Numbered from the stretch's first letter, positions 1 through 64,000 are shown. The stretch: 64,000 bases of DNA from an uncultured Chloroflexia bacterium (GCA_963743215.1 CAVUOY010000010.1:72225-136224); one strand, 5' to 3'. Numbers and translations are program-made. Notes: generated from the letters alone by a model not told the origin.

Positions 1-555
1 ATCGGATTGGAAGCTCTGCCCCCACACCTGGATTTCTTTTCAGCGTTATTTCCCTTGCTCAGCTATCAGATGGCATTAGTCTTTGTGGGTCGAACCCGAT
101 GGATCTGGTGTGGAGTATTTATTACTGTCGCAGCAGGCAGCTTGATCTGGTGGTTAGGGTTATGGCAAGGGCTAGCATTGAGCATGACTCATGTAGCCGG
201 ATGTGTCGTACTGCCTGTATATGCAATTGCAAACCACGAACAGGATCAGGCAAACTTACGCCGGCAGACAATCCTGAGCGATTTACAGGAGAAGCACCGC
301 CAACTCGAGCTTTATACCAAACAGGCGGAGCAGATCGCAGCCATTGAAGAGCGAAACCGATTATCCCGCGAGCTTCACGACTCGGTTTCACAGATCATGT
401 TCAGCATCATCCTTAATACCAAATCTACTCAAATCCTATTGCAACGCCAACCCGAGCGAGTCAAACCTCAGCTTGAGAGATTGCTATTATTAACCCAGGC
501 TGCTCTTACTGAGATGAGGAGCTTGATCGCACAGTTACACCCGCAGAAAGAGTAA
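1..555 (+). CDS. Membrane sensor with HisKA_3 (NarX/LiaS/DesK-type) phosphoacceptor domain and no ATPase domain; 5'-partial
   Basis: TM segments then EERNRLSRELHDSVSQ; frame open from base 1; stop directly after the DHp helices. Confidence 0.85.
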   Translation: MGLEALPPHLDFFSALFPLLSYQMALVFVGRTRWIWCGVFITVAAGSLIWWLGLWQGLALSMTHVAGCVVLPVYAIANHEQDQANLRRQTILSDLQEKHRQLELYTKQAEQIAAIEERNRLSRELHDSVSQIMFSIILNTKSTQILLQRQPERVKPQLERLLLLTQAALTEMRSLIAQLHPQKE

Positions 556-728
556 ATTGCAAATCACCTGGGGGTACGACTTTAGCCTTAGGTCAAAACA
601 CCTAGGGATATCCACCTTTAACTGGACAATTAAATCCAACTAAATCGACTCAATCTTTCAAGCTCCAGCCGGATGTAATTCATGGGCAACTTCTGTATGA
701 TGATTGTGTAACCATTCAGGAGCTGTAA

Positions 729-1127
729 ATGATCCATGATTGCAATATCCCCAACCCCAATTCCGCACTAATAAAAATATTGATCGTTGATGACATGGAC
801 CATGTGAGACAGGAACTGCGCCAGCTGCTAGAGCTCAGTGATGGGATAAAAGTCATTGGAGAGGCAGGTGATGGACAGGAAGCCATCAAAAAAGCCGAAT
901 CACTACATCCGGATGTGGTCATTATAGACCTGGAAATGCCCATTCTTGACGGCATTCAAGCCACACGGCAAATCAAGGAGCGCAAACTTGCAAGAAGAGT
1001 GGTTATGTTAAGCGTGCATTCAGAACCTGAGGAGGTTGAGCTTGCCATGCAAGCAGGAACCGATGCATTTCTCCCAAAAGGCAGCCCTTATCCCATATTG
1101 ATCGAATCTATCCATCCAACCAAATAA
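729..1127 (+). CDS. Stand-alone receiver (REC) response regulator, NarL-like, no HTH
   Basis: ILIVDD, PDVVIIDLEMPILDG, FLPK motifs; ends after REC. Confidence 0.9.
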   Translation: MIHDCNIPNPNSALIKILIVDDMDHVRQELRQLLELSDGIKVIGEAGDGQEAIKKAESLHPDVVIIDLEMPILDGIQATRQIKERKLARRVVMLSVHSEPEEVELAMQAGTDAFLPKGSPYPILIESIHPTK

Positions 1128-1144
1128 TAAAGAGGAGAAACAGA

Positions 1145-1606
1145 ATGAACAAAAAAAATATATTAATCACTGGCCTGGTCGGAGCAGTAATAACACTGCT
1201 CCTGACCAATATCCCGTTCGTGAACCTGATAAATTGCCTGGTGTGTTCAGGTTTTTGGGTGGGTCCACTTTTTGCAGTCTGGCTTTATAAACGTATGAGC
1301 GGCACGATCAGCCGGAAAGAAGGCATCTGGATCGGGGTAACCGCAGGGGCGATCGCAGGTGTGATCGGTTTCCTGCTTAGCTTCGCTGGATTAGCGGGTG
1401 CAACTGGATTTGTCAACGATATCAATATGCTCATGCCAGAGCAAGACCAGATCGATCTGAGCGGAATAGGTGGAGAGATCGGATCAATCGTGTTCACGTT
1501 CTTTGGGATAATTTTCGACATCGTCGTTGGAGCAATCGGAGGTTATGTTGGTGCGGCAATTTTTAGACCTAAGAACCAGACTAGAAAGGAAGCTGGAAAT
1601 GAATAA
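1145..1606 (+). CDS. Small multi-pass membrane protein
   Basis: Gly-rich hydrophobic helices; RBS AGGAG upstream. Confidence 0.8.
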   Translation: MNKKNILITGLVGAVITLLLTNIPFVNLINCLVCSGFWVGPLFAVWLYKRMSGTISRKEGIWIGVTAGAIAGVIGFLLSFAGLAGATGFVNDINMLMPEQDQIDLSGIGGEIGSIVFTFFGIIFDIVVGAIGGYVGAAIFRPKNQTRKEAGNE

Positions 1607-2831
1607 GGAGTTTACGCTTACTCAAGGAAAGACCCTGACACTCAGCAAAGGAAAAAAACTTGTACTTAAAATACTGCTAGGTCTTGTTCTTCTCGGTCTG
1701 GCATTGTTCTTGATCTTAATCGCTTATCTCTCCTTCCGTTATTCGCCCGTATATATGTACCGTGAGATATTTTTGGATCTTGGCGATCCAAATGACTATC
1801 TATATTTTCCTGAACGCAAGCTGACAGCCAGTCTTGATCCATTTGAGTTTAAGGTGGATGGAGCACAAGAAAAAGTCGTCCGGGAAACATTTCAATCAGA
1901 CCCCGGGATTCAAAACCTGGAAGCCTTTTTAGATAAGTCAGGCAGCCAGGCATTCCTGGTCATCCGCGACGATACAATCCTCTACGAACACTACTTAAAG
2001 GGATATCAGCGTGATTCTATCGTGACATCATTTTCGGTTGCCAAATCCTTCACTTCAGCTTTAATCGGAATCGCCATCCAAGAGGGGTATATCAAAAGCG
2101 TAGAAGATCCGATCACAGATTACATTCCCGAATTACTAGACCGAGATCCACGTTTTCAAGATATTCAGATCCGGCATTTATTGATGATGGCATCCGGACT
2201 GCGTTTTGATGACAGTCTTCCGGCTGGACTCAGTGATGACAGCCTTTCCTATTCATTTGACGATATGCGGCATCTGGTTCTCACCGAAACCAAGGTAGCC
2301 AAGGCACCCGGTGAGGAATTTGTCTATAACAAATACAATCCACTTTTGCTCGGCATGATTATCGAACGGACAACTGGTAAGAAGGTGACGACCTATCTGC
2401 AAGAGAAACTCTGGAATCCGCTTGGAATGCAGTTCGATGGCTCCTGGAGCCTTGACAGCCAGAAGAGCGGTTTCGAGAAAATGGAAACCGGGATCAACGC
2501 AAGAGCGATCGATTTTGCAAAATTTGGTCGCCTGTATCTGAAAAACGGAGACTGGAACGGCGCACAACTGATTCCGTCTGATTGGGTAAATCTCACTACC
2601 CAGGATGCAGGCTTGTTTTCGTTTGACATCATATCTTATGGTTATATGTGGTGGGGTGCGCGCTGCCGACCAGAGAGCCAGGATTTTGCTGCAGTTGGCG
2701 ATTTCGGTCAATTTATTTACGTTTCACCTGATAAGGATTTGATCATTGTGAGAAACGGCGAGCAATATGGCCTGGATGGTGATGCCGATTGGATGTATAT
2801 CTTGTGCGAATTTGCTGCTGCCATGCCTTGA
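1599..2831 (+). CDS. Membrane-anchored serine hydrolase (beta-lactamase/AmpC family)
   Basis: SFSVAKS (SxxK), YNK, LWNPLGM, DFAKFGRLYL; ATG 1599 overlaps upstream stop. Confidence 0.9.
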   Translation: MNKEFTLTQGKTLTLSKGKKLVLKILLGLVLLGLALFLILIAYLSFRYSPVYMYREIFLDLGDPNDYLYFPERKLTASLDPFEFKVDGAQEKVVRETFQSDPGIQNLEAFLDKSGSQAFLVIRDDTILYEHYLKGYQRDSIVTSFSVAKSFTSALIGIAIQEGYIKSVEDPITDYIPELLDRDPRFQDIQIRHLLMMASGLRFDDSLPAGLSDDSLSYSFDDMRHLVLTETKVAKAPGEEFVYNKYNPLLLGMIIERTTGKKVTTYLQEKLWNPLGMQFDGSWSLDSQKSGFEKMETGINARAIDFAKFGRLYLKNGDWNGAQLIPSDWVNLTTQDAGLFSFDIISYGYMWWGARCRPESQDFAAVGDFGQFIYVSPDKDLIIVRNGEQYGLDGDADWMYILCEFAAAMP

Positions 2832-2862
2832 TCGCAATAAGGATGTTGAAAGGATACCTGAC

Positions 2863-4498
2863 ATGAAAATAAACCGCACTATGATCCTTCGAATTACGTT
2901 CGGGGTTGTTCTGCTTCTGCTGGCAGCTTTATCAGCCTTGCCGACAATCCCGCCAAAGGCCGTGGGGACGGATGCTCCAGCCACGCGGTTCTCAGCTGAG
3001 CGGGCAATGAACGATTTGGAAGTGGTAGCTGATAAACCTCACAGTGCTGGATCACCCGAACAGGCAATTGTACGCGATTACATCATCGCACAAATAGTCA
3101 AATTGGGACTGAGTGCCGAGATACAGACCAGTGGGCAAATCTCGAATATTATCGTGCGCCTGCCAGGGACTGATCCGACCCAGGCGGTGCTGGTGACAGG
3201 ACATTATGACTCGCATCCACCCGCCCCCGGTGCGGGCGATGATGGAGTATCCACGGTCGCGATGCTCGAATCAATCCGAAGTCCTGCAGGCCAGCGCACC
3301 CTTGCTGAACGACGTTCAGTTTCTGTTCACTGATGGCGAAGAGACGGGTTGGTTAGGCGCGAAGGCCTTCATCAAGAATTATCCAGATGCCAAGCAGGGG
3401 ACAGGTGTGGTTCTGGTCTTCGATGCCCGCCCAGGTAATGCTCCTCTCGTGATGTCGGAGACCACACCTGGTGACGGCTGGTTGATCCGGCAAATGACTG
3501 GCATTCCCCTGCGAGTGTGGGCTGGCTCATGGAACAATCGCGAGGAAAGGATGGAAGTAAATACCGACTTTGATTTTTTCCAGCCAGCTGGCTACACCGG
3601 TGTGGTGTTCGAGAATGAAATCAATGGAACCAGGTATCATACCGATCGAGATACCGTGGACGCTATTTCAGCGGATTTGGTGCAGGCTTACGGTCATACA
3701 ATTCTCGCCCTAACCAAACGTTTCGGAGGAATTGACCTGAATACCAAAACAACGACTCCCGATCTGGTTTATTTCAACGCACCACTGGTGGGGCTGATCG
3801 CCTATCCCAGCTGGGTCATGCTGGTTCTGAGCATCCTTGCCATTCTGGCAATACCTGCCTGTATGCTGGTCGCCTGGCGGCATAAACGTTTTTCGCTCAG
3901 AAATTTCTTACTGGGAGTGGGAGGTCTGCTGCTGGGAATTGTACTCAGTGTCGTGATTGCACAGCTCATCTGGAGCATCGTGCAGAAAGGTCATGCTCGC
4001 GAAATAGCGGCTTATGGGAGATTTGAGGCTAGTGCCGGCTGGCATATAGGGCTGATGATTGCTGCAGCCTTGTTGATGATTGTGCTCCAATTCAATCTTT
4101 CGCGCAAATTTGGTGTGGTTAATATCGCCACTGCAGGAATGGTCCTCTACATCTTGATCTGGACGGTCGTACATTTTGTTATGGAAGCAGATAATCCACT
4201 AACCACCCCTAACATTGCCTTACCACTCCTGGGAAGCACGGTGGGGACGGCAGTCCTGTTGCTTTTCAAGAATCCGATTTTGAAATTCATCCTACTCACA
4301 TTTTCTGCGTTGATCATGCTGGTATTGATTGTTCCAACTGTGTGGTTAGGAACTTACACTGGCGAAGATGCCTGGCTTACGGCTTTGGTGATCAGCGTCG
4401 TACTCTGCCTTTTTGTACCCTTTGTTGAGGCTGTCTTTGGAAAGGCATTTTCTACTTCGGAGATAACTCCTTGTGCCGGCAGAGACGAGCTCCCTTGA
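2863..4498 (+). CDS. M28 family membrane metallopeptidase (ERMP1/PFF1-like), frameshifted near 3280
   Basis: GHYDS and GAGDDG in one frame; TDGEE and YHTDRD plus multi-TM C-terminus in the next; extra A in ATCCGAAGTC. Confidence 0.85.
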
Positions 4499-4634
4499 TT
4501 AACTATATTTCTGGGCCTGTGCTAATCATGATCATAACAACGGCATTGGTCTGGCCCCAGGTGATGATCGCGATCGGTAAAAGAGAAACACCAGTTTCGA
4601 ATCGAGATTTAATACACTGCACAGGTAATAGATA

Positions 4635-4839
4635 GGGGTGTCCCAAATGTAGATGTGCGACCAGATATCATGATTGATTGCCCCTGCGCTCTAACCGAAG
4701 GCGCACCATGTAGGGCCTAGGGGAAACTTTTCTGGTGTATTCTATTCAAATCCCATCCCTCCGGTCAAAAGCTGACCGGACTGGTTACGCCGCTACATTT
4801 TAGGATGTATTCCACAATTGTGGCTTTTTAGACAGCACC
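4635..4839. mobile_element. MITE copy 1 (205 bp)
   Basis: Ends GGGGTGTCCCAAATG...GCTTTTTAGACAGCACC form imperfect TIRs flanked by TA on both sides; homologous to 6381-6559. Confidence 0.7.
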
Positions 4840-4861
4840 TATCAAAAACAAGGAGGTAGAC

Positions 4862-6358
4862 ATGCAAAAGCGAATCATAAGTATCGTCGTAATCATCGTG
4901 GGGATGATAGCAATTCTGGCCGTTGTGCTCATACCCCGATTGATCAAGCGTAATCGAGTTACGATGCCAGATTATTGGCCAACCCAGGGATGGCGCACTA
5001 GTACCCCAGAAGAGCAAGGATTTGATTCCGCAAAGCTGGCGGAAGCACTGCGGACTATCCATGAACAGGGCATCAACATGGATAGCTTACTAGTAATTCG
5101 AAATGGTTCGGTGATCCTGGATGCTTACTTCTATCCTTACGACGGCTCACTGCCGCATGATTTAGCCTCGGTGACCAAGAGCGTGATGACCACGTTGATC
5201 GGCATCGCCGAAGACCAGGGCATAATCCAGCTGGACCAGCCGATTGTGAAGTATTTCGGTGACCGGACCATCGCCAATCTGGACGCCCGGAAAGAGCGCA
5301 TTACCATCCGACATTTGGCAGGCATGATGAACGGATTCGAGTCAGGCTGTCTGTCTGGAGACGAGGCGACCCTGGATGCGATGCGGGCGACAGCAGATTG
5401 GGTGCAAACTACACTCGACCGCAAGATGGCTCAGAAACCGGGCACCGGTTTCTGTTATGACAGCCCTGGAATGCACCTGCTCTCAGCAATCCTGCAGGAA
5501 GCGACCGGAATGACTACTTTGGATTATGCCCGCCAATACCTTTTCGAGCCATTGGGAATTTACGATGTGGTGTGGGAATCAGATCCTCAGGGCTACACGC
5601 ATGGCTGGGGTGATTTACATCTGAAACCAGGTGATTTAGCAAAAATTGGTTATTTATGGCTTAATAATGGTGTATGGGATGGTAAGCAAATCGTTTCGGC
5701 TGATTGGGTGGACAATGCAATTAAACCGAAAGTTAATGCGGATATAGATCAATATGGTTATGGCTGGTGGGTATCAACGAATGTTTATTACGCAATGGGT
5801 CGTGGCGGGCAAACTATGCGGGTATTTCCGTTATCGAATTCGATTATCGTCGCGACCGGATCCAACCTGGTATTTGAACAATATTTTCCATACCTGCTGG
5901 CAGCGCTAATTGATCAAGATAATGCATTGAGCCCCACTTCGGAGGGAGCAGCTCAATTAAGAGAAGCACTTGAAGCGATCACGCTACCATCTGGAGCGGA
6001 GACAACTATACCTACCCCCGAACTTGCCGGAATAGTAACCGGTCAGATGTATAAGTTAGAGCCCAACCCCATTCTTGCCGATTCACTTAGGATTGATTTC
6101 GACGCATCCTCCCAGGCCAGGATGCAGATTAAGCTTGTCGACAGAGATATACCTATCGAGGGGTCCATCGGCCTGGCGGGGAAATTCCTCCCCGCATCCA
6201 ATGGATGGGGGCTGCGAGGTTATTGGACTGATCCACATACTTTTGTCTTCGAGATATTCGACATCGGGATTATACGCTGCCAATTAAGTTATAAGGATAA
6301 TAGCCTAGAGCTAGAGGTGCTAGGTAAAAGGATAGAAGGTCGAGTGATTGATCGATAA
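4862..6358 (+). CDS. Serine hydrolase (beta-lactamase family) with N-terminal anchor and C-terminal extension
   Basis: ASVTKS, YDS, LFEPLGI, YGYGWW, AMGRGGQ; RBS AAGGAGG. Confidence 0.92.
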   Translation: MQKRIISIVVIIVGMIAILAVVLIPRLIKRNRVTMPDYWPTQGWRTSTPEEQGFDSAKLAEALRTIHEQGINMDSLLVIRNGSVILDAYFYPYDGSLPHDLASVTKSVMTTLIGIAEDQGIIQLDQPIVKYFGDRTIANLDARKERITIRHLAGMMNGFESGCLSGDEATLDAMRATADWVQTTLDRKMAQKPGTGFCYDSPGMHLLSAILQEATGMTTLDYARQYLFEPLGIYDVVWESDPQGYTHGWGDLHLKPGDLAKIGYLWLNNGVWDGKQIVSADWVDNAIKPKVNADIDQYGYGWWVSTNVYYAMGRGGQTMRVFPLSNSIIVATGSNLVFEQYFPYLLAALIDQDNALSPTSEGAAQLREALEAITLPSGAETTIPTPELAGIVTGQMYKLEPNPILADSLRIDFDASSQARMQIKLVDRDIPIEGSIGLAGKFLPASNGWGLRGYWTDPHTFVFEIFDIGIIRCQLSYKDNSLELEVLGKRIEGRVIDR

Positions 6359-6380
6359 AATTATGCAAACAACAAATTCA

Positions 6381-6559
6381 GGGGCTGTCATAAAAGTAGA
6401 TACGCGACCAGATATCATGATTTATTACCCCTACTCTCTGACCGAAGACGCATCATGTGGGCGTAGGGGAAACTTTTCTGGTGTATTTTATTCAAATCCC
6501 ACCCCTACGCTGCTACGTTTTAGGATATATTCCACAATTGTGATTTATTACACTGCTAC
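6381..6559. mobile_element. MITE copy 2 (179 bp, degenerate right end)
   Basis: Starts GGGGCTGTCATAAAAGT; shares blocks GCGACCAGATATCATGATT, TAGGGGAAACTTTTCTGGTGTATT and TATTCCACAATTGTG with copy 1. Confidence 0.7.
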
Positions 6560-6595
6560 TGATATGAATCAACCATACACAGCTCTCCCGTATTC

Positions 6596-7499
6596 TCAAG
6601 TGTGAGCGGGCAGGAGTTTCTCATCCTGAGCCATGTGATATTCCAACAGGCCACGAGCGTGCTCGATCATTCCATCCAACAACCCTTGCCCCATAAATTC
6701 CAGATCATCGGTCGTCAGGGGATTTGAAAATGTGAGCCGGGGAGTAACGCGGATTGAATTAGGGATGATCATTTGTTGGATCACCTGCAAGAACTCAGCA
6801 ATGCTCCGCTGCCGATGATCATCTCCCATTAAGCGGATAAATGGATTCCAACGCCAGCGCGGCAGAGAGCACCCCACTGACAATCGTCAGGAGCACACGA
6901 GTTTGTGGGACATGACGTAACATGACTTCGATGCTGGGGGACCACTTCCCCAAATCATTCGCAGCTAGAGGGGATAGGGCAGGATCAGGGTCAATTGTCC
7001 CGGTCGGAAAGATGAGCAGGGCACCGCCATTTTGAAGATGGCGGATCGCTGAACGCACCACCATCATACGCTCGTGAACGTCGCGGGAGGTATAGATCAG
7101 GGTTGAGGCCGCATTACGCAAACCCTGCACGAAGGGTGCGCCGGTCGCCACGATCTTTAAGTCAGGTCGGGGGATGTTAGCTGCGATAACCAGTGAGTCA
7201 CATGTACCTGGATGGTTGGAGGTGATGAGTAGCGGACCTTGTTGGGGGATGTTCTCAACATTATTAGCTTCATATGCCTGGGCGAAGACCGGTAAAATGC
7301 GCCTGGCAGCTTCTTTAAATCCGAATTGGGCAACATCATGGTCAAATTTAACTGCAACCTGGGCAAAACGGTGGGTAGGCAACCTGAAGAGTGGGCCAAA
7401 AGTTCGGCGAACCCAACCTTTTGGGGAGGCTTTAAATATCTTAAATAGCTCATCGGTGATGAACTGCGTCAACGCTTCGACGTCAGAATAGTTCTCCAT
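6596..7499 (-). CDS. PlsC-like acyltransferase, frameshifted near 6862
   Basis: SNHPGTCD and LLIFPTG; C-terminus continues in ORF 6596-6883. Confidence 0.8.
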
Positions 7500-7603
7500 A
7501 TTTTCCCACTTTATTGATGGGAGACCATCAATATATATATTCTATATCAAATTACGAATCTTGATAACCCAAATCCTAAAAACAAAACTTTAAGTTGTGG
7601 CGT

Positions 7604-8953
7604 TCAACGTGTATTAATATAGATCTCTTGATTGGCGTTCGTATCCCCAACCACCAGATTTAAGGCAGTAGACATAAACACGACTGCACGGCCATCAGAG
7701 GTGATCAATGGACCGTACGCAAGATCGATTCCTTTGGGAGTAACGGCTAAAAAACCAGAAGACTCATTACCCTGTGAGCCATCGCTGGCAACCGAGACAC
7801 GCTCTGTTTTTCCCGATTGACGGTCATGTATAAAGACGTCCATTACATTGTTTGTGTCGGCAGGTACCAAATTCGTAGCATTGGAACCAAATGCCACAAA
7901 GCGACCATCAGGGGAGATGGCTACACCATAGGAACCAGCATCTGCCTGCAAGCCATCACTTGATATTGAAACTCGGGTGGTTTCGCCCTTATCACGGTCG
8001 TGGACGAAGATATCCCAGACCTGATTGGTATCATCGGCGATCAACGTAGTGGCCAATGAAGCAAAGGCAATATATTTACCATCTGAAGAGATGGAAAGCG
8101 CAAACACCTGAGTGCCATTATCTGTTTGTGTGCCGTCTGTGGCAACCGAAACCCGGATAGTCTTTCCTGCTTTACGGTCATATTCAAAAACATCTCGGTA
8201 TCCGTTAGTATCTCCTTGAACCAGGTTGGTCGCATCGGATGCGAAGGCTACATAGCGTCCATCTGCAGAGATGACTGGATATTCGGATTGCGAATTTGCC
8301 TGCGAACCATCAAAACCATTCGAAATTATTTTGGTTTCGCCGGTAGTCATGTCGCGCAGGAAAATATCCCATGTATCGTTCGTGTCTGAGGCCACCAGGT
8401 TTGTTGCCTGTGACATAAATACCACATAGCGACCATCTGATGAAACGGATGACCAGAAGGATAGATCATTGCCTGATTTCCCATCTATTGCAACGGAAAT
8501 CAGATCTGTTTTTCCAGCCTTGAGGTCATGGAGAAAGACATCACCATAACTATTCGAGTCGTTATCCACCAGGTCATTTGCATCTGAGGTGAAGGTCACA
8601 TACCGTCCATCTGCAGAGATGAACGGCCAGTAAGAAGATTGATTCCCTTCCTCGCCGGTGCTGGAGATAGAGATCCGGGAGGTGGACTTCTTTACCAGAT
8701 CACGGACGAAGACATCCAGCACTCCATTGAGATCCTTGTCCACCAAATTAGCCGCTTCAGAGGTAAATGCGACATAACGCCCATCAGCTGAGATGGAAGG
8801 CTGCTTCGAGTGGTTATTTGCCTGCGATTTATCATTCGCGACCGACACAATTTGTGTACCCAATGTTTTTGATGCTGTACAGGCGGTGGATATGGCCATG
8901 ACTATGATTAGGATGATAATCACCAATGAGCGAAATTTCAATTGGATTTGCAT
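7604..8953 (-). CDS. Secreted/lipoprotein TolB-like PD40 beta-propeller repeat protein
   Basis: Repeated ISADGRYVAF-S-ATNLV..DTN...DVF units; hydrophobic signal ending ISTAC; start chosen by RBS. Confidence 0.88.
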   Translation of the reverse strand: MQIQLKFRSLVIIILIIVMAISTACTASKTLGTQIVSVANDKSQANNHSKQPSISADGRYVAFTSEAANLVDKDLNGVLDVFVRDLVKKSTSRISISSTGEEGNQSSYWPFISADGRYVTFTSDANDLVDNDSNSYGDVFLHDLKAGKTDLISVAIDGKSGNDLSFWSSVSSDGRYVVFMSQATNLVASDTNDTWDIFLRDMTTGETKIISNGFDGSQANSQSEYPVISADGRYVAFASDATNLVQGDTNGYRDVFEYDRKAGKTIRVSVATDGTQTDNGTQVFALSISSDGKYIAFASLATTLIADDTNQVWDIFVHDRDKGETTRVSISSDGLQADAGSYGVAISPDGRFVAFGSNATNLVPADTNNVMDVFIHDRQSGKTERVSVASDGSQGNESSGFLAVTPKGIDLAYGPLITSDGRAVVFMSTALNLVVGDTNANQEIYINTR

Positions 8954-9191
8954 GAGGTCCTCATACTGTACTGGGGTGTTTCCACGTTGAGCGGAATGGA
9001 CTTGATCGAGATCTGTACCACTCATACCAGCAAGTCGATGTTCCGTTGGAAGTTTTTAGACTGGTGAGTATACCACTTTCAGGAAAGCTAAATGCCTTTG
9101 CAAACAGCATCGTCATGGGGCACAACGTCAGCATAGTTTGGTCCGACAGATAACGGATTTATTAGAGATCAGTGTAATAAATATGCAAGAT

Positions 9192-9755
9192 TTATCCAAC
9201 TATATGTGTAATCACTACCCGTAGACCGATACCAACCAGGATTATCCCACCTAATATTTCCATTACCTTACCGAATCGTAGCCCGAGCTGATTTCCTAGA
9301 AGTAAACCGACGAGGGATAAAACTGCTGAAACTCCACCAATCAACAGGGCAGACCAAAATACATTCACATCCAGTAACGCCAGGCTAAGACCAACGGCAA
9401 GGGCATCAATGCTGGTGGCAACGCTCAACATCACCAGGGTAAGCCCACGAGAAGGATCAGGAATGGCAGGTTCTTCTCCGGCTTTCTGAAGCCCACCGCG
9501 GATCATACGCACACCGACGAAAGCTAACAGTGCAAAAGCCACCCAATGGTCGACTGCGGCGATATATGTGACCACAGTCTTGCCAGCTAGCCAGCCGAGC
9601 AAGGTCATTCCACCTTGGAAAAGCCCAAAGTGGAAGAACAAACGGAACGTCGGGCGCGGTCCCGTGGCGGTACCGGCAGTGCCCACACCGAGGGATACGG
9701 CGAAGCAATCCATGGCGAGACCGATGGCGATGAGGAAGATGGTCCAGAAAGGCAT
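9192..9755 (-). CDS. mntP: Manganese efflux pump MntP
   Basis: GLAMDCFAVS, FGLFQ, DHWVAF, ATSIDALAVG. Confidence 0.9.
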   Translation of the reverse strand: MPFWTIFLIAIGLAMDCFAVSLGVGTAGTATGPRPTFRLFFHFGLFQGGMTLLGWLAGKTVVTYIAAVDHWVAFALLAFVGVRMIRGGLQKAGEEPAIPDPSRGLTLVMLSVATSIDALAVGLSLALLDVNVFWSALLIGGVSAVLSLVGLLLGNQLGLRFGKVMEILGGIILVGIGLRVVITHIVG

Positions 9756-10086
9756 GTTATTCTCTATGAGGGGAGAATTATAACATTATGGGTATTTCAT
9801 GTTTAGTTCTTTGTAATTAATTTCATGCTCCCATATTTGTTATCACATTGAAATATCTTCGAGGCGGTAATAGAAATAAGTGAAGAAATATTAAAAGAAT
9901 GGGGTGGATTACGGCATGGATCGCAGGCTAATCGAGATGTTCGTGAAATCCTAAAACTTATTACGATGATTACAAAGTCATCAACAGGTATAATCCGGTT
10001 GAAATGAAATACCTGAAAATTCTAACGAGATATCGAAGAACTGTGTTCAGAGACCTTATCTGATGAATTATGAGGATTAAGCCAGT

Positions 10087-10557
10087 ATGACAGCTGAGAC
10101 CCCAACAATCACACCCAATTCCACCGTAAGCCTGCGGGAGGTGACCGCCGAAACCGTACGTGTCATCTGCCGTCTGGATGTAGATGAGACTCAAAAACAT
10201 TTCGTAGCTCCGAATTCCGTATCCATTGCGGAGGCATATTTCGAGCCGAAAGCATGGTTCCGGGCGATCTATGCAGACGAAACCCCAGTCGGTTTCCTGA
10301 TGCTGTATGATAACCCGGATGAAGAAGTTTACTTTTTATGGCGTTATATGATCGATGCGCGGTTTCAAAAAATGGGCTTTGGTAAAATGGCGATGGATTT
10401 ATTGCTGGAATACGTAAGTGCACGCCCCGGAGCAAAAGAGCTCAGGCTTAGCTGCCACCCTGGAGAGGATGGTCCCGAGCCGTTTTACCGGCGGTACGGG
10501 TTTAACCTCACGGGAAAGATGTTAGATAACGAAGCTGAAATGCGGATTGAGTTATAA
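10087..10557 (+). CDS. GNAT acetyltransferase (BltD/polyamine acetyltransferase-like)
   Basis: FVAPNSVSIAEA, RYMIDARFQKMGFG, FYRRYGF. Confidence 0.88.
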   Translation: MTAETPTITPNSTVSLREVTAETVRVICRLDVDETQKHFVAPNSVSIAEAYFEPKAWFRAIYADETPVGFLMLYDNPDEEVYFLWRYMIDARFQKMGFGKMAMDLLLEYVSARPGAKELRLSCHPGEDGPEPFYRRYGFNLTGKMLDNEAEMRIEL

Positions 10558-10573
10558 GCTCGTTTTAACCCGC

Positions 10574-11692
10574 TTACTTCTCCAGATTCTGCAGTGTGTG
10601 CAGGTAATTGATAATATCCTGACGGCTGAGCATACCCTCGATCTGACCATTCTCCAACACAGGCATCTGGTTGACTCCATCGGTTCCCATCTGTTGAAGG
10701 GCTTCTTCCAAGCCAACTTTAGGATTGGTAGTTTTCACCCTGTCCATGGGGGTCATGACTTCAGAGCCGAGAGTGGTTCCCCAGCGCTCCCGCGGCACCT
10801 GACGGATGTCATGCAGGGTGAGCAACCCCGCTGGCTGGTCAGCCTGCATAATGACCATGCAGCGCTGCCCCTGATCAAGGATAAATTTATCGACCAGCTC
10901 TTGCAGGGTAAGGTCGGCGGAGGCCATCACACAGCTGCGGCTCATAACCTGGTCCACGGTATGCCCGGTGAGTAAGGAGTGGATGCGTTGCTGCTGGACC
11001 TGCCCCACGACAGCATTTTCCAGGAACCAGCCAATGAATGCAATCCATAAACCATTGACCCAATTCCCCTGGAAAAGCAGCCAGACTCCCAACAGGATGA
11101 ACAGAAAGGCAATGGCGTGACCGAGCAAGCCGGCAATCTCAGTGGCACGGCGCAGGTTTTTGGTGATCCCCCAAACGATTGATCGAAAGACCCGGCCTCC
11201 GTCCAATGGAAAACCTGGGATCAGGTTGAAGACAGCCAGAGTAGCGTTGATATATGCCAGGTATTTGGTCATGGCATAAATGGGGGCTACACCCCGGAAT
11301 ATCAGCTGCAATCCATAAAAGATACCAGCCAGAAGGAGACTGGTCAGGGGTCCAGCAAAAGCAATCACAAATTCAGCAGAAGCATTGGTCGGTTCGGAGG
11401 TTATCTCAGACATCCCACCAAAGATGTACAGGGTGATGCTTTTCACGGGCAGCTTATAGCGCAACGCCATAATCGAATGTCCCAGCTCATGCAGCAGTAC
11501 ACTTAAGAAGAATATGATGGACGTCACAGCTGCAACGGACCAATACTGTAGCCTGGTCCAATTCTTAAAATCCAGTGGGAAGTAATTGGCTGCGAGCACC
11601 CAGGTGATCAGAGCAAAGACCAGGAACCAGGAAGGGTCGAGACCAATCGGGATCCCAAGAATTTTACCCAATTTAATGGTGTTGCTTTTCAT
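10574..11692 (-). CDS. Site-2 protease (M50, SpoIVFB-like) with tandem CBS domains
   Basis: HELGH, FNLIPGFPLDGG, C-terminal CBS pair. Confidence 0.93.
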   Translation of the reverse strand: MKSNTIKLGKILGIPIGLDPSWFLVFALITWVLAANYFPLDFKNWTRLQYWSVAAVTSIIFFLSVLLHELGHSIMALRYKLPVKSITLYIFGGMSEITSEPTNASAEFVIAFAGPLTSLLLAGIFYGLQLIFRGVAPIYAMTKYLAYINATLAVFNLIPGFPLDGGRVFRSIVWGITKNLRRATEIAGLLGHAIAFLFILLGVWLLFQGNWVNGLWIAFIGWFLENAVVGQVQQQRIHSLLTGHTVDQVMSRSCVMASADLTLQELVDKFILDQGQRCMVIMQADQPAGLLTLHDIRQVPRERWGTTLGSEVMTPMDRVKTTNPKVGLEEALQQMGTDGVNQMPVLENGQIEGMLSRQDIINYLHTLQNLEK

Positions 11693-11729
11693 CCTTCACC
11701 TCCAGTGACTAATTATCACTCAGAGTAAT

Positions 11730-12074
11730 TTACAGCGCTATCACCTTGCTTGCCTGGCGTTGGGCTTCGAGGATATCTCCCATACCACCCACAATTCCCA
11801 CTTGCACTTTATCCATCAGCTCAAAGTAGTTCAAGCAGGTTGAACAAAGGATCAACCGAACCCCTTTATGCTCAAGGGATTGCAGCGTATCTAATACAGG
11901 TGAACCATCCACAACGAGATGCACACCTTCGGTATAAAAGCAGATTGCACCAGGAAGAATATTATTTTCATTCAGCAACTTCAGGTAGGTGTCAATTAGC
12001 TTATATTGCAAAACCTGATCGGCTTCACCCATTCCATTACGGGCGATCAAAATAACGGTATCAGAATCAGACAT
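11730..12074 (-). CDS. DsrE/YedF-like sulfur-relay protein
   Basis: GMGEAD, FYTEGV, ILCSTCLNYF, VGGMGDI; RBS GGAGG. Confidence 0.85.
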   Translation of the reverse strand: MSDSDTVILIARNGMGEADQVLQYKLIDTYLKLLNENNILPGAICFYTEGVHLVVDGSPVLDTLQSLEHKGVRLILCSTCLNYFELMDKVQVGIVGGMGDILEAQRQASKVIAL

Positions 12075-12242
12075 AAAAACCTCCAAAAACTGTATTTCCT
12101 GGTGTAGCCTAACGACTTGTTCGATCAAATATTATATCGATATTTGCCTGTACGGTAATCATACCCAAACTATATTTTTAATACGGAGTGTAAAGCAATC
12201 CCAGTTTTTGTAGATGCTTGATTCCAATCATACCCTGTAAGA

Positions 12243-12261
12243 TGTGAAGGATTTGTGAAGG
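12243..12261 (+). promoter_or_regulatory. Direct repeat TGTGAAGG x2 with 11-bp period (OmpR/PhoB-type site geometry)
   Basis: TGTGAAGG at 12243 and 12254, just upstream of the ECF-like -35. Confidence 0.4.
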
Positions 12262-12271
12262 TTTTCTCCGG

Positions 12272-12302
12272 GGCATATCTCGGGCAAGTAACAGGCGTCA
12301 TA
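12272..12302 (+). promoter_or_regulatory. ECF-type promoter GGCATATC-N16-CGTCATA
   Basis: Identical boxes and spacing at 15786-15816. Confidence 0.65.
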
Positions 12303-12361
12303 ATGGACAGGAATGTGAAATACAAACCAACCCATCTTACAACTTGAAAGGAACAATAGCA

Positions 12362-12823
12362 ATGAAAAAAATTACAGTAATATCCCTGGTCGTAATCATG
12401 TTAGCATTATCTGCTGTACCTGCTTTCGCAAAAGGCAACCAGCCAGCCACACATGGCACGGGCATCGGTATATGCACTGGTACCGGAACTAGCATCGATT
12501 CCGGCACCCAAAATGGTTTTGGCGTGCGTTCTCCGTATGCCCTTTCTGGACCCATCTCTGCCATCGATACTGAAGCACGCACTGTTATTGTCGCGATTAC
12601 CTGCGGTAACCGCCTGGCCCAGCCATTTATTGGCCAGGAAGTGACATTACAGACCACAGATAACACTCGTTTCCTGCTGCGTAATTCGGATGGAAGCGTC
12701 TCCCCGATTACATTTGACGATCTAGCTGTCGGTCAAAATGTCAGCAGTCATGGAATCGTGGTGGATGGAGTTTGGACTGCCATCCGGGTAACATCTGGTG
12801 CCTTATTGAACTGCCAACCATAA
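12362..12823 (+). CDS. Secreted protein (OB-fold/DUF5666-like), paralog of 15874-16473
   Basis: Signal peptide; LSGPISAID and TFDDLAVGQ.V..HG shared with the paralog. Confidence 0.8.
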   Translation: MKKITVISLVVIMLALSAVPAFAKGNQPATHGTGIGICTGTGTSIDSGTQNGFGVRSPYALSGPISAIDTEARTVIVAITCGNRLAQPFIGQEVTLQTTDNTRFLLRNSDGSVSPITFDDLAVGQNVSSHGIVVDGVWTAIRVTSGALLNCQP

Positions 12824-12900
12824 TCCTACCATCCATATTCTACCTAACCAGCGCTGTGATATGATCCACAGCGCTGTTCTGCTTTTTAATCCTAAGGCAC

Positions 12901-15525
12901 CTAATTCTCCCACAAAGGCACAATCTTCAGGATCCAACGGGTCATATAGACTCCAAAGAAGGATGAACCTGCAGTTACAGGAATCATCACCAGCCAGGCT
13001 CGCCAATCCAAAGCTACAACACCGAACACATCACGCAAGGGAGTGTATAAAGCCAGGAGTTGTAATCCGACTGCAACGGCATAACTTACCAGCAGTGCCC
13101 GGTTGGACCAGATGGATAAATCATCCAGCTGGCGTACAACCATGACACGCGTGAATGCATGCAAGACAATGGCGGTGAACAGCATGGTCCTGGCATAGAC
13201 CAGTCCACCAAGCTGCAATCCCACCCAGAAGATCAATCCATAGGCGATCAAAGTGCGGAAGATGCTCCCAGCGATGGTAGCATAAATAGCCTTGTTCATG
13301 ATGGGCTCATTATGACGGCGCGGACGACGGCTCATCACTTGACTCACCGCCGGATCAGCTGCCAATGCACTGGCGGGTACCAGGTCAGTGACCACATTCA
13401 CCCAAAGCAACATGATGGCAGACAATGGGAAATACCCGGCAATAGATAGCATCAGCACCACGAATACCTCCCCCAAGCTGGTACTGAGCAGGTAATTGGT
13501 GAACTTGCGGATGTTATCAAAAATACGCCGGCCCTCTTCGATGGCTACCACGATAGTGGCAAAGTTATCATCCAGGAGCACCATCTGGGCTGATTCCCTG
13601 GCGATATCGGTGCCACGCAGCCCCATTGCGACGCCCACATCAGATTGTTTAAGGGCCGTGGCATCATTCACCCCATCGCCAGTCATGGCAACGAAGTGAC
13701 CTGCCTGCTGTAGTTCCTGGAGGATCACCTGCTTCACCTGCGGGGTGGCACGGGCGATAATATCCACATCCTTCACCCTCTCATAGAGCTCTGAATTACT
13801 CAGACCGCTTAGCTGGCGAGCATCGACTACATTCTGTCCGATCCCCAACCTGCTGGCGACAGCCTGGGCGGTAAGGCCATTATCACCGGTGATCATCACC
13901 ACGCGTATTCCGGCAACCTGGGCTTTGGCGATGGCAGCCTCAGCTTGCGGGCGAGGAGGGTCCATCAAAACAAGCAAACCCATAAAAGTCATTTCCTGCT
14001 CAACCTTGTCAGAGACCATCTCTGAGGCAAGCCGCTTGTACGCCACACCCAACACGTACATCCCCTCACCCTGCAGCTTTTGGATAGTCTGGCGGATTTG
14101 CTGGCAGTGAGGGTCATCCATGTGGTAACTTTGTCCGCTTTCGTCGCACTTAGAGCAATGGGCGAGGACAATCCCCGGTGCGCCCTTGGTGATGGCAATG
14201 ATATTTCCATCCAGCTGGTGCAGGGTGGTCATCATCTTCCGTTCTGAGCTGAATGGAATTGTATTAATAAGTGGTCGGCTTTCACGAATCTGGTCGGTAT
14301 CCAAGCCAGCATCCCGAGCAGCTTGTAATATGGCAGTATCAACGGGATCACCCAGGATTTTGGGTTCCTCGCCGGGCTCATGGGTGGCTTCATTGCATAA
14401 AACTGCAGCCTCCAACAGAGTGCGCACTGCACCATCTGAACCAGACCCATCCGAGAGGTTCACCAGCTGTCCACCTGCAAACAACTGCTGTACCGCCATG
14501 CGATTCTGGGTGAGGGTACCTGTTTTATCGGTGCAGATGGTATCCACAGAGCCAAGTGACTCAACGACCGACAGGTTGCGAACAACTGCCCCCTCACGCG
14601 CCATCTGTCTGGCACCTAATGCGAGAGCAAAAGTAAGCACGATGGGCAAGCTTTCGGGGATGGTGGCGACTGCCAGGCTGAGGGTGTTAAGGGCTACATC
14701 TACAAGTGGTTCATGCATGACAAAGTAGAGGATGAGTGCCACTATCGCAGCTAAAATGCTGATGATCCAGGTCATTTGGCGCGCCATCTTCTTTACTTCG
14801 GTTTGAAAAGGAGTTGGACGCTCCGCCATTCTGCCAAGAGTTGTGGCGATCTGACCGACTTCAGAGGCACTGCCGGTATTCACCACCAGAGCCAAACCAG
14901 AGCCATGAGTGATGAAGGTCGAGCCATAAACCATGCTGGTGCGTTCAGCCAAGGCAGTTTCGACTGGGACAGCTTCAATGGCTTTATCCACGCCCAGGCT
15001 CTCGCCAGTGAGTGTGGATTCATCGACCCGCAACGAGTGGGTCTCTATCAGGCGAGCATCTGCAGGTACCTTTTGCCCCTGTGACAACACGAGCACATCA
15101 CCTGGGACGACCTGCATCGCATCAATCCCTCGCCTGATTCCATCACGCAGGATTGTGGCACGAAAGCTAAGCAGCCTGGTAAGAGCTTCTAGCTCCCTTT
15201 GCGAGCGATATTCCTCGAAAAAGCTGAGCGACACACTGATCAGGATGATGACAAGGATGAAAATTGCGGTCAGCTTGCGCTCACCTTGACCCGGCATAAA
15301 ACTGACCCCAAAGGCAAGTGCAGCAGCAAAAAGCAACACCAGGATAAAATAACTGGCAAATTGCTTGAAAAACAGTTTAATAGGTGATATCCGCTTGCGG
15401 GTTTGGAGCTGGTTGCTGCCCCAACGCTCAAGCCGATGCACTGCTTCAGCTTCCGCCAACCCCTGCGGATGTGAATCGAGCTGCTTGAAAACTTGCTCAA
15501 TGCTCAAGTTGTGCCAGTTGGTCAT
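12901..15525 (-). CDS. P-type ATPase, P2A (Ca2+/Mn2+-transporting-like)
   Basis: TGES, PESLP, DKTGTLT, KGAP, TGD, GDGVND. Confidence 0.95.
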   Translation of the reverse strand: MTNWHNLSIEQVFKQLDSHPQGLAEAEAVHRLERWGSNQLQTRKRISPIKLFFKQFASYFILVLLFAAALAFGVSFMPGQGERKLTAIFILVIILISVSLSFFEEYRSQRELEALTRLLSFRATILRDGIRRGIDAMQVVPGDVLVLSQGQKVPADARLIETHSLRVDESTLTGESLGVDKAIEAVPVETALAERTSMVYGSTFITHGSGLALVVNTGSASEVGQIATTLGRMAERPTPFQTEVKKMARQMTWIISILAAIVALILYFVMHEPLVDVALNTLSLAVATIPESLPIVLTFALALGARQMAREGAVVRNLSVVESLGSVDTICTDKTGTLTQNRMAVQQLFAGGQLVNLSDGSGSDGAVRTLLEAAVLCNEATHEPGEEPKILGDPVDTAILQAARDAGLDTDQIRESRPLINTIPFSSERKMMTTLHQLDGNIIAITKGAPGIVLAHCSKCDESGQSYHMDDPHCQQIRQTIQKLQGEGMYVLGVAYKRLASEMVSDKVEQEMTFMGLLVLMDPPRPQAEAAIAKAQVAGIRVVMITGDNGLTAQAVASRLGIGQNVVDARQLSGLSNSELYERVKDVDIIARATPQVKQVILQELQQAGHFVAMTGDGVNDATALKQSDVGVAMGLRGTDIARESAQMVLLDDNFATIVVAIEEGRRIFDNIRKFTNYLLSTSLGEVFVVLMLSIAGYFPLSAIMLLWVNVVTDLVPASALAADPAVSQVMSRRPRRHNEPIMNKAIYATIAGSIFRTLIAYGLIFWVGLQLGGLVYARTMLFTAIVLHAFTRVMVVRQLDDLSIWSNRALLVSYAVAVGLQLLALYTPLRDVFGVVALDWRAWLVMIPVTAGSSFFGVYMTRWILKIVPLWEN

Positions 15526-15785
15526 TTGCGTCTCACAGTGGTCATTTTCTAATTCGAAATGATCTTATTGGATCGTTATTTTATTCACCCTCTCGGGAAA
15601 TCTTTTCCTACCAATCTATCTTTTGATGCAATGCCCAACCCCAAGTTGCTGAACTGCCATGAATGATCATCTCCATAGTAACACATACTTCCAGATGGTG
15701 ATTGAGAAATCGAGTGATTTTCCAGATCAATCCTACCCGCCAACTCACAATACGCTGATTAATCTTAGATTAGATTTACGGTTGA

Positions 15786-15816
15786 GGCATATCTTATACA
15801 TGGTTTGCACGTCATA
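15786..15816 (+). promoter_or_regulatory. ECF-type promoter GGCATATC-N16-CGTCATA
   Basis: Identical to the boxes at 12272-12302. Confidence 0.65.
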
Positions 15817-15873
15817 TTAAACGGGAGTGTGAATTCCCACACCATCAGATTAACTTCTGAAAGGAGATTATAT

Positions 15874-16473
15874 ATGAAAAAAGTTACAATCATCGCAATT
15901 GTCTTGATCATGCTGGCTGTCTCGGTTATACCGGTGATGGCTAAGGATCCCCCACACGGGAAAGGTAATCCAAACAACACAGGACAAGGAAATTCTACGG
16001 GAGTTAATCCGGGGGATAACGACCAGGAAAGACAGCAGCAACAAGATCGTCAAACGAATAACAGTGGAAAAGTGAATGGAAATCACGGTGAAGCACGCAT
16101 GCGGACTCCATTCTACTTACAGGGGGTTATTTCAGCTGTGGATAGCGGAGCAAAAACCATCACCGTCACCCTGATCCACGGCAATGCCAAGGTCAAGGAG
16201 TTTATTGGTACCGATTTGATCATAAAGACCAACGATGCAACCCTTATCTATCAGGTTACCCAAGGGGATGAAGGTGAGTCAGGGACGGGTGAGACAACAG
16301 AACCCGTAATGAGCACCTCAGAGGATGATAATGGTCGCGTGCCGAAAACATTTGCTGATCTAGCAATCGGCCAGAAAGTGGCTATTCACGGTCGACTCGT
16401 GGTTAGCGACTACACTGCCAGGCTGATCACCATCTACGTCCAAATGACAGTTACTGAATCTTCTGGCGGTTAA
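15874..16473 (+). CDS. Secreted protein with low-complexity G/N linker, paralog of 12362-12823
   Basis: RBS AAGGAG; signal peptide; LQGVISAVD, TFADLAIGQKVAIHG. Confidence 0.82.
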   Translation: MKKVTIIAIVLIMLAVSVIPVMAKDPPHGKGNPNNTGQGNSTGVNPGDNDQERQQQQDRQTNNSGKVNGNHGEARMRTPFYLQGVISAVDSGAKTITVTLIHGNAKVKEFIGTDLIIKTNDATLIYQVTQGDEGESGTGETTEPVMSTSEDDNGRVPKTFADLAIGQKVAIHGRLVVSDYTARLITIYVQMTVTESSGG

Positions 16474-16503
16474 TAGTAAACACAAACCTTTATACAGACT
16501 AAT

Positions 16504-16537
16504 ATCAGCGGTGTGGAGACCTCTCCACACCGCTGAT
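16504..16537 (+). terminator. Perfect 16-bp inverted repeat (terminator or RNA-stabilising hairpin)
   Basis: ATCAGCGGTGTGGAGA-CC-TCTCCACACCGCTGAT; no clear U-tract. Confidence 0.55.
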
Positions 16538-16623
16538 TCATGATCATTAGAAATTACGATAAAATGTATACGAAATTGTAGTGGATCACCCGTTTCTATT
16601 AGGGAAATTTTACGTCATAGATT

Positions 16624-17178
16624 ATGAAAAATAGCCCCGACCAGGCAATCCTGGTAAGAGCAAAACGATTCGAAGCCCAGGCTCTGGAAGAGATCTTCGA
16701 TACCTTCAGCCCAGGGATTTATCGCTATGCTTACAGGCTACTGGGTGATGAGGAATTAGCACGTGAGTGTATGTCAGAAACTTTTAGCCGGTTTTTAGTA
16801 GCCTTAAAGCGAGATAGTGGCCCAGATACGTATTTGCAGGCTTACTTGTATCGAATTGCCCATAATTGGGTGACGGATTTTTACCGTCGTAAAACTCCAC
16901 CCACCTTACCATTGGATGTACAGACACCGGCGAACCCTGCAGATGAGCCTCACCAGGCATTGGCAGCTGGGATTGCGACCCAACAGCTTAGAGAAGCAAT
17001 TGCCCTGCTTACACCCGATCAACGCCAGGTGATCGTCTTGAAATATCTTGAAGATTGGGAAAACGAAGCGATCGCCAGAACACTGAAAAAACCTGTCGGT
17101 GCAGTAAAGGCGCTCCAACACCGGGCATTGGAAGCATTACGCCGGATCTTGAGCCGATATGAGGATGTAAATGTATGA
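16624..17178 (+). CDS. ECF sigma-70 family factor
   Basis: YLYRIAHN (region 2), LTPDQRQVIVL...GAVKALQHRA (region 4). Confidence 0.93.
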   Translation: MKNSPDQAILVRAKRFEAQALEEIFDTFSPGIYRYAYRLLGDEELARECMSETFSRFLVALKRDSGPDTYLQAYLYRIAHNWVTDFYRRKTPPTLPLDVQTPANPADEPHQALAAGIATQQLREAIALLTPDQRQVIVLKYLEDWENEAIARTLKKPVGAVKALQHRALEALRRILSRYEDVNV

Positions 17179-18140
17179 CCAGGACTGATCGTGAATTGGA
17201 TGAATATGGGAAGCGAGTTTTGGAACCTTTGCGCCGAGACCGCAATATTGACCCAAAATCAGCGGATGAAATAAAGAAACTCTTTCTGATGCAGGCTGAT
17301 AGTCTGCGTCAGGGATTAATCGCCCAGCCTGAGACAGGAAATAAGCAGAACAGGCCTGGAATAAATGGTGTTTTTAGGGTTTTCCAGCATAATCCAGGAT
17401 TAAAAGCGTTAATGGCAGTGGTGATGGCGGCCTTTATCATCCTATCAGGCAGCAGCATCACCGTGGCTGCAGCTCAAAGCAGCCTGCCTGGAGAACCGCT
17501 TTATGCGATTAAATCATGGAGCGAAGATGTGCGCCTCTCCATGACCCATTCCACGGAAGCCAAACTAAATCTGACCCTGGATTATACCAATCGCAGGTTG
17601 GATGAAATTTCTGGTCTCTTTGCAGGTGGGCAAGATTTTAGCGACCAATCATCAGACCGTTATCAGGAGGAATTGGAGAATGCACTCCTGCTGGCAACCC
17701 AATTGGATGATACCCAAATGCTGGATGCCCTCGAGCAGATCAAAAAGCATGCTGAATACCAGGGCATGACAATTGAAGAGCTAATCGACAAGCTTCCACC
17801 TCAAGCAGGACCTGCAATCGTTCGCCTACAAGCAAGGCTGGCTGAACAGATTCAATTGAGTAATTTCGGTGAATCTGACCCGCAAGCATTCAGGGTACAC
17901 ATACGCGATCGACACCAAAAACAACAGGATTCCAAGCATTCAACCGCGACAGACCAGCCCGAGTCCATCCTACCGGGTATGACCTTGACACCCGTGCCGC
18001 AGCAAGACGATGGTGAGAATAAGAAAACACACCAACCGACTGACATGCCGGGGCAGACTAATCCGGGAAATGGGAAGGGACAAAATACACCCGGGAATGG
18101 AAATCATAATTCAACTGAAAGCAGCACCCAGGAGCCGTAA
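17175..18140 (+). CDS. Putative membrane anti-sigma factor (DUF5667-like)
   Basis: ATGA overlap with sigma; one TM helix then AQSSLPGEPLYAIK; disordered tail. Confidence 0.8.
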   Translation: MTRTDRELDEYGKRVLEPLRRDRNIDPKSADEIKKLFLMQADSLRQGLIAQPETGNKQNRPGINGVFRVFQHNPGLKALMAVVMAAFIILSGSSITVAAAQSSLPGEPLYAIKSWSEDVRLSMTHSTEAKLNLTLDYTNRRLDEISGLFAGGQDFSDQSSDRYQEELENALLLATQLDDTQMLDALEQIKKHAEYQGMTIEELIDKLPPQAGPAIVRLQARLAEQIQLSNFGESDPQAFRVHIRDRHQKQQDSKHSTATDQPESILPGMTLTPVPQQDDGENKKTHQPTDMPGQTNPGNGKGQNTPGNGNHNSTESSTQEP

Positions 18141-18414
18141 AGTTTGTGATTGATTATTGGTTCCTAGTAATAAGTCTCCAGTAAATGATTTTTCAATTAC
18201 CAGGGCTTTCACAATTCACTGAAAATCCAATTGGCACTTCAACAAAATATGATCTCTTGACACAGCTTGCTTCAACAAGATTACCTGGGGGTTCGTTCAT
18301 TAGCGAGCTGCATACTTCCCGAGATTAAAATGTAATATAATTCACATTAACGGAACAATTCTGCCCCCAGACGTGCCTTATAGAAAATACCGATAAAAGG
18401 ATAAGGAGAGCTAA

Positions 18415-18933
18415 ATGTTCAAGAAACTCATCCTCACTATGATCGCAATCATATTGGTACTCTCGATGTCTGGCTGTAGTGTAATCTCATCCGCCTCCGA
18501 AAAAAATGATGATTCAGAGAGTGAAGGGTCAGAGACCCTTAATCAAACTAATAGTACTGCCAATATTCAAATGTTACCGCTCATCTCAGGGAAGAATGCA
18601 AATATAGTGCTCGATGCCAGTGCTGATAACACCACACAGCAGATCAAGGTAGGTGAGATATTAGCGATTACCCTTGAATCAAACGTTACAACTGGATTCA
18701 GCTGGTCCCTTACTATCTCTGATTCAAAAGTGTTGGTACAGATGGGTGAGCCACAATACCAGGAACCACCATCCGATTCCGGCACCCCAACTCTTGGCGC
18801 GGCTGGGAAACAAACTTTCTTCTTGCAGGCAGTAGAAACCGGTACAGTAATCGTATCATTGGAATATGAACAGAGCTTCGAGACAGATGCCGATGCTGAG
18901 AAAACCATCAACTTCACCGTTGATGTGAAATAG
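18415..18933 (+). CDS. Lipoprotein with chagasin-family (I42) protease inhibitor domain
   Basis: Lipobox SMSGC; ITLESNVTTGFSW, LGAAG, LEYEQSFE. Confidence 0.85.
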   Translation: MFKKLILTMIAIILVLSMSGCSVISSASEKNDDSESEGSETLNQTNSTANIQMLPLISGKNANIVLDASADNTTQQIKVGEILAITLESNVTTGFSWSLTISDSKVLVQMGEPQYQEPPSDSGTPTLGAAGKQTFFLQAVETGTVIVSLEYEQSFETDADAEKTINFTVDVK

Positions 18934-19057
18934 AAGAACAGCCTTAAGTTATTAGCGACCGATCTTTGGTAAATTAAAAACAATCACCACTGAGCAGGGA
19001 TGAGGCATACTACCCGGAGGTGATTTTTTTTAATTCAACACGTGAGTTATTATTGAA

Positions 19058-19804
19058 CTATCCCAACCTGGACTTTACCTTCTCCCAAGAATTGGTGATC
19101 AGGAAACTCTCGTTCATATAGCCTACCAATTGTTTAAATCGCTGGAAGGGAACGGAAAAGGTCAGCTCATCACGCCCCACGTGAGGCCGGGCGGAAACAT
19201 CGAACATACCCAGAACACAACGTGGATTTGGTAAAGCTGCTTGTTCCAACGGATAGCCAATAATCGACGCACAGCCTGCACCCATGGGGGTGATCACTCC
19301 ATCCGGCTCAGCTACATCGTAATTCGCCAGGGCAAATAATCCACTCAGAACATCACCCGTGGCAAAGAAAATCACGGCACTCGGGTCATCAGCCTTGTCC
19401 AGCTTATCCCAACGCTTGAATACCAGATAATTTGCAGGTGCTTCGAAAGGTGGATGTTGAAGTAAGTACTGGCTTACCAGGGCGGGATCGCGTTTATAGC
19501 GTTCGCCTTCCAACTCGCCAGGGATACCGCATGAAAGAAAATATTCAAATTTTGGTCGCAGCGAGTGGCTAAATCCGGTATAGCGTTTGCCCCCTGAACA
19601 TCCGGGAGTATGTGTCTCATATACAAAAGGGAAACCTTGCCGAACCCGCTTCAAGTTGCCGATCAGACAACGATCTACCGTTTGGCTGGTATTCAAATCA
19701 TTGAGGTCGGGCTGATCAGTGTAGTAATAGGCAATGGGGATTTCGGCGCCTGGAAAATATTTACTCCACTCGCCAATAAAATGTTCTGAAAAAAGAGTAT
19801 CCAT
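19058..19804 (-). CDS. DUF169 family Cys-containing protein
   Basis: GCSGGKRYTGF, GAGCASI, LGMFDVSAR, ELTFSVP. Confidence 0.8.
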   Translation of the reverse strand: MDTLFSEHFIGEWSKYFPGAEIPIAYYYTDQPDLNDLNTSQTVDRCLIGNLKRVRQGFPFVYETHTPGCSGGKRYTGFSHSLRPKFEYFLSCGIPGELEGERYKRDPALVSQYLLQHPPFEAPANYLVFKRWDKLDKADDPSAVIFFATGDVLSGLFALANYDVAEPDGVITPMGAGCASIIGYPLEQAALPNPRCVLGMFDVSARPHVGRDELTFSVPFQRFKQLVGYMNESFLITNSWEKVKSRLG

Positions 19805-20168
19805 GGGAAAACTTCCTTTCTGGGTAATTCGATTATATTGCGAAATAGTTGGAAAAAAGTGATAAGTTAGTTGTAATAAGTGATTCGGTAAAAAGATAAA
19901 ACAGAAACGTGGATGATAGGTAATTAGCCTTTTGTAATTGGCAAGTTTGTTTATAGACGGATGCTGTGTTATCAGGAAGCTTAATTACGATGAATAAGGA
20001 TGCAGATGATCTTTGAGAGATGAAAATTTCCTGTGATTATTGGATGGTTGATGGATGACTGCTGCACGTTCCCTTCTCAGGGTATAATCCTTTTCACTTA
20101 TCGATACCGGCAGGTGGGTCAGCCATTTACAGGCAACTAAAGCAGAATAACCTGCCCTGACGTATACA

Positions 20169-21191
20169 ATGGACATTACTGTTCGACCACATCACCGACT
20201 AGTTACACTAATTATCTTAACCATCACCGTGGTAGGTGTGGTTCTGGTTGCATTGGATTGGAAGGATATGCGCCAAGTGCTATATGAAGCTGACTGGCGT
20301 TATCTACCCCTGGTGTTGTTATTCACTTTCACATCCTATGCGTTTTACAGCTATGCCTTCGCAGTCGTTTCTCAAATATTAGGCATACCCATGCGCAAAC
20401 GCGAGCTGGCAGAAGTGTGTTTCATCACCACCGTGGTTAACCATGTGTTGACTACCGGTGGTGTAGTGGGCTATTCCCTGCGATATTTTTTAATGAAAAT
20501 GTATCATGCCACTCTAAAGGATGTGCTCACTTCGTCCTTCCTGCATTATTACATCACAAGCCTGGACATGCTGACCTTTCTGCCCATATGCTTCGTCTAT
20601 TTGATTTTAAACGCATCCGTCCCGCGTGGGGCAGCCATTGCTCTGGGATTGATGACGCTGTTATTTAGTCTGGTGCTGGTCTTGATTACGTTGTTGGTGC
20701 TGTTTCCTTCCAGGCGCAGCCCAATGATCCATCTTTTAGCAAATCTTGGTAAAAGAATCCTGCGGCGTGATTTTACCAACTGGCTCACTCAATTTGATGA
20801 AACCCTGACATGCGGCACAGAAGTGTTCCGCCAAAAACCAATGGTGCTGCTATGGGTTATGCTACTCACCCTGCTCGATTTCTCATGCAGCATTATCGCC
20901 ATGGGATTTGTATTCGAAGCCTTAGGGCCTCCGGTAAAAGCAGGCGCACTGGTAACCGGGTATGTCATTGGAATCATGGCAGGGTTGTTATCCATGGTCC
21001 CAGGGGGGTTCGGCATCCAAGAAGGATCAATGGCCGGTATATATGCCCTGCTAGGAGTGCAGTTTGAGCAGGCTGTTCTGGCTGCCATCCTATTCCGTCT
21101 ACTGTACTACTTAGTTCCATATTTTTTGATCCTGCCGTTTTACAACCGGTTGCTCCACAAGGCAGGCATGCAATCACCCATCCATCCTTGA
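20169..21191 (+). CDS. Lysylphosphatidylglycerol-synthase TM / flippase-like membrane protein
   Basis: PGGFGIQEG, AILFRLLYY; about 8 TM helices. Confidence 0.88.
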   Translation: MDITVRPHHRLVTLIILTITVVGVVLVALDWKDMRQVLYEADWRYLPLVLLFTFTSYAFYSYAFAVVSQILGIPMRKRELAEVCFITTVVNHVLTTGGVVGYSLRYFLMKMYHATLKDVLTSSFLHYYITSLDMLTFLPICFVYLILNASVPRGAAIALGLMTLLFSLVLVLITLLVLFPSRRSPMIHLLANLGKRILRRDFTNWLTQFDETLTCGTEVFRQKPMVLLWVMLLTLLDFSCSIIAMGFVFEALGPPVKAGALVTGYVIGIMAGLLSMVPGGFGIQEGSMAGIYALLGVQFEQAVLAAILFRLLYYLVPYFLILPFYNRLLHKAGMQSPIHP

Positions 21192-21202
21192 GGAGTGAAT
21201 CA

Positions 21203-22366
21203 ATGCGTATCATGATGTTCAGCCACGGCTACCTGCCCACGCTTAGTGGAGTGACGCTTGTCGTCCAAAAGATCGCGCGAGCCATGGTGCGGCGTGGACA
21301 CGAAGTAATGGTCGTCACTGCCAGCGAGAAGCACCTGCCTTACAAGTCTGAAGATCAGGGTGTACGGCTGGAAAGAGTGTTTGGTATACCCAACCCGTTC
21401 TGGTGGGAAGGTCCAATCCCATTCATCAGTCCACCGGCTATCAGAAAGCTGGTCGATGGGTATAAGCCGGATATTATCCACATCCATGAAAATGCTTTAC
21501 TGAGCATCTTGTTGCTGATGGTGCACTGGGATAAACGCCCGGCATTTATCTCATCGTGTTATTCATTGCCTCGTTACCTCACCCAGTACCTGCATTTAGG
21601 TGGACTGGAAACCTGGTTCGAAGGAATCTTATGGAAGATTGCAATTGGCAACCTGAATAAGTTTGAGCATGTGGTCTTTTGCACCCGCACCCACGAGCGT
21701 GATTTCCTGGCGCATGGTTTGCTACCTCCGACCACAGTCATCTCCAATGGGGTAAATATCCACCGTTATCGCCCACAGATGGAACCCAGTGAGGATATTG
21801 AGAAGCGCTATCATCTACCACCAAGACCACGCATTTTATCTGTTGGGCGTTTGATGAAAGATAAAAAACTCGACATGCTGATCCAGGCGATGAGATGCGT
21901 ATGTGACCAACAGGAGGCACATTTGCTGGTTGTAGGCCGAGGCAGCGAACGCCAGCGCTTGAAAGCCATGATCCAAAAATTGAAGCTGGAGCCGTACATT
22001 CACTTGCTCGGATACGTGCCTGAACAAGACCTGCCCGCTCTTTACCGGGCGAGCGATCTCTTCGCAATTCCATCCCTGGTGGAAGTCCAAAGCTTGCCAG
22101 CCTTGCAAGCCGCAGTGACGGGTTTACCCATCGTGGCTGCTAATTCTGCCGCGCTGCCGGAGCTGGTACGGCATGGCGAAAATGGTTTGCTGGTGGATCC
22201 ATGCAATGGCAATGAATTAGGTACTGCCATTTCGACGATCCTTGGTGATCCGGATAAGGCGCGCAAGATGGGACAGGTATCGCTCGAAATTGGAAGAACT
22301 CACGATGAACAGCTCACCTTTCAGGCATACGAGGAGTTTTATAAGGGACTGGTGGGGGGAAGGTAG
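21203..22366 (+). CDS. GT4 glycosyltransferase (glycolipid synthase-like)
   Basis: YLPTLSGV, ISNGV, VGRLMKDK, PSLVEVQSL. Confidence 0.9.
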   Translation: MRIMMFSHGYLPTLSGVTLVVQKIARAMVRRGHEVMVVTASEKHLPYKSEDQGVRLERVFGIPNPFWWEGPIPFISPPAIRKLVDGYKPDIIHIHENALLSILLLMVHWDKRPAFISSCYSLPRYLTQYLHLGGLETWFEGILWKIAIGNLNKFEHVVFCTRTHERDFLAHGLLPPTTVISNGVNIHRYRPQMEPSEDIEKRYHLPPRPRILSVGRLMKDKKLDMLIQAMRCVCDQQEAHLLVVGRGSERQRLKAMIQKLKLEPYIHLLGYVPEQDLPALYRASDLFAIPSLVEVQSLPALQAAVTGLPIVAANSAALPELVRHGENGLLVDPCNGNELGTAISTILGDPDKARKMGQVSLEIGRTHDEQLTFQAYEEFYKGLVGGR

Positions 22367-22448
22367 CGGCTATCAGCTATCAGTTTTCAGCAACGATAAT
22401 TATCGCCATACGATCGATCCAATCATGCTTTGAACAATGATGGTTTGA

Positions 22449-23297
22449 TCATTTAAGCAAGTCCATCTGACGTCTGATCAGCCAATCGCGCAGGCGAATG
22501 GGTAGCAGTTTCGATAACAGCTCAAGTATCACAGCATCCTGACCCACTAAAATGTATGACTTTGGGTGTGCCTGATCCAGTAAATTCACAAAGACTTTCA
22601 CCACCTTTTCTACGCACATGCCGTTGCGACCGGTTTGCGTGTAAAAAACACCTGCACGTTTTTGTGCATTGCCATATAATTTCCAGGCTTCAGGTGGCAT
22701 GCGGTGAAGGATTTCAACCGCTTTGATCGAGCCTTTCTCCCAAATGGGTGTTTGAACACTACCTACAATCATTACCGAAATATATACGTGCCAGGGAGCC
22801 AGCTCCAGACGTAATGCATCTGCCACGGCGACCAAGGCAGCTTTGGAAGCTGCATATGGACCATTAAACGCTGTCACTAATCTGCCTGAAACGGAGCTGA
22901 CGAAGATGATCCTACCAAGTGAATTTCTGAGCATGGGTAAACAGGCTTGTGAGAGAGCTAATTGTCCACACAAGTTCACTTCCATCTGATAACGAAAATC
23001 CTGAAGGGGCATGAATTCCATTGCACCGCTATTGCTTATTCCGGCGTTATTGATCAGGCAGAAAAGCTCTCCACCATTCTTTTCGCTCACTTGCCTGATG
23101 GTATTGGAAATCATCTCTGACTGAGTGATATCAAGCATGACGGGTGTCAGCTGGGGTGAAGCCTGGCTGCGGAGGGCATCAGCATCGGTGTGGTTGCGCA
23201 CCCCGGCAAAGACCTGGTATCCTCGCCGATCGAGCTCCAAGCTGAGGGCTTTGCCAATCCCGCTGGAGGCGCCACTAATGAGTACTGATTTTGCCAT
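22449..23297 (-). CDS. SDR oxidoreductase
   Basis: SGASSGIG, NNAG, YAASK. Confidence 0.93.
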   Translation of the reverse strand: MAKSVLISGASSGIGKALSLELDRRGYQVFAGVRNHTDADALRSQASPQLTPVMLDITQSEMISNTIRQVSEKNGGELFCLINNAGISNSGAMEFMPLQDFRYQMEVNLCGQLALSQACLPMLRNSLGRIIFVSSVSGRLVTAFNGPYAASKAALVAVADALRLELAPWHVYISVMIVGSVQTPIWEKGSIKAVEILHRMPPEAWKLYGNAQKRAGVFYTQTGRNGMCVEKVVKVFVNLLDQAHPKSYILVGQDAVILELLSKLLPIRLRDWLIRRQMDLLK

Positions 23298-23641
23298 GGA
23301 TTCTCCGTTCAGGTGATAGGTCATAATTCGGAATATTTTATTCTTAGTATTTTAGCTCAGACAGGCAGATCATGCAAAGAAGAGCGAGGGAAAGCATTAA
23401 ATACAAAGGTCATTCCTGAACCTCAAGATCTACCCTGGCGATAACCCCAGGCAATTGCTGAATCGATAGCGGTAAGTTTCACTTCTGTCTATGGGCATAG
23501 GATTAGATAAATCCGTGTAGATGGACACTGGTTGCCTCCAAAAAAGGTCCCAGATAAGCTCTATCCGTGAGATAATTTAAAAGGATTTATAATGTCGGTT
23601 CCTTAATTGATGGTTAGCACAGGGAACCAAAAAAAGGAGAC

Positions 23642-24313
23642 ATGCATATGATCCTTGATCCCACTTCACTGATGAAGACACTAGATAATATCAACGAACA
23701 GCTCCTGTTTGGCGAATCGATCCCAACTCAAGAAGGGCTGGAGGTAGCTCGGTGGATTGCCGCACAGCAGGGTAAAAAAGGTCATTACCGCGATATGTTC
23801 GCCCCCACATCATCTGACTTTGAGCAAGGGATGCGTTTGTTTACCGGTGAAAGACTGGTTTGTGCCAGTGCCAGGCACATCATGGGGCAGGAAGCCGCAC
23901 GTGCAGCCTGGCTCCTGGGTAATGTGAATCCCGAAGTGCGGGATGGTTATCAACGTGCAACTAGCTGGATGAATGAAGAACCAGGTTTTCAACAATCTGG
24001 AACTTATTGCTGTGGACGTTGCACGTTGGCATATTGGAGGCATACCTGGGTGGGAGATTTTATAAACAAGGAAACCCATATTGCGATGGGATTAAAAGTA
24101 ATGAACGACAGTCGCACTCGTGACGGTGAATGGCACAGATTCCCCTTCTTTTATGGTGTGTATGCCTTACTTGATCTTGAACTGGAGGCAGCATATTCAG
24201 AACTCAAGTATGCACGTCCTGCAATAGAGAAGCATCTGAAGCATATCAGGGGGAGTACCTATTCGAAACGCCGAGTCGCTATTTTTGAAAAGGCACTTCA
24301 AAAGATCACTTAA
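23642..24313 (+). CDS. Conserved-looking hypothetical protein with CCGRC motif
   Basis: RBS AAGGAG; 223 aa helical-looking ORF. Confidence 0.75.
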   Translation: MHMILDPTSLMKTLDNINEQLLFGESIPTQEGLEVARWIAAQQGKKGHYRDMFAPTSSDFEQGMRLFTGERLVCASARHIMGQEAARAAWLLGNVNPEVRDGYQRATSWMNEEPGFQQSGTYCCGRCTLAYWRHTWVGDFINKETHIAMGLKVMNDSRTRDGEWHRFPFFYGVYALLDLELEAAYSELKYARPAIEKHLKHIRGSTYSKRRVAIFEKALQKIT

Positions 24314-24437
24314 CTTATATCGAATCGGATGATAACATGACCAAGGTGCAGTAAAGCCGGAACAACAATGGATAGAAGGATCATCAACCAAGCAATTCAC
24401 ATGAATGCAATGCTTGCGATTTGAATAAGGATTTTAT

Positions 24438-24824
24438 ATGATCCATCGACCAAAATCCGTGATTGCTAGCTATGTTTTCATCCTGCTGAATGCACTCGTA
24501 TGGCTCGTGCTAGGCATTATCATCGCAGTGAATGCCCACCCAGCCCTTCCAGGCACACCAGAGATACGATGGACTTTCGCAGGTCTTTCGTTAACGATGG
24601 CACTAATAATCCTGGTCCTATTTATCTTTCTGTTTCGCAGGAACCGGATGGCATATTACTTCATCCTGGCACTATTCGTATTCACGGCGTTACTTACCAT
24701 CTTCGACGATGTGGGCTGGTCCGATTTGGTGGTCCTGGCTTTGAATATCATCCCCATCATCCTACTGATCATTGACAGGGCCTGGCATCTCCAAACCAAG
24801 CCAAAAATGGATGAAAGCGTTTAG
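24438..24824 (+). CDS. Small four-TM membrane protein
   Basis: Hydrophobic helices; RBS AAGGA. Confidence 0.75.
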   Translation: MIHRPKSVIASYVFILLNALVWLVLGIIIAVNAHPALPGTPEIRWTFAGLSLTMALIILVLFIFLFRRNRMAYYFILALFVFTALLTIFDDVGWSDLVVLALNIIPIILLIIDRAWHLQTKPKMDESV

Positions 24825-24854
24825 TTTCATCTTTTTGATCAACCAGTGATTAAT

Positions 24855-25685
24855 ATGCTCAACAACAACCAAGTTTCACTTCAAAACATACCTGAAGTAT
24901 CTGAAAGCCTGTTATTACCATTGTTTATCCGCTCCCTAGAAACACAACGACCGGATGCATTGATCAAGGACGAATGGGCAGTTGAACTTACCCGGAAGCT
25001 GAAGCTAGAAGTCGCCTTTTTCGAGCGTGCTCAATTGGCAACGGAAGTTCAGGTCTCGATCCTTTTACGTAACCGGCAGTTTGACCGCATCGCCCGTGAT
25101 TACCTCGCCAGTCATCCTGATGCTGGGGTGGTTTACCTGGGTTGTGGACTGGATGCACGCTTTGAGCGTGTGGATAATGGTCAGGTAGCCTGGTATGACC
25201 TGGATCTGCCAGAGGTGATCAGTCTTCGGCGAAAGCTAATGGGTGGAGAATCCTGCCGATATCAGTTCCTGGCGTGTTCGGTGCTTGACCAGGCGTGGAT
25301 GGACGTGATTGCAGAAAACCTGCCTCGTCCATTTTTATTCCTGGCGGAAGGGTTGTTCATGTTTTTCGAAGCCAGGCAGGTCAAAGAGCTAGTCCTGGCA
25401 TTGAAGGACCGCTTCCCAGGTTCAGAGCTGGCTTTCGATGCTTTTTCCCCGTTTTACGTTTGGGGGAACAACCGCAGGGTCGTGCGTACCAAAGTTGGTG
25501 CCCTTGCTCATTGGGCGCTTAAAAACGGGCGGGAACTTGAAAGCTGGGGGGAAGGTATTCGACTGTTGAAAGAGTGGTACCCGTTCCTGTGCCCGGAACC
25601 ACGCCTGGCACACATTCGCTGGGTGCGGTATCTTCCACTGCTTTCCAAGACCACTGGAATATTCCATTACCAGCTTGGGAAGTAG
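24855..25685 (+). CDS. Class I SAM methyltransferase (LCM/TcmP-like)
   Basis: LGCGLDAR, WYDLDLPEVI, AEGLFMF. Confidence 0.9.
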   Translation: MLNNNQVSLQNIPEVSESLLLPLFIRSLETQRPDALIKDEWAVELTRKLKLEVAFFERAQLATEVQVSILLRNRQFDRIARDYLASHPDAGVVYLGCGLDARFERVDNGQVAWYDLDLPEVISLRRKLMGGESCRYQFLACSVLDQAWMDVIAENLPRPFLFLAEGLFMFFEARQVKELVLALKDRFPGSELAFDAFSPFYVWGNNRRVVRTKVGALAHWALKNGRELESWGEGIRLLKEWYPFLCPEPRLAHIRWVRYLPLLSKTTGIFHYQLGK

Positions 25686-25692
25686 ATGGATT

Positions 25693-25910
25693 GTTGGGTT
25701 TCGGGGTCGATTATGGAGATGAATATTCCAGACACTAACCCCTCAAACCACCCTTCGAAGGACATTGAAAGCGTTGGGTTTCGGGGAAAGTTATACTGAT
25801 GATCATTCTGTTACACATCCCCTCAACCCAACCTACAAATTATCGGAAGTGTTGGGTTTAGGGGTCGATTCTGGAGATGAATTCTTATCACACCCGCCCT
25901 CAGGCCAACC
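25693..25910. repeat. Three tandem REP-like palindromic units (about 79-bp period)
   Basis: GTTGGGTTT(C/A)GGGG...CCCTCA..C(C)AAC units starting at 25693, 25773 and 25851 between convergent genes. Confidence 0.8.
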
Positions 25911-25924
25911 AACAATATGGCGCT

Positions 25925-26698
25925 TTACCCACCTAGCTGAGATGGCTCGACGAAACTGCCCATAATCACCAGATAGACTACCAATCCAATCACCAAGCAA
26001 GGTAGCTCCACCGTGACGAATGCGGTGATTGGACCAGATTTAACGAACTTACCTACCGATAAGCCACTCTTGCGCCAGGTCCATATCCAGGTGGCACCCA
26101 GAATAATGATGGCCAGGGGCACCAGCCAAACTTTTTGCCCCTCAATAAACACGATGGCCTCCCACAGCCCATACAGCAGCCCCACCACCAGACCACCTAC
26201 CCATAAACGCTTTACCACCTCATGCTTAACCAAGTAACTGGTCTCCAACACAAGCAAACACGCCAACAGACCATAACGGGAGAGATAGAGTATCACATGG
26301 GAGAGAGTCTCATCCATGAAATAGATCAGCGCGTACAGGTCTTGCGGGATGAGAGCCTTATAATCGCGGATTTCTGTTCCAAACACGTTGGTTGTGTTGG
26401 CTGTGAAGTGCATCACATGACCAATAAAGAACAGAATTGTCAGGGTGGCAAATATGCGCCGTAATCCTGGTGAAGCCTGGGTCTGCCAGAACAGCTCGAA
26501 GAATAGCACCAGACTGATGATATAGAATGCAGAATTGACCAATATTTCGACCAGGTCGGCAAAACGGAAATACCAGATCAAGTGCGTTTTAAATGCCTCG
26601 CCAATCAGAGTGGCGATGGTGTTGGCGAGAGTGAACAGGATCAATAACCATAATGTGGTTTTAGGCCAGTTTTGGGGCAGTGAATTTGCGATTTTCAT
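25925..26698 (-). CDS. Multi-pass membrane protein, probable bacterial CLN6-family homolog
   Basis: G-x3-H-x3-N-T-x-N, YxxDExLSH, EGQ and terminal EP motifs in the same order as in human CLN6 (reference recalled from memory). Confidence 0.7.
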   Translation of the reverse strand: MKIANSLPQNWPKTTLWLLILFTLANTIATLIGEAFKTHLIWYFRFADLVEILVNSAFYIISLVLFFELFWQTQASPGLRRIFATLTILFFIGHVMHFTANTTNVFGTEIRDYKALIPQDLYALIYFMDETLSHVILYLSRYGLLACLLVLETSYLVKHEVVKRLWVGGLVVGLLYGLWEAIVFIEGQKVWLVPLAIIILGATWIWTWRKSGLSVGKFVKSGPITAFVTVELPCLVIGLVVYLVIMGSFVEPSQLGG

Positions 26699-26834
26699 TG
26701 CAAAGCTCTTTTAGGACAGTCAATAATTCGGTAATTCTTTAATAATATCGAGTATTTCTCCACTCTTTTATTGTTATGCCTTCAACTTGATGAAGTGTGA
26801 TATCCTGTAACTCCACATAACTGAGTAACCCAGA

Positions 26835-26885
26835 AATAAAAAAAACAACCCGTGATGAGAGGTTCTTTCTCTTCTACAGGTTGCG
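26835..26885 (-). terminator. Intrinsic terminator inside the 5' leader of the CLN6-like gene
   Basis: Minus strand CAACCTGT-AGAAGAG...CTCTCATC-ACGGGTTG followed by TTTTTTTT. Confidence 0.65.
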
Positions 26886-26977
26886 TAGTAAACCATTTTG
26901 ATCCCATTCCATCCACCCCAGATTAAGCATTACTTATATAATATGATAATTTACCCGAGAAATTCTGGGATATTTTC

Positions 26978-27005
26978 ATTATAGAGTAATTACACCTTTT
27001 GTCAA
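26978..27005 (-). promoter_or_regulatory. Consensus sigma70 promoter TTGACA-N16-TATAAT
   Basis: Both hexamers match consensus perfectly on the minus strand. Confidence 0.75.
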
Positions 27006-27236
27006 CAAGAGGTCATTGAATCGACTATGTTAATAGACAAATATTAAAAGGAAGGGAGATTCACCGCAGCGAGAAATCTGGCATATAAAGGCATCCCAAA
27101 CAAGGAAAAATCCAATAATTATCAAGATCTAATCCTGACAGGTAACCTCCAGGTTGTATAATCGATGCCATTGGAAAATTACCCGGTGACTTGGAACTGA
27201 GGGAATAAATAAACATATACGTAAACATAAAATATC

Positions 27237-28370
27237 ATGAACCAACCTGATATCGCCCTCATTCGACTTGCCAGTCATGGACTAACTGGAACAAAATTCA
27301 ATTCTCCGAAGGAAATTGTTTCCTGGATGGGGGCAATACAAGCGCAGGACTTCCCCATGGCAAAGTGGGCTATCGGTGTGCGCTTGCCATATGCAACCGA
27401 TCAAAGTGTTGAAACAGCAATTGCCAATGCAGAGATCATCCGCACCCACGTGCTGCGACCTACCTGGCATTTTGTGGCTGCAGAGGACATTTATTGGATG
27501 CTCGACCTATGCGTGGCACAGCTGAAAGCCAGTCAAAGCTCACGTGACCGACAATTAGAGTTGACCGAAGCCATTTATACCAAGAGCAATCAAATTATCG
27601 AAAAAGCTTTATGCAATGGCGAGCACCTTATTCGGGAGGAGTTAGTCGCTGAGCTGAATAATGGCGGCATAGCTACCGATGAAAACCGGGCTGCACACTT
27701 GTTTGTACGGGCTGAGATTGAGAAAATTCTCTGCAGTGGAGCTACTCGTAATGGGAAAACCACTTATGCTCTGCTGGCCGAAAGAGTGCCAAAAGGAAGG
27801 CTACTTTCCAGGGAAGAAGCCGTAGCCGAGCTTGCCAGGCGTTATTTCACCAGCCGCTGCCCAGCCCAATTGCAGGATTTTACTTGGTGGTCAGGATTGA
27901 ATACCAGGGACGCCAAGCTGGGATTGGAACAAGTGAAATCAGCGTTCATGCCTGAAGTAATAGAAGGAAACACCTATTGGCTAACACCTGACTTCACCAT
28001 CCCTCGATTAACACAACCACTTGCCTACTTATTGCCCACTTATGATGAATTGATCATCAGTTATACCGATCGAAGTGCTTCCATCCCGTCAGACCTGGAA
28101 CAGCATTTGAAAAAAATTTCTGATCGAGGGGTATTCCGACCCATCATCGTGGTCGATGGTAAGGTAACGGGGATATGGAAACGGGAAATTCAGCAAGACA
28201 ACATGTTAATAGAAATCCAGCTTTTTACAGCCACTGATCAGCTCACTAAGAACCTGATCACCCAGGCAGCCATCCGCTTTGGGCACTTTTCGGGTGAGAA
28301 ACCAGTAGTAGTAACCGATAATTTATCATCGATCAAGTTAAATTCAAATGCTGCACAAGAAATCGGATAA
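27237..28370 (+). CDS. AlkZ/YcaQ (HTH_42) family DNA glycosylase
   Basis: GAIQAQD (QxQ), RPTWHFV, DFTWWSGL, LLPTYDE, DGKVTGIW. Confidence 0.88.
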   Translation: MNQPDIALIRLASHGLTGTKFNSPKEIVSWMGAIQAQDFPMAKWAIGVRLPYATDQSVETAIANAEIIRTHVLRPTWHFVAAEDIYWMLDLCVAQLKASQSSRDRQLELTEAIYTKSNQIIEKALCNGEHLIREELVAELNNGGIATDENRAAHLFVRAEIEKILCSGATRNGKTTYALLAERVPKGRLLSREEAVAELARRYFTSRCPAQLQDFTWWSGLNTRDAKLGLEQVKSAFMPEVIEGNTYWLTPDFTIPRLTQPLAYLLPTYDELIISYTDRSASIPSDLEQHLKKISDRGVFRPIIVVDGKVTGIWKREIQQDNMLIEIQLFTATDQLTKNLITQAAIRFGHFSGEKPVVVTDNLSSIKLNSNAAQEIG

Positions 28371-28415
28371 AATGGAGACCTGAAATCCAATTAGAGGGAA
28401 AACACGAATACACTT

Positions 28416-29084
28416 ATGATCCAACAAATCACCCCCATCCTTTTACCACTTCCGCTTAAATTGAGCGATGTAAACAGCTACCTGATAAAGACCGACGATG
28501 GATTTTTCCTAATCGACACGGGTATGACCAATGCCAGACGCCAGCTGGAAATATCCCTCGAACACTTATGCTGCCAACCGGGCGAACTAAAGCTGATCCT
28601 GCTCACGCATGGGGATTTTGACCATACTGGAAATGCAGCCTATATTCGAGGAAAATTCGACACCCGCATTGTGATGCATGCAGGCGATGCAGGTATGCTC
28701 GAAAATGGGGATATGTTCTGGAACCGAAAGATCAAGAGCTCAATTCTTAAATCAATATTGCCACTTTTTATCCGCTTTGGTAAAGATGAACAATGTACCC
28801 CAGACTTACTTTTACCTGATGGCGCTTCTCTGGCTGAATATGGCCTGGAGGCGCAAATCTTGAATACCCCTGGGCACTCGAGCGGCTCCATTTGCATTCT
28901 GACCACTGCCGGGGACCTGTTCTGTGGAGATCTGCTCTCAAACTCCACGGGCAAACCGATGCTCAATTCGATGATGTATGACAAACCAGCAGGTGATGCC
29001 AGCTTTGCGCGGCTGAAGAATTTCCCTATAAAGATGGTCTACCCAGGACACGGCAAACCATTCCGGTGGGAAGAGCTCGATTAA
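28416..29084 (+). CDS. Metallo-beta-lactamase fold hydrolase
   Basis: THGDFDHTG, TPGHS, GD, YPGHG. Confidence 0.92.
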   Translation: MIQQITPILLPLPLKLSDVNSYLIKTDDGFFLIDTGMTNARRQLEISLEHLCCQPGELKLILLTHGDFDHTGNAAYIRGKFDTRIVMHAGDAGMLENGDMFWNRKIKSSILKSILPLFIRFGKDEQCTPDLLLPDGASLAEYGLEAQILNTPGHSSGSICILTTAGDLFCGDLLSNSTGKPMLNSMMYDKPAGDASFARLKNFPIKMVYPGHGKPFRWEELD

Positions 29085-29213
29085 GAGCAATATTCACTAA
29101 AAGAGTTAACCATTTATGGGTACGGAAGACCTACCTGCGTCTTCATATAAATTGTTGATTAAAATCGACCATATAAGTTGGTGGTTCATAACCAAATATC
29201 AAAACAATAAATT

Positions 29214-29248
29214 CAGGTGGATGTGTAGCAACGTTACGCCTCCACCTG
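29214..29248. repeat. Intergenic palindrome
   Basis: CAGGTGGA...TCCACCTG stem between convergent ORFs. Confidence 0.5.
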
Positions 29249-29257
29249 GAAAATGAT

Positions 29258-29428
29258 CTACTGCCCGGAGAGCTGACAGTTCTGCCCGTCCCATTCCTTT
29301 ATCCCTTGTTCGTCGCCCACATGGATGATGTCTTTGCCCCTTACAGCGACGGCTTGTGCGACCGGTTTATCTTGATCTGCGGTGAAGACGTGTGCGTCAG
29401 TGATGATGATGTCAGCATCGGCGGGCAT
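29258..29428 (-). pseudogene. N-terminal remnant of a YtcJ-like amidohydrolase
   Basis: RBS AGGAG; MPADADIIITDAHVFTAD...AQAVAVRGKDIIHVG, then stop after about 56 aa. Confidence 0.75.
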
Positions 29429-29764
29429 AGGCAGTCTCCTGTTATTCGAATTGGATGAAATATTGTAATATGGAATGATTAAAAGGCTGCCTGAGATCCA
29501 GGCTGGGTCGGGATCGACGTTGATATTATCATCCATAGCTATGCGTAGTTCTTGAAATTTCACCTGCAATGGACACGAAGAAGAAAAATCTTCCATTCTG
29601 AAAGATTAATTTGATTCTGATAGCTATTTCTGCTATATTGAATATCAAATCCATAAGTTCTTGTTCGCGTGAATAATCGAACTGAGGCAAAAATCCTCAA
29701 AGAGGGGAAGCCGAGCACACGGGAGTATTCAAATGGCGAAAAAATCTGTTAGAAAAAAATACTT

Positions 29765-29920
29765 ATGATTGACTTCAATGATGAAATATACAATACGGAG
29801 GGGATAAAAGGTATCTTGAAGCAGCTCACAAAACACCTATTATTTATGGTGATTGGCGTAGTGCTTCTAGCTATTCCCTGTTATCTTACTGGACTATTAA
29901 TACTAAGTTTTGGCGATTGA
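29765..29920 (+). CDS. Small membrane peptide (51 aa; true start may be 29733 if the A7 run lost a base)
   Basis: MIDFNDE...HLLFMVIGVVLLAIPCYLTGLLILSFGD; GGAG before ATG 29733. Confidence 0.4.
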   Translation: MIDFNDEIYNTEGIKGILKQLTKHLLFMVIGVVLLAIPCYLTGLLILSFGD

Positions 29921-30076
29921 ATCAAGATATAGCATTAAACTCCGACAAGCTTGACGAACCAATCTAAAATATATTTTTTCGTAAGTGATATCTCATTACT
30001 GATTGATATATACAGAGTAAACGAACGTACAGCTTGAAACCGAATGCATCAAGGATCGAATGAATTGAAAAACGAC

Positions 30077-30110
30077 ACTGCCTCAATTTCAAAATGAGGC
30101 AGTTTCTATT
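30077..30110. terminator. Hairpin terminator
   Basis: ACTGCCTCA...TGAGGCAGT followed by TTCTATT. Confidence 0.55.
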
Positions 30111-30242
30111 ATTAATAATCACGTATCTCGGACTGGTTCAGGGATTTAACGAGATCATCCTTCGAAATTAGAATTATCGTGTGGTAATAAATCTTCTATG
30201 ACCGCTTCAGGAGAAATCCCGAAAACTAAATTACTCAAGCCA

Positions 30243-30906
30243 TCATGTTCTTGCCGAAGATGCGATCAGGACGAAGGAAAAGATGCATGCGACAATCAGA
30301 AGCAGAACAAGCGTGGGGATGAAATAGGTTGCCACTGCCTGCCCGGTGCCGATATTTTCAACAGCCTTGATTGCATTGATATACAGCACAATACTATAAA
30401 TACCTAAGATCAAGTAAAAAATGATTATACAAATGGATACGATAAGGGAAAGAATTTGTATGTTGACAAATGCGAAGTTGATCAAACTGGCAATGGCAAC
30501 TACGATGGAGGCTGGTGCTGTGATGGCTGAGAAGCAAAACACAAGATCGCCCCATTTACCGTTCCCATGAAATATTTTTGCAATCAGATGAAAAATCCCA
30601 GCCAAAATCATCATCCCGATTATGGCGATAATTGGGGTAACTACCACTCCACAAACATAAAATAAGATGTCACTTCCTGATGGGTATTGTAGTAAAGTAC
30701 GAGTGGTTTGAAATGTGGCAATTTGGCCTATGATGCCCGTGATGAGTGATGCCACCCCAATCCAAATAAACCCACGCATGGCTTCATGGTCGCGTTCGTT
30801 CAAAATGGATTTAAAAGACGCATCGCTGGGATGTTTCCATACCTCAAGCCACAAGTTCATACCATTTCCGGTTGGTTGCGACTGGCACAGGAGGTAGTAT
30901 ATCCAT
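30243..30906 (-). CDS. Yip1-domain membrane protein, frameshifted near 30855
   Basis: HPSDASF, HLIAKIFHGNG, AIKAVENI; RBS GAGGAG and ATG 30906 lie in an adjacent frame. Confidence 0.8.
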
Positions 30907-31190
30907 TATTTCCTCTCCTCAGGAATGAATTTCATAAGTAGGAATGATGAATTATGATTAATGATCTATTAATATTATCTACCTTATAGAAGAAATAAAT
31001 TGTGTCAAGAACTAGGACATCTTCTAGATCATTCAATGTTAGGTGGTAAGAGCATTATTACTTGTATGGATTGATTTTTTCATACTTATCGACCCGACAG
31101 ATTCGTAATTACGACCCAAAACAATAATAATAATTACGTACATCGGCTGGTAAAGATAGATGTCCAATGCGCTATAATTGAACTATCCTG

Positions 31191-31637
31191 ATGACAGCTA
31201 ACAAAGAATTACCCAAGCATTCACGCACTCCCCTTTGGCTGATCGGCGGCCTAAGCGCATGGTTGGCTTATGCCGTCACGCTTAGTGCATTGCATCTATT
31301 TTTACTTGACCAATGGGGAGTAGCTTATAGTATTAAAATGTACAGCTTAAACCCGGCAGAGCAATTCTCATTACTCCATGCTGCCCTGGTGGCAATGGTT
31401 TCACCCGGATTTTTCTTTCTGGAGGTACTTTCTTTCTTACATGTCCATATTTCATGGGTGGATGCCGCCGTGTATAACTGGGGTAAGATGGTGCTGCTCT
31501 CAAGCTTGCCGGCGTTGGTGGTAGGGGCTCTGCTCACCACAAAGGACCATCGCATGAAATTGGCTGGATCGATCATCGGTTTGCTACTACTGGGTGGGAG
31601 CTTGCTGTTCGTCCTGAACAATTTGCTCATCCAATAG
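31191..31637 (+). CDS. Hypothetical membrane protein
   Basis: About 4 TM segments; TATAAT upstream. Confidence 0.7.
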   Translation: MTANKELPKHSRTPLWLIGGLSAWLAYAVTLSALHLFLLDQWGVAYSIKMYSLNPAEQFSLLHAALVAMVSPGFFFLEVLSFLHVHISWVDAAVYNWGKMVLLSSLPALVVGALLTTKDHRMKLAGSIIGLLLLGGSLLFVLNNLLIQ

Positions 31638-31653
31638 GATAAGCATTGATCGC

Positions 31654-33499
31654 ATGAGATTATCTCGCAGGCAGCCCCCCCTAACGATCGTCCTCTTGCT
31701 TATCCTTGCCATGCTGGCGTGCCAGCTTCCTCAGACTGGCTCAACCACACCTGCCAGTATAACCAGCACCGAACCTGCCAATCTGGCAAACCCTACTGTA
31801 GCCTCTATAATCATCCCGGCAAACCCTGCCACACCAACCATCCGCCCCACTCCGCCGCCGAAGGTGGCTGACCATCGTATCTCCATCCACCGCATTTATG
31901 GGATAGCTGAGTTCTATGATCGCACAACCTCACAACAATTCATCCCGCGTGGGGTGAACTATTTCATCCTGGTACCAATCCTGGACCATTATGAGGACCG
32001 GTTATTTGCCGTTGGTGTGTATGATCACAACCGTACTCAGGCAGATTTTTCCGCTCTTTCAGCAGCAGGCTTTAACACGGTACGCATCATATTGGACGGC
32101 TGTACCAGCGGTACCGGCTGCATCGGTATGGATAATGAAGTGGGATTGAACGCTGCATACCTGGATAATATCGCCGACTTAATGAGCCTGGCCAGGGAGA
32201 ACAACCTGTTCCTATTGTTAGCCTCCACGGAACTACCGGAATTGGGTGGCTATGCAGCCCTAGCCAACCAGGGTACCAACGCAACTTTCGCTCCTGGACG
32301 TAATACGGAATTTCTCACTGCGGAAGGGATCCAGGCTGCACAGAGGTATTGGGCAGACCTGCTGGGTGGTCTGGCGTCACGCCAAGCTCCTTTTGAGGTG
32401 ATCCTGGGTTGGGAGCTGATCAGCGAGCAATATTACGCATCCGATGAGGCTCCGTTCTCGATGAAGATCGGAAAGGTAACCCCGGCAAACGGTAAAACCT
32501 ACAGCATGTCGAGCCTGGAGCATAGAAAAGCCTTGGCTGCTGAGGGTACAAGATATTACATCGACCAGCTGCGCCAGATCATTCTGATTTATGATCCGAC
32601 GGCGCTCATCACGATGGGGTTTTTAGCGCCTGATTCACCCAATCCGTGGCGTGAAGCGGATAACCGGCTCGTGGATACTGCCAGCCTGCTTTCCAACTCG
32701 TCTCTGGACTTCTTCGACCTACACGCCAGCCCAGGATCGGGGTTAACATTATCTGAAATGACGGAGAACTTTGGGTTGGGTGGGCACATCTCCAAACCCG
32801 TCGTGATGGGAGATGTGGGTGCATCCACATGGGTATACCCTCTGGTTTACGATGGAGCGGTCGCAGTCCAGGATTGGATTGCTGCCTCCTGTACACAGGG
32901 GTTCAGCGGCTGGTTTTACTCCAACTATTACCCATCACCGGCTGGCCTGTCGGATGCCACCTGGAGCTTCGTTGACGAGCAAAGTACAATCTTGAAAGCC
33001 CTCGCTCCCAATAACCAACCAGATGCCTGCGTAACCACTACTCTGGCCGGTCGAAACCTGGCCCAGGGGAAAACAGCGGAGGTCTCGGAGTCACTGCCCG
33101 ACCAGACTCCTCAAATGGCTGTGGATGGTGACCCTAACACTCAATGGAGCGCAGGTGCATACCCAGCCCAGTGGATCGAGGTCGATCTTGGCGCTCCTTA
33201 TTCAATCGGTGAGATTCGCTTGACGGTGGGTCAATGGCCTGCCGGGCAAACGGTGCACCAGGTGTGGGTGGGGGCAAGCCGTGATACCTTGCAGTTGGCG
33301 TACGAGTATCAATGGTAAGGAATTCGACTTCGATGTGCTGAATTATGTGCCTGCAGCACCCCTGGTGAACATCCGTTACGTGCGTATCGTCACCACCGAA
33401 AGCCCCTCCTGGGTTTCCTGGCGCGAGATCGAAGTACTGGCACCGTTCCCAGCCACGCCCACGCCAACGCCAGAAGCACTACTAACTCCGACCCCGTAA
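31654..33499 (+). CDS. Lipoprotein with GH5-like (clan GH-A) TIM barrel and F5/8 type C (CBM32) domain, frameshifted near 33308
   Basis: Lipobox MLAC; RGVNY, GFNTVRI, WELISE; NLAQGK...AVDGDPNTQW...WIEVDLG. Confidence 0.85.
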
Positions 33500-33720
33500 A
33501 AATACGATTGATACGGGTTTATCGTGATATATCCCCACCCTATATAAATATCTCCACAACCGACGTATGGCAAAATAAAATATCTATTTAATCTAAAGAA
33601 ATATTAGCTACACGATTTTTAGATAAATATGGTATTATATGTCGCAGTTAATCGTAAACAGAATAGTAGCCTTGTTAATCGTAGCTTATCTTCATCAAGT
33701 GTTCTCAGGAGGGAAATTAA

Positions 33721-34014
33721 ATGGTGATGACTATATTGGAAGCACGGGTATTAAAAGAAAATTGGTCGGCGCTAGAGCAGGCTTTTCAAGCAGCAACTAA
33801 TCACATCGATCCTGGACTGGAGCGATCGTACCTGATCCATGCCACCAGGGATACGGATCTGTGGCAAATCCTGACGATCTGGAGCAATCGCGAAGCTCTG
33901 GATGAAATGCGCAGGTCGGTGGACACCCCGAGCGGAGTGTTGATGTTCCGCAGTGCCCAATCAGAGCCTGTGCTGTCGGTGTATGAGATAGTTCAGCAGA
34001 TTTCACCGGAGTGA
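33721..34014 (+). CDS. ABM/dimeric alpha-beta barrel protein
   Basis: 97 aa; WQILTIWSNREALDEM; RBS GGAGG. Confidence 0.7.
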   Translation: MVMTILEARVLKENWSALEQAFQAATNHIDPGLERSYLIHATRDTDLWQILTIWSNREALDEMRRSVDTPSGVLMFRSAQSEPVLSVYEIVQQISPE

Positions 34015-34053
34015 AGCTGCAAACCAGAGGGATTGATCTGGCAGAAACTCATA

Positions 34054-34815
34054 TCACTTGGGTGCATGATCATCCTTCCTTATCATCCATTGTTCGACCC
34101 AGGCTTTATCCATGCGGAGCAGGCGGTTCTTTTTAAGATTCTCTTGCATGATCCATTGGATGACTTTATCGGGCGTTTGCAACCACTTTTCCATTAGCAC
34201 TTTACCTTCTGATGGTAGGGCAGCAACTGCCACACTCCAGCAATACCCTAACCCTTTACGCAATACAATAAAGTCATCCCCTTGACGATTCGCGGCTGAT
34301 TCAACTGCGATCGTGATCGTATCGAGGATAATCAATGCCTGGCGAGCATATTTTTCCAAGCCTAGTAGCCTGGGCTCGCAGATCGCGGCAGCCGCTGCCC
34401 TTTGTTCCAATGGAGTTCCCCTGCTCCAGTTCTGCATCTCGACGCTCAAAAGAGGCATATTCACGTCACCTAACCGTTGGAGTGCCATAGCAACAGCCTC
34501 GCGCATCCGCCAGCGTGGATCAGAAGCCAGGGTGCGCAATACTTGAAGCAAGCTGATATCACCTTCGGCAAGCAACCGACCCAATCCCAGAGCGCCACAG
34601 AAGGCAAGAAACTCGTAGGGCGAATTTACCGGCGCAATATTGGCAGTATATGAAAGGTAGCGTTGGAACAGTTCTCGATTACCCTCGTTCGCCACCGCCT
34701 GCGCAAGTTCTATGTTCCCGCGTGGTCCGGGCAACCCGGATTCACTCAACAGGTATGCATCCCAATCATCGATACTAATCAACTTCGCCTGATATTCATC
34801 GATTTTTGACATCAT
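34054..34815 (-). CDS. HEAT-repeat protein (AlkD-like fold)
   Basis: SGLPGPRGNIELA, SDPRWRMREAVA, WIMQENLKKNRL. Confidence 0.75.
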   Translation of the reverse strand: MMSKIDEYQAKLISIDDWDAYLLSESGLPGPRGNIELAQAVANEGNRELFQRYLSYTANIAPVNSPYEFLAFCGALGLGRLLAEGDISLLQVLRTLASDPRWRMREAVAMALQRLGDVNMPLLSVEMQNWSRGTPLEQRAAAAAICEPRLLGLEKYARQALIILDTITIAVESAANRQGDDFIVLRKGLGYCWSVAVAALPSEGKVLMEKWLQTPDKVIQWIMQENLKKNRLLRMDKAWVEQWMIRKDDHAPK

Positions 34816-34861
34816 AATCCACCTAACACGAGGTTAATCAGTAAAATACCTTACCAAAAGA

Positions 34862-35698
34862 TTAAACTCTCTGCCCATGGATAAACGACCAGTGGTTGTG
34901 AATGATCTTCCAGCTGTCATCTATGCGGGCATATATCTCAGTGCAGTTCCAGGGGGTGCGTGAAGCGATGGAGCCATCCGGATTCAAGCGAGTGGATAGA
35001 AACCTGTAGAACAAGACCGCCATATTGCCGCATACCAGGATCCAAGGTTCAATGAATTCCATCACATCATAGAAAATCTTCCCCTCGCGCTGCTTGTACT
35101 CAGCAGTAAGAGCTGTCTTACCATTAATACGTTGGGGAGTGCCCGTATCAAAATACGTTGTTTCCGGGGCATACAGCTCAACGAACCCCCACGGGTCGCC
35201 CTTACGCCAACGTTCCATGGCAGCTGATTCCAGCCGCATCAACTCAGCTGAAACACCTCCATATTCAATTTTCGTGGAGTGCACCGGTAGAGGGATTTCC
35301 ACCACATCTGGTACCTGGTGATGAATGAATGACCAATGTGTATGAACAATTCTCCACTCACCCTGGCGCTGGAAATATACTTCAGTGGCATTCCAGGGAG
35401 TTTGCGAGCTCACGGTTCCTTCAGGAGTGAGGGTCGATGAGCGGTAGTTATAAGTGAGCAATGCGGCATCCTCAATTTCCACGATCTTGGGTGCAATGAA
35501 TTCGGAGCGCTGATAATGGATTTTCCCCACCACTTGCTGCATATAAGCTCGATAGGATTCCACTCCAAGAATGGGCTTAGTAAGACCAGGGTCTACGTAG
35601 CAGAGATCCTGGGCGCTAATTTCCACAAAACCCATCGGGTCACCAACACGCCAGCGTTCCATGGCAGCTTTTTCAAGAGTAAGGATATTTGATGGCAT
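34862..35698 (-). CDS. Tandem NTF2/SnoaL-like (DUF4440) domain protein
   Basis: Internal duplication: LE.AAMERWR.GDP.GF...TPWN.TE.Y....W.I.H.HWSFIH occurs twice. Confidence 0.85.
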   Translation of the reverse strand: MPSNILTLEKAAMERWRVGDPMGFVEISAQDLCYVDPGLTKPILGVESYRAYMQQVVGKIHYQRSEFIAPKIVEIEDAALLTYNYRSSTLTPEGTVSSQTPWNATEVYFQRQGEWRIVHTHWSFIHHQVPDVVEIPLPVHSTKIEYGGVSAELMRLESAAMERWRKGDPWGFVELYAPETTYFDTGTPQRINGKTALTAEYKQREGKIFYDVMEFIEPWILVCGNMAVLFYRFLSTRLNPDGSIASRTPWNCTEIYARIDDSWKIIHNHWSFIHGQRV

Positions 35699-35713
35699 AA
35701 CTTTGCCCCTTGT

Positions 35714-36115
35714 TTATGAATGGAGTAACGGTTGGTTGATCTCGATCAGATTACCATCCGGGTCACGCAGGTAAGCGCTGCGGAGGCCCCATTCGGGATG
35801 GTCAGCAGGTTCTGCGAATAGAGGAACACCTTGTGTTTTTAGTTGCCGGCAGACCGCGTCCACGTCGTCGACGGCAAAAATGAGGCACATTTTGTCCTGT
35901 GCTGTTACAGCGGCGGGTAGATGAGAGGTTCCAATCGCTTTACTCATTAGCGCACGGTTAAACAAGGCAATGACCACCTCACCAGTATTGAAATCAGCAT
36001 AGACATCATCTTCATTGCCGAAAGTTGGCTGGAAACCCATGACATCCCGATAAAACTGGTAACAAGCTTTGAAATCTGATACCAACAAACGTGTATAGGT
36101 AAATTTATAGCTCAT
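35714..36115 (-). CDS. VOC/glyoxalase family protein
   Basis: FYRDVMGF, WGLRSAYLRDPDGNLIEI. Confidence 0.92.
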   Translation of the reverse strand: MSYKFTYTRLLVSDFKACYQFYRDVMGFQPTFGNEDDVYADFNTGEVVIALFNRALMSKAIGTSHLPAAVTAQDKMCLIFAVDDVDAVCRQLKTQGVPLFAEPADHPEWGLRSAYLRDPDGNLIEINQPLLHS

Positions 36116-36323
36116 TGATCCCTTCACTTTTTTATTACCAAATGGATTGGCTGATGTAGACCTCAATAAAAACTCATCAGAATGAGAAAGATAGTCCTGG
36201 GATGTGTTTATTGGAATAAAATGAATCAATAACAACCAGCCAGCTCCGCACTGGTAAAAATATTGGTCTTAATCCGATCAAATATATGCATTGAGAATCC
36301 CTCCATCAAAAAAGATGATTTGC

Positions 36324-36851
36324 TCAGGAATTTTTACTTCTGTTAAATTCGCTCATGTTGGTCAATTTCTTACGGTGGATCAAATAGATCATCAGACCGA
36401 GAATCAACATCACGACCTCGATCACCGCAGAAGCCTGTAAGCCCCAACGAGTGGTCCACAAACCTAATCCAACCATGGGAGAACCAGCAAATAAGAGTGG
36501 AAGCTCAGGCGGATGAACAATGAAATCCAGAAACCAATGGGAAATCACAACCGTCCCAATGATGCTGGCAGTCCGTCTATCCCTGTAGATTAGATAAGCA
36601 ATCGTTGCTGCCAACAGCGCCCAAACTACAGACATCAAAAGCCCGTGCGACCAAGGGATATTTGCAGGTGTGGGGGTTGTAATCCCATGGGAAACATTTA
36701 TATCGTAGTTTCCGTTGTACTCAAAACCTAGTGCCCTGAATCCGAGCTTCAATATATCACCGGTATATGCTGCCATAACCATGGCAATGAGGGGAACTTT
36801 GTCTGCCTTGGTTTTTGCAACCAATCCAACCGCTAAGTGTGCAATATATAT
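36324..36851 (-). CDS. Membrane metal-dependent hydrolase-like protein (apparent ATA start)
   Basis: YIAHLAVG N-terminus, PWSHGL, SHWFLDFIVH; RBS AGGAG precedes ATA at 36851. Confidence 0.75.
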   Translation of the reverse strand: MYIAHLAVGLVAKTKADKVPLIAMVMAAYTGDILKLGFRALGFEYNGNYDINVSHGITTPTPANIPWSHGLLMSVVWALLAATIAYLIYRDRRTASIIGTVVISHWFLDFIVHPPELPLLFAGSPMVGLGLWTTRWGLQASAVIEVVMLILGLMIYLIHRKKLTNMSEFNRSKNS

Positions 36852-37205
36852 GAAATTCTCTCCTGGTCTGTAAAATCAGACAAGATAAATTCGTTTATAG
36901 AGCGTTAATAACATAAGTTGAAGCCGATGCTAATGGATATCGATTAACATATACACCTGTGTCGTGCAGGGTAACTCATCAGTGAGATTGGCCATGATCA
37001 CCATGTTACCAAATCGGCTCACCTCCACTTGGGGATGAGAATAATCGATCGTACCAAACGTCTGAAGGTCAAAGGGCGGTCATTGATACACATCTGGTAC
37101 TTAGAATGCGAGTAGACCTGATTCAGTTTCTCACTACTGGTAACCCGTTGAGACATTCATAGCTTAACCCAACCCGGCGTTTAATGATTGCCATATATTC
37201 ATCGC

Positions 37206-37682
37206 CTATGCGAATAACTTTCTCGCCCACTGCTCTGCCCGCACTGCCTCCCCCTCTACCAGTGGACCTTTCATTCCCTGGACATAGAAACCTTCGCCTG
37301 GTAAAACAAGCTCCCCACCCTTATTCCTCAGCTGTTTAACCAGTCGTTTCTCTGCATAACCAAAAATTCTTTCGAAAAAAGGTAGCGGAGGTGTCTTTTC
37401 AATCTCAGCCAGGGTAAGGCGCGTATCAAAGGCAGCTACTTTTACGCCTTTAAGCCCATTTTTGGGTAGATGAGCGAGAAAGTTTCTCATAGCTGCTGTA
37501 GGCCTGAATTGTTGGGTGGGAGAACCCACAACCAGCAAAGCTACTCCGGAGAGCTGCTCAGCTTTCAGATCGCCTATTCTGACAACCTGTACCTCACCCA
37601 TTTGGCGAAGTGCGTTACCGATAGCCTGTGCGATTAGCTCGGTATTACCATATAGAGAATCATAGATGACCATCGTGCCCAT
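37206..37682 (-). CDS. Flavodoxin-like protein
   Basis: YDSLYGNTELIA, VGSPT, AAFDTR. Confidence 0.9.
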   Translation of the reverse strand: MGTMVIYDSLYGNTELIAQAIGNALRQMGEVQVVRIGDLKAEQLSGVALLVVGSPTQQFRPTAAMRNFLAHLPKNGLKGVKVAAFDTRLTLAEIEKTPPLPFFERIFGYAEKRLVKQLRNKGGELVLPGEGFYVQGMKGPLVEGEAVRAEQWARKLFA

Positions 37683-37686
37683 AGAA

Positions 37687-39138
37687 CTACTCCTCATTGA
37701 TACCTGCCAACTTCCTTGCCAGCTGCTGTTTGAAATCCAAATTCATCTGGCGTTGGATCTGGACACGCTGAGCCTGAGGTGAACCTGCTCCATGCAGTGA
37801 TTCGGTTAAATATCCGACCGCGTTTCGCCCCAGGGTAAGGTTTTCGATCAACCTGAGAATACGTATTCGATTTTCAGTGGGCACATCCTCCCGTCCTTTA
37901 AGATATTTATCAAGCAGTGGGCCAATCTCTTCGTGATGGTAATCTGCTCCGGAAGGAAGTGTGACCAGTAACCCGCCTGCCAGGTCTTGTGCCAGGCGTG
38001 CCATCTCGTAGGTGATGCGTGTCACCTGCTGCTTGCATACGTTTGCCAGAAGCGCATCGCATAGGTAAGCCCCAGAAGAGGTGATGTGGCTCTGGTATGA
38101 AGCAGCAATCCCAGTAGCGTAAATTGTCTCGTTGAGGTGTGTCATCTCCACCAGCTTATCACGGATATGCGAAGCACGTTCCACCCCATTGTATTCCGCA
38201 ACCGTTGCAGCTGCTCCAATCAGCACATCACCCACGCCAGACTTACACACATAACTGCGCCGATGGAAGGCTGTGAAGCGTTCCACTAACATTGCGGTGA
38301 ATTCGGTCTCACCATCCATGAAGATCAGCTCGTTGGGGATGAAGACATCGTTAAAGATGATCAAGGCTTCCTGCCCGCTGAACCCAGCATTTCCAGCCTC
38401 AATATCACCTTCCAGGCAGCGCGTATCGCAGGATTGCCGACCGATCACATAAGTGATGCCTTCAGCATCGACCGGTAAGGCTCCCACAATCGCATAATCC
38501 GCTTCTTCAGGTCGCAGGCGCAAAGTTGGCATCACGATCAGCCAATGCGAATTGATACAACCGGTTTGATGTGCCTTGGCACCTCGGACGTACACTCCCT
38601 CAGCTGTGCGTTTGCTTATGTGCAGATACATATCCGGGTCAGGTTGTTCGGAGGGTGATTTGCTGCGATCACCCTTCACATCTGTCATTGCCCCACCGAT
38701 GACATAATTATGCTGCTGCATTTCTTTGACAAACGCAATCAACCTGGCGTGGTAAGAGGTGTGCTGCTGTTGATCAATCTCATAAGTCACCGAATAAAGT
38801 GCGTTTAAGGCATCCATACCCACACAACGCTGAAAACAGGTGCCAGTCAGCTGCCCCAACCTGCGCTGAAGCCTGTTCTGCTGAACTACGTCCTCTGCAC
38901 TTGTGGCGATATGTAAGAATCGGTTCACGCGATCGCCGGAGATCGGTGATTGCACCATCACCAGGTCGGGCGATTCCAATGCCAGGTCATAGGTTTTAGC
39001 CATGGCATTCACCGAAGGGCGAATCATCGGGTGGTCAACAGGCTCTTCAACTTTCTCACCCATCAGGTAGACGTTGAGCTTACGACCGCGCAAGCTGTTG
39101 ATATAATCCTGACCTGATTTGATGATGTGATCCTTCAT
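37687..39138 (-). CDS. abfD: 4-hydroxybutyryl-CoA dehydratase-like (AbfD/HpaB fold)
   Basis: GTCFQRCVG, AMTDVKGDR, KAHQTG, GQEAL, FHRRSYVCK, ESLHGAGSP. Confidence 0.85.
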   Translation of the reverse strand: MKDHIIKSGQDYINSLRGRKLNVYLMGEKVEEPVDHPMIRPSVNAMAKTYDLALESPDLVMVQSPISGDRVNRFLHIATSAEDVVQQNRLQRRLGQLTGTCFQRCVGMDALNALYSVTYEIDQQQHTSYHARLIAFVKEMQQHNYVIGGAMTDVKGDRSKSPSEQPDPDMYLHISKRTAEGVYVRGAKAHQTGCINSHWLIVMPTLRLRPEEADYAIVGALPVDAEGITYVIGRQSCDTRCLEGDIEAGNAGFSGQEALIIFNDVFIPNELIFMDGETEFTAMLVERFTAFHRRSYVCKSGVGDVLIGAAATVAEYNGVERASHIRDKLVEMTHLNETIYATGIAASYQSHITSSGAYLCDALLANVCKQQVTRITYEMARLAQDLAGGLLVTLPSGADYHHEEIGPLLDKYLKGREDVPTENRIRILRLIENLTLGRNAVGYLTESLHGAGSPQAQRVQIQRQMNLDFKQQLARKLAGINEE

Positions 39139-39926
39139 GTGATCCTTACCTCTCTGTTTGGCGGAAACCAGCCCAGCAATTTGTAGCCTCTTTCATTGAC
39201 GTAACCCAGCTTACGTGCCATTTTCAACGAACCGATGTTAAGCTTGACGCAATCCCAGTAAGTTGAGCAACCTAATTCATCACACCACTTGAGCAAGTGG
39301 GCGACGGCGATCGTGCCAAAGCCTCTCCCCCGGTATGGTCGCTCGGTGACAATGCCAGCCTCTCGAACACCATCAACTTCCATATCCGTGCCAGCTTCAC
39401 ACACGTACTCGTCTCCATGCAGGATGCAAACATCCATGCCTGTCTCCAGGTAGGTGTCGAGATTCCCGTAGCGGAACAAGGTTTCATCCAGGCGCGGGCT
39501 GCGCTCAATCAAATCCCTTCCCATGCGAAAAACTTCATAACCTGCAGGCAAGCGCAAATAGGGTGTCAGATCACTGCCATTAATGGATCGCTCCAGCTCA
39601 ACGCATTCGGCACCAGCATCCGGGTTGGGTGGGAAATTACACACACATGGGTCTCCATCCCTGAAACTTAATGCCACCGGTCCCTTTTGCCTAAGCAGCT
39701 CCACCATTTGTTCCACCAAATGCCAGTCTTTCAACCCACCCTGGTATAGGGTGCCATCATCCTGCTCCCATACATATCCCATGCTTGGGTGTTCGAGATC
39801 GTTGGTAAAAATCCTGCCCGCATTCCCACCTCCCAAGACGGCAAAACAGCGAATCCCTGTAGGAACTTTACGATCGAAAAGTGACTTAAATCTTTGTGTA
39901 ACCTGACTTGGTGTGATTTCGATCAT
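39135..39926 (-). CDS. GNAT acetyltransferase
   Basis: GIVTERPYRGRGFG, WDC..N.GS..MARKLGY. Confidence 0.88.
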   Translation of the reverse strand: MIEITPSQVTQRFKSLFDRKVPTGIRCFAVLGGGNAGRIFTNDLEHPSMGYVWEQDDGTLYQGGLKDWHLVEQMVELLRQKGPVALSFRDGDPCVCNFPPNPDAGAECVELERSINGSDLTPYLRLPAGYEVFRMGRDLIERSPRLDETLFRYGNLDTYLETGMDVCILHGDEYVCEAGTDMEVDGVREAGIVTERPYRGRGFGTIAVAHLLKWCDELGCSTYWDCVKLNIGSLKMARKLGYVNERGYKLLGWFPPNREVRIT

Positions 39927-39927
39927 C

Positions 39928-40464
39928 TCAGCCCTTAGATAAATTGCGGACCATAATCAGAACTTCATGGGTGAGATTGCCAAATTGTCTACCGGATTGT
40001 CTCTCAATGACCTCAAACCCCATTTTTAACCAAAACTGGTAAGCCTTATCGTTCTCCTCAACAACACCCAGGAGGATACGCCGGGCTCCTTGTTGACCCA
40101 CCCAGCTATCGAAGGCTTGAACTATTTGTCTTCCAAGCCCACAGTTGCGGTAGACCGGATCAAGTACCAGCAAACCGAGCCACCAATCCTGCTCAGTGGG
40201 ATAATCCCTCACCGTGTCGAGCACACCAATCATGCCTTGATCCTCAATGGAAAAACCTATGACGAGCTTGTCTGCCAGGGTTTTGCCCGGTGGGCAATCT
40301 GCCAATAGGGCAGCTGCTACCGATGGGTCGGGTGGATGTCCATCTACCAGCAGGCTGTAATCCGCACATTTTTCCATCAATGTCTGCAGCTCGCAGGTGT
40401 TTTCTGGTTGGATCAATGCAGTCTTATACCCTGATAGGGTAAATAGCTTGGGTATATTATTCAT
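39928..40464 (-). CDS. GNAT acetyltransferase
   Basis: WLGLLVLDPVYRNCGLG, NDKAYQFWLKMGF. Confidence 0.88.
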   Translation of the reverse strand: MNNIPKLFTLSGYKTALIQPENTCELQTLMEKCADYSLLVDGHPPDPSVAAALLADCPPGKTLADKLVIGFSIEDQGMIGVLDTVRDYPTEQDWWLGLLVLDPVYRNCGLGRQIVQAFDSWVGQQGARRILLGVVEENDKAYQFWLKMGFEVIERQSGRQFGNLTHEVLIMVRNLSKG

Positions 40465-40526
40465 AAAATAATTATGGCAATGCGACCAAAATGGTATCAA
40501 AAAGTAGGGTCAATCCTACCATAAAG

Positions 40527-40976
40527 TCAAACATCCAGGCCTGCTCGGCCTAATAGTCCAAGTATCAGGGATAATTCTCCTCGATGGTGGATCTCATGCT
40601 CAAGCACATGCCAGATGATCCAACGCAAAGGAAACAATTCTCCCTTTGGGGTTATATACACCTCATTGAGGTCATCCTCGTCTAAATTTTCCAGGAACTC
40701 AATTGTTTTCAGATGAGGAGCTTTCAACACTTTTTTGATAGCTATCTTTGTCGGATGTTCGGCGAAGTCGAAGTATTTCCACCGCTTAATTTCGTGCCTG
40801 ACAGTCATGTGCAGCCAATAATTTTCACAATCGGCAATATGGAGCATGATTTGCCCAACGGTCCAACAGTTTGTGTATGGTGCATAGGTGAGCTCATCTT
40901 CGCTAAACTTATCGATCGTCTCCAGCAGATCGGCCCGTACTTGTACCCAATGGCTGAATAACTGGCGTGGTTTCAT
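40527..40976 (-). CDS. DinB family protein
   Basis: MLHIADCE, HVLEHEIHHRGEL. Confidence 0.9.
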   Translation of the reverse strand: MKPRQLFSHWVQVRADLLETIDKFSEDELTYAPYTNCWTVGQIMLHIADCENYWLHMTVRHEIKRWKYFDFAEHPTKIAIKKVLKAPHLKTIEFLENLDEDDLNEVYITPKGELFPLRWIIWHVLEHEIHHRGELSLILGLLGRAGLDV

Positions 40977-41077
40977 TCGCTTGCCTCCTGGAAATTTTCC
41001 TAATTATACTTTTCCAAATGAATGAAATTTATCGAACGGATTCTGTATTCCCTGGTTTAAAGATAATCAAAATATTA

Positions 41078-41602
41078 CTACTTAACATATTTCGCGTATT
41101 CGGCAGGCAATTCTATCCCGAAGCGCTGGCAAAGAACCATTACATCATGATAATCGTTTTCATCCAACGTGTAGCCGGAATGAAACTTGACCATATTCTC
41201 AACATCGATGCACCTGACTGGATGATCGAGGATACTACCATTTCCGTTTAGTGATTCAAGTGGATAATCCAATCCCTGTTCGGGGTGGTTCACCCTATCG
41301 AGGGTATAAGTGTGGATATCCACCAGATGACCATGATCATCCCCCAACACATAATTAACCGGACGCGTGTCTGGTCGGGGCACATCTCTGTAGCCATGCG
41401 CTTCTAACAACTCTCGCAGGCGGGATGAATCTTCATAGGCAATGACGATATCCAGATCAGCATGGCAGCGGGTTTGCTCCCCCAGTAATGCATCCACACC
41501 CCAGCCTCCGTCCAGTATCACTTCGATGTGGTCTTGCTCAAAAAGCTTAACTAACGCAAGCGCAGCCTCAGCGGTCATTTCAGGTTGGGTAACAGGAGTC
41601 AT
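41078..41602 (-). CDS. Nucleotidyltransferase, Lnu/ANT(2'')-like
   Basis: LDGGWGVDALLGEQTR.HADLD, VDIH, FHSGY. Confidence 0.88.
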   Translation of the reverse strand: MTPVTQPEMTAEAALALVKLFEQDHIEVILDGGWGVDALLGEQTRCHADLDIVIAYEDSSRLRELLEAHGYRDVPRPDTRPVNYVLGDDHGHLVDIHTYTLDRVNHPEQGLDYPLESLNGNGSILDHPVRCIDVENMVKFHSGYTLDENDYHDVMVLCQRFGIELPAEYAKYVK

Positions 41603-41728
41603 ACTAGAGAAGACCTGGTTTCTAGAAATTCATGGACAATTGGGATCACTCCCCGTAATCGAAATCGGAGGAAGAGAGTGAAATCGCAGGTATCAGTGAT
41701 CAGCAATTGTGATTAAGAGCAATTACTT

Positions 41729-41752
41729 TAGGGGTCACTCAAGTGACCCCTA
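41729..41752. terminator. Perfect 11-bp inverted repeat overlapping the stop codon
   Basis: TAGGGGTCACT-CA-AGTGACCCCTA. Confidence 0.55.
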
Positions 41753-44266
41753 CGATTTCCTCATTACCACCATCAAGGTAATATCATCGAATTGAGGCGC
41801 AGACCCTACCCACTTGCGCACCTCCTCACGGAGTGAGTCGCGTAAATCCCTGGCTGTGTTCCCAGCTCTTTTTTGGATAGCTTCTTGTAGTCTCTCAAGG
41901 CCAAAAAACTCCTCGGCGCTATTTTGGGCATCCGTAAGGCCATCCGTATACAGTACCAATGCATCCCCCAGCTCTAATTTGACGTCGGTTCGTTTCCAGT
42001 TGGTCTCATCCATGATCCCAAGGGGAAAACCGGTGGAACCCAGCGTTTCGACATTGCCTCCTTTTGCCCGCAAAAGAAAAGCAGGGTGGTGACCTGCACT
42101 ACAATAGCTGAATTCTCCATTTTGTGGGTTCAGGATACCGTATAACGCAGTGAGGAATAATCCCCCATGCGTATCAGACACAATTCGCCGGTTCGTTTCA
42201 GCCATGGTCAGTTCAGGCTCTCCAGGGTGGATCATTGCAAAGGTACGCCAGAGCGAACGGCTCAAGGCCATAAACAGCGCTGCACTGGTGCCTTTATCGG
42301 TCACATCGGCGATGACAAGACCCAGGTTTCCACCCGGTAAGGATAGGTAATCGTAAAAATCACCGCTCGTTTCGTGCGCTGGTTCCAACAACACTGCCAA
42401 ATCCCAACCCGGCAGCTCGGGGAGAAATTCTGGCAGCAGACTTTCCTGGACGTGGCGCGCTTTCTTAAGTTCCTTGGTCATCTGCTCACGATCAATTGTC
42501 TGTGAACGCAGCATAGTTTGAATCATTTTTAATTTATCTTGTGCGATCTCTGGATAGTGGGTATTCCCAATTTCCGTAAACTCGGTGATTGCTTCGCGCA
42601 GCAAGGTCTGGGCATTTTCGAGGTCCAGCGTATTATTCCTGCGTATACATATGTCTGCCCAGCACAATAAAGCCCTGGCTGCACCGATTTTAAAACCCAT
42701 ACGTTTCTCGAACCGGGCTGCCCTTTCGTTTGCCAGGATTGCAGTATCCCAATCCTGTGTGGCAATAGCGATCTCTGTCTCACATTCTGATATGATCCGA
42801 TCCTCCCAGGCGGTCGGCTTGGTAACCAACTCCTTGCGAGCTTTCTCCAACCACTGGAGTGCTTCATCCACACGGCCCTGGCGTGCCCGTAGCAAAGACA
42901 CCCGAGGATAAACCCAGATCCCTTCACTGTTATTGTCCTTCTCGTGAAATGCCAGTGCTTCCTCGAGTAGTTTATCGACTTGGTCCAGATCGGCGAGCTC
43001 ACCCCAGCGATTTTTCTCCAGGATCGCCCATGAGAGCTCATCCAGCAGATTGATCACCGATTCCATGTTCTTTTGTTCCCGATATGTCTGGAGGCACTCC
43101 CAGTTCATGGCAATACCAGCATCCCAATCCCCCCTGTGAGTTTTCAAAACTGCTTTAATAAATTTAACCAACACCTGCATGGATTCTGGATTTCCCATCA
43201 GTTCAACCAATGATTCCAAACGGGGCAGCTCAGCATCGATTTCTTTTAGTCTTCCTGGTGCGAACAAGCAGCTTATATAAGTGGATAAACCCAACAGCTC
43301 TTCAGAGGCCACCCCCCTTAGTTTTCCCAGCTCGGTAGCCCGTTTGAAATGTTGCAGGGCAGTTTCATTGTCTGCCAGCCAACCGCGGGTCATTGTACCC
43401 AGGTTGATATGAGCGCGCAATGCCACCTGCAAAAGTCCATTTGCTTCAGCCAGCTCGACTGCTTTACGCAATGATTCCAATGAAACCTCAGCCGGGACGC
43501 CCGCCAGGATACCCAGGGTAGCCAATGAGTCAGCTAGTATATTAACTGCCCCAAGCTGTTCCGCCAGGGCAAGCGCATGCCGGCAAAGTGGTAAGGCTAG
43601 ATCTGAAGAGCCATTAAAGTAGTATGCACGCGCAGTTTCGTGAATTAACATTGCCTTCCCCTGGCTATCAGGAGCATCTTTTACAAGCTCCAACCCTTCC
43701 AGGCAGATTCGCAATCCTTCCGGACGGTTTCCAGCATACCATTCGATACGTCCTAAGCGCGCATACAGGCGCGCCAGGCCATCATCGTCTTGCAATGATT
43801 GATAAATCTCAATTCCGCTGTGCAAGGCTTTCTTTGATTCATCAAACCGGCTCTGGCGATAAAGCGCTTCTGCCAACCCCGAATACAGCCAGGCGATTTC
43901 TGGTCCACTGCAACATTTCAATTCCAGTGCACGCTGGTATTGGAGCTCAGCTTCCTGGTTTGCAAAAACTGCCAGGGCTTCATCGCCTGCAACGATAAAG
44001 TAGCTCAAGGCACGCTCATCCTCACCAGCTGCCTTAAAATGGTAAGCCAAAATCGCCGCCAGCTCCTTCTTGCGACCAGGGTATAAACGTTCGATAGCAT
44101 CGCCGACGGCTAAATGCAAACGCTTGCGATCGCTTTCCAGTAATGATGCATAGGCAGCGTCTTGTACCATGGAATGGCGGAATAGATATTCAAGATCGGG
44201 TTCAACTTTTGCTACCTGGATCAACCCGGCGGATTCCAAAGTACCCAGGTCGTTCAATAAATTCAT
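41750..44266 (-). CDS. Winged-helix C-part + TPR array + SpoIIE/RsbU PP2C phosphatase
   Basis: LESAGLI...YLFRHSMVQDAAY; TPR helices; SGDFYD, ADVTDKG, YTDGL, FDDIT; RBS AAGGAG. Confidence 0.88.
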   Translation of the reverse strand: MNLLNDLGTLESAGLIQVAKVEPDLEYLFRHSMVQDAAYASLLESDRKRLHLAVGDAIERLYPGRKKELAAILAYHFKAAGEDERALSYFIVAGDEALAVFANQEAELQYQRALELKCCSGPEIAWLYSGLAEALYRQSRFDESKKALHSGIEIYQSLQDDDGLARLYARLGRIEWYAGNRPEGLRICLEGLELVKDAPDSQGKAMLIHETARAYYFNGSSDLALPLCRHALALAEQLGAVNILADSLATLGILAGVPAEVSLESLRKAVELAEANGLLQVALRAHINLGTMTRGWLADNETALQHFKRATELGKLRGVASEELLGLSTYISCLFAPGRLKEIDAELPRLESLVELMGNPESMQVLVKFIKAVLKTHRGDWDAGIAMNWECLQTYREQKNMESVINLLDELSWAILEKNRWGELADLDQVDKLLEEALAFHEKDNNSEGIWVYPRVSLLRARQGRVDEALQWLEKARKELVTKPTAWEDRIISECETEIAIATQDWDTAILANERAARFEKRMGFKIGAARALLCWADICIRRNNTLDLENAQTLLREAITEFTEIGNTHYPEIAQDKLKMIQTMLRSQTIDREQMTKELKKARHVQESLLPEFLPELPGWDLAVLLEPAHETSGDFYDYLSLPGGNLGLVIADVTDKGTSAALFMALSRSLWRTFAMIHPGEPELTMAETNRRIVSDTHGGLFLTALYGILNPQNGEFSYCSAGHHPAFLLRAKGGNVETLGSTGFPLGIMDETNWKRTDVKLELGDALVLYTDGLTDAQNSAEEFFGLERLQEAIQKRAGNTARDLRDSLREEVRKWVGSAPQFDDITLMVVMRKS

Positions 44267-44267
44267 A

Positions 44268-46202
44268 CTAAGCTCCTTCAATCACTTGTGAGAGTACCTT
44301 CACCGGGAAATTCCTCCCGATGACGGAGGCGACCATTAAAATATACCTTGCCTCCGCGGGGAGCCAGTCGATACGCGCCAGGAGGAGTCCTTGCAGGTTG
44401 TCGGGGATGTCTCGGTCAGATATATCCTGCTGTGCCACCCAGGCGTTGTCCCGATGAGTAATCGTCCCACGGTCAATCAGCATCCGGATAAGCTCTTCCA
44501 TAAAAAACGGATTCCCTTCAGCTTTTCTGAGGATTAAATCCCTCACACCTTCAGGCAGCGCTTCGATTTCAAGCAAATTCGAAACCAGCGATCGGCTGTC
44601 TCTATCTGATAGGTTTAGTAATGTTATTTCTGTCAGACTACCTCCAGCTGTTCACGTGCAGCGTTGACCAGTCTCCAACCTGTCGCTTCCCGCTCAATTC
44701 TCGTTACCAGGCAAAAAAGGATGGGTCCAGATGAAACAAGAGATATTAACCGGATGAATAATTCAGTCGAAGAGGCGTCAGCCCAATGCAGGTCTTCCAG
44801 AACAAGGATGAGCGGATTTTCCTTCATCATTGCCAGTAACAGACGCTGCATAGCCTGCAGGTACTGGGTTTGCAAAGCTTGAGGATCTGTGATTTGAGAC
44901 CGTTGGAGGGCTTCTCCTTCCAGATTTAATGCCAGCAGGTGGCCAAGATATGGATAGACCTCCATCATGCGCTCACCAAACAAGTTGTTCAACAGATTGT
45001 GCAAAGCGCTGTGAGTCTCCGCTTCATCTGTAGCGATCGTCACACCGATCATATTGCGTAGCAGGTTGATCAACAATTGATAGGCGTTACCCTGCCGATA
45101 GGATACACATCGTCCAATAAACCAGCGGCCGATCACCATTCGGTCGCCTGCCTGCGTACCGGCTGCCGTCGAAAATCGTGCTTCAGACGCTTTTTGCCAT
45201 TCCTGGAATCAGTCGGGTTTTCCCTAATCCAGGCTCACCGAGGATAAGCACTGCCCGTCCTAAACCAGCTTGCACAGCATCGCAAGCATGTAACAGGGTT
45301 TCCAGCTCATAATCACGACCAACCATCGGGCTTTCAAGATCCGAGAAACCACGTGTCCGTCCATGGATTGCCCGGGTGGAGTTCACCCTATATACTCCCA
45401 CTGCCTGGTCCATTCCTTTTACCTCAACTTGACTCAGGCTTTGGCATTCGAAGTAAGGAGCAACGAAGCGGTAGGTGTGCTCAGTGATGATTACACTCAT
45501 TGGCTCCCCTGCAAACTTGATGCGTGACGTCAGGTTGACAGTCCCACCATATGCTGTGTAATCATAAGTCAAGTCATCGCTTACAGGACCGACAATCACT
45601 GGCCCGGTATTGATACACACTCGCATGGAGAAATCGATCCCATATTTTTCCTTGACTGCTTGGGAATATGGCTTGATCTGATTAATTATCTCCAACCCTG
45701 CCCTGACTGCTTTCTGAGGGTCATCTTCATGCGCCACAGGTGCACCAAAGAATGCCAGCAGCGAATCTCCTAATAGACGAGCAATGGATCCCTCATAGTT
45801 GTAGATAACCTGGGCAATACAGTCGAAGGCCTGGTTGATCACTTCTGTCCAGTCTGCTAGGTCCATTTTTTTTGCTAAGGCTGTGGAACCAACCACATCA
45901 GCAAGTAGTGTGGTCACGGTTCGCCGTTCTCTTAACGAACCGGGGCGTTCGGAAGTCATTGCTTTTGACGCAGAAAGCATTTTTTGAACCAATGCTCCTG
46001 GTGCTACAGCTGCCAACCGATTCAGGCGATGTTCATCTATAGGAGTTTGCACCTGCACGGGTTGGCCGCACTGGTTGCAAAAATGTGCTCCGGGTTGCAG
46101 TTCAGACTGGCAGTTAGTGCACTTGAATAGCAATTCCTGTCCGCAATTCAAGCAGAAACGGGCTGCTTCGGGATTTTCCCTCTGACAGTGTGGACAGACC
46201 AT
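44268..46202 (-). CDS. Double zinc ribbon + class III nucleotide cyclase + STAND NTPase, two frameshifts (near 45207 and 44645)
   Basis: Four CxxC pairs; ADVVGST, GD, VN..SR; GEPGLGKT; LEDLHWAD; GNPFFMEE. Confidence 0.88.
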
Positions 46203-46354
46203 GATCTTACTCCTATCAACAGAGTGCCTTCCCCCAAAAATTATGCGCTTAATTCTATCATTTTTTCAGTCGGGAACATGTAACCCTGTCCCGATTTTTT
46301 CAATATAATCGGTCAGTTTTAGGATCTTTTGAAATTTCCCGCCGACAATGCTTT

Positions 46355-46846
46355 TCAGATTCTGTGCCGGATACCTCCATTACAAAGCGGTACCCACCTG
46401 CCCACGATTGAATGATATGTTACATATTCTGCACCAAAGAGCATCTTCAACCTGGGCTCTTCATATACCACTACGAACAGGTGAACGATGATTAATACAC
46501 CCAGAGCATAAAGTAGCAACCAGACGGAAGCAAACGCAGCTGACCAACCCAGGATAACCAGGATCACTCCCATGTACATCGGGTTACGGATGTATTGGTA
46601 GAGTCCTCGTACTACCAGCTTCCTTGGAGCATCAATTGGAAGTGGAGTCCCCCTACCAAAACTGGCAAAATCCCATACCGTCCAACTATAAATAGCTGCT
46701 CCCAAAGCGATAATAAAAGTGCCGACCATCCTCAACCAAAGGTGAGAAGTAATATTCGAGCCACTCGATATTAGCAGCGGAATATATACCGCCACCGATC
46801 CGGGGACAAGAATAGAAAACAGCAGGTTTTTCAGGAACAGCTTCAC
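46355..46846 (-). CDS. Isoprenylcysteine/phospholipid methyltransferase family membrane protein
   Basis: LVVRGLYQYIRNPMY, EEPRL..FG.EY. Confidence 0.9.
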   Translation of the reverse strand: MKLFLKNLLFSILVPGSVAVYIPLLISSGSNITSHLWLRMVGTFIIALGAAIYSWTVWDFASFGRGTPLPIDAPRKLVVRGLYQYIRNPMYMGVILVILGWSAAFASVWLLLYALGVLIIVHLFVVVYEEPRLKMLFGAEYVTYHSIVGRWVPLCNGGIRHRI

Positions 46847-47406
46847 TAAGCCGGTTCGGTCTCACTCCAACGGTTATAGTACACTAGCTCTTTTAGATCT
46901 TTACGTGTACGAATCGATAAGCGTTCTCTCGCAGCCTCATCATAGCTAGCTTCGATTGGATATGCCAGAGGGGTTGCCACCACTGCCCGTACGTCCTCTG
47001 GGATATGAAGGATCTGCTTAACCAGACCTTCGTCGAAGGCAGTCATCAGGTGGGTCACCAGACCCAAATCGGTGGCTGCCAGAATCATATTCCCTACCGC
47101 CAGACCCACATCAAACAAATAATACTCCCGACCATCTTTGATCACATCATCCAATTCACGAGCGCAAGCAAACAGGATCGCAGGCGCGTCGATGATCACA
47201 TGGTTGGATTCCGAGAACGCCTGGGTAAGCTCTTCAATCGTTTGTCTATCCTGTACCACGATGAAACGCCAGGGCTGGTTATTGCGTGCTGAGGCTGCCA
47301 GCTGACCTGCCTCTAGAATGATGTTGATCTTATCTTTTTCGATTTCGCGTTTTGAGATATGAGCTTTCAAGCTACAGCGTTTGCGAATCGTGTTTAATGT
47401 ATCCAT
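46846..47406 (-). CDS. Nitroreductase
   Basis: RCS, ASARNNQPWRF, NMILAATDLGL. Confidence 0.92.
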   Translation of the reverse strand: MDTLNTIRKRCSLKAHISKREIEKDKINIILEAGQLAASARNNQPWRFIVVQDRQTIEELTQAFSESNHVIIDAPAILFACARELDDVIKDGREYYLFDVGLAVGNMILAATDLGLVTHLMTAFDEGLVKQILHIPEDVRAVVATPLAYPIEASYDEAARERLSIRTRKDLKELVYYNRWSETEPA

Positions 47407-47509
47407 GGTTTCTCCGTGATATCAGGTTTAGATAATAATCGGCAAGGATATATTACCATGCCCGGATCTCAAATCAATAGCCTATGGAGATATCGGCACA
47501 GGCTGGTAA

Positions 47510-48085
47510 CTACCCGGCTGTATCGAATGCTTTACGCACCCACCTGAGGACGGTTTCGTCCACCTGGCTGGTATCAGTCAACCTCACTTTGAAATTACAC
47601 ATACTGCCAGCAGGCTGTTCGATCAAACGCTCATCAGGCTCCAGGCTCTTGATATTGATCCCAAGCTCAAAACGGGTGTTGGTGGCTGGTCCGAGCATGG
47701 CGAACTGGCGCTTGCGACGCAGGCTGACATATCCCTTCTTCGGGATGATCTCGAATTCTCCAAACTGTTGGATGGTGTTCATCAGCTTCTCGTGGATGGG
47801 TCGTAAACTAGCTTTCGGTCCGCTGTATATTTCATCCAGTACCTCTGATGTCGATAAACCTTTTTCCTTAGCAGCCAGCTGGGCATCGGCTTTGAGGGCA
47901 AATAATGCCAGGTTATGGGCATCCCCATACGTTAACCCCAGCTCTTCAATTAACATGCTGCGGATCTCTCCATGTTTTGTCAGTCCACTGGCTTGGATAA
48001 GGGTTGTCAGTTCTTCCAATGTTTTACCGGTTTTTTTCTGGATGTTAGCCAGCTGGGTCAGCTTGGCACGTTCAATAGTGCTCAT
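47510..48085 (-). CDS. DUF4287 + DUF5655 domain protein
   Basis: NIQKKTGK...KHGE...GDA; PKKGYVSLRRKRQFA. Confidence 0.82.
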   Translation of the reverse strand: MSTIERAKLTQLANIQKKTGKTLEELTTLIQASGLTKHGEIRSMLIEELGLTYGDAHNLALFALKADAQLAAKEKGLSTSEVLDEIYSGPKASLRPIHEKLMNTIQQFGEFEIIPKKGYVSLRRKRQFAMLGPATNTRFELGINIKSLEPDERLIEQPAGSMCNFKVRLTDTSQVDETVLRWVRKAFDTAG

Positions 48086-48264
48086 GAATATCCTCCTGAA
48101 ATGTTATTTTAAAAGCAATGATATATCCAACTTTCTCCTGCAAGGAAATATGCTCATAAGGAAGCCCTAAGCATCCGATGCGCCTGTTGCCCAATGAACA
48201 GTGACTTACCACCCTTCCGCGGCCAGGTAAATCAAGTCTACAGCAGTATCAAAGACGATATTAC

Positions 48265-48540
48265 TTATCCCTCCACAAATCCTCCTGCCTCTGCCTGACG
48301 CATCACTGCCTGGATTACTTCGACCAATTCCCTGGCGGAGGCTGCATCCAGCTCTACCGCCACCCGTGCCCCGGGTTCACCCGCCTGATTAGTAAAATCA
48401 ATATTGAGGGTATATTCTAACGGCATGTCAAAGGGATGGTCATAACTCACGCTGGCCTGGTCCACATTGATCCAGCCTGCACCAGTTTTACCGCTGCCGG
48501 TGATATTGACCTGCTTGGCAATCATTGTGCACATGTTCAA
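48265..48540 (-). CDS. DUF6295-like small protein
   Basis: MCT, GSGK...W, YDHP, LNIDF, RVAVEL; overlaps upstream stop. Confidence 0.78.
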   Translation of the reverse strand: MNMCTMIAKQVNITGSGKTGAGWINVDQASVSYDHPFDMPLEYTLNIDFTNQAGEPGARVAVELDAASARELVEVIQAVMRQAEAGGFVEG

Positions 48541-49298
48541 GCTCCCTTCAAGTTCTTGTCAAGGAATGCAAACACCTTCTGCCAACCTTCCACAGCTTGT
48601 TCCTGGCGATAATTTGGGCGGTTATGGTAGAAGAAACCATGCCCGGCGCCATCATAGCGATGGAATTCATAGCTCTTGCCATTTTTCTTTAATGAATCTT
48701 CCAAAATGTTCACCTGTTCAGGAGTTGGGCTGTGATCCTCATTGCCAAAGATGCCAAGCACTGGGCACGAAAGGTCAGCGGTGTAATCAATAGGTGCAAC
48801 CGGTTGTTTTGGGGTAAGTTCTTCCGGGGTCATCACCACCCGCCCACCCCAACAGTCCACCAGGGCGGCAAAACCCGGAATACGGCAAGCAGACAGGTAA
48901 GCATGTCGACCACCTGAGCAAGTACCGAACACACCTACCTTGCCATTTACATATGGAAGTGCAAGCAACATAGATAAGGCGGCTCCCGCATCGCCAAGCA
49001 CCTGCTGGTCAGGGACTCCACCAACTCCTCTTACCTTTGCGGCTACATCCTCTGGGATTCCATGACCATCGCGGAAATACAGGTTTGGACATATGGTAAC
49101 GTACCCATACGCAGCAAACTTGCGTGTGGTCTCGCGGTACCACTCATCCCAGCCGGGGAGGTGATGAATCAACACCATCCCCGGGAATGGTCCGCCACCA
49201 AGTGGGCGGGCGAGATAGGCATTGATGATATCGGCATGGTAACCAGGGAAAACCACCGTCTCCGCCAGCATGCCTTCGTATTGGTCAGTCGTGTACAT
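48537..49298 (-). CDS. Dienelactone hydrolase family protein
   Basis: GTCSGG nucleophile Cys, GNED, GAGHGF. Confidence 0.92.
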   Translation of the reverse strand: MYTTDQYEGMLAETVVFPGYHADIINAYLARPLGGGPFPGMVLIHHLPGWDEWYRETTRKFAAYGYVTICPNLYFRDGHGIPEDVAAKVRGVGGVPDQQVLGDAGAALSMLLALPYVNGKVGVFGTCSGGRHAYLSACRIPGFAALVDCWGGRVVMTPEELTPKQPVAPIDYTADLSCPVLGIFGNEDHSPTPEQVNILEDSLKKNGKSYEFHRYDGAGHGFFYHNRPNYRQEQAVEGWQKVFAFLDKNLKGA

Positions 49299-49400
49299 AT
49301 AACCCTCCTTTGCAAGATAGCGCTATTATCAGGCTAATTTCCAAAACTAAAGATTAAATAATGGTGATAATTATCTATCTGCAAGGGAACCCTGAACTGC

Positions 49401-49429
49401 TTGACACCATCCATTCTTGCGGGTATAGT
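49401..49429 (+). promoter_or_regulatory. sigma70 promoter TTGACA-N17-TATAGT (leaderless gene)
   Basis: -10 ends 7 nt before ATG 49437; no RBS. Confidence 0.7.
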
Positions 49430-49436
49430 CGCCAAC

Positions 49437-50129
49437 ATGAGCACAAACCTGCCACCAATTGATAAAACCCGCAAGCTTTATCTGATCATCGCGATTGGAT
49501 GCGCATTGTTCGTCTGCCTTACCCTGATCGCGATGCTGACGTATGCCGGCGGGAACTATGACGATCAGACTGCCAAAGGTTATTCCTTCACCCACAACTT
49601 CCTCAGCAATCTGGGAATGGTCACCGCTGTTTCTGGTAAGCCTAATTGGATTTCGGCGGTGCTGTTCTTCCTTTCCCTTGGCGCTGCTGGAGTGTGCCTG
49701 GTCAGCTTTTTCATCATCTTCCCACGCTTCTTCCACGATACGCGACTGCAGAGAACCTTAAGCCTGACCGGCTCGGTTTTGGGTGTACTGGCAGGGATCA
49801 GCTTTGTTGGCATTGCATTCTCCCCGGCTGACATTGCCAGACCTGTGCATGTGCAGTTCGTTATGTGGGCATTCCGCCTCTTCCCACTGGCGGTGCTTTG
49901 CTATGTACCGGTGATGTTCCTGAGTAAAACATACCCGAAGGTTTATGCCTGGGTATTTGCGGTTTTCTGCCTGATGTTAATCGGTTACTACCTATTAATG
50001 ACGAATGGACCCAGCTTTACCAGTCCAGAAGGACTGGTGATCCAGGTGGTGGGGCAAAAGGTTATATCTTATGCGTCGATCATTAGCATTTTCATCCAAT
50101 CCATAGGGGCATACCGGTTCACGAAATAA
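49437..50129 (+). CDS. DUF998-like membrane protein
   Basis: YAGG...GYSF..NFLSNLG, conserved H, GQK; about 6 TM helices. Confidence 0.75.
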   Translation: MSTNLPPIDKTRKLYLIIAIGCALFVCLTLIAMLTYAGGNYDDQTAKGYSFTHNFLSNLGMVTAVSGKPNWISAVLFFLSLGAAGVCLVSFFIIFPRFFHDTRLQRTLSLTGSVLGVLAGISFVGIAFSPADIARPVHVQFVMWAFRLFPLAVLCYVPVMFLSKTYPKVYAWVFAVFCLMLIGYYLLMTNGPSFTSPEGLVIQVVGQKVISYASIISIFIQSIGAYRFTK

Positions 50130-50148
50130 TACTGTTCTCCGGTAGCAG

Positions 50149-51804
50149 TCAGCTATGCAGCCCATGCCTCAGCACCTGCCCAGGCAAAGCACCTGTGTGC
50201 TGATCTCCATCCACAACCAAGGTACCGTTGACAAAGACATAATCGATGCCCTCGGGGTACTGGTGCGGGTAATTTTCAAACGGGTAAGTATGTGGGAACA
50301 GGTTTGTAGCCCGGTCATGGATACGCTGCAGGTCGAAAACCACCACATCCGCCCAGGCACCAGGACGAAGCATGCCCCGATCCCACAAAGCGAGACGCTG
50401 GGCAGGGAAGGAGGTCATCTTGCGGATGGCTTCCTGCAAAGTGAGCACGGGCTCTTCACGCACATAACGCTCTAAAACACCAGGGAATTCTCCGTAACTG
50501 CATGGCTGATAGGGGATGGGGTCATTCAGGAATCCATAGGGAGCCAGAACCTGCCCATCGGAGGAGATCATTACTGCAGGATGCTGGAGAAGCAAGCGAA
50601 TATTAGCCTCGTCAATATAGTCAAAGATGGCTTCGGCTTCATGCCCATTTTCGACGATCAGATCGAAGTAAGTGTCAAAGGGATCCTGCCCACGCTCATC
50701 AGCGATAGCCAATATGGATTTACCGATCAAACCCGGGCTATGAGGAGCGTGCAGTAAAGTGATACGCTGCCATTGTGCGTGCTTCAGCAACCCTACTGGA
50801 CCAAAGGCCGGTTTCTGGTCGAGCACAATCTCTGTGCGGATATCGAAGCGCCTGGCAGGGTCGCGTAGTAAGGCAGCGATCTCATTTGGAGGCAGGTCCT
50901 GGATAGACTGGGGCAGACCACCGGTGAGGGCAGGAGCCAGATCAGTGTGGACGTCATTATCCACAGTCACATCCTGACCGCGGGCGCGGGCTTCATCCAC
51001 CAGGTGCAAATTAGCGCTGGCATCACAGGGGGCACCAAATTTTGGGGCGTTGTGAGAAATCTGCACGGGTATTCCGCATCTACGCCCGATGCGGATAGCT
51101 TCAGCCACTGCAGTGAGGATCGTTTCACGCTCACCGCGGATGTGCGAAGCATAAATCCCATGCTGCTTAGATACCACCTTACACAGGGAGATGATCTCAT
51201 CGGTTTCAGCAAAACACCCGGGTGGATATACCAGACCGGTAGACAGCCCGAATGCCCCAGCCTGCATGGCTTCAGCCAGGAACGCTTTCATTTGCTCAAG
51301 TTGTCCGTTTGAGGGTTTACCCTCACCCAACCCCATTGCAGCTATACGCAATGCGCCATGCCCCACCAGCGAGGCAATATTGATCCCCAGGCCACCATCC
51401 TCGAGCGCTTGCAGATACTGACCAAAGCTGCGCCACTCCCAAGTGACTTCTGGTTGTTCGGAGATGGGACCCCATTGGCGCTGCATCTCGATGAGGTGAG
51501 CATCATCTACTGGTGCGGGTGACATGCCGCAATTACCAATGAGCTGTGTGGTAACCCCCTGACGGACGGCACTTTCTGCCGGACGATTGACAAGGATGGA
51601 AAGGTCGGAGTGGGTATGGATATCGATGAAACCAGGCGAAACATAACGCCCATCGACATCGATTGTACGTTTACCCATCAGCGTGCCACGGGCAGCAATA
51701 TCGACAATTCGGCCTCGCTGGATAGCAATGTCACCCCAGAACCATGGATTGCCACAGCCGTCAAGAATCCGTCCATTGGTGAGCACCAGATCGAAAGTTG
51801 TCAT
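50149..51804 (-). CDS. N-acyl-D-amino-acid deacylase (D-aminoacylase)
   Basis: PGFIDIHTHSD, GNCG, SHIR, ISH, SSDG; start chosen by RBS GGAG. Confidence 0.92.
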   Translation of the reverse strand: MTTFDLVLTNGRILDGCGNPWFWGDIAIQRGRIVDIAARGTLMGKRTIDVDGRYVSPGFIDIHTHSDLSILVNRPAESAVRQGVTTQLIGNCGMSPAPVDDAHLIEMQRQWGPISEQPEVTWEWRSFGQYLQALEDGGLGINIASLVGHGALRIAAMGLGEGKPSNGQLEQMKAFLAEAMQAGAFGLSTGLVYPPGCFAETDEIISLCKVVSKQHGIYASHIRGERETILTAVAEAIRIGRRCGIPVQISHNAPKFGAPCDASANLHLVDEARARGQDVTVDNDVHTDLAPALTGGLPQSIQDLPPNEIAALLRDPARRFDIRTEIVLDQKPAFGPVGLLKHAQWQRITLLHAPHSPGLIGKSILAIADERGQDPFDTYFDLIVENGHEAEAIFDYIDEANIRLLLQHPAVMISSDGQVLAPYGFLNDPIPYQPCSYGEFPGVLERYVREEPVLTLQEAIRKMTSFPAQRLALWDRGMLRPGAWADVVVFDLQRIHDRATNLFPHTYPFENYPHQYPEGIDYVFVNGTLVVDGDQHTGALPGQVLRHGLHS

Positions 51805-51943
51805 TTTGTCTCCAATACAATAAGAAATAACGAGGGCATTCCTATTATATATTAGGTTCCGATTATCTCCTGTAAAGTAATACCAGCCATAAAATACGCC
51901 AGACCGAGTTGTGAGCAAATGGGATTGTTGATACAATCCATCC

Positions 51944-52973
51944 ATGGATCCCATCATGCTTACGATCGCAAGTAACCTGTACAATACATCACCAGAGGAT
52001 CTCATTCCCCAATCAGGTGGTCACGCGAATGCTGTTTTCCAATTCCCGTTGATGCAGGCTACCCAGGTTTTTCCCGGTGGAGAGGTACCGGATGGTAAGA
52101 AATTCGGGATACTGCGCATCGGGGTTGAGGATTGCCCCTATAACCAGACCATGGGTATGCTAGAGTGGGTGAACTTCCTTGCCCATCAGGGTGCACCTGT
52201 GTCAGCACCCCTGCGATTCGATCAATAACCACCTGCTGGAAAGAATCAGGCATTATGGCACGGTCTATAACCTGACGGCATTTGAAAAGGCTGAAGGCAT
52301 TCTGGCGGAAAACATCCCAGTCTCCGAGTGGTCAACCGAGCTGTTCCTGTCCATCGGTAAAGCCGCGGGAAAACTGCATCAAATTTCAGCTGGATACAAG
52401 CCCTCTCATCCGTCTCGCACAAGACCACAATGGTTCGATTCCTACGAGGTCCACAAAGCTATGGATAAGCTGGCTGGATTTTCTGATCCTGCCCGGGAGA
52501 TGCTGGCCAACTTGATCCAGGAGCTGCAGCTGTTACCCAAACCCAGTGCTGATTACGGCATGATCCATGAAGATCTGCACTATGCTAATTTCCTCATCCG
52601 AGCTGATGGAAATGTAACTATCATCGATTTCGATGATTGCTCCTATGGATGGTATGCCATGGACGTTGCCATGGCACTGTTCGATGTGCTGGTGCTTTAC
52701 AATGCCAACAGCGAAGAAGAGAGCAAGAGCTTCGCAAGGGAATTTCTTTCGAGTTACCTAGAGGGATATCGATTGGAGAAGGACCTACCACTTTTCTTGC
52801 AGTGCCAAATTCCCAAATTTCTCAAGCTCAAAGAGCTGTGCATTTATGCTGACCTAGTTGGCCATCCTGAGATCGCCCAGCCGGACAGTTGGGTGGGACG
52901 TTTCATGCGCAACCGAGCCGCACGGATCGCGCATGACATTCCATATGTGGATATCGACTTCTGCAACTTATGA
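51944..52973 (+). CDS. APH-family phosphotransferase (YerI/type II homoserine kinase-like), frameshifted near 52217
   Basis: GMIHEDLHYAN, IIDFDD; promoter TTGTGA-17-TACAAT 6 nt before ATG. Confidence 0.87.
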
Positions 52974-53167
52974 CCGGAATAGTTTATAAAGTCACGTGTT
53001 TTATCACCCAGGTTCATAAGAACGGACCGGAGCTGCTACTCTTCAACCACCCTAATGCAGGCACTCAAATCCCGGCAGGGACGGTAAACCCAGGTGAAGA
53101 TATTGAAGCAGCTGCCAGCCATCGTTCCCCCTCAAGATGGCTGGCTAAAATGGCTGATGGATATTGA
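52970..53167 (+). pseudogene. Truncated NUDIX hydrolase
   Basis: QIPAGTVNPGEDIEAAA breaks off before the RExxEExG part of the Nudix box. Confidence 0.7.
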
Positions 53168-53208
53168 TCTCACAGGGATTCAAAACCTGTGAGGCCAAAG
53201 GAAGCCCA

Positions 53209-53886
53209 TCACGCCTGAACTGCTTCCACCGTCTTACGCATGCGGATGGTAACACCGATGGCCAGCGCTAAAGAGAGCAGATAAACAGCCCCATACGGGG
53301 TCATGAAGCCCTTTTGCATCACATAAACCAATATGGTGAAGACCACGAACAGGGCCAATTGTAGCCAGGTCCAGAGGCGCAGCTTATTCAAATAGTCCTG
53401 GTCTGTGCTTCTTTTTCGGGCAATTGCATTAAGCCCGATGAAGAATAACGCAAAGAACAGGAACTCGGATGAAAGCATCAATTTATCAAACCAGGCGGGA
53501 GGAGAATACGCACTCCAAAAGTTGATCCAGGAAGGAAGCGGCCACAGGATGGCTACTCCATTGAACCAAATCAATAGATCGAGCAGGATGTGCATCAGGA
53601 TGCCGACCCCTAACCCCACCCCCAGGGTTCCCCAGCGCGGTTGTTTGGCGAGCGCAGAGATGAGGTAACATACCAACAACACAGCCAGCACCATAGATAG
53701 GCTGTGAGTAAAGGTGCGATGCAGGTTGGTGGTTGGTAATTTCATCACCGTTGCTATAGCAACTGCCAGGTTATCTGCATCCGGCAGCATGCTCCCCAGG
53801 ATGATGCCCAACATCAGCCATTCACGAACCGGTGCCAACTTGCGAACCGCCATCCCAATCAGACTGTGAATCCCTGCTTGTGCCAT
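53209..53886 (-). CDS. YdjM-like membrane metal-dependent hydrolase
   Basis: GIH, LPDAD, HRTFTHSL, HILLD. Confidence 0.88.
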   Translation of the reverse strand: MAQAGIHSLIGMAVRKLAPVREWLMLGIILGSMLPDADNLAVAIATVMKLPTTNLHRTFTHSLSMVLAVLLVCYLISALAKQPRWGTLGVGLGVGILMHILLDLLIWFNGVAILWPLPSWINFWSAYSPPAWFDKLMLSSEFLFFALFFIGLNAIARKRSTDQDYLNKLRLWTWLQLALFVVFTILVYVMQKGFMTPYGAVYLLSLALAIGVTIRMRKTVEAVQA

Positions 53887-54152
53887 GGTCTCCTCCATTC
53901 AGTCAAATCTGGTTTGGTTAATCACTACATCCCTTAAGTTACTGGACACACCCAGTCATATCTATTCATGGATATAGACGATAGACAATAGAATTTTACA
54001 ACTTATTTGATTTTATAAAATGGATAGCCATGTCATCCATTGGAAATTTGACCCGTCTAGGTGTATTGTAAGTACTATTCACCAGAATGACCAAAAACAA
54101 GAAATTTATCAGTAGAATCTGTTGTGCAAGCATATTTCGCAGGAAACGTTGG

Positions 54153-54857
54153 CTAGCCGCCATAATGAGAGACCCATTTTGAGAGTAAGCCAGTCTCTTT
54201 ATAACAGAGCTGTTTTGCCATATCTACCTGTCTATTAATCTTTCTCATCAACCTGTCAGTCAGCTCATGAAGTTGATGGTTATCTACATGCCCAATTATT
54301 TCTTCGCCAGGTAGCCAGGGCATGCCGATTTGCAGGTAACAACGCCCACCCAATTGCCAATATCCACCCGATAGATGATCCTTCTTACATAAACAGATGT
54401 TGTGGAGATACCTTTGGGGGACGTAAAAACCCACGGGAATAATCGGGGTATTGGTCATCAAGGATAACCGGACTGTCCCAGTTCTAGCCTTCAGGTAATG
54501 ATTATCAGGATTTAGCCGCCCTTCCGGGAAAACAACCACGGTCTTGCCCACTTCTAATAATCTTGCGGCCTGATCCAGGGATTGATTTCTATGACCAGGG
54601 TAAACCGGGATCTGCCCACTTTTTTTGAAAAGCCAACCCAGAATAGGGATATCAAATGCGTATCCTTGAATGAAAAAATGTAGTTTTTCCTGGAACACGA
54701 ATGGGAGAAATAGACCATCGGTTACATTAGTATGATTAGCAGCGATAATTTTTGCAGTTGACAGAGCGTTTGATTCTCCGCTCACCTGGCAACTCTGAGA
54801 AGATACACAATGGAAAATCCAAAATATCATTTTGATCATTCTATAATATGTGTTCAT
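54153..54857 (-). CDS. Lysophospholipid acyltransferase (PlsC-like)
   Basis: AANHTNVTD, FPEG, PIIPV. Confidence 0.88.
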   Translation of the reverse strand: MNTYYRMIKMIFWIFHCVSSQSCQVSGESNALSTAKIIAANHTNVTDGLFLPFVFQEKLHFFIQGYAFDIPILGWLFKKSGQIPVYPGHRNQSLDQAARLLEVGKTVVVFPEGRLNPDNHYLKARTGTVRLSLMTNTPIIPVGFYVPQRYLHNICLCKKDHLSGGYWQLGGRCYLQIGMPWLPGEEIIGHVDNHQLHELTDRLMRKINRQVDMAKQLCYKETGLLSKWVSHYGG

Positions 54858-55313
54858 TCTTTCCAGTCCTTGATACCATCCTAGATGAATAAAACTGCCA
54901 ATACAAGCTCTTTAACTGCCAAAAAGCGCCAGATTAGCACATCGTTTCTGGAGTGAGAAAACTTGCAGATGGATCATTTGGGTATCAAAAATCGGAAAGG
55001 CAAGGTCCAAGAATGGATATAGACTTAGTAAACCCAGTGCTCAATCCCGAAACCACCAATCCCGGAGATGTTTCGTCTCAACCCTTGGTCGGGTGATTCT
55101 CATATAACTTTAAACCAACTCAAATCTAATCTCTGGAAGCTTGATATATACTCTACTTAGCCTATTGATTGAGGCAGATTAGATGCACGGCAATCAATCG
55201 GGGATAGCAAAAAATGATGAACATACCAATTTCAATCTCCACCGGGTAAAGTATGATAATTGCTTCTCGACCTACGAAACCCAAATTATTGCGTGAAGAA
55301 TCGAGGTAATAAC

Positions 55314-55986
55314 ATGACACTACTCCTTTCCACACCCAACCTGGCACAGGATTTGATCCGTATCCATAAAGTTATTACCCGAGGGCTTTATACCAGCCTG
55401 ATCAAAGGGACAGAGTATCTTGGTCATGGTGTTCCAAAGTTTGAGATAATCCAGGGCTATGCAAGGTATGTACATTGCTTAACCGAGGTATTAAGCGCAC
55501 ACCACACTAGTGAAGACTTGATTGCATTTCCAGCTTTTATGAAGTATTTACCGTCTGCACCCTACGCTCAACTCTCAGCAGACCATCATGCTGTCGAAAA
55601 TCTACTGTCAAATATGCCTGAAGTCAATCAAGAACATTTCCAGTGAACCGCCGAGTGCTGGGTTGGAAGTAATCGTCGCTAACCTGGAGAAGTTAACTGC
55701 CATCTGGGAGCCACATATCCTGTTGGAGGAGCACTATTTCTCCAAGGAAGCGATTAACGCAGCCATCAATTTGGATGAGCAAAGACGGATCGGTGAAGCT
55801 TCCGCGAAGCACAGCCAGGAACACTCCAGTCCTCCGCATTGGGTGGTGCCATTCATCCTATATAATCTCGAGCCTGAGGAGAGGGCTGTCATGGCAGCAA
55901 ATTTCCCCCCAACGGTCACAAATGAGCTTATTCCGACCATATGGAAGGATGAATGGATGCCGATGAAGCGCTTCCTGCTGGATTGA
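55314..55986 (+). CDS. Hemerythrin-like domain protein, frameshifted near 55621
   Basis: RIH, HHTSED, ADH, HILLEE. Confidence 0.82.
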
Positions 55987-56450
55987 ATTGAATCCAAAAA
56001 AAACAAAAGCATTCAAATGATATAACAGGTGAACAGTGAGGAGTGATGAGTAAGTAGTGAGGATGTGTAGTGATTACTCATATGTGATCCGTTATAGCAG
56101 ATGGGGCTGGATAGAGGCAATCGAGGTGCCTACGGCGGGATCGAACAATCTGCATACGAAAATAAAATCCAAGGAAAGTGTTTTTCTCGAAAGAAACGAA
56201 CTGGCTCGGTCATAAGGAGGCTTGCTCGATCTGAAATAGAACATACCGGTAAAGACCAACTGGCACAGAAGATCACTGGTACAGAAAGCACATGTTTATC
56301 GTTCAAAACCAACCGATATGAAGATGATCTGATTGAATATTATAGGAAATCATCTGTATACCGGTAAAGAACAACCGGTACAGAAGTACACTGATGTAAC
56401 TACTCACCATTAACTGGCAATATGCAACCTGACGTAGAGAATAAAGAGCG

Positions 56451-56616
56451 GATTGCTCCCCCCAACGAACCAGGGATCAGCGGGGACATGTAAGTTAAGC
56501 TTCGGAATTTGGTAAAAAAACCTTGGATTCTTAAAACGCTGTTCTCGCCTCACAAAGAGCAGATTGCTTCGGCAAAGATCGCCTCCCCGAAAATCAGCGG
56601 GGACAGGCGCAATGAC
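56451..56616. repeat. Two REP-like elements with inserted hairpin modules
   Basis: GATTGCT... starts; CCCCGAAAATCAGCGGGG at 56585 precedes CGCAATGAC. Confidence 0.7.
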
Positions 56617-56671
56617 AACTTAATTGAAGCATTAATTGTGTTTAGGTGATCACTCCGGCACATTGCAACTC

Positions 56672-56705
56672 GGTGAGTAATTACTCTTCAATGTAATTAC
56701 TCACC
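56672..56705. other. Perfect 13-8-13 palindrome (recombination-site-like, or two abutting TIRs)
   Basis: GGTGAGTAATTAC-TCTTCAAT-GTAATTACTCACC. Confidence 0.75.
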
Positions 56706-56827
56706 ATAATCCGGAATAATGTTGGATTATGAGTATTGCTAGGAGCAGATTGATTATATGAAAACGCTGCACCTCCAGGATATACTTTGTTTTGACGGCA
56801 AAGGTCCTGAGAAAGGAAAGGTGCAGC

Positions 56828-57259
56828 ATGGAGAATTATACGATAGGATGTGACGCACATAAATATTATTCACAAATATCTGTAATGGATAACAAAGCAC
56901 GAGTGTGTAAACGGACAAGGATCGAACATACATCAGGAGCGATCCAGAAATACCTGGAGCAATTTCCGGCTGGTACACCAGTGGCATTAGAATGCGTGGG
57001 TAACTGGTACTGGATCGTAGATGAGATCGAAGCAGCGGGTTGTGTCGCCCAACTGACCAATGCGTGGAAGGCTAAAGTAATGATGGGTCATGTGAATAAA
57101 ACCGACAAACTCGATGCTGATGGGTTGGCACTACTTTTATACAATGGTACTTTACCAACCGTATGGATCCCGGATGAGGTGTTGCGAGATGAGCGGGAAC
57201 TGCCCCGCACACGAATGGCAATGAGTAAGTACTCTTCAATTATAGCACAGATGTTCTAA
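56828..57259 (+). mobile_element. IS110 family transposase, N-terminal DEDD fragment
   Basis: IGCDAHK, VALE, KTDKLDA; truncated before the C-terminal domain. Confidence 0.9.
57239..57258 (-). promoter_or_regulatory. Extended -10 overlapped by a LexA-like box
   Basis: TAGAACATCTGTGCTATAAT = GAAC-N4-GTGC plus TGnTATAAT. Confidence 0.5.
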
Positions 57260-57568
57260 TCCACAAGGGGTTTATGAAAAGTCTTCAAATATTTAAGATT
57301 TCTAATGTCAGGTGGGGATGAAATGGATTCAAAGGAGAATTTGAATAAAGCACTTTGTTTACAGAGGTATAAAGACGAACGCAACTATACAAAGGCTTCC
57401 AATTGAACCGACGAGCGCTAAAGAGGGTAAATTTATAAAATACCATATAACTGTTAAAGATGACCAACATACCACTTTTTTGAGTGGGAAAGCCTGATGC
57501 TGATCAAACCTCAGGCATTGACCCAGACAGACTAAACGACCGTGGGTACACCAAGGTTCGAAAGTGAT

Positions 57569-58645
57569 ATGAAGCCAATAAACCAGCCTACTTGCTTGCG
57601 CGTTACATCATTTTCAATTCTCCTGCTATTACTTACAACCTGCAACGTTCGCGCACCAGTAATTTATGCCACACAGACTGCAGGAATTCCACCTGCAGGA
57701 ATTTCGTCAATCGAGGACGACAGAAGCTTACCTCCAGATGACAACGCTACGTTACGCAGCCTCAAAAAGATTGACGACTATCCATTTTATGTGATGCAAT
57801 ATTATGGCGATTACGATTACCCAAGGGAATCGTCGTCTTTGCCAAAAGGGAGTGATTTTTCGTGCTCACTCTTTGCATCTTTGGGAGAAACAGGTGACAG
57901 GCTATATGGTCGCAACTTCGATTGGGATTTCAGCCCAGCTTTGTTACTCTACACCGACCCACCCAACGGGTATGCATCCGCCAGTATGGTTGACCTGACA
58001 TTCCTGGGTATCGACCCAGCTGATGTGCTGGCATTATCTGATTTACCCCTGGCGAAGCGCAAGGCATTGCTGACTGCACCCTCCATGCCATTTGATGGGA
58101 TGAATGAATACGGACTGACGATTGGTATGGCAGCCGTGCCTGATGAATACGCGGATGATGCCAGCTATGACCCATCCAGGCCCACAATTGGATCGATCGG
58201 TATTATCCGGCAAATACTCGATCATGCTCGAAATGTAGACGAAGCGCTGGTAATTTTCGGGCAATATAATATAAAATTTGGTGGCGGACCACCAATCCAT
58301 TATTTACTAGCTGATCCAAGCGGGAAAAGTGTTTTGATCGAGTTTTACGAGCACGACATGGTGGTATTAACCAACGATACATCCTGGCATTTGGCAACTA
58401 ATCACCTGCGTTGCATTGCGAAAGGCAATGGAGGTTGCGGGCGGTATCAAACGATTTCCGACAGACTTACTGAGCTGGATGGTGAGCTCGACCAGCATGG
58501 TGCGATGCAACTACTTTCGGATGTGAAGCAAGACATAACGCAATGGTCAGCTGTTTATGACATGACCAATGGTGATATCGCCATGGCGATCGCGGGTCAG
58601 TACGAATCTGTCTACTCATTTCATCTCGATTTGGTGGAGCCCTGA
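57569..58645 (+). CDS. Secreted Ntn hydrolase (choloylglycine hydrolase/C45-like)
   Basis: Nucleophile CSLF, YGRNFDW, DGMNEYGL, ATNH, TQWS. Confidence 0.88.
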   Translation: MKPINQPTCLRVTSFSILLLLLTTCNVRAPVIYATQTAGIPPAGISSIEDDRSLPPDDNATLRSLKKIDDYPFYVMQYYGDYDYPRESSSLPKGSDFSCSLFASLGETGDRLYGRNFDWDFSPALLLYTDPPNGYASASMVDLTFLGIDPADVLALSDLPLAKRKALLTAPSMPFDGMNEYGLTIGMAAVPDEYADDASYDPSRPTIGSIGIIRQILDHARNVDEALVIFGQYNIKFGGGPPIHYLLADPSGKSVLIEFYEHDMVVLTNDTSWHLATNHLRCIAKGNGGCGRYQTISDRLTELDGELDQHGAMQLLSDVKQDITQWSAVYDMTNGDIAMAIAGQYESVYSFHLDLVEP

Positions 58646-59251
58646 TCGAAACAAGATCGAAGGATAGTCTATTACTTTACGCAGGTAATTAATCACCCAT
58701 CCCCCCTTTTTCGCACAATTCCAGGAAGGGGTGATCGAGGTAAGAAAAAGGAAAAGCATACTCGACAGATAAACACAACGCCAGCGTTTCCCAAGCAAGT
58801 GAGCAATTTATTATCAATATCGGTGCCTGAATTTGGTTAACACTACGAGGCTTATTTCACTCAGGTAACACAGGTTCACACGGGGGTGAATATCTAATTC
58901 CACGTTTTTATCAATTTACATCCATCGAACAGGGCGAGTATTCAAAACGCCAGGATATGAAGAATCATCATCGCTTAAAACGTATTCCATCCTCGTACTA
59001 CCAGTCATTAAATTCTAATAAAATAATCCACACATTACCCGATTAATACCCCATTTAGGGCCTGATATTTTAGGGTCATTACTATATTATAAAGGTGAAG
59101 AGGATAAATCCAGCCGGATAGTGACTATGGAGTGATTGTAGATCGAAAAGATAATCGCCAGCTAAACAAATGTCGCCTGATCACCAATGGAATTATTGAC
59201 AGCAATTTCAGCGAATGGAATGAACATGATTGCCAACATATGAAGGAAAAA

Positions 59252-60173
59252 ATGAATACGGTTATAAAAGTTGACGGACTACGGAAAACATACGGAGCGA
59301 CAGTTGCTGTAGACGAAATCAGTTTTGAGGTTGAAGAAGGTGAGATTTTTGGGATGGTTGGTCCGAATGGGGCAGGGAAGACGACGACGATTGAGTGCCT
59401 TGAAGGTCTTCGTAAGCCTGACCGGGGGGGCGTGACCGTATTAGGTATCGACCCACAGCATAATGCTCATTTCCTACACACGCATGCAGGCATGCAATTA
59501 CAGCAATCCAATCTACCTGAGCGGATGAAAGTCTGGGAAGCGTTGGATTTGTATAGCTCGTTCTACCCTAAAAACGCTAATTGGGAAGAGCTGCTGATCC
59601 AGCTCGGATTGGAAGATAAGCGCAACACAGCTTTTGGTAAGCTTTCTGGAGGGCAAAAACAGCGTCTATTTATCGCTATGGCACTGCTGCCCGATCCCCG
59701 ATTGATTTTTCTGGATGAGCTTACTACAGGTCTTGACCCACAAGCCAGGCGTGCCATTTGGGATCTGGTGCGCGAACGTGCACGCGAAAGGTAAAACCAT
59801 CATGCTGACCACCCATTATATGGATGAGGCTGAACGGTTATGCAACCATGTGGCAATCATCGACCATGGGCACATCGTGGCGATGGATACACCAGCCAAG
59901 CTGATCCGCAGCATGGGAGGCGAGGAACGACTGCTCTTCAAAGTAGACAAGCCTCTTCCAGCCCAGATTGTCGATGAGATAAACCAGCTGGGGAAATTGG
60001 AAACCCGAGGGGAGATGGTGGTCGTCCATGGCAGTACCAGCCAGGCGAATCTGGTGAGCCATGTGGTAGCGATACTGGCAAAAGAAAATATCCAATATAG
60101 CGATGTACGAACCGAACAAGCGTCCCTTGAAGACGTCTTCCTGAAATTGACGGGGAAGGAATTACGAGAATGA
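59252..60173 (+). CDS. ABC-2 exporter ATP-binding protein, frameshifted near 59775
   Basis: GPNGAGKT, LSGGQKQR, LDELTTGLDP; TTHYMDEAE and SLEDVFL in the next frame. Confidence 0.92.
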
Positions 60174-60180
60174 GGTGATC

Positions 60181-60924
60181 ATGAAAAGCCTATTGAAAAT
60201 GACCTGGATGGAGATCAAACTGTTCCTCCGTGAGCCGGTGGGAGCATTCTTCACACTGGTCTTTCCACTGATGTTCTTATTCTTGTTCGGTTCAATTTAT
60301 GGTAATGCGCCTTTGAAAGAACTAAATGGACAAGGCACCGTAGACATCTCTGTTCCAGCTTATACAGCAATGATTATCGCCACCACCGGATTGGTGGGTC
60401 TGACCATCACGATGGCTGCCTACCGAGAGAATGGCGTCTTACGGCGGCTGCGTACGACCCCCATAAATCCATTGGTTGTATTGGTGGCGCAGGTTATCGT
60501 CCTGTTCGCGATGACCCTGCTTGGTATGATCTTACTCATCATGGCGGGGAAACTGGTCTATCATCTGCGGTTTGAAGGCAATGTGCTAAGTGTATTGGCA
60601 GGTTTTACATTAAGTAGCCTGAGCTTCTTTGCCATCGGTTTTGTGATGGCAGGATTGATGCCAACTGCCCGTACTGCCCAGGTAGTCGGGATGGTAATAC
60701 TCTACCCAATGTTGTTCCTGTCAGGCGCTGGCTTTCCACGTGAGTTGCTACCCGAAACCATCATAAAAATTTCACGATTTTTACCACTAACCTATGTGGT
60801 CACCCTTCTACGAGGATTGTGGATTGGAGAGACATGGAACCAACACATCACAGACGTGCTGGTACTGGCAGGGATTATAGTGATCGGGGTGGTTTTATCG
60901 ATTAAGACTTTCCGATGGGAGTGA
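60181..60924 (+). CDS. ABC-2 type permease
   Basis: YRENGVLRRL, FLSG, LPLTY, FRWE terminus. Confidence 0.92.
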   Translation: MKSLLKMTWMEIKLFLREPVGAFFTLVFPLMFLFLFGSIYGNAPLKELNGQGTVDISVPAYTAMIIATTGLVGLTITMAAYRENGVLRRLRTTPINPLVVLVAQVIVLFAMTLLGMILLIMAGKLVYHLRFEGNVLSVLAGFTLSSLSFFAIGFVMAGLMPTARTAQVVGMVILYPMLFLSGAGFPRELLPETIIKISRFLPLTYVVTLLRGLWIGETWNQHITDVLVLAGIIVIGVVLSIKTFRWE

Positions 60925-60996
60925 GAATTCAGGAATGAAATCGTCGAACGCTATGGCTTGATATTAGACGGCTGATGAAGTAAAAATCGTCTTAGA

Positions 60997-61023
60997 TAGA
61001 GACGTCCCGATGGGGCGTCTCTA
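60997..61023. repeat. REP-like palindrome
   Basis: TAGAGACGTCCC-GAT-GGGGCGTCTCTA. Confidence 0.65.
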
Positions 61024-61140
61024 CGTTTTATAAAAGAATATCGATGATGGAGCTGAGAAGGATTAAATTCCCAATCGGAAGAGAGACGTTTATTGGGTGG
61101 GGAAGAGCATATAACTTCGGGTTCAAAAAACAAGTTCGTC

Positions 61141-61273
61141 CCCCGAAAATCAGCGGGGATTCTCCCCCCAGAACCTGGGGGGATTCTCCCCGAAACCTAG
61201 CGGGGATTCCGCAATGACCGCAACAGTATGGCTTCAAGCTTTCCCCGAAACACTGCAGCGACAGGACAATGAC
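61141..61273. repeat. Stacked hairpin array (three modules plus a degenerate fourth element)
   Basis: CCCCGAAAATCAGCGGGG, CCCCCCAGAACCTGGGGGG, CCCCGAAACCTAGCGGGG, then CGCAATGAC. Confidence 0.8.
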
Positions 61274-61559
61274 AAAATAAATGAAAAGTATGTCAATGAA
61301 GGAATCAGCTGATAATCAATTTAGATGGAAAGATGTCTGACAATAATGCGACTAATAAGATGGGAAATGCATCTAATGATTATTAATTTACGTATTGCTT
61401 AGATATATGACAAATTAACAAACTAATGCCAATTTTGCACCCAATATGATTCAGGAGAATAACGTCACATTACAGACATCTGAATCTTCAACCGGGTAAA
61501 GGTGGCAAAAACTTATCAAATAACAAGATTAGGAATAATCTTGCCTGGGAGGTTTTATT

Positions 61560-61955
61560 ATGCGACGCAGCTTAATTATATTACTCACCCTGATAACAAC
61601 GGTGATTCACATTTACTTCTACACCACGGGGCCAGGTCTCGTATTTACAGGACCCGATAAACTATTCACCTTCTTCTTACTCAATGCCCTGGGATATCTT
61701 GGACTTCTCGGACTGCTATATCTGCCGCTGGGATTACCTGCCTCGGTACACAGGCTGGTTCGACCATTATTTATCGGGTATACGCTGCTCACCATCGTGT
61801 TGTACATTATCATCAGCGCGCAATCAGGTATTTGGTCAGCTCCATGGGCACCGGTTGCCAAAGTAGCTGAAGTTATCCTTATTTGGCAGCTGTGGGTGGA
61901 GGGCAAGGCACAAATGCCAGTTACAGCCTCACGCAAATCGGATGCCATGCTATAA
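61560..61955 (+). CDS. Small membrane protein
   Basis: VIHIY, FLLNALGY, KVAEVILI; RBS GGAGG. Confidence 0.78.
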   Translation: MRRSLIILLTLITTVIHIYFYTTGPGLVFTGPDKLFTFFLLNALGYLGLLGLLYLPLGLPASVHRLVRPLFIGYTLLTIVLYIIISAQSGIWSAPWAPVAKVAEVILIWQLWVEGKAQMPVTASRKSDAML

Positions 61956-61987
61956 TAGCGACTATCCATAAACTAGGAGGATCAACG

Positions 61988-62113
61988 ATGGCTGGTTCTG
62001 GAAAAGCGGATAAGGGCAGAAAACAACAGAAAAAGAAACCACAACATACCTTAAAGGAAAAACGAAAGCTTAAGGAAGAAAAGAAGAATAAACCGACCTC
62101 TGGTATTGGGTAA
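61988..62113 (+). CDS. 41-aa lysine-rich small protein
   Basis: Own TGCTATAAT promoter and AGGAGG RBS; KKKPQHTLKEKRKLKEEKK. Confidence 0.75.
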   Translation: MAGSGKADKGRKQQKKKPQHTLKEKRKLKEEKKNKPTSGIG

Positions 62114-62217
62114 CAGGGTTTCGTTGTAAATACAAGTAAATTACTGGATGCTCCAAGCGACTATTCCGGTACGTAAGGAATGAGTACGCTAATATGCAAG
62201 TCTCTCGTTAATGTGGG

Positions 62218-62258
62218 AGGGAAGTCGGGTTATCCCGCTCCTTCCCTTTTTTTATTTT
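62218..62258 (+). terminator. Intrinsic terminator
   Basis: AGGGAAG..CGGG..CCCG..CTTCCCT followed by a T run. Confidence 0.7.
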
Positions 62259-62351
62259 CATTGTAAATCTCAGTTACGGACAGAATTATTGGTCATAACC
62301 ATTAAATAGTAATATTGTAAGGCCCTGGCATAGCAGTATCGTCAAAAAGCA

Positions 62352-62520
62352 GATCGCCATGCCACAAGAAAACCCTTGTGGATTCCCACTAAAGGCAGGT
62401 GGGATATTCCCCCCAGAACCAGGAAACAGCGGGGGAATGTCTCCCCAGAACCAGGGGGGATACTCCCCGAAAATCAGCGGGGAATTGTCCCCCCAGAACC
62501 AGGGGGGATTCGCGATGACA
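62352..62520. repeat. REP element containing six stacked hairpin modules
   Basis: GATCGCCATG-[6 hairpins]-TCGCGATGAC. Confidence 0.85.
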
Positions 62521-62639
62521 GAGATTTTTAATTATTATCCGATGCTTTTTCCGAAGGTCAAAGGGTGACTAGGACGGTTATTACTGACCGACACCTCTCA
62601 ATATAACTCAAAGATGTTTTTGGGGAGGGCGTGAGAATT

Positions 62640-63461
62640 ATGACAGACGCACTGGTCAAGGATTTTTACACAAAAAAGGTACGGGATGAATGGCGCAGGT
62701 TGGTGAAGGACGCTTACCACAGACTGGAATTCGATACAACACTGCATTATCTGGATAAATACCTTCCACCACATGGTTTGATCCTGGATGCGGGTGGTGG
62801 ACCTGGGCGGTATACGCTCGAGCTGGCAAAAAAGGGTTATGAGGTCGTTCTATTGGATACGACCCAGGCGAACCTGGATTTCGCAAGTCGGCAATTGAAG
62901 CGCCATGGTGTGATGAAAAAGGTTAAGGGGATGACTGCAGGCTCTATCATGGACCTTTCCCAATTCGAAACCGCTACGTTTGAGGCTGTCTTATGCAGTG
63001 GCGGACCGCTTTCCCATATCCTAGACCCACGTGAGAGAGGACAGGCAATCTCGGAGCTGGTGCGAGTAGCCAAGCCTGGTGCACCTATCCTCGTTTCGGT
63101 GATGGGGCGGATCAGCGTGCTGGTGGTCATCTTGATGATCGCCCAAGACGAAATCGAGATGCCACACTTTATACAAATCCGTGAGACGGGTGATTACTTC
63201 GGCGGGCATGGTTTCACTGCCTGTCACTTCTACCTACCGGATGAGCTGCGAGCTGAATTTACACGTGATGGTTTACAAATATTAGAGCTGGTAGGACTGG
63301 AAGGTATCAGTACGGGTCACACAAAAGAGTTAAACAAGTTGGCAAAAGACAAAAATCGTTTTCAGATCTGGCTAGAGACGCACTTGCAGACCTGCACCCA
63401 TCCAGCAATCGTAGCCACGAGCGAGCACATGCTGATTGTGTGCCGGAAAAATGCTACTTAG
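62640..63461 (+). CDS. Class I SAM methyltransferase
   Basis: ILDAGGGPGRY, GGPLSH, SEHML. Confidence 0.9.
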   Translation: MTDALVKDFYTKKVRDEWRRLVKDAYHRLEFDTTLHYLDKYLPPHGLILDAGGGPGRYTLELAKKGYEVVLLDTTQANLDFASRQLKRHGVMKKVKGMTAGSIMDLSQFETATFEAVLCSGGPLSHILDPRERGQAISELVRVAKPGAPILVSVMGRISVLVVILMIAQDEIEMPHFIQIRETGDYFGGHGFTACHFYLPDELRAEFTRDGLQILELVGLEGISTGHTKELNKLAKDKNRFQIWLETHLQTCTHPAIVATSEHMLIVCRKNAT

Positions 63462-63542
63462 CATCTAGTGAATAGTGATCAGGAATTTTGAATTAGTAAT
63501 CTGGCGAGGATGAATTGAAACTGCAAGCAGATATTTTACTGT

Positions 63543-63845
63543 CTAGTGATCCTTCTCCTTCGAACCCGATCTGGCAATCACCTGCTGGTAGAAGGTGGAG
63601 ATGTGCATGCGGAAACCCCAACCAACACCTGTGAGCACATGAGCCCCAGCTGGTAAACGGGTGGGCAGGCTATCGATGGTAGGCTGCTCGCAATCATCGA
63701 TTACACGGCAGATTCGCCGATCGAGATTAACCCGGTACAGGCATCCATCCTCATGGCTGATATACTCGGCACCCAGCTGATTCTGGGTCTTGAGCCGCTT
63801 GAAATGCCAGTAAACATCATCGGGAGGTCGAAGATAGGAGCTCAT
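63543..63845 (-). CDS. Hypothetical protein
   Basis: RBS GAGGT upstream; follows the regulator gene. Confidence 0.5.
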   Translation of the reverse strand: MSSYLRPPDDVYWHFKRLKTQNQLGAEYISHEDGCLYRVNLDRRICRVIDDCEQPTIDSLPTRLPAGAHVLTGVGWGFRMHISTFYQQVIARSGSKEKDH

Positions 63846-63862
63846 ATCTTATACCTCACAGG

Positions 63863-64000
63863 TCACGACCTTCCTCCCGCATCCAGGAACTGCTTGAGCT
63901 GATGGCGATAGTTTTCGAAGGCCAACCTGCCCCCTTCAGTGATGGAGCACAGGGTGAGAGGCAGCTTACCACGGTATGTCTTTTCAATTTTAAGATAGCC
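63863..64000 (-). CDS. Winged-helix regulator (HTH_34/MarR-like), 5'-partial
   Basis: GYLKIEKTYRGKLPLTLCSITEGGRLAFENY. Confidence 0.8.
   Translation of the reverse strand, partial: GYLKIEKTYRGKLPLTLCSITEGGRLAFENYRHQLKQFLDAGGRS

Follow-up and report, generated by a model that had tools for sequence, protein, structure and literature searches.

Loss of CLN6 leads to a fatal childhood neurodegeneration (Batten disease), and the human protein is about 311 residues long. According to the main texts of two preprints posted on 9 October 2026, human CLN6 is a Ca2+-dependent epimerase of the ER that converts R,S- to S,S-glycerophosphoglycerol, a step of S,S-BMP synthesis that precedes those of CLN8 (TLC family) and CLN5 (bioRxiv 10.64898/2026.10.07.757350 and 10.64898/2026.10.07.757477). 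These reports have overtaken the statement, made in a sequence-only reading of the locus described here, that no enzymatic activity of CLN6 is agreed upon.

The same main texts identify the residues on which the human activity depends. Alanine at D59, D131, D173, E174, H178 or E227 abolishes rescue, while the H178A, H127Y, D59E, R62C, R149C and L168V variants are inactive as purified proteins (bioRxiv 10.64898/2026.10.07.757350 and 10.64898/2026.10.07.757477). R62H is a CLN6 patient variant, both R62C and R62H are inactive, and the pocket is described as lined by Y182 and Y223 (same two preprints). In QM/MM calculations, H178 attacks the phosphorus to form a phospho-histidine, and the remaining primary hydroxyl of the same glycerol then displaces the histidine, amounting to a 1,3-phosphoryl migration (bioRxiv preprints 757350 and 757477). 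The CLN6 homodimer is an AF3 model; E227 sits at the luminal end of helix 5, and D59 and R62 at that of helix 2 (same preprints). The human mechanism as a whole comes from these preprints, with its phospho-histidine step taken from QM/MM modelling and no experimental structure (bioRxiv 757350 and 757477). The words bacteria, prokaryote and ortholog are absent from the main texts of both preprints. Likewise, literature searches for CLN6 together with bacterial, prokaryotic or archaeal homologs, and for its Pfam family PF15156, found no report of prokaryotic CLN6 homologs.

The gene, its leader and its neighbours

The window analysed here is a stretch of 64,000 nucleotides from an uncultured Chloroflexia bacterium of soil or sediment (GCA_963743215.1, CAVUOY010000010.1:72225-136224). 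It contains a minus-strand open reading frame (Table 1) that is a real gene and not a chance ORF. All six strings quoted by the sequence-only reading were recovered in this single frame and in the order given there: LWLLILFTLAN at residues 16-26 of the translation, ADLVEILVN at 47-55, FFIGHVMHFTANTTN at 90-104, LIPQDLYALIYFMDETLSHVILY at 116-138, GLWEAIVFIEGQ at 177-188 and VEP at 250-252. The encoded protein, P0001, has 30 homologs at E ≤ 1e-3 in a word-indexed search, all of them unnamed or annotated as "hypothetical protein" and 0 of the 30 with a Pfam domain. An exhaustive phmmer search with P0001 against 1.84 billion cluster representatives returned 116 proteins at E ≤ 1e-3, 51 of which reached E ≤ 1e-10. 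P0001 alone gave no Pfam, NCBIfam or PDB-sequence match at E ≤ 10. AlphaFold2, supplied with a 65-row alignment (A2), predicted with high confidence (pLDDT 94.5, pTM 0.91) a protein of seven helices, spanning residues 11-35, 46-72, 77-110, 119-159, 166-186, 190-211 and 223-246 and followed by a conserved C-terminal E-P-S (residues 251-253).

Table 1. Positions of the CLN6-like gene, its motifs, its leader and other features in the window
Feature	Position	Strand	Remarks
CLN6-like membrane protein CDS	25925..26698	minus	ATG start; 257 aa (P0001)
D129-E130-T-L-S-H134 codons	26297..26314	minus	D-E-x3-H motif, helix 4
G93-H-V-M-H97-F-T-A-N101 codons	26396..26422	minus	helix 3
N101 codon	26396-26398	minus	
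D48 codon	26555-26557	minus	
Leader	26838..26919	minus	conserved block within leader, then long hairpin and T8 run; between promoter and CDS
Promoter-like TTGACA-16-TATAAT	26978..27005	minus	12/12 sigma-70 consensus; ~270 nt upstream of start codon
AlkZ-like DNA glycosylase gene	27237-28370	plus	193 bits; divergent from CLN6-like gene
Metallo-beta-lactamase-fold gene	28416-29084		downstream of AlkZ-like gene
Lysyl-phosphatidylglycerol-synthase-type TM domain gene with GT4 glycosyltransferase gene	20169-22366	plus	first overlaps start of second
Two beta-lactamase-family (PF00144) genes	1527-2828, 4862-6355		
Aminoglycoside-2''-adenylyltransferase-like gene	41081-41602		
IS110-type transposase fragment	56792-57256		155 aa

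The gene is isolated on its strand, flanked by a leucine-carboxyl-methyltransferase-like gene on one side and the AlkZ-like glycosylase gene on the other. The loci nearest to it are found in uncultured Chloroflexota MAGs, and the family is rare in the phylum, with counts of 5 among 401 sampled genomes and 5 among 218 genera, its own genome included. Locus L001 (88% identical) is the sole one with the same gene arrangement; L002-L005 share no neighbour with the window. Pfam annotation of 25 flanking genes at eight divergent loci (L002-L005 and L008-L011) revealed no recurring theme and, for want of conserved neighbours, genome context indicates no pathway. Neither PF03798 (CLN8/TLC) nor PF15014 (CLN5) was found at E ≤ 1e-3 in the genome, which is 80% complete, and 14 control genomes were silent as well. 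One GDPD phosphodiesterase gene is present in the genome, on another contig.

Some neighbours deserve mention at the level of individual loci. At L002, a Na/Ca exchanger gene immediately precedes the CLN6-like gene, and a gene for a YdjM-family membrane hydrolase follows it (L002:4581-5672 and L002:6760-7236); the exchanger is of note because human CLN6 needs Ca2+, albeit at a single locus. A lipid A-type (lysophospholipid-like) acyltransferase gene occurs once, two genes upstream of the CLN6-like gene at L003 (L003:3992-4897). Within the window, the lysyl-phosphatidylglycerol-synthase-type and GT4 genes look like a lipid-modification pair; the two are conserved in L001. Some 3.5 kb separate them from the CLN6-like gene, to which no evidence connects them.

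Both hexamers of the promoter-like sequence are identical in L001, and comparison of these two sequences likewise showed the leader block to be conserved. The hairpin and its T8 run have the shape of an intrinsic terminator. The element may belong to a leader of attenuator or riboswitch type, or may represent an independent small RNA some 140 nt long. The leader had no Rfam match at E ≤ 1, and the fold of the whole leader gave a z-score of -0.77. The sequencing runs listed for the locus are of DNA only (shares ≤ 0.15), with no RNA run among them.

Relationship to the CLN6 family

Comparison with the Pfam CLN6 model, a check suggested along with the proposed homology, gave a divided answer: PF15156 matches relatives of P0001, but not P0001 itself, even at E ≤ 10. 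A six-frame scan of its own genome and a scan of 401 genomes of the phylum also yielded no PF15156 match, with 14 control genomes equally silent in each case. Among the relatives, the profile matched four of the 29 close homologs, the best at E 8.4e-4. In a set of 85 divergent relatives there were 12 matches at E ≤ 0.01, and in another 29 there were 15 at E ≤ 1, two of which (P0084 and P0107) are already counted among the 85. Eleven other Pfam families appeared in the 85 divergent relatives, each in one protein, leaving PF15156 as the sole recurrent Pfam family among relatives of P0001. The best match, P0042, aligns over residues 38-190 to profile positions 60-223 with 26.3 bits (E 5.8e-6); it is itself related to P0001 at E 1.2e-25, and its precomputed annotation in the collection's table is PF15156.12. 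The curated cut-off of the family is 27 bits, and no relative reached it in these scans. In a protein-language-model search, PF15156 was found on 12% of the 362 mostly bacterial members of an Atlas look-alike cluster (score 0.93).

The position of the matches is informative. They are collinear and span profile positions 24-249 across different members. The D-E-x3-H motif falls inside the PF15156-matched stretch in 21 of 21 members, at interpolated profile positions 138-147, and at position 144 exactly in the five short matches; this check covered 21 of the 25 distinct PF15156-matching proteins, P0153, P0158, P0160 and P0162 being left out. As a background control, we scanned 46 unrelated proteins of the window, of which 13 have at least three hydrophobic segments, and PF15156 matched none of them at E ≤ 1. 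At the level of the superfamily, the suggestion of a bacterial CLN6 homolog is therefore supported, by a family that recurs in the relatives and is anchored on DE-x3-H.

Because P0001 has no match of its own and its best relative remains below the cut-off, we class it as a distant relative at superfamily level rather than a member of PF15156; by the 27-bit cut-off, it lies outside the curated family. Taken together, the profile data and conserved motifs make it very probable that P0001 represents a distant bacterial lineage within the CLN6 superfamily, and we file it as such, with the catalytic core kept and the pocket altered.

The relatives also include three proteins from eukaryotic data sets, found by phmmer with P0001: P0088, from an EukProt transcriptome (325 aa, E 4.1e-9), P0111 from Amoebidium parasiticum (EukProt; 327 aa, E 2.8e-6) and P0107 from Gefionella okellyi (EukProt; 251 aa, E 2.1e-6). 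All three are CLN6-sized, have N-terminal extensions and keep G93, H97, D129, E130, H134, G177, E186 and the C-terminal P-S. P0088 and P0111 have no PF15156 match even at E ≤ 1. This leaves two readings, a narrow Pfam model or a weaker-than-apparent link to animal CLN6. In a quick tree of 82 rows, the eukaryotic three fall, together with P0042, into a 35-row group (SH-aLRT 86), and P0001 belongs to the sister clade of 19 rows (SH-aLRT 98). Contamination of the transcriptomes is a possible origin of these EukProt sequences.

Conserved residues and predicted architecture

We mapped P0001 onto human CLN6 solely through printed residue numbers, spacing and the Pfam profile. D129, E130 and H134 form the only invariant columns of A2 (65 of 65 rows), and D-E-x3-H is intact in 130 of 132 full-length relatives. 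The spacing D129-E130-x3-H134-x3-Y138 equals that of human D173-E174-x3-H178-x3-Y182; Y138, four residues after H134 as Y182 is after H178, is Y or F in 58 of 65 rows. By this correspondence, H134 is the proposed phospho-histidine nucleophile and the putative equivalent of human H178. On helix 3, H97 is present in 62 of 65 rows of A2 and in 123 of the 132 relatives, and H97-x3-N101 reproduces the spacing of human H127-x3-D131. Column 101 holds N in 60 and D in 5 of the 65 rows (N 116, D 14 and R 2 of 132), and H94 is less conserved (49/65). E186, the last residue of helix 5, is kept in 63 of 65 rows and in 124 of 132 relatives; it lies 52 residues from H134, compared with 49 between E227 and H178 by the printed human numbers. 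The polar H, D, E and N residues singled out as shared in the sequence-only reading are indeed conserved among homologs and make up the most conserved columns of A2. As for the human motifs it gave, three of the four catalytic ones fit the spacings in the preprints, while the TM2 motif has, three residues after its Asp, a His where the preprints have Arg62.

Helix 2 carries at its outer end two acidic residues that are candidates for the counterpart of human D59, namely D48 (58/65) and E/D51 (62/65 rows, 121/132 relatives). No basic residue is found three positions after either D48 or E51, column 54 being hydrophobic; R45, three residues before D48, is present in 50 of 65 rows and 97 of 132 relatives and may substitute for human R62. 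I182, four residues before E186 at the position of human Y223, is aliphatic in most rows. Among the 132 relatives, D48 is paired with N101 in 111 rows and a non-acidic residue 48 with D101 in 11, while both columns are acidic in none. The D101 rows, though their mutual identity is 16-58%, may go back to only a few evolutionary events. As the carboxylate is exclusive between columns 48 and 101, helices 2 and 3 would contribute to one site, which suggests that one carboxylate of this shared site can sit on either helix. Column 51 remains acidic where column 101 is D, so the counterpart of human D59 may be E51 and not D48. Altogether, the proposed active-site residues of P0001 are D48, E51, H97, N101, D129, E130, H134 and E186.

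Loop charges differ between the two sides of the predicted bundle, with 9 K+R and 1 D+E on the N-terminal side and 5 K+R and 7 D+E on the C-terminal side. Because of these counts, the positive-inside rule predicts an N-in/C-out topology, in which the N-terminus would be cytoplasmic, the C-terminus outside and the site facing outward. Every conserved polar residue of P0001 lies in the C-side (outer) half of the membrane. Complex prediction also indicates that P0001 is homodimeric, with an ipSAE of 0.84 compared with 0.00 for the best of three controls. The mark used for this score was reached by 20 of 30 solved one-chain pairs and by 1 of 23 solved single chains, a rough calibration given that a custom alignment was used. 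Contacts agreed by at least 93% between homodimer runs, partner pLDDT was at least 87, and the predicted interface is symmetric, running along helix 3 and also involving helix 2 and the beginning of helix 4.

Structure databases offered no template for this fold. A profile of A2 had no match among PDB sequences, and the best Foldseek match of the P0001 model in the PDB had E 0.39, with TM ≤ 0.29. The Foldseek matches to Rce1 (E 2.1) and PgpB (E 2.2) were dismissed as noise, and a wide VIA-align search returned generic helix bundles only, with Z ≤ 8.9, in the range that is uninformative for helical proteins. Sequence and fold searches of the PDB thus found no CLN6-like chain; that a solved relative was not found does not imply a novel fold.

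Proposed reaction, alternatives and known counterparts

The explanation we favour, and consider probable, is that P0001 is a homodimeric seven-helix membrane enzyme remotely related to CLN6; by analogy with the human protein, it would carry out 1,3-phosphoryl migration on a glycerophosphodiester. D48/E51, H97/N101, D129/E130/H134 and E186 would line a cavity at the outer membrane face, where the carboxylates would hold one or two divalent cations and thereby position the phosphate of the substrate. H134 would then attack the phosphorus to form a covalent phospho-histidine, and the second hydroxyl of the same glycerol would displace the histidine, shifting the phosphate to the other primary carbon and inverting the configuration of the glycerol. 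Of the individual elements, phosphoryl-transfer catalysis through H134 is likewise rated as reasonably likely, and metal-assisted transfer through this residue on a glycerophosphodiester at the outer face is the most likely activity, which may end in stereoinversion, as in CLN6, or in hydrolysis or transfer to an acceptor. The earlier suggestion of an ancient family with a metal-binding or catalytic site and lipid-type substrates is supported by the conserved H, D and E residues, which occur at the spacings of those essential in human CLN6. Whether P0001 is a true glycerophosphoglycerol epimerase is more doubtful, since its pocket departs from that of the human enzyme and the search for partners in the BMP pathway came up empty. 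To our knowledge, bacteria have neither lysosomes nor BMP.

The altered pocket bears on the nearest alternative, in which P0001 is a CLN6-superfamily phospho-histidine enzyme with a different outcome, water or another alcohol resolving the intermediate. P0001 would then be an outward-facing glycerophosphodiester hydrolase, or a phosphoglycerol/headgroup transferase acting on outer-leaflet lipids or envelope polymers. The catalytic core is kept, yet pocket positions differ (N101, no R62 equivalent, I182), CLN8 and CLN5 partners were not detected in the genome (controls silent), and the patchy spread over 5 of 401 genomes would fit an accessory envelope or scavenging role. However, hydrolysis or transfer has no positive evidence in its favour, the only characterised relative being an isomerase, and the genome already has a GDPD-family phosphodiesterase. 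We judge this outcome rather unlikely.

The profile evidence could also be read as a false lead, with P0001 unrelated to CLN6 and the weak PF15156 matches produced by transmembrane composition together with a convergent D-E-x3-H. All PF15156 scores are below the curated cut-off, P0001 itself and the eukaryotic P0088 and P0111 have no match, and the relatives are mutually homologous, so that repeated weak matches are not independent. Against this, the E-value of P0042 (5.8e-6) is still significant after correction for about 140 scanned proteins, the matches are collinear over profile positions 24-249, and the membrane proteins in the set of 46 controls gave no match. Moreover, four separate motifs occur at the spacings of experimentally essential human residues, and helix number, topology and dimer state all fit CLN6. 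We judge this reading improbable. Least probable of all is a protein with the CLN6 fold that has no enzymatic role but conducts or transports divalent cations, or acts as a scaffold in the membrane, its conserved acidic and His residues doing no more than bind metal: the intramembrane carboxylate/His cluster, the dimeric architecture and the Na/Ca exchanger gene immediately upstream at L002 could fit an ion-binding site, but the strictly invariant His serves as nucleophile in the one relative that is characterised, the predicted topology opens the site to a single side, and the exchanger neighbours the gene at one of the eight divergent loci.

As a remote relative, P0001 indicates that the CLN6 fold and its catalytic residues are not confined to animals. 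It could serve as a simple model for studying CLN6: a small, confidently folding prokaryotic homolog with the core kept and a predicted dimer would be a practical target for structure determination, trapping of the intermediate and definition of the metal site. The natural variation of the pocket (D48/N101 to N48/D101) separates residues of the chemistry from those of substrate choice, which aids the reading of patient variants. A broader proposal, which we rate as speculative and rather unlikely, is that bacterial CLN6-type enzymes interconvert sn-3 and sn-1 glycerol-phosphate diesters at the outer face by 1,3-phosphoryl migration. Were this true, bacteria would make or salvage "wrong-handed" headgroups, for example those of lipoteichoic-acid-type polymers or archaeal lipids, and the stereoinversion used for animal lysosomal BMP would be an ancient prokaryotic reaction, inherited or acquired by eukaryotes.

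Among known enzymes, members of the PLD/HKD superfamily also use a histidine to attack a phosphodiester, giving a covalent phospho-histidine that is resolved by a hydroxyl or by water. For these phosphodiesterases and transphosphatidylases, the likeness to P0001 is a mechanistic analogy only: their fold is unrelated, their motif is HKD and their reaction is metal-independent, and we saw no sequence or fold match to them. Human CLN6 is the closer counterpart, although the two proteins differ in several respects. P0001 is shorter (257 residues versus about 311) and lacks the cytosolic N-terminal extension; it has N101 in place of D131, for which the column-48 carboxylate appears to compensate within the family, no basic residue at the R62 position, and I182 where Y223 would be. 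Searches of its genome detected neither a CLN8 nor a CLN5 partner, with the controls silent too. In common with human CLN6, P0001 is predicted to have seven helices, a cytoplasmic N-terminus, and its C-terminus and cavity on the exoplasmic side. Both carry D-E-x3-H-x3-aromatic on helix 4, H-x3-(D/N) on helix 3, a Glu ending helix 5 and acidic side chains where helix 2 ends on the outer side, and both are modelled as homodimers, by our prediction for P0001 and by AF3 for the human protein.
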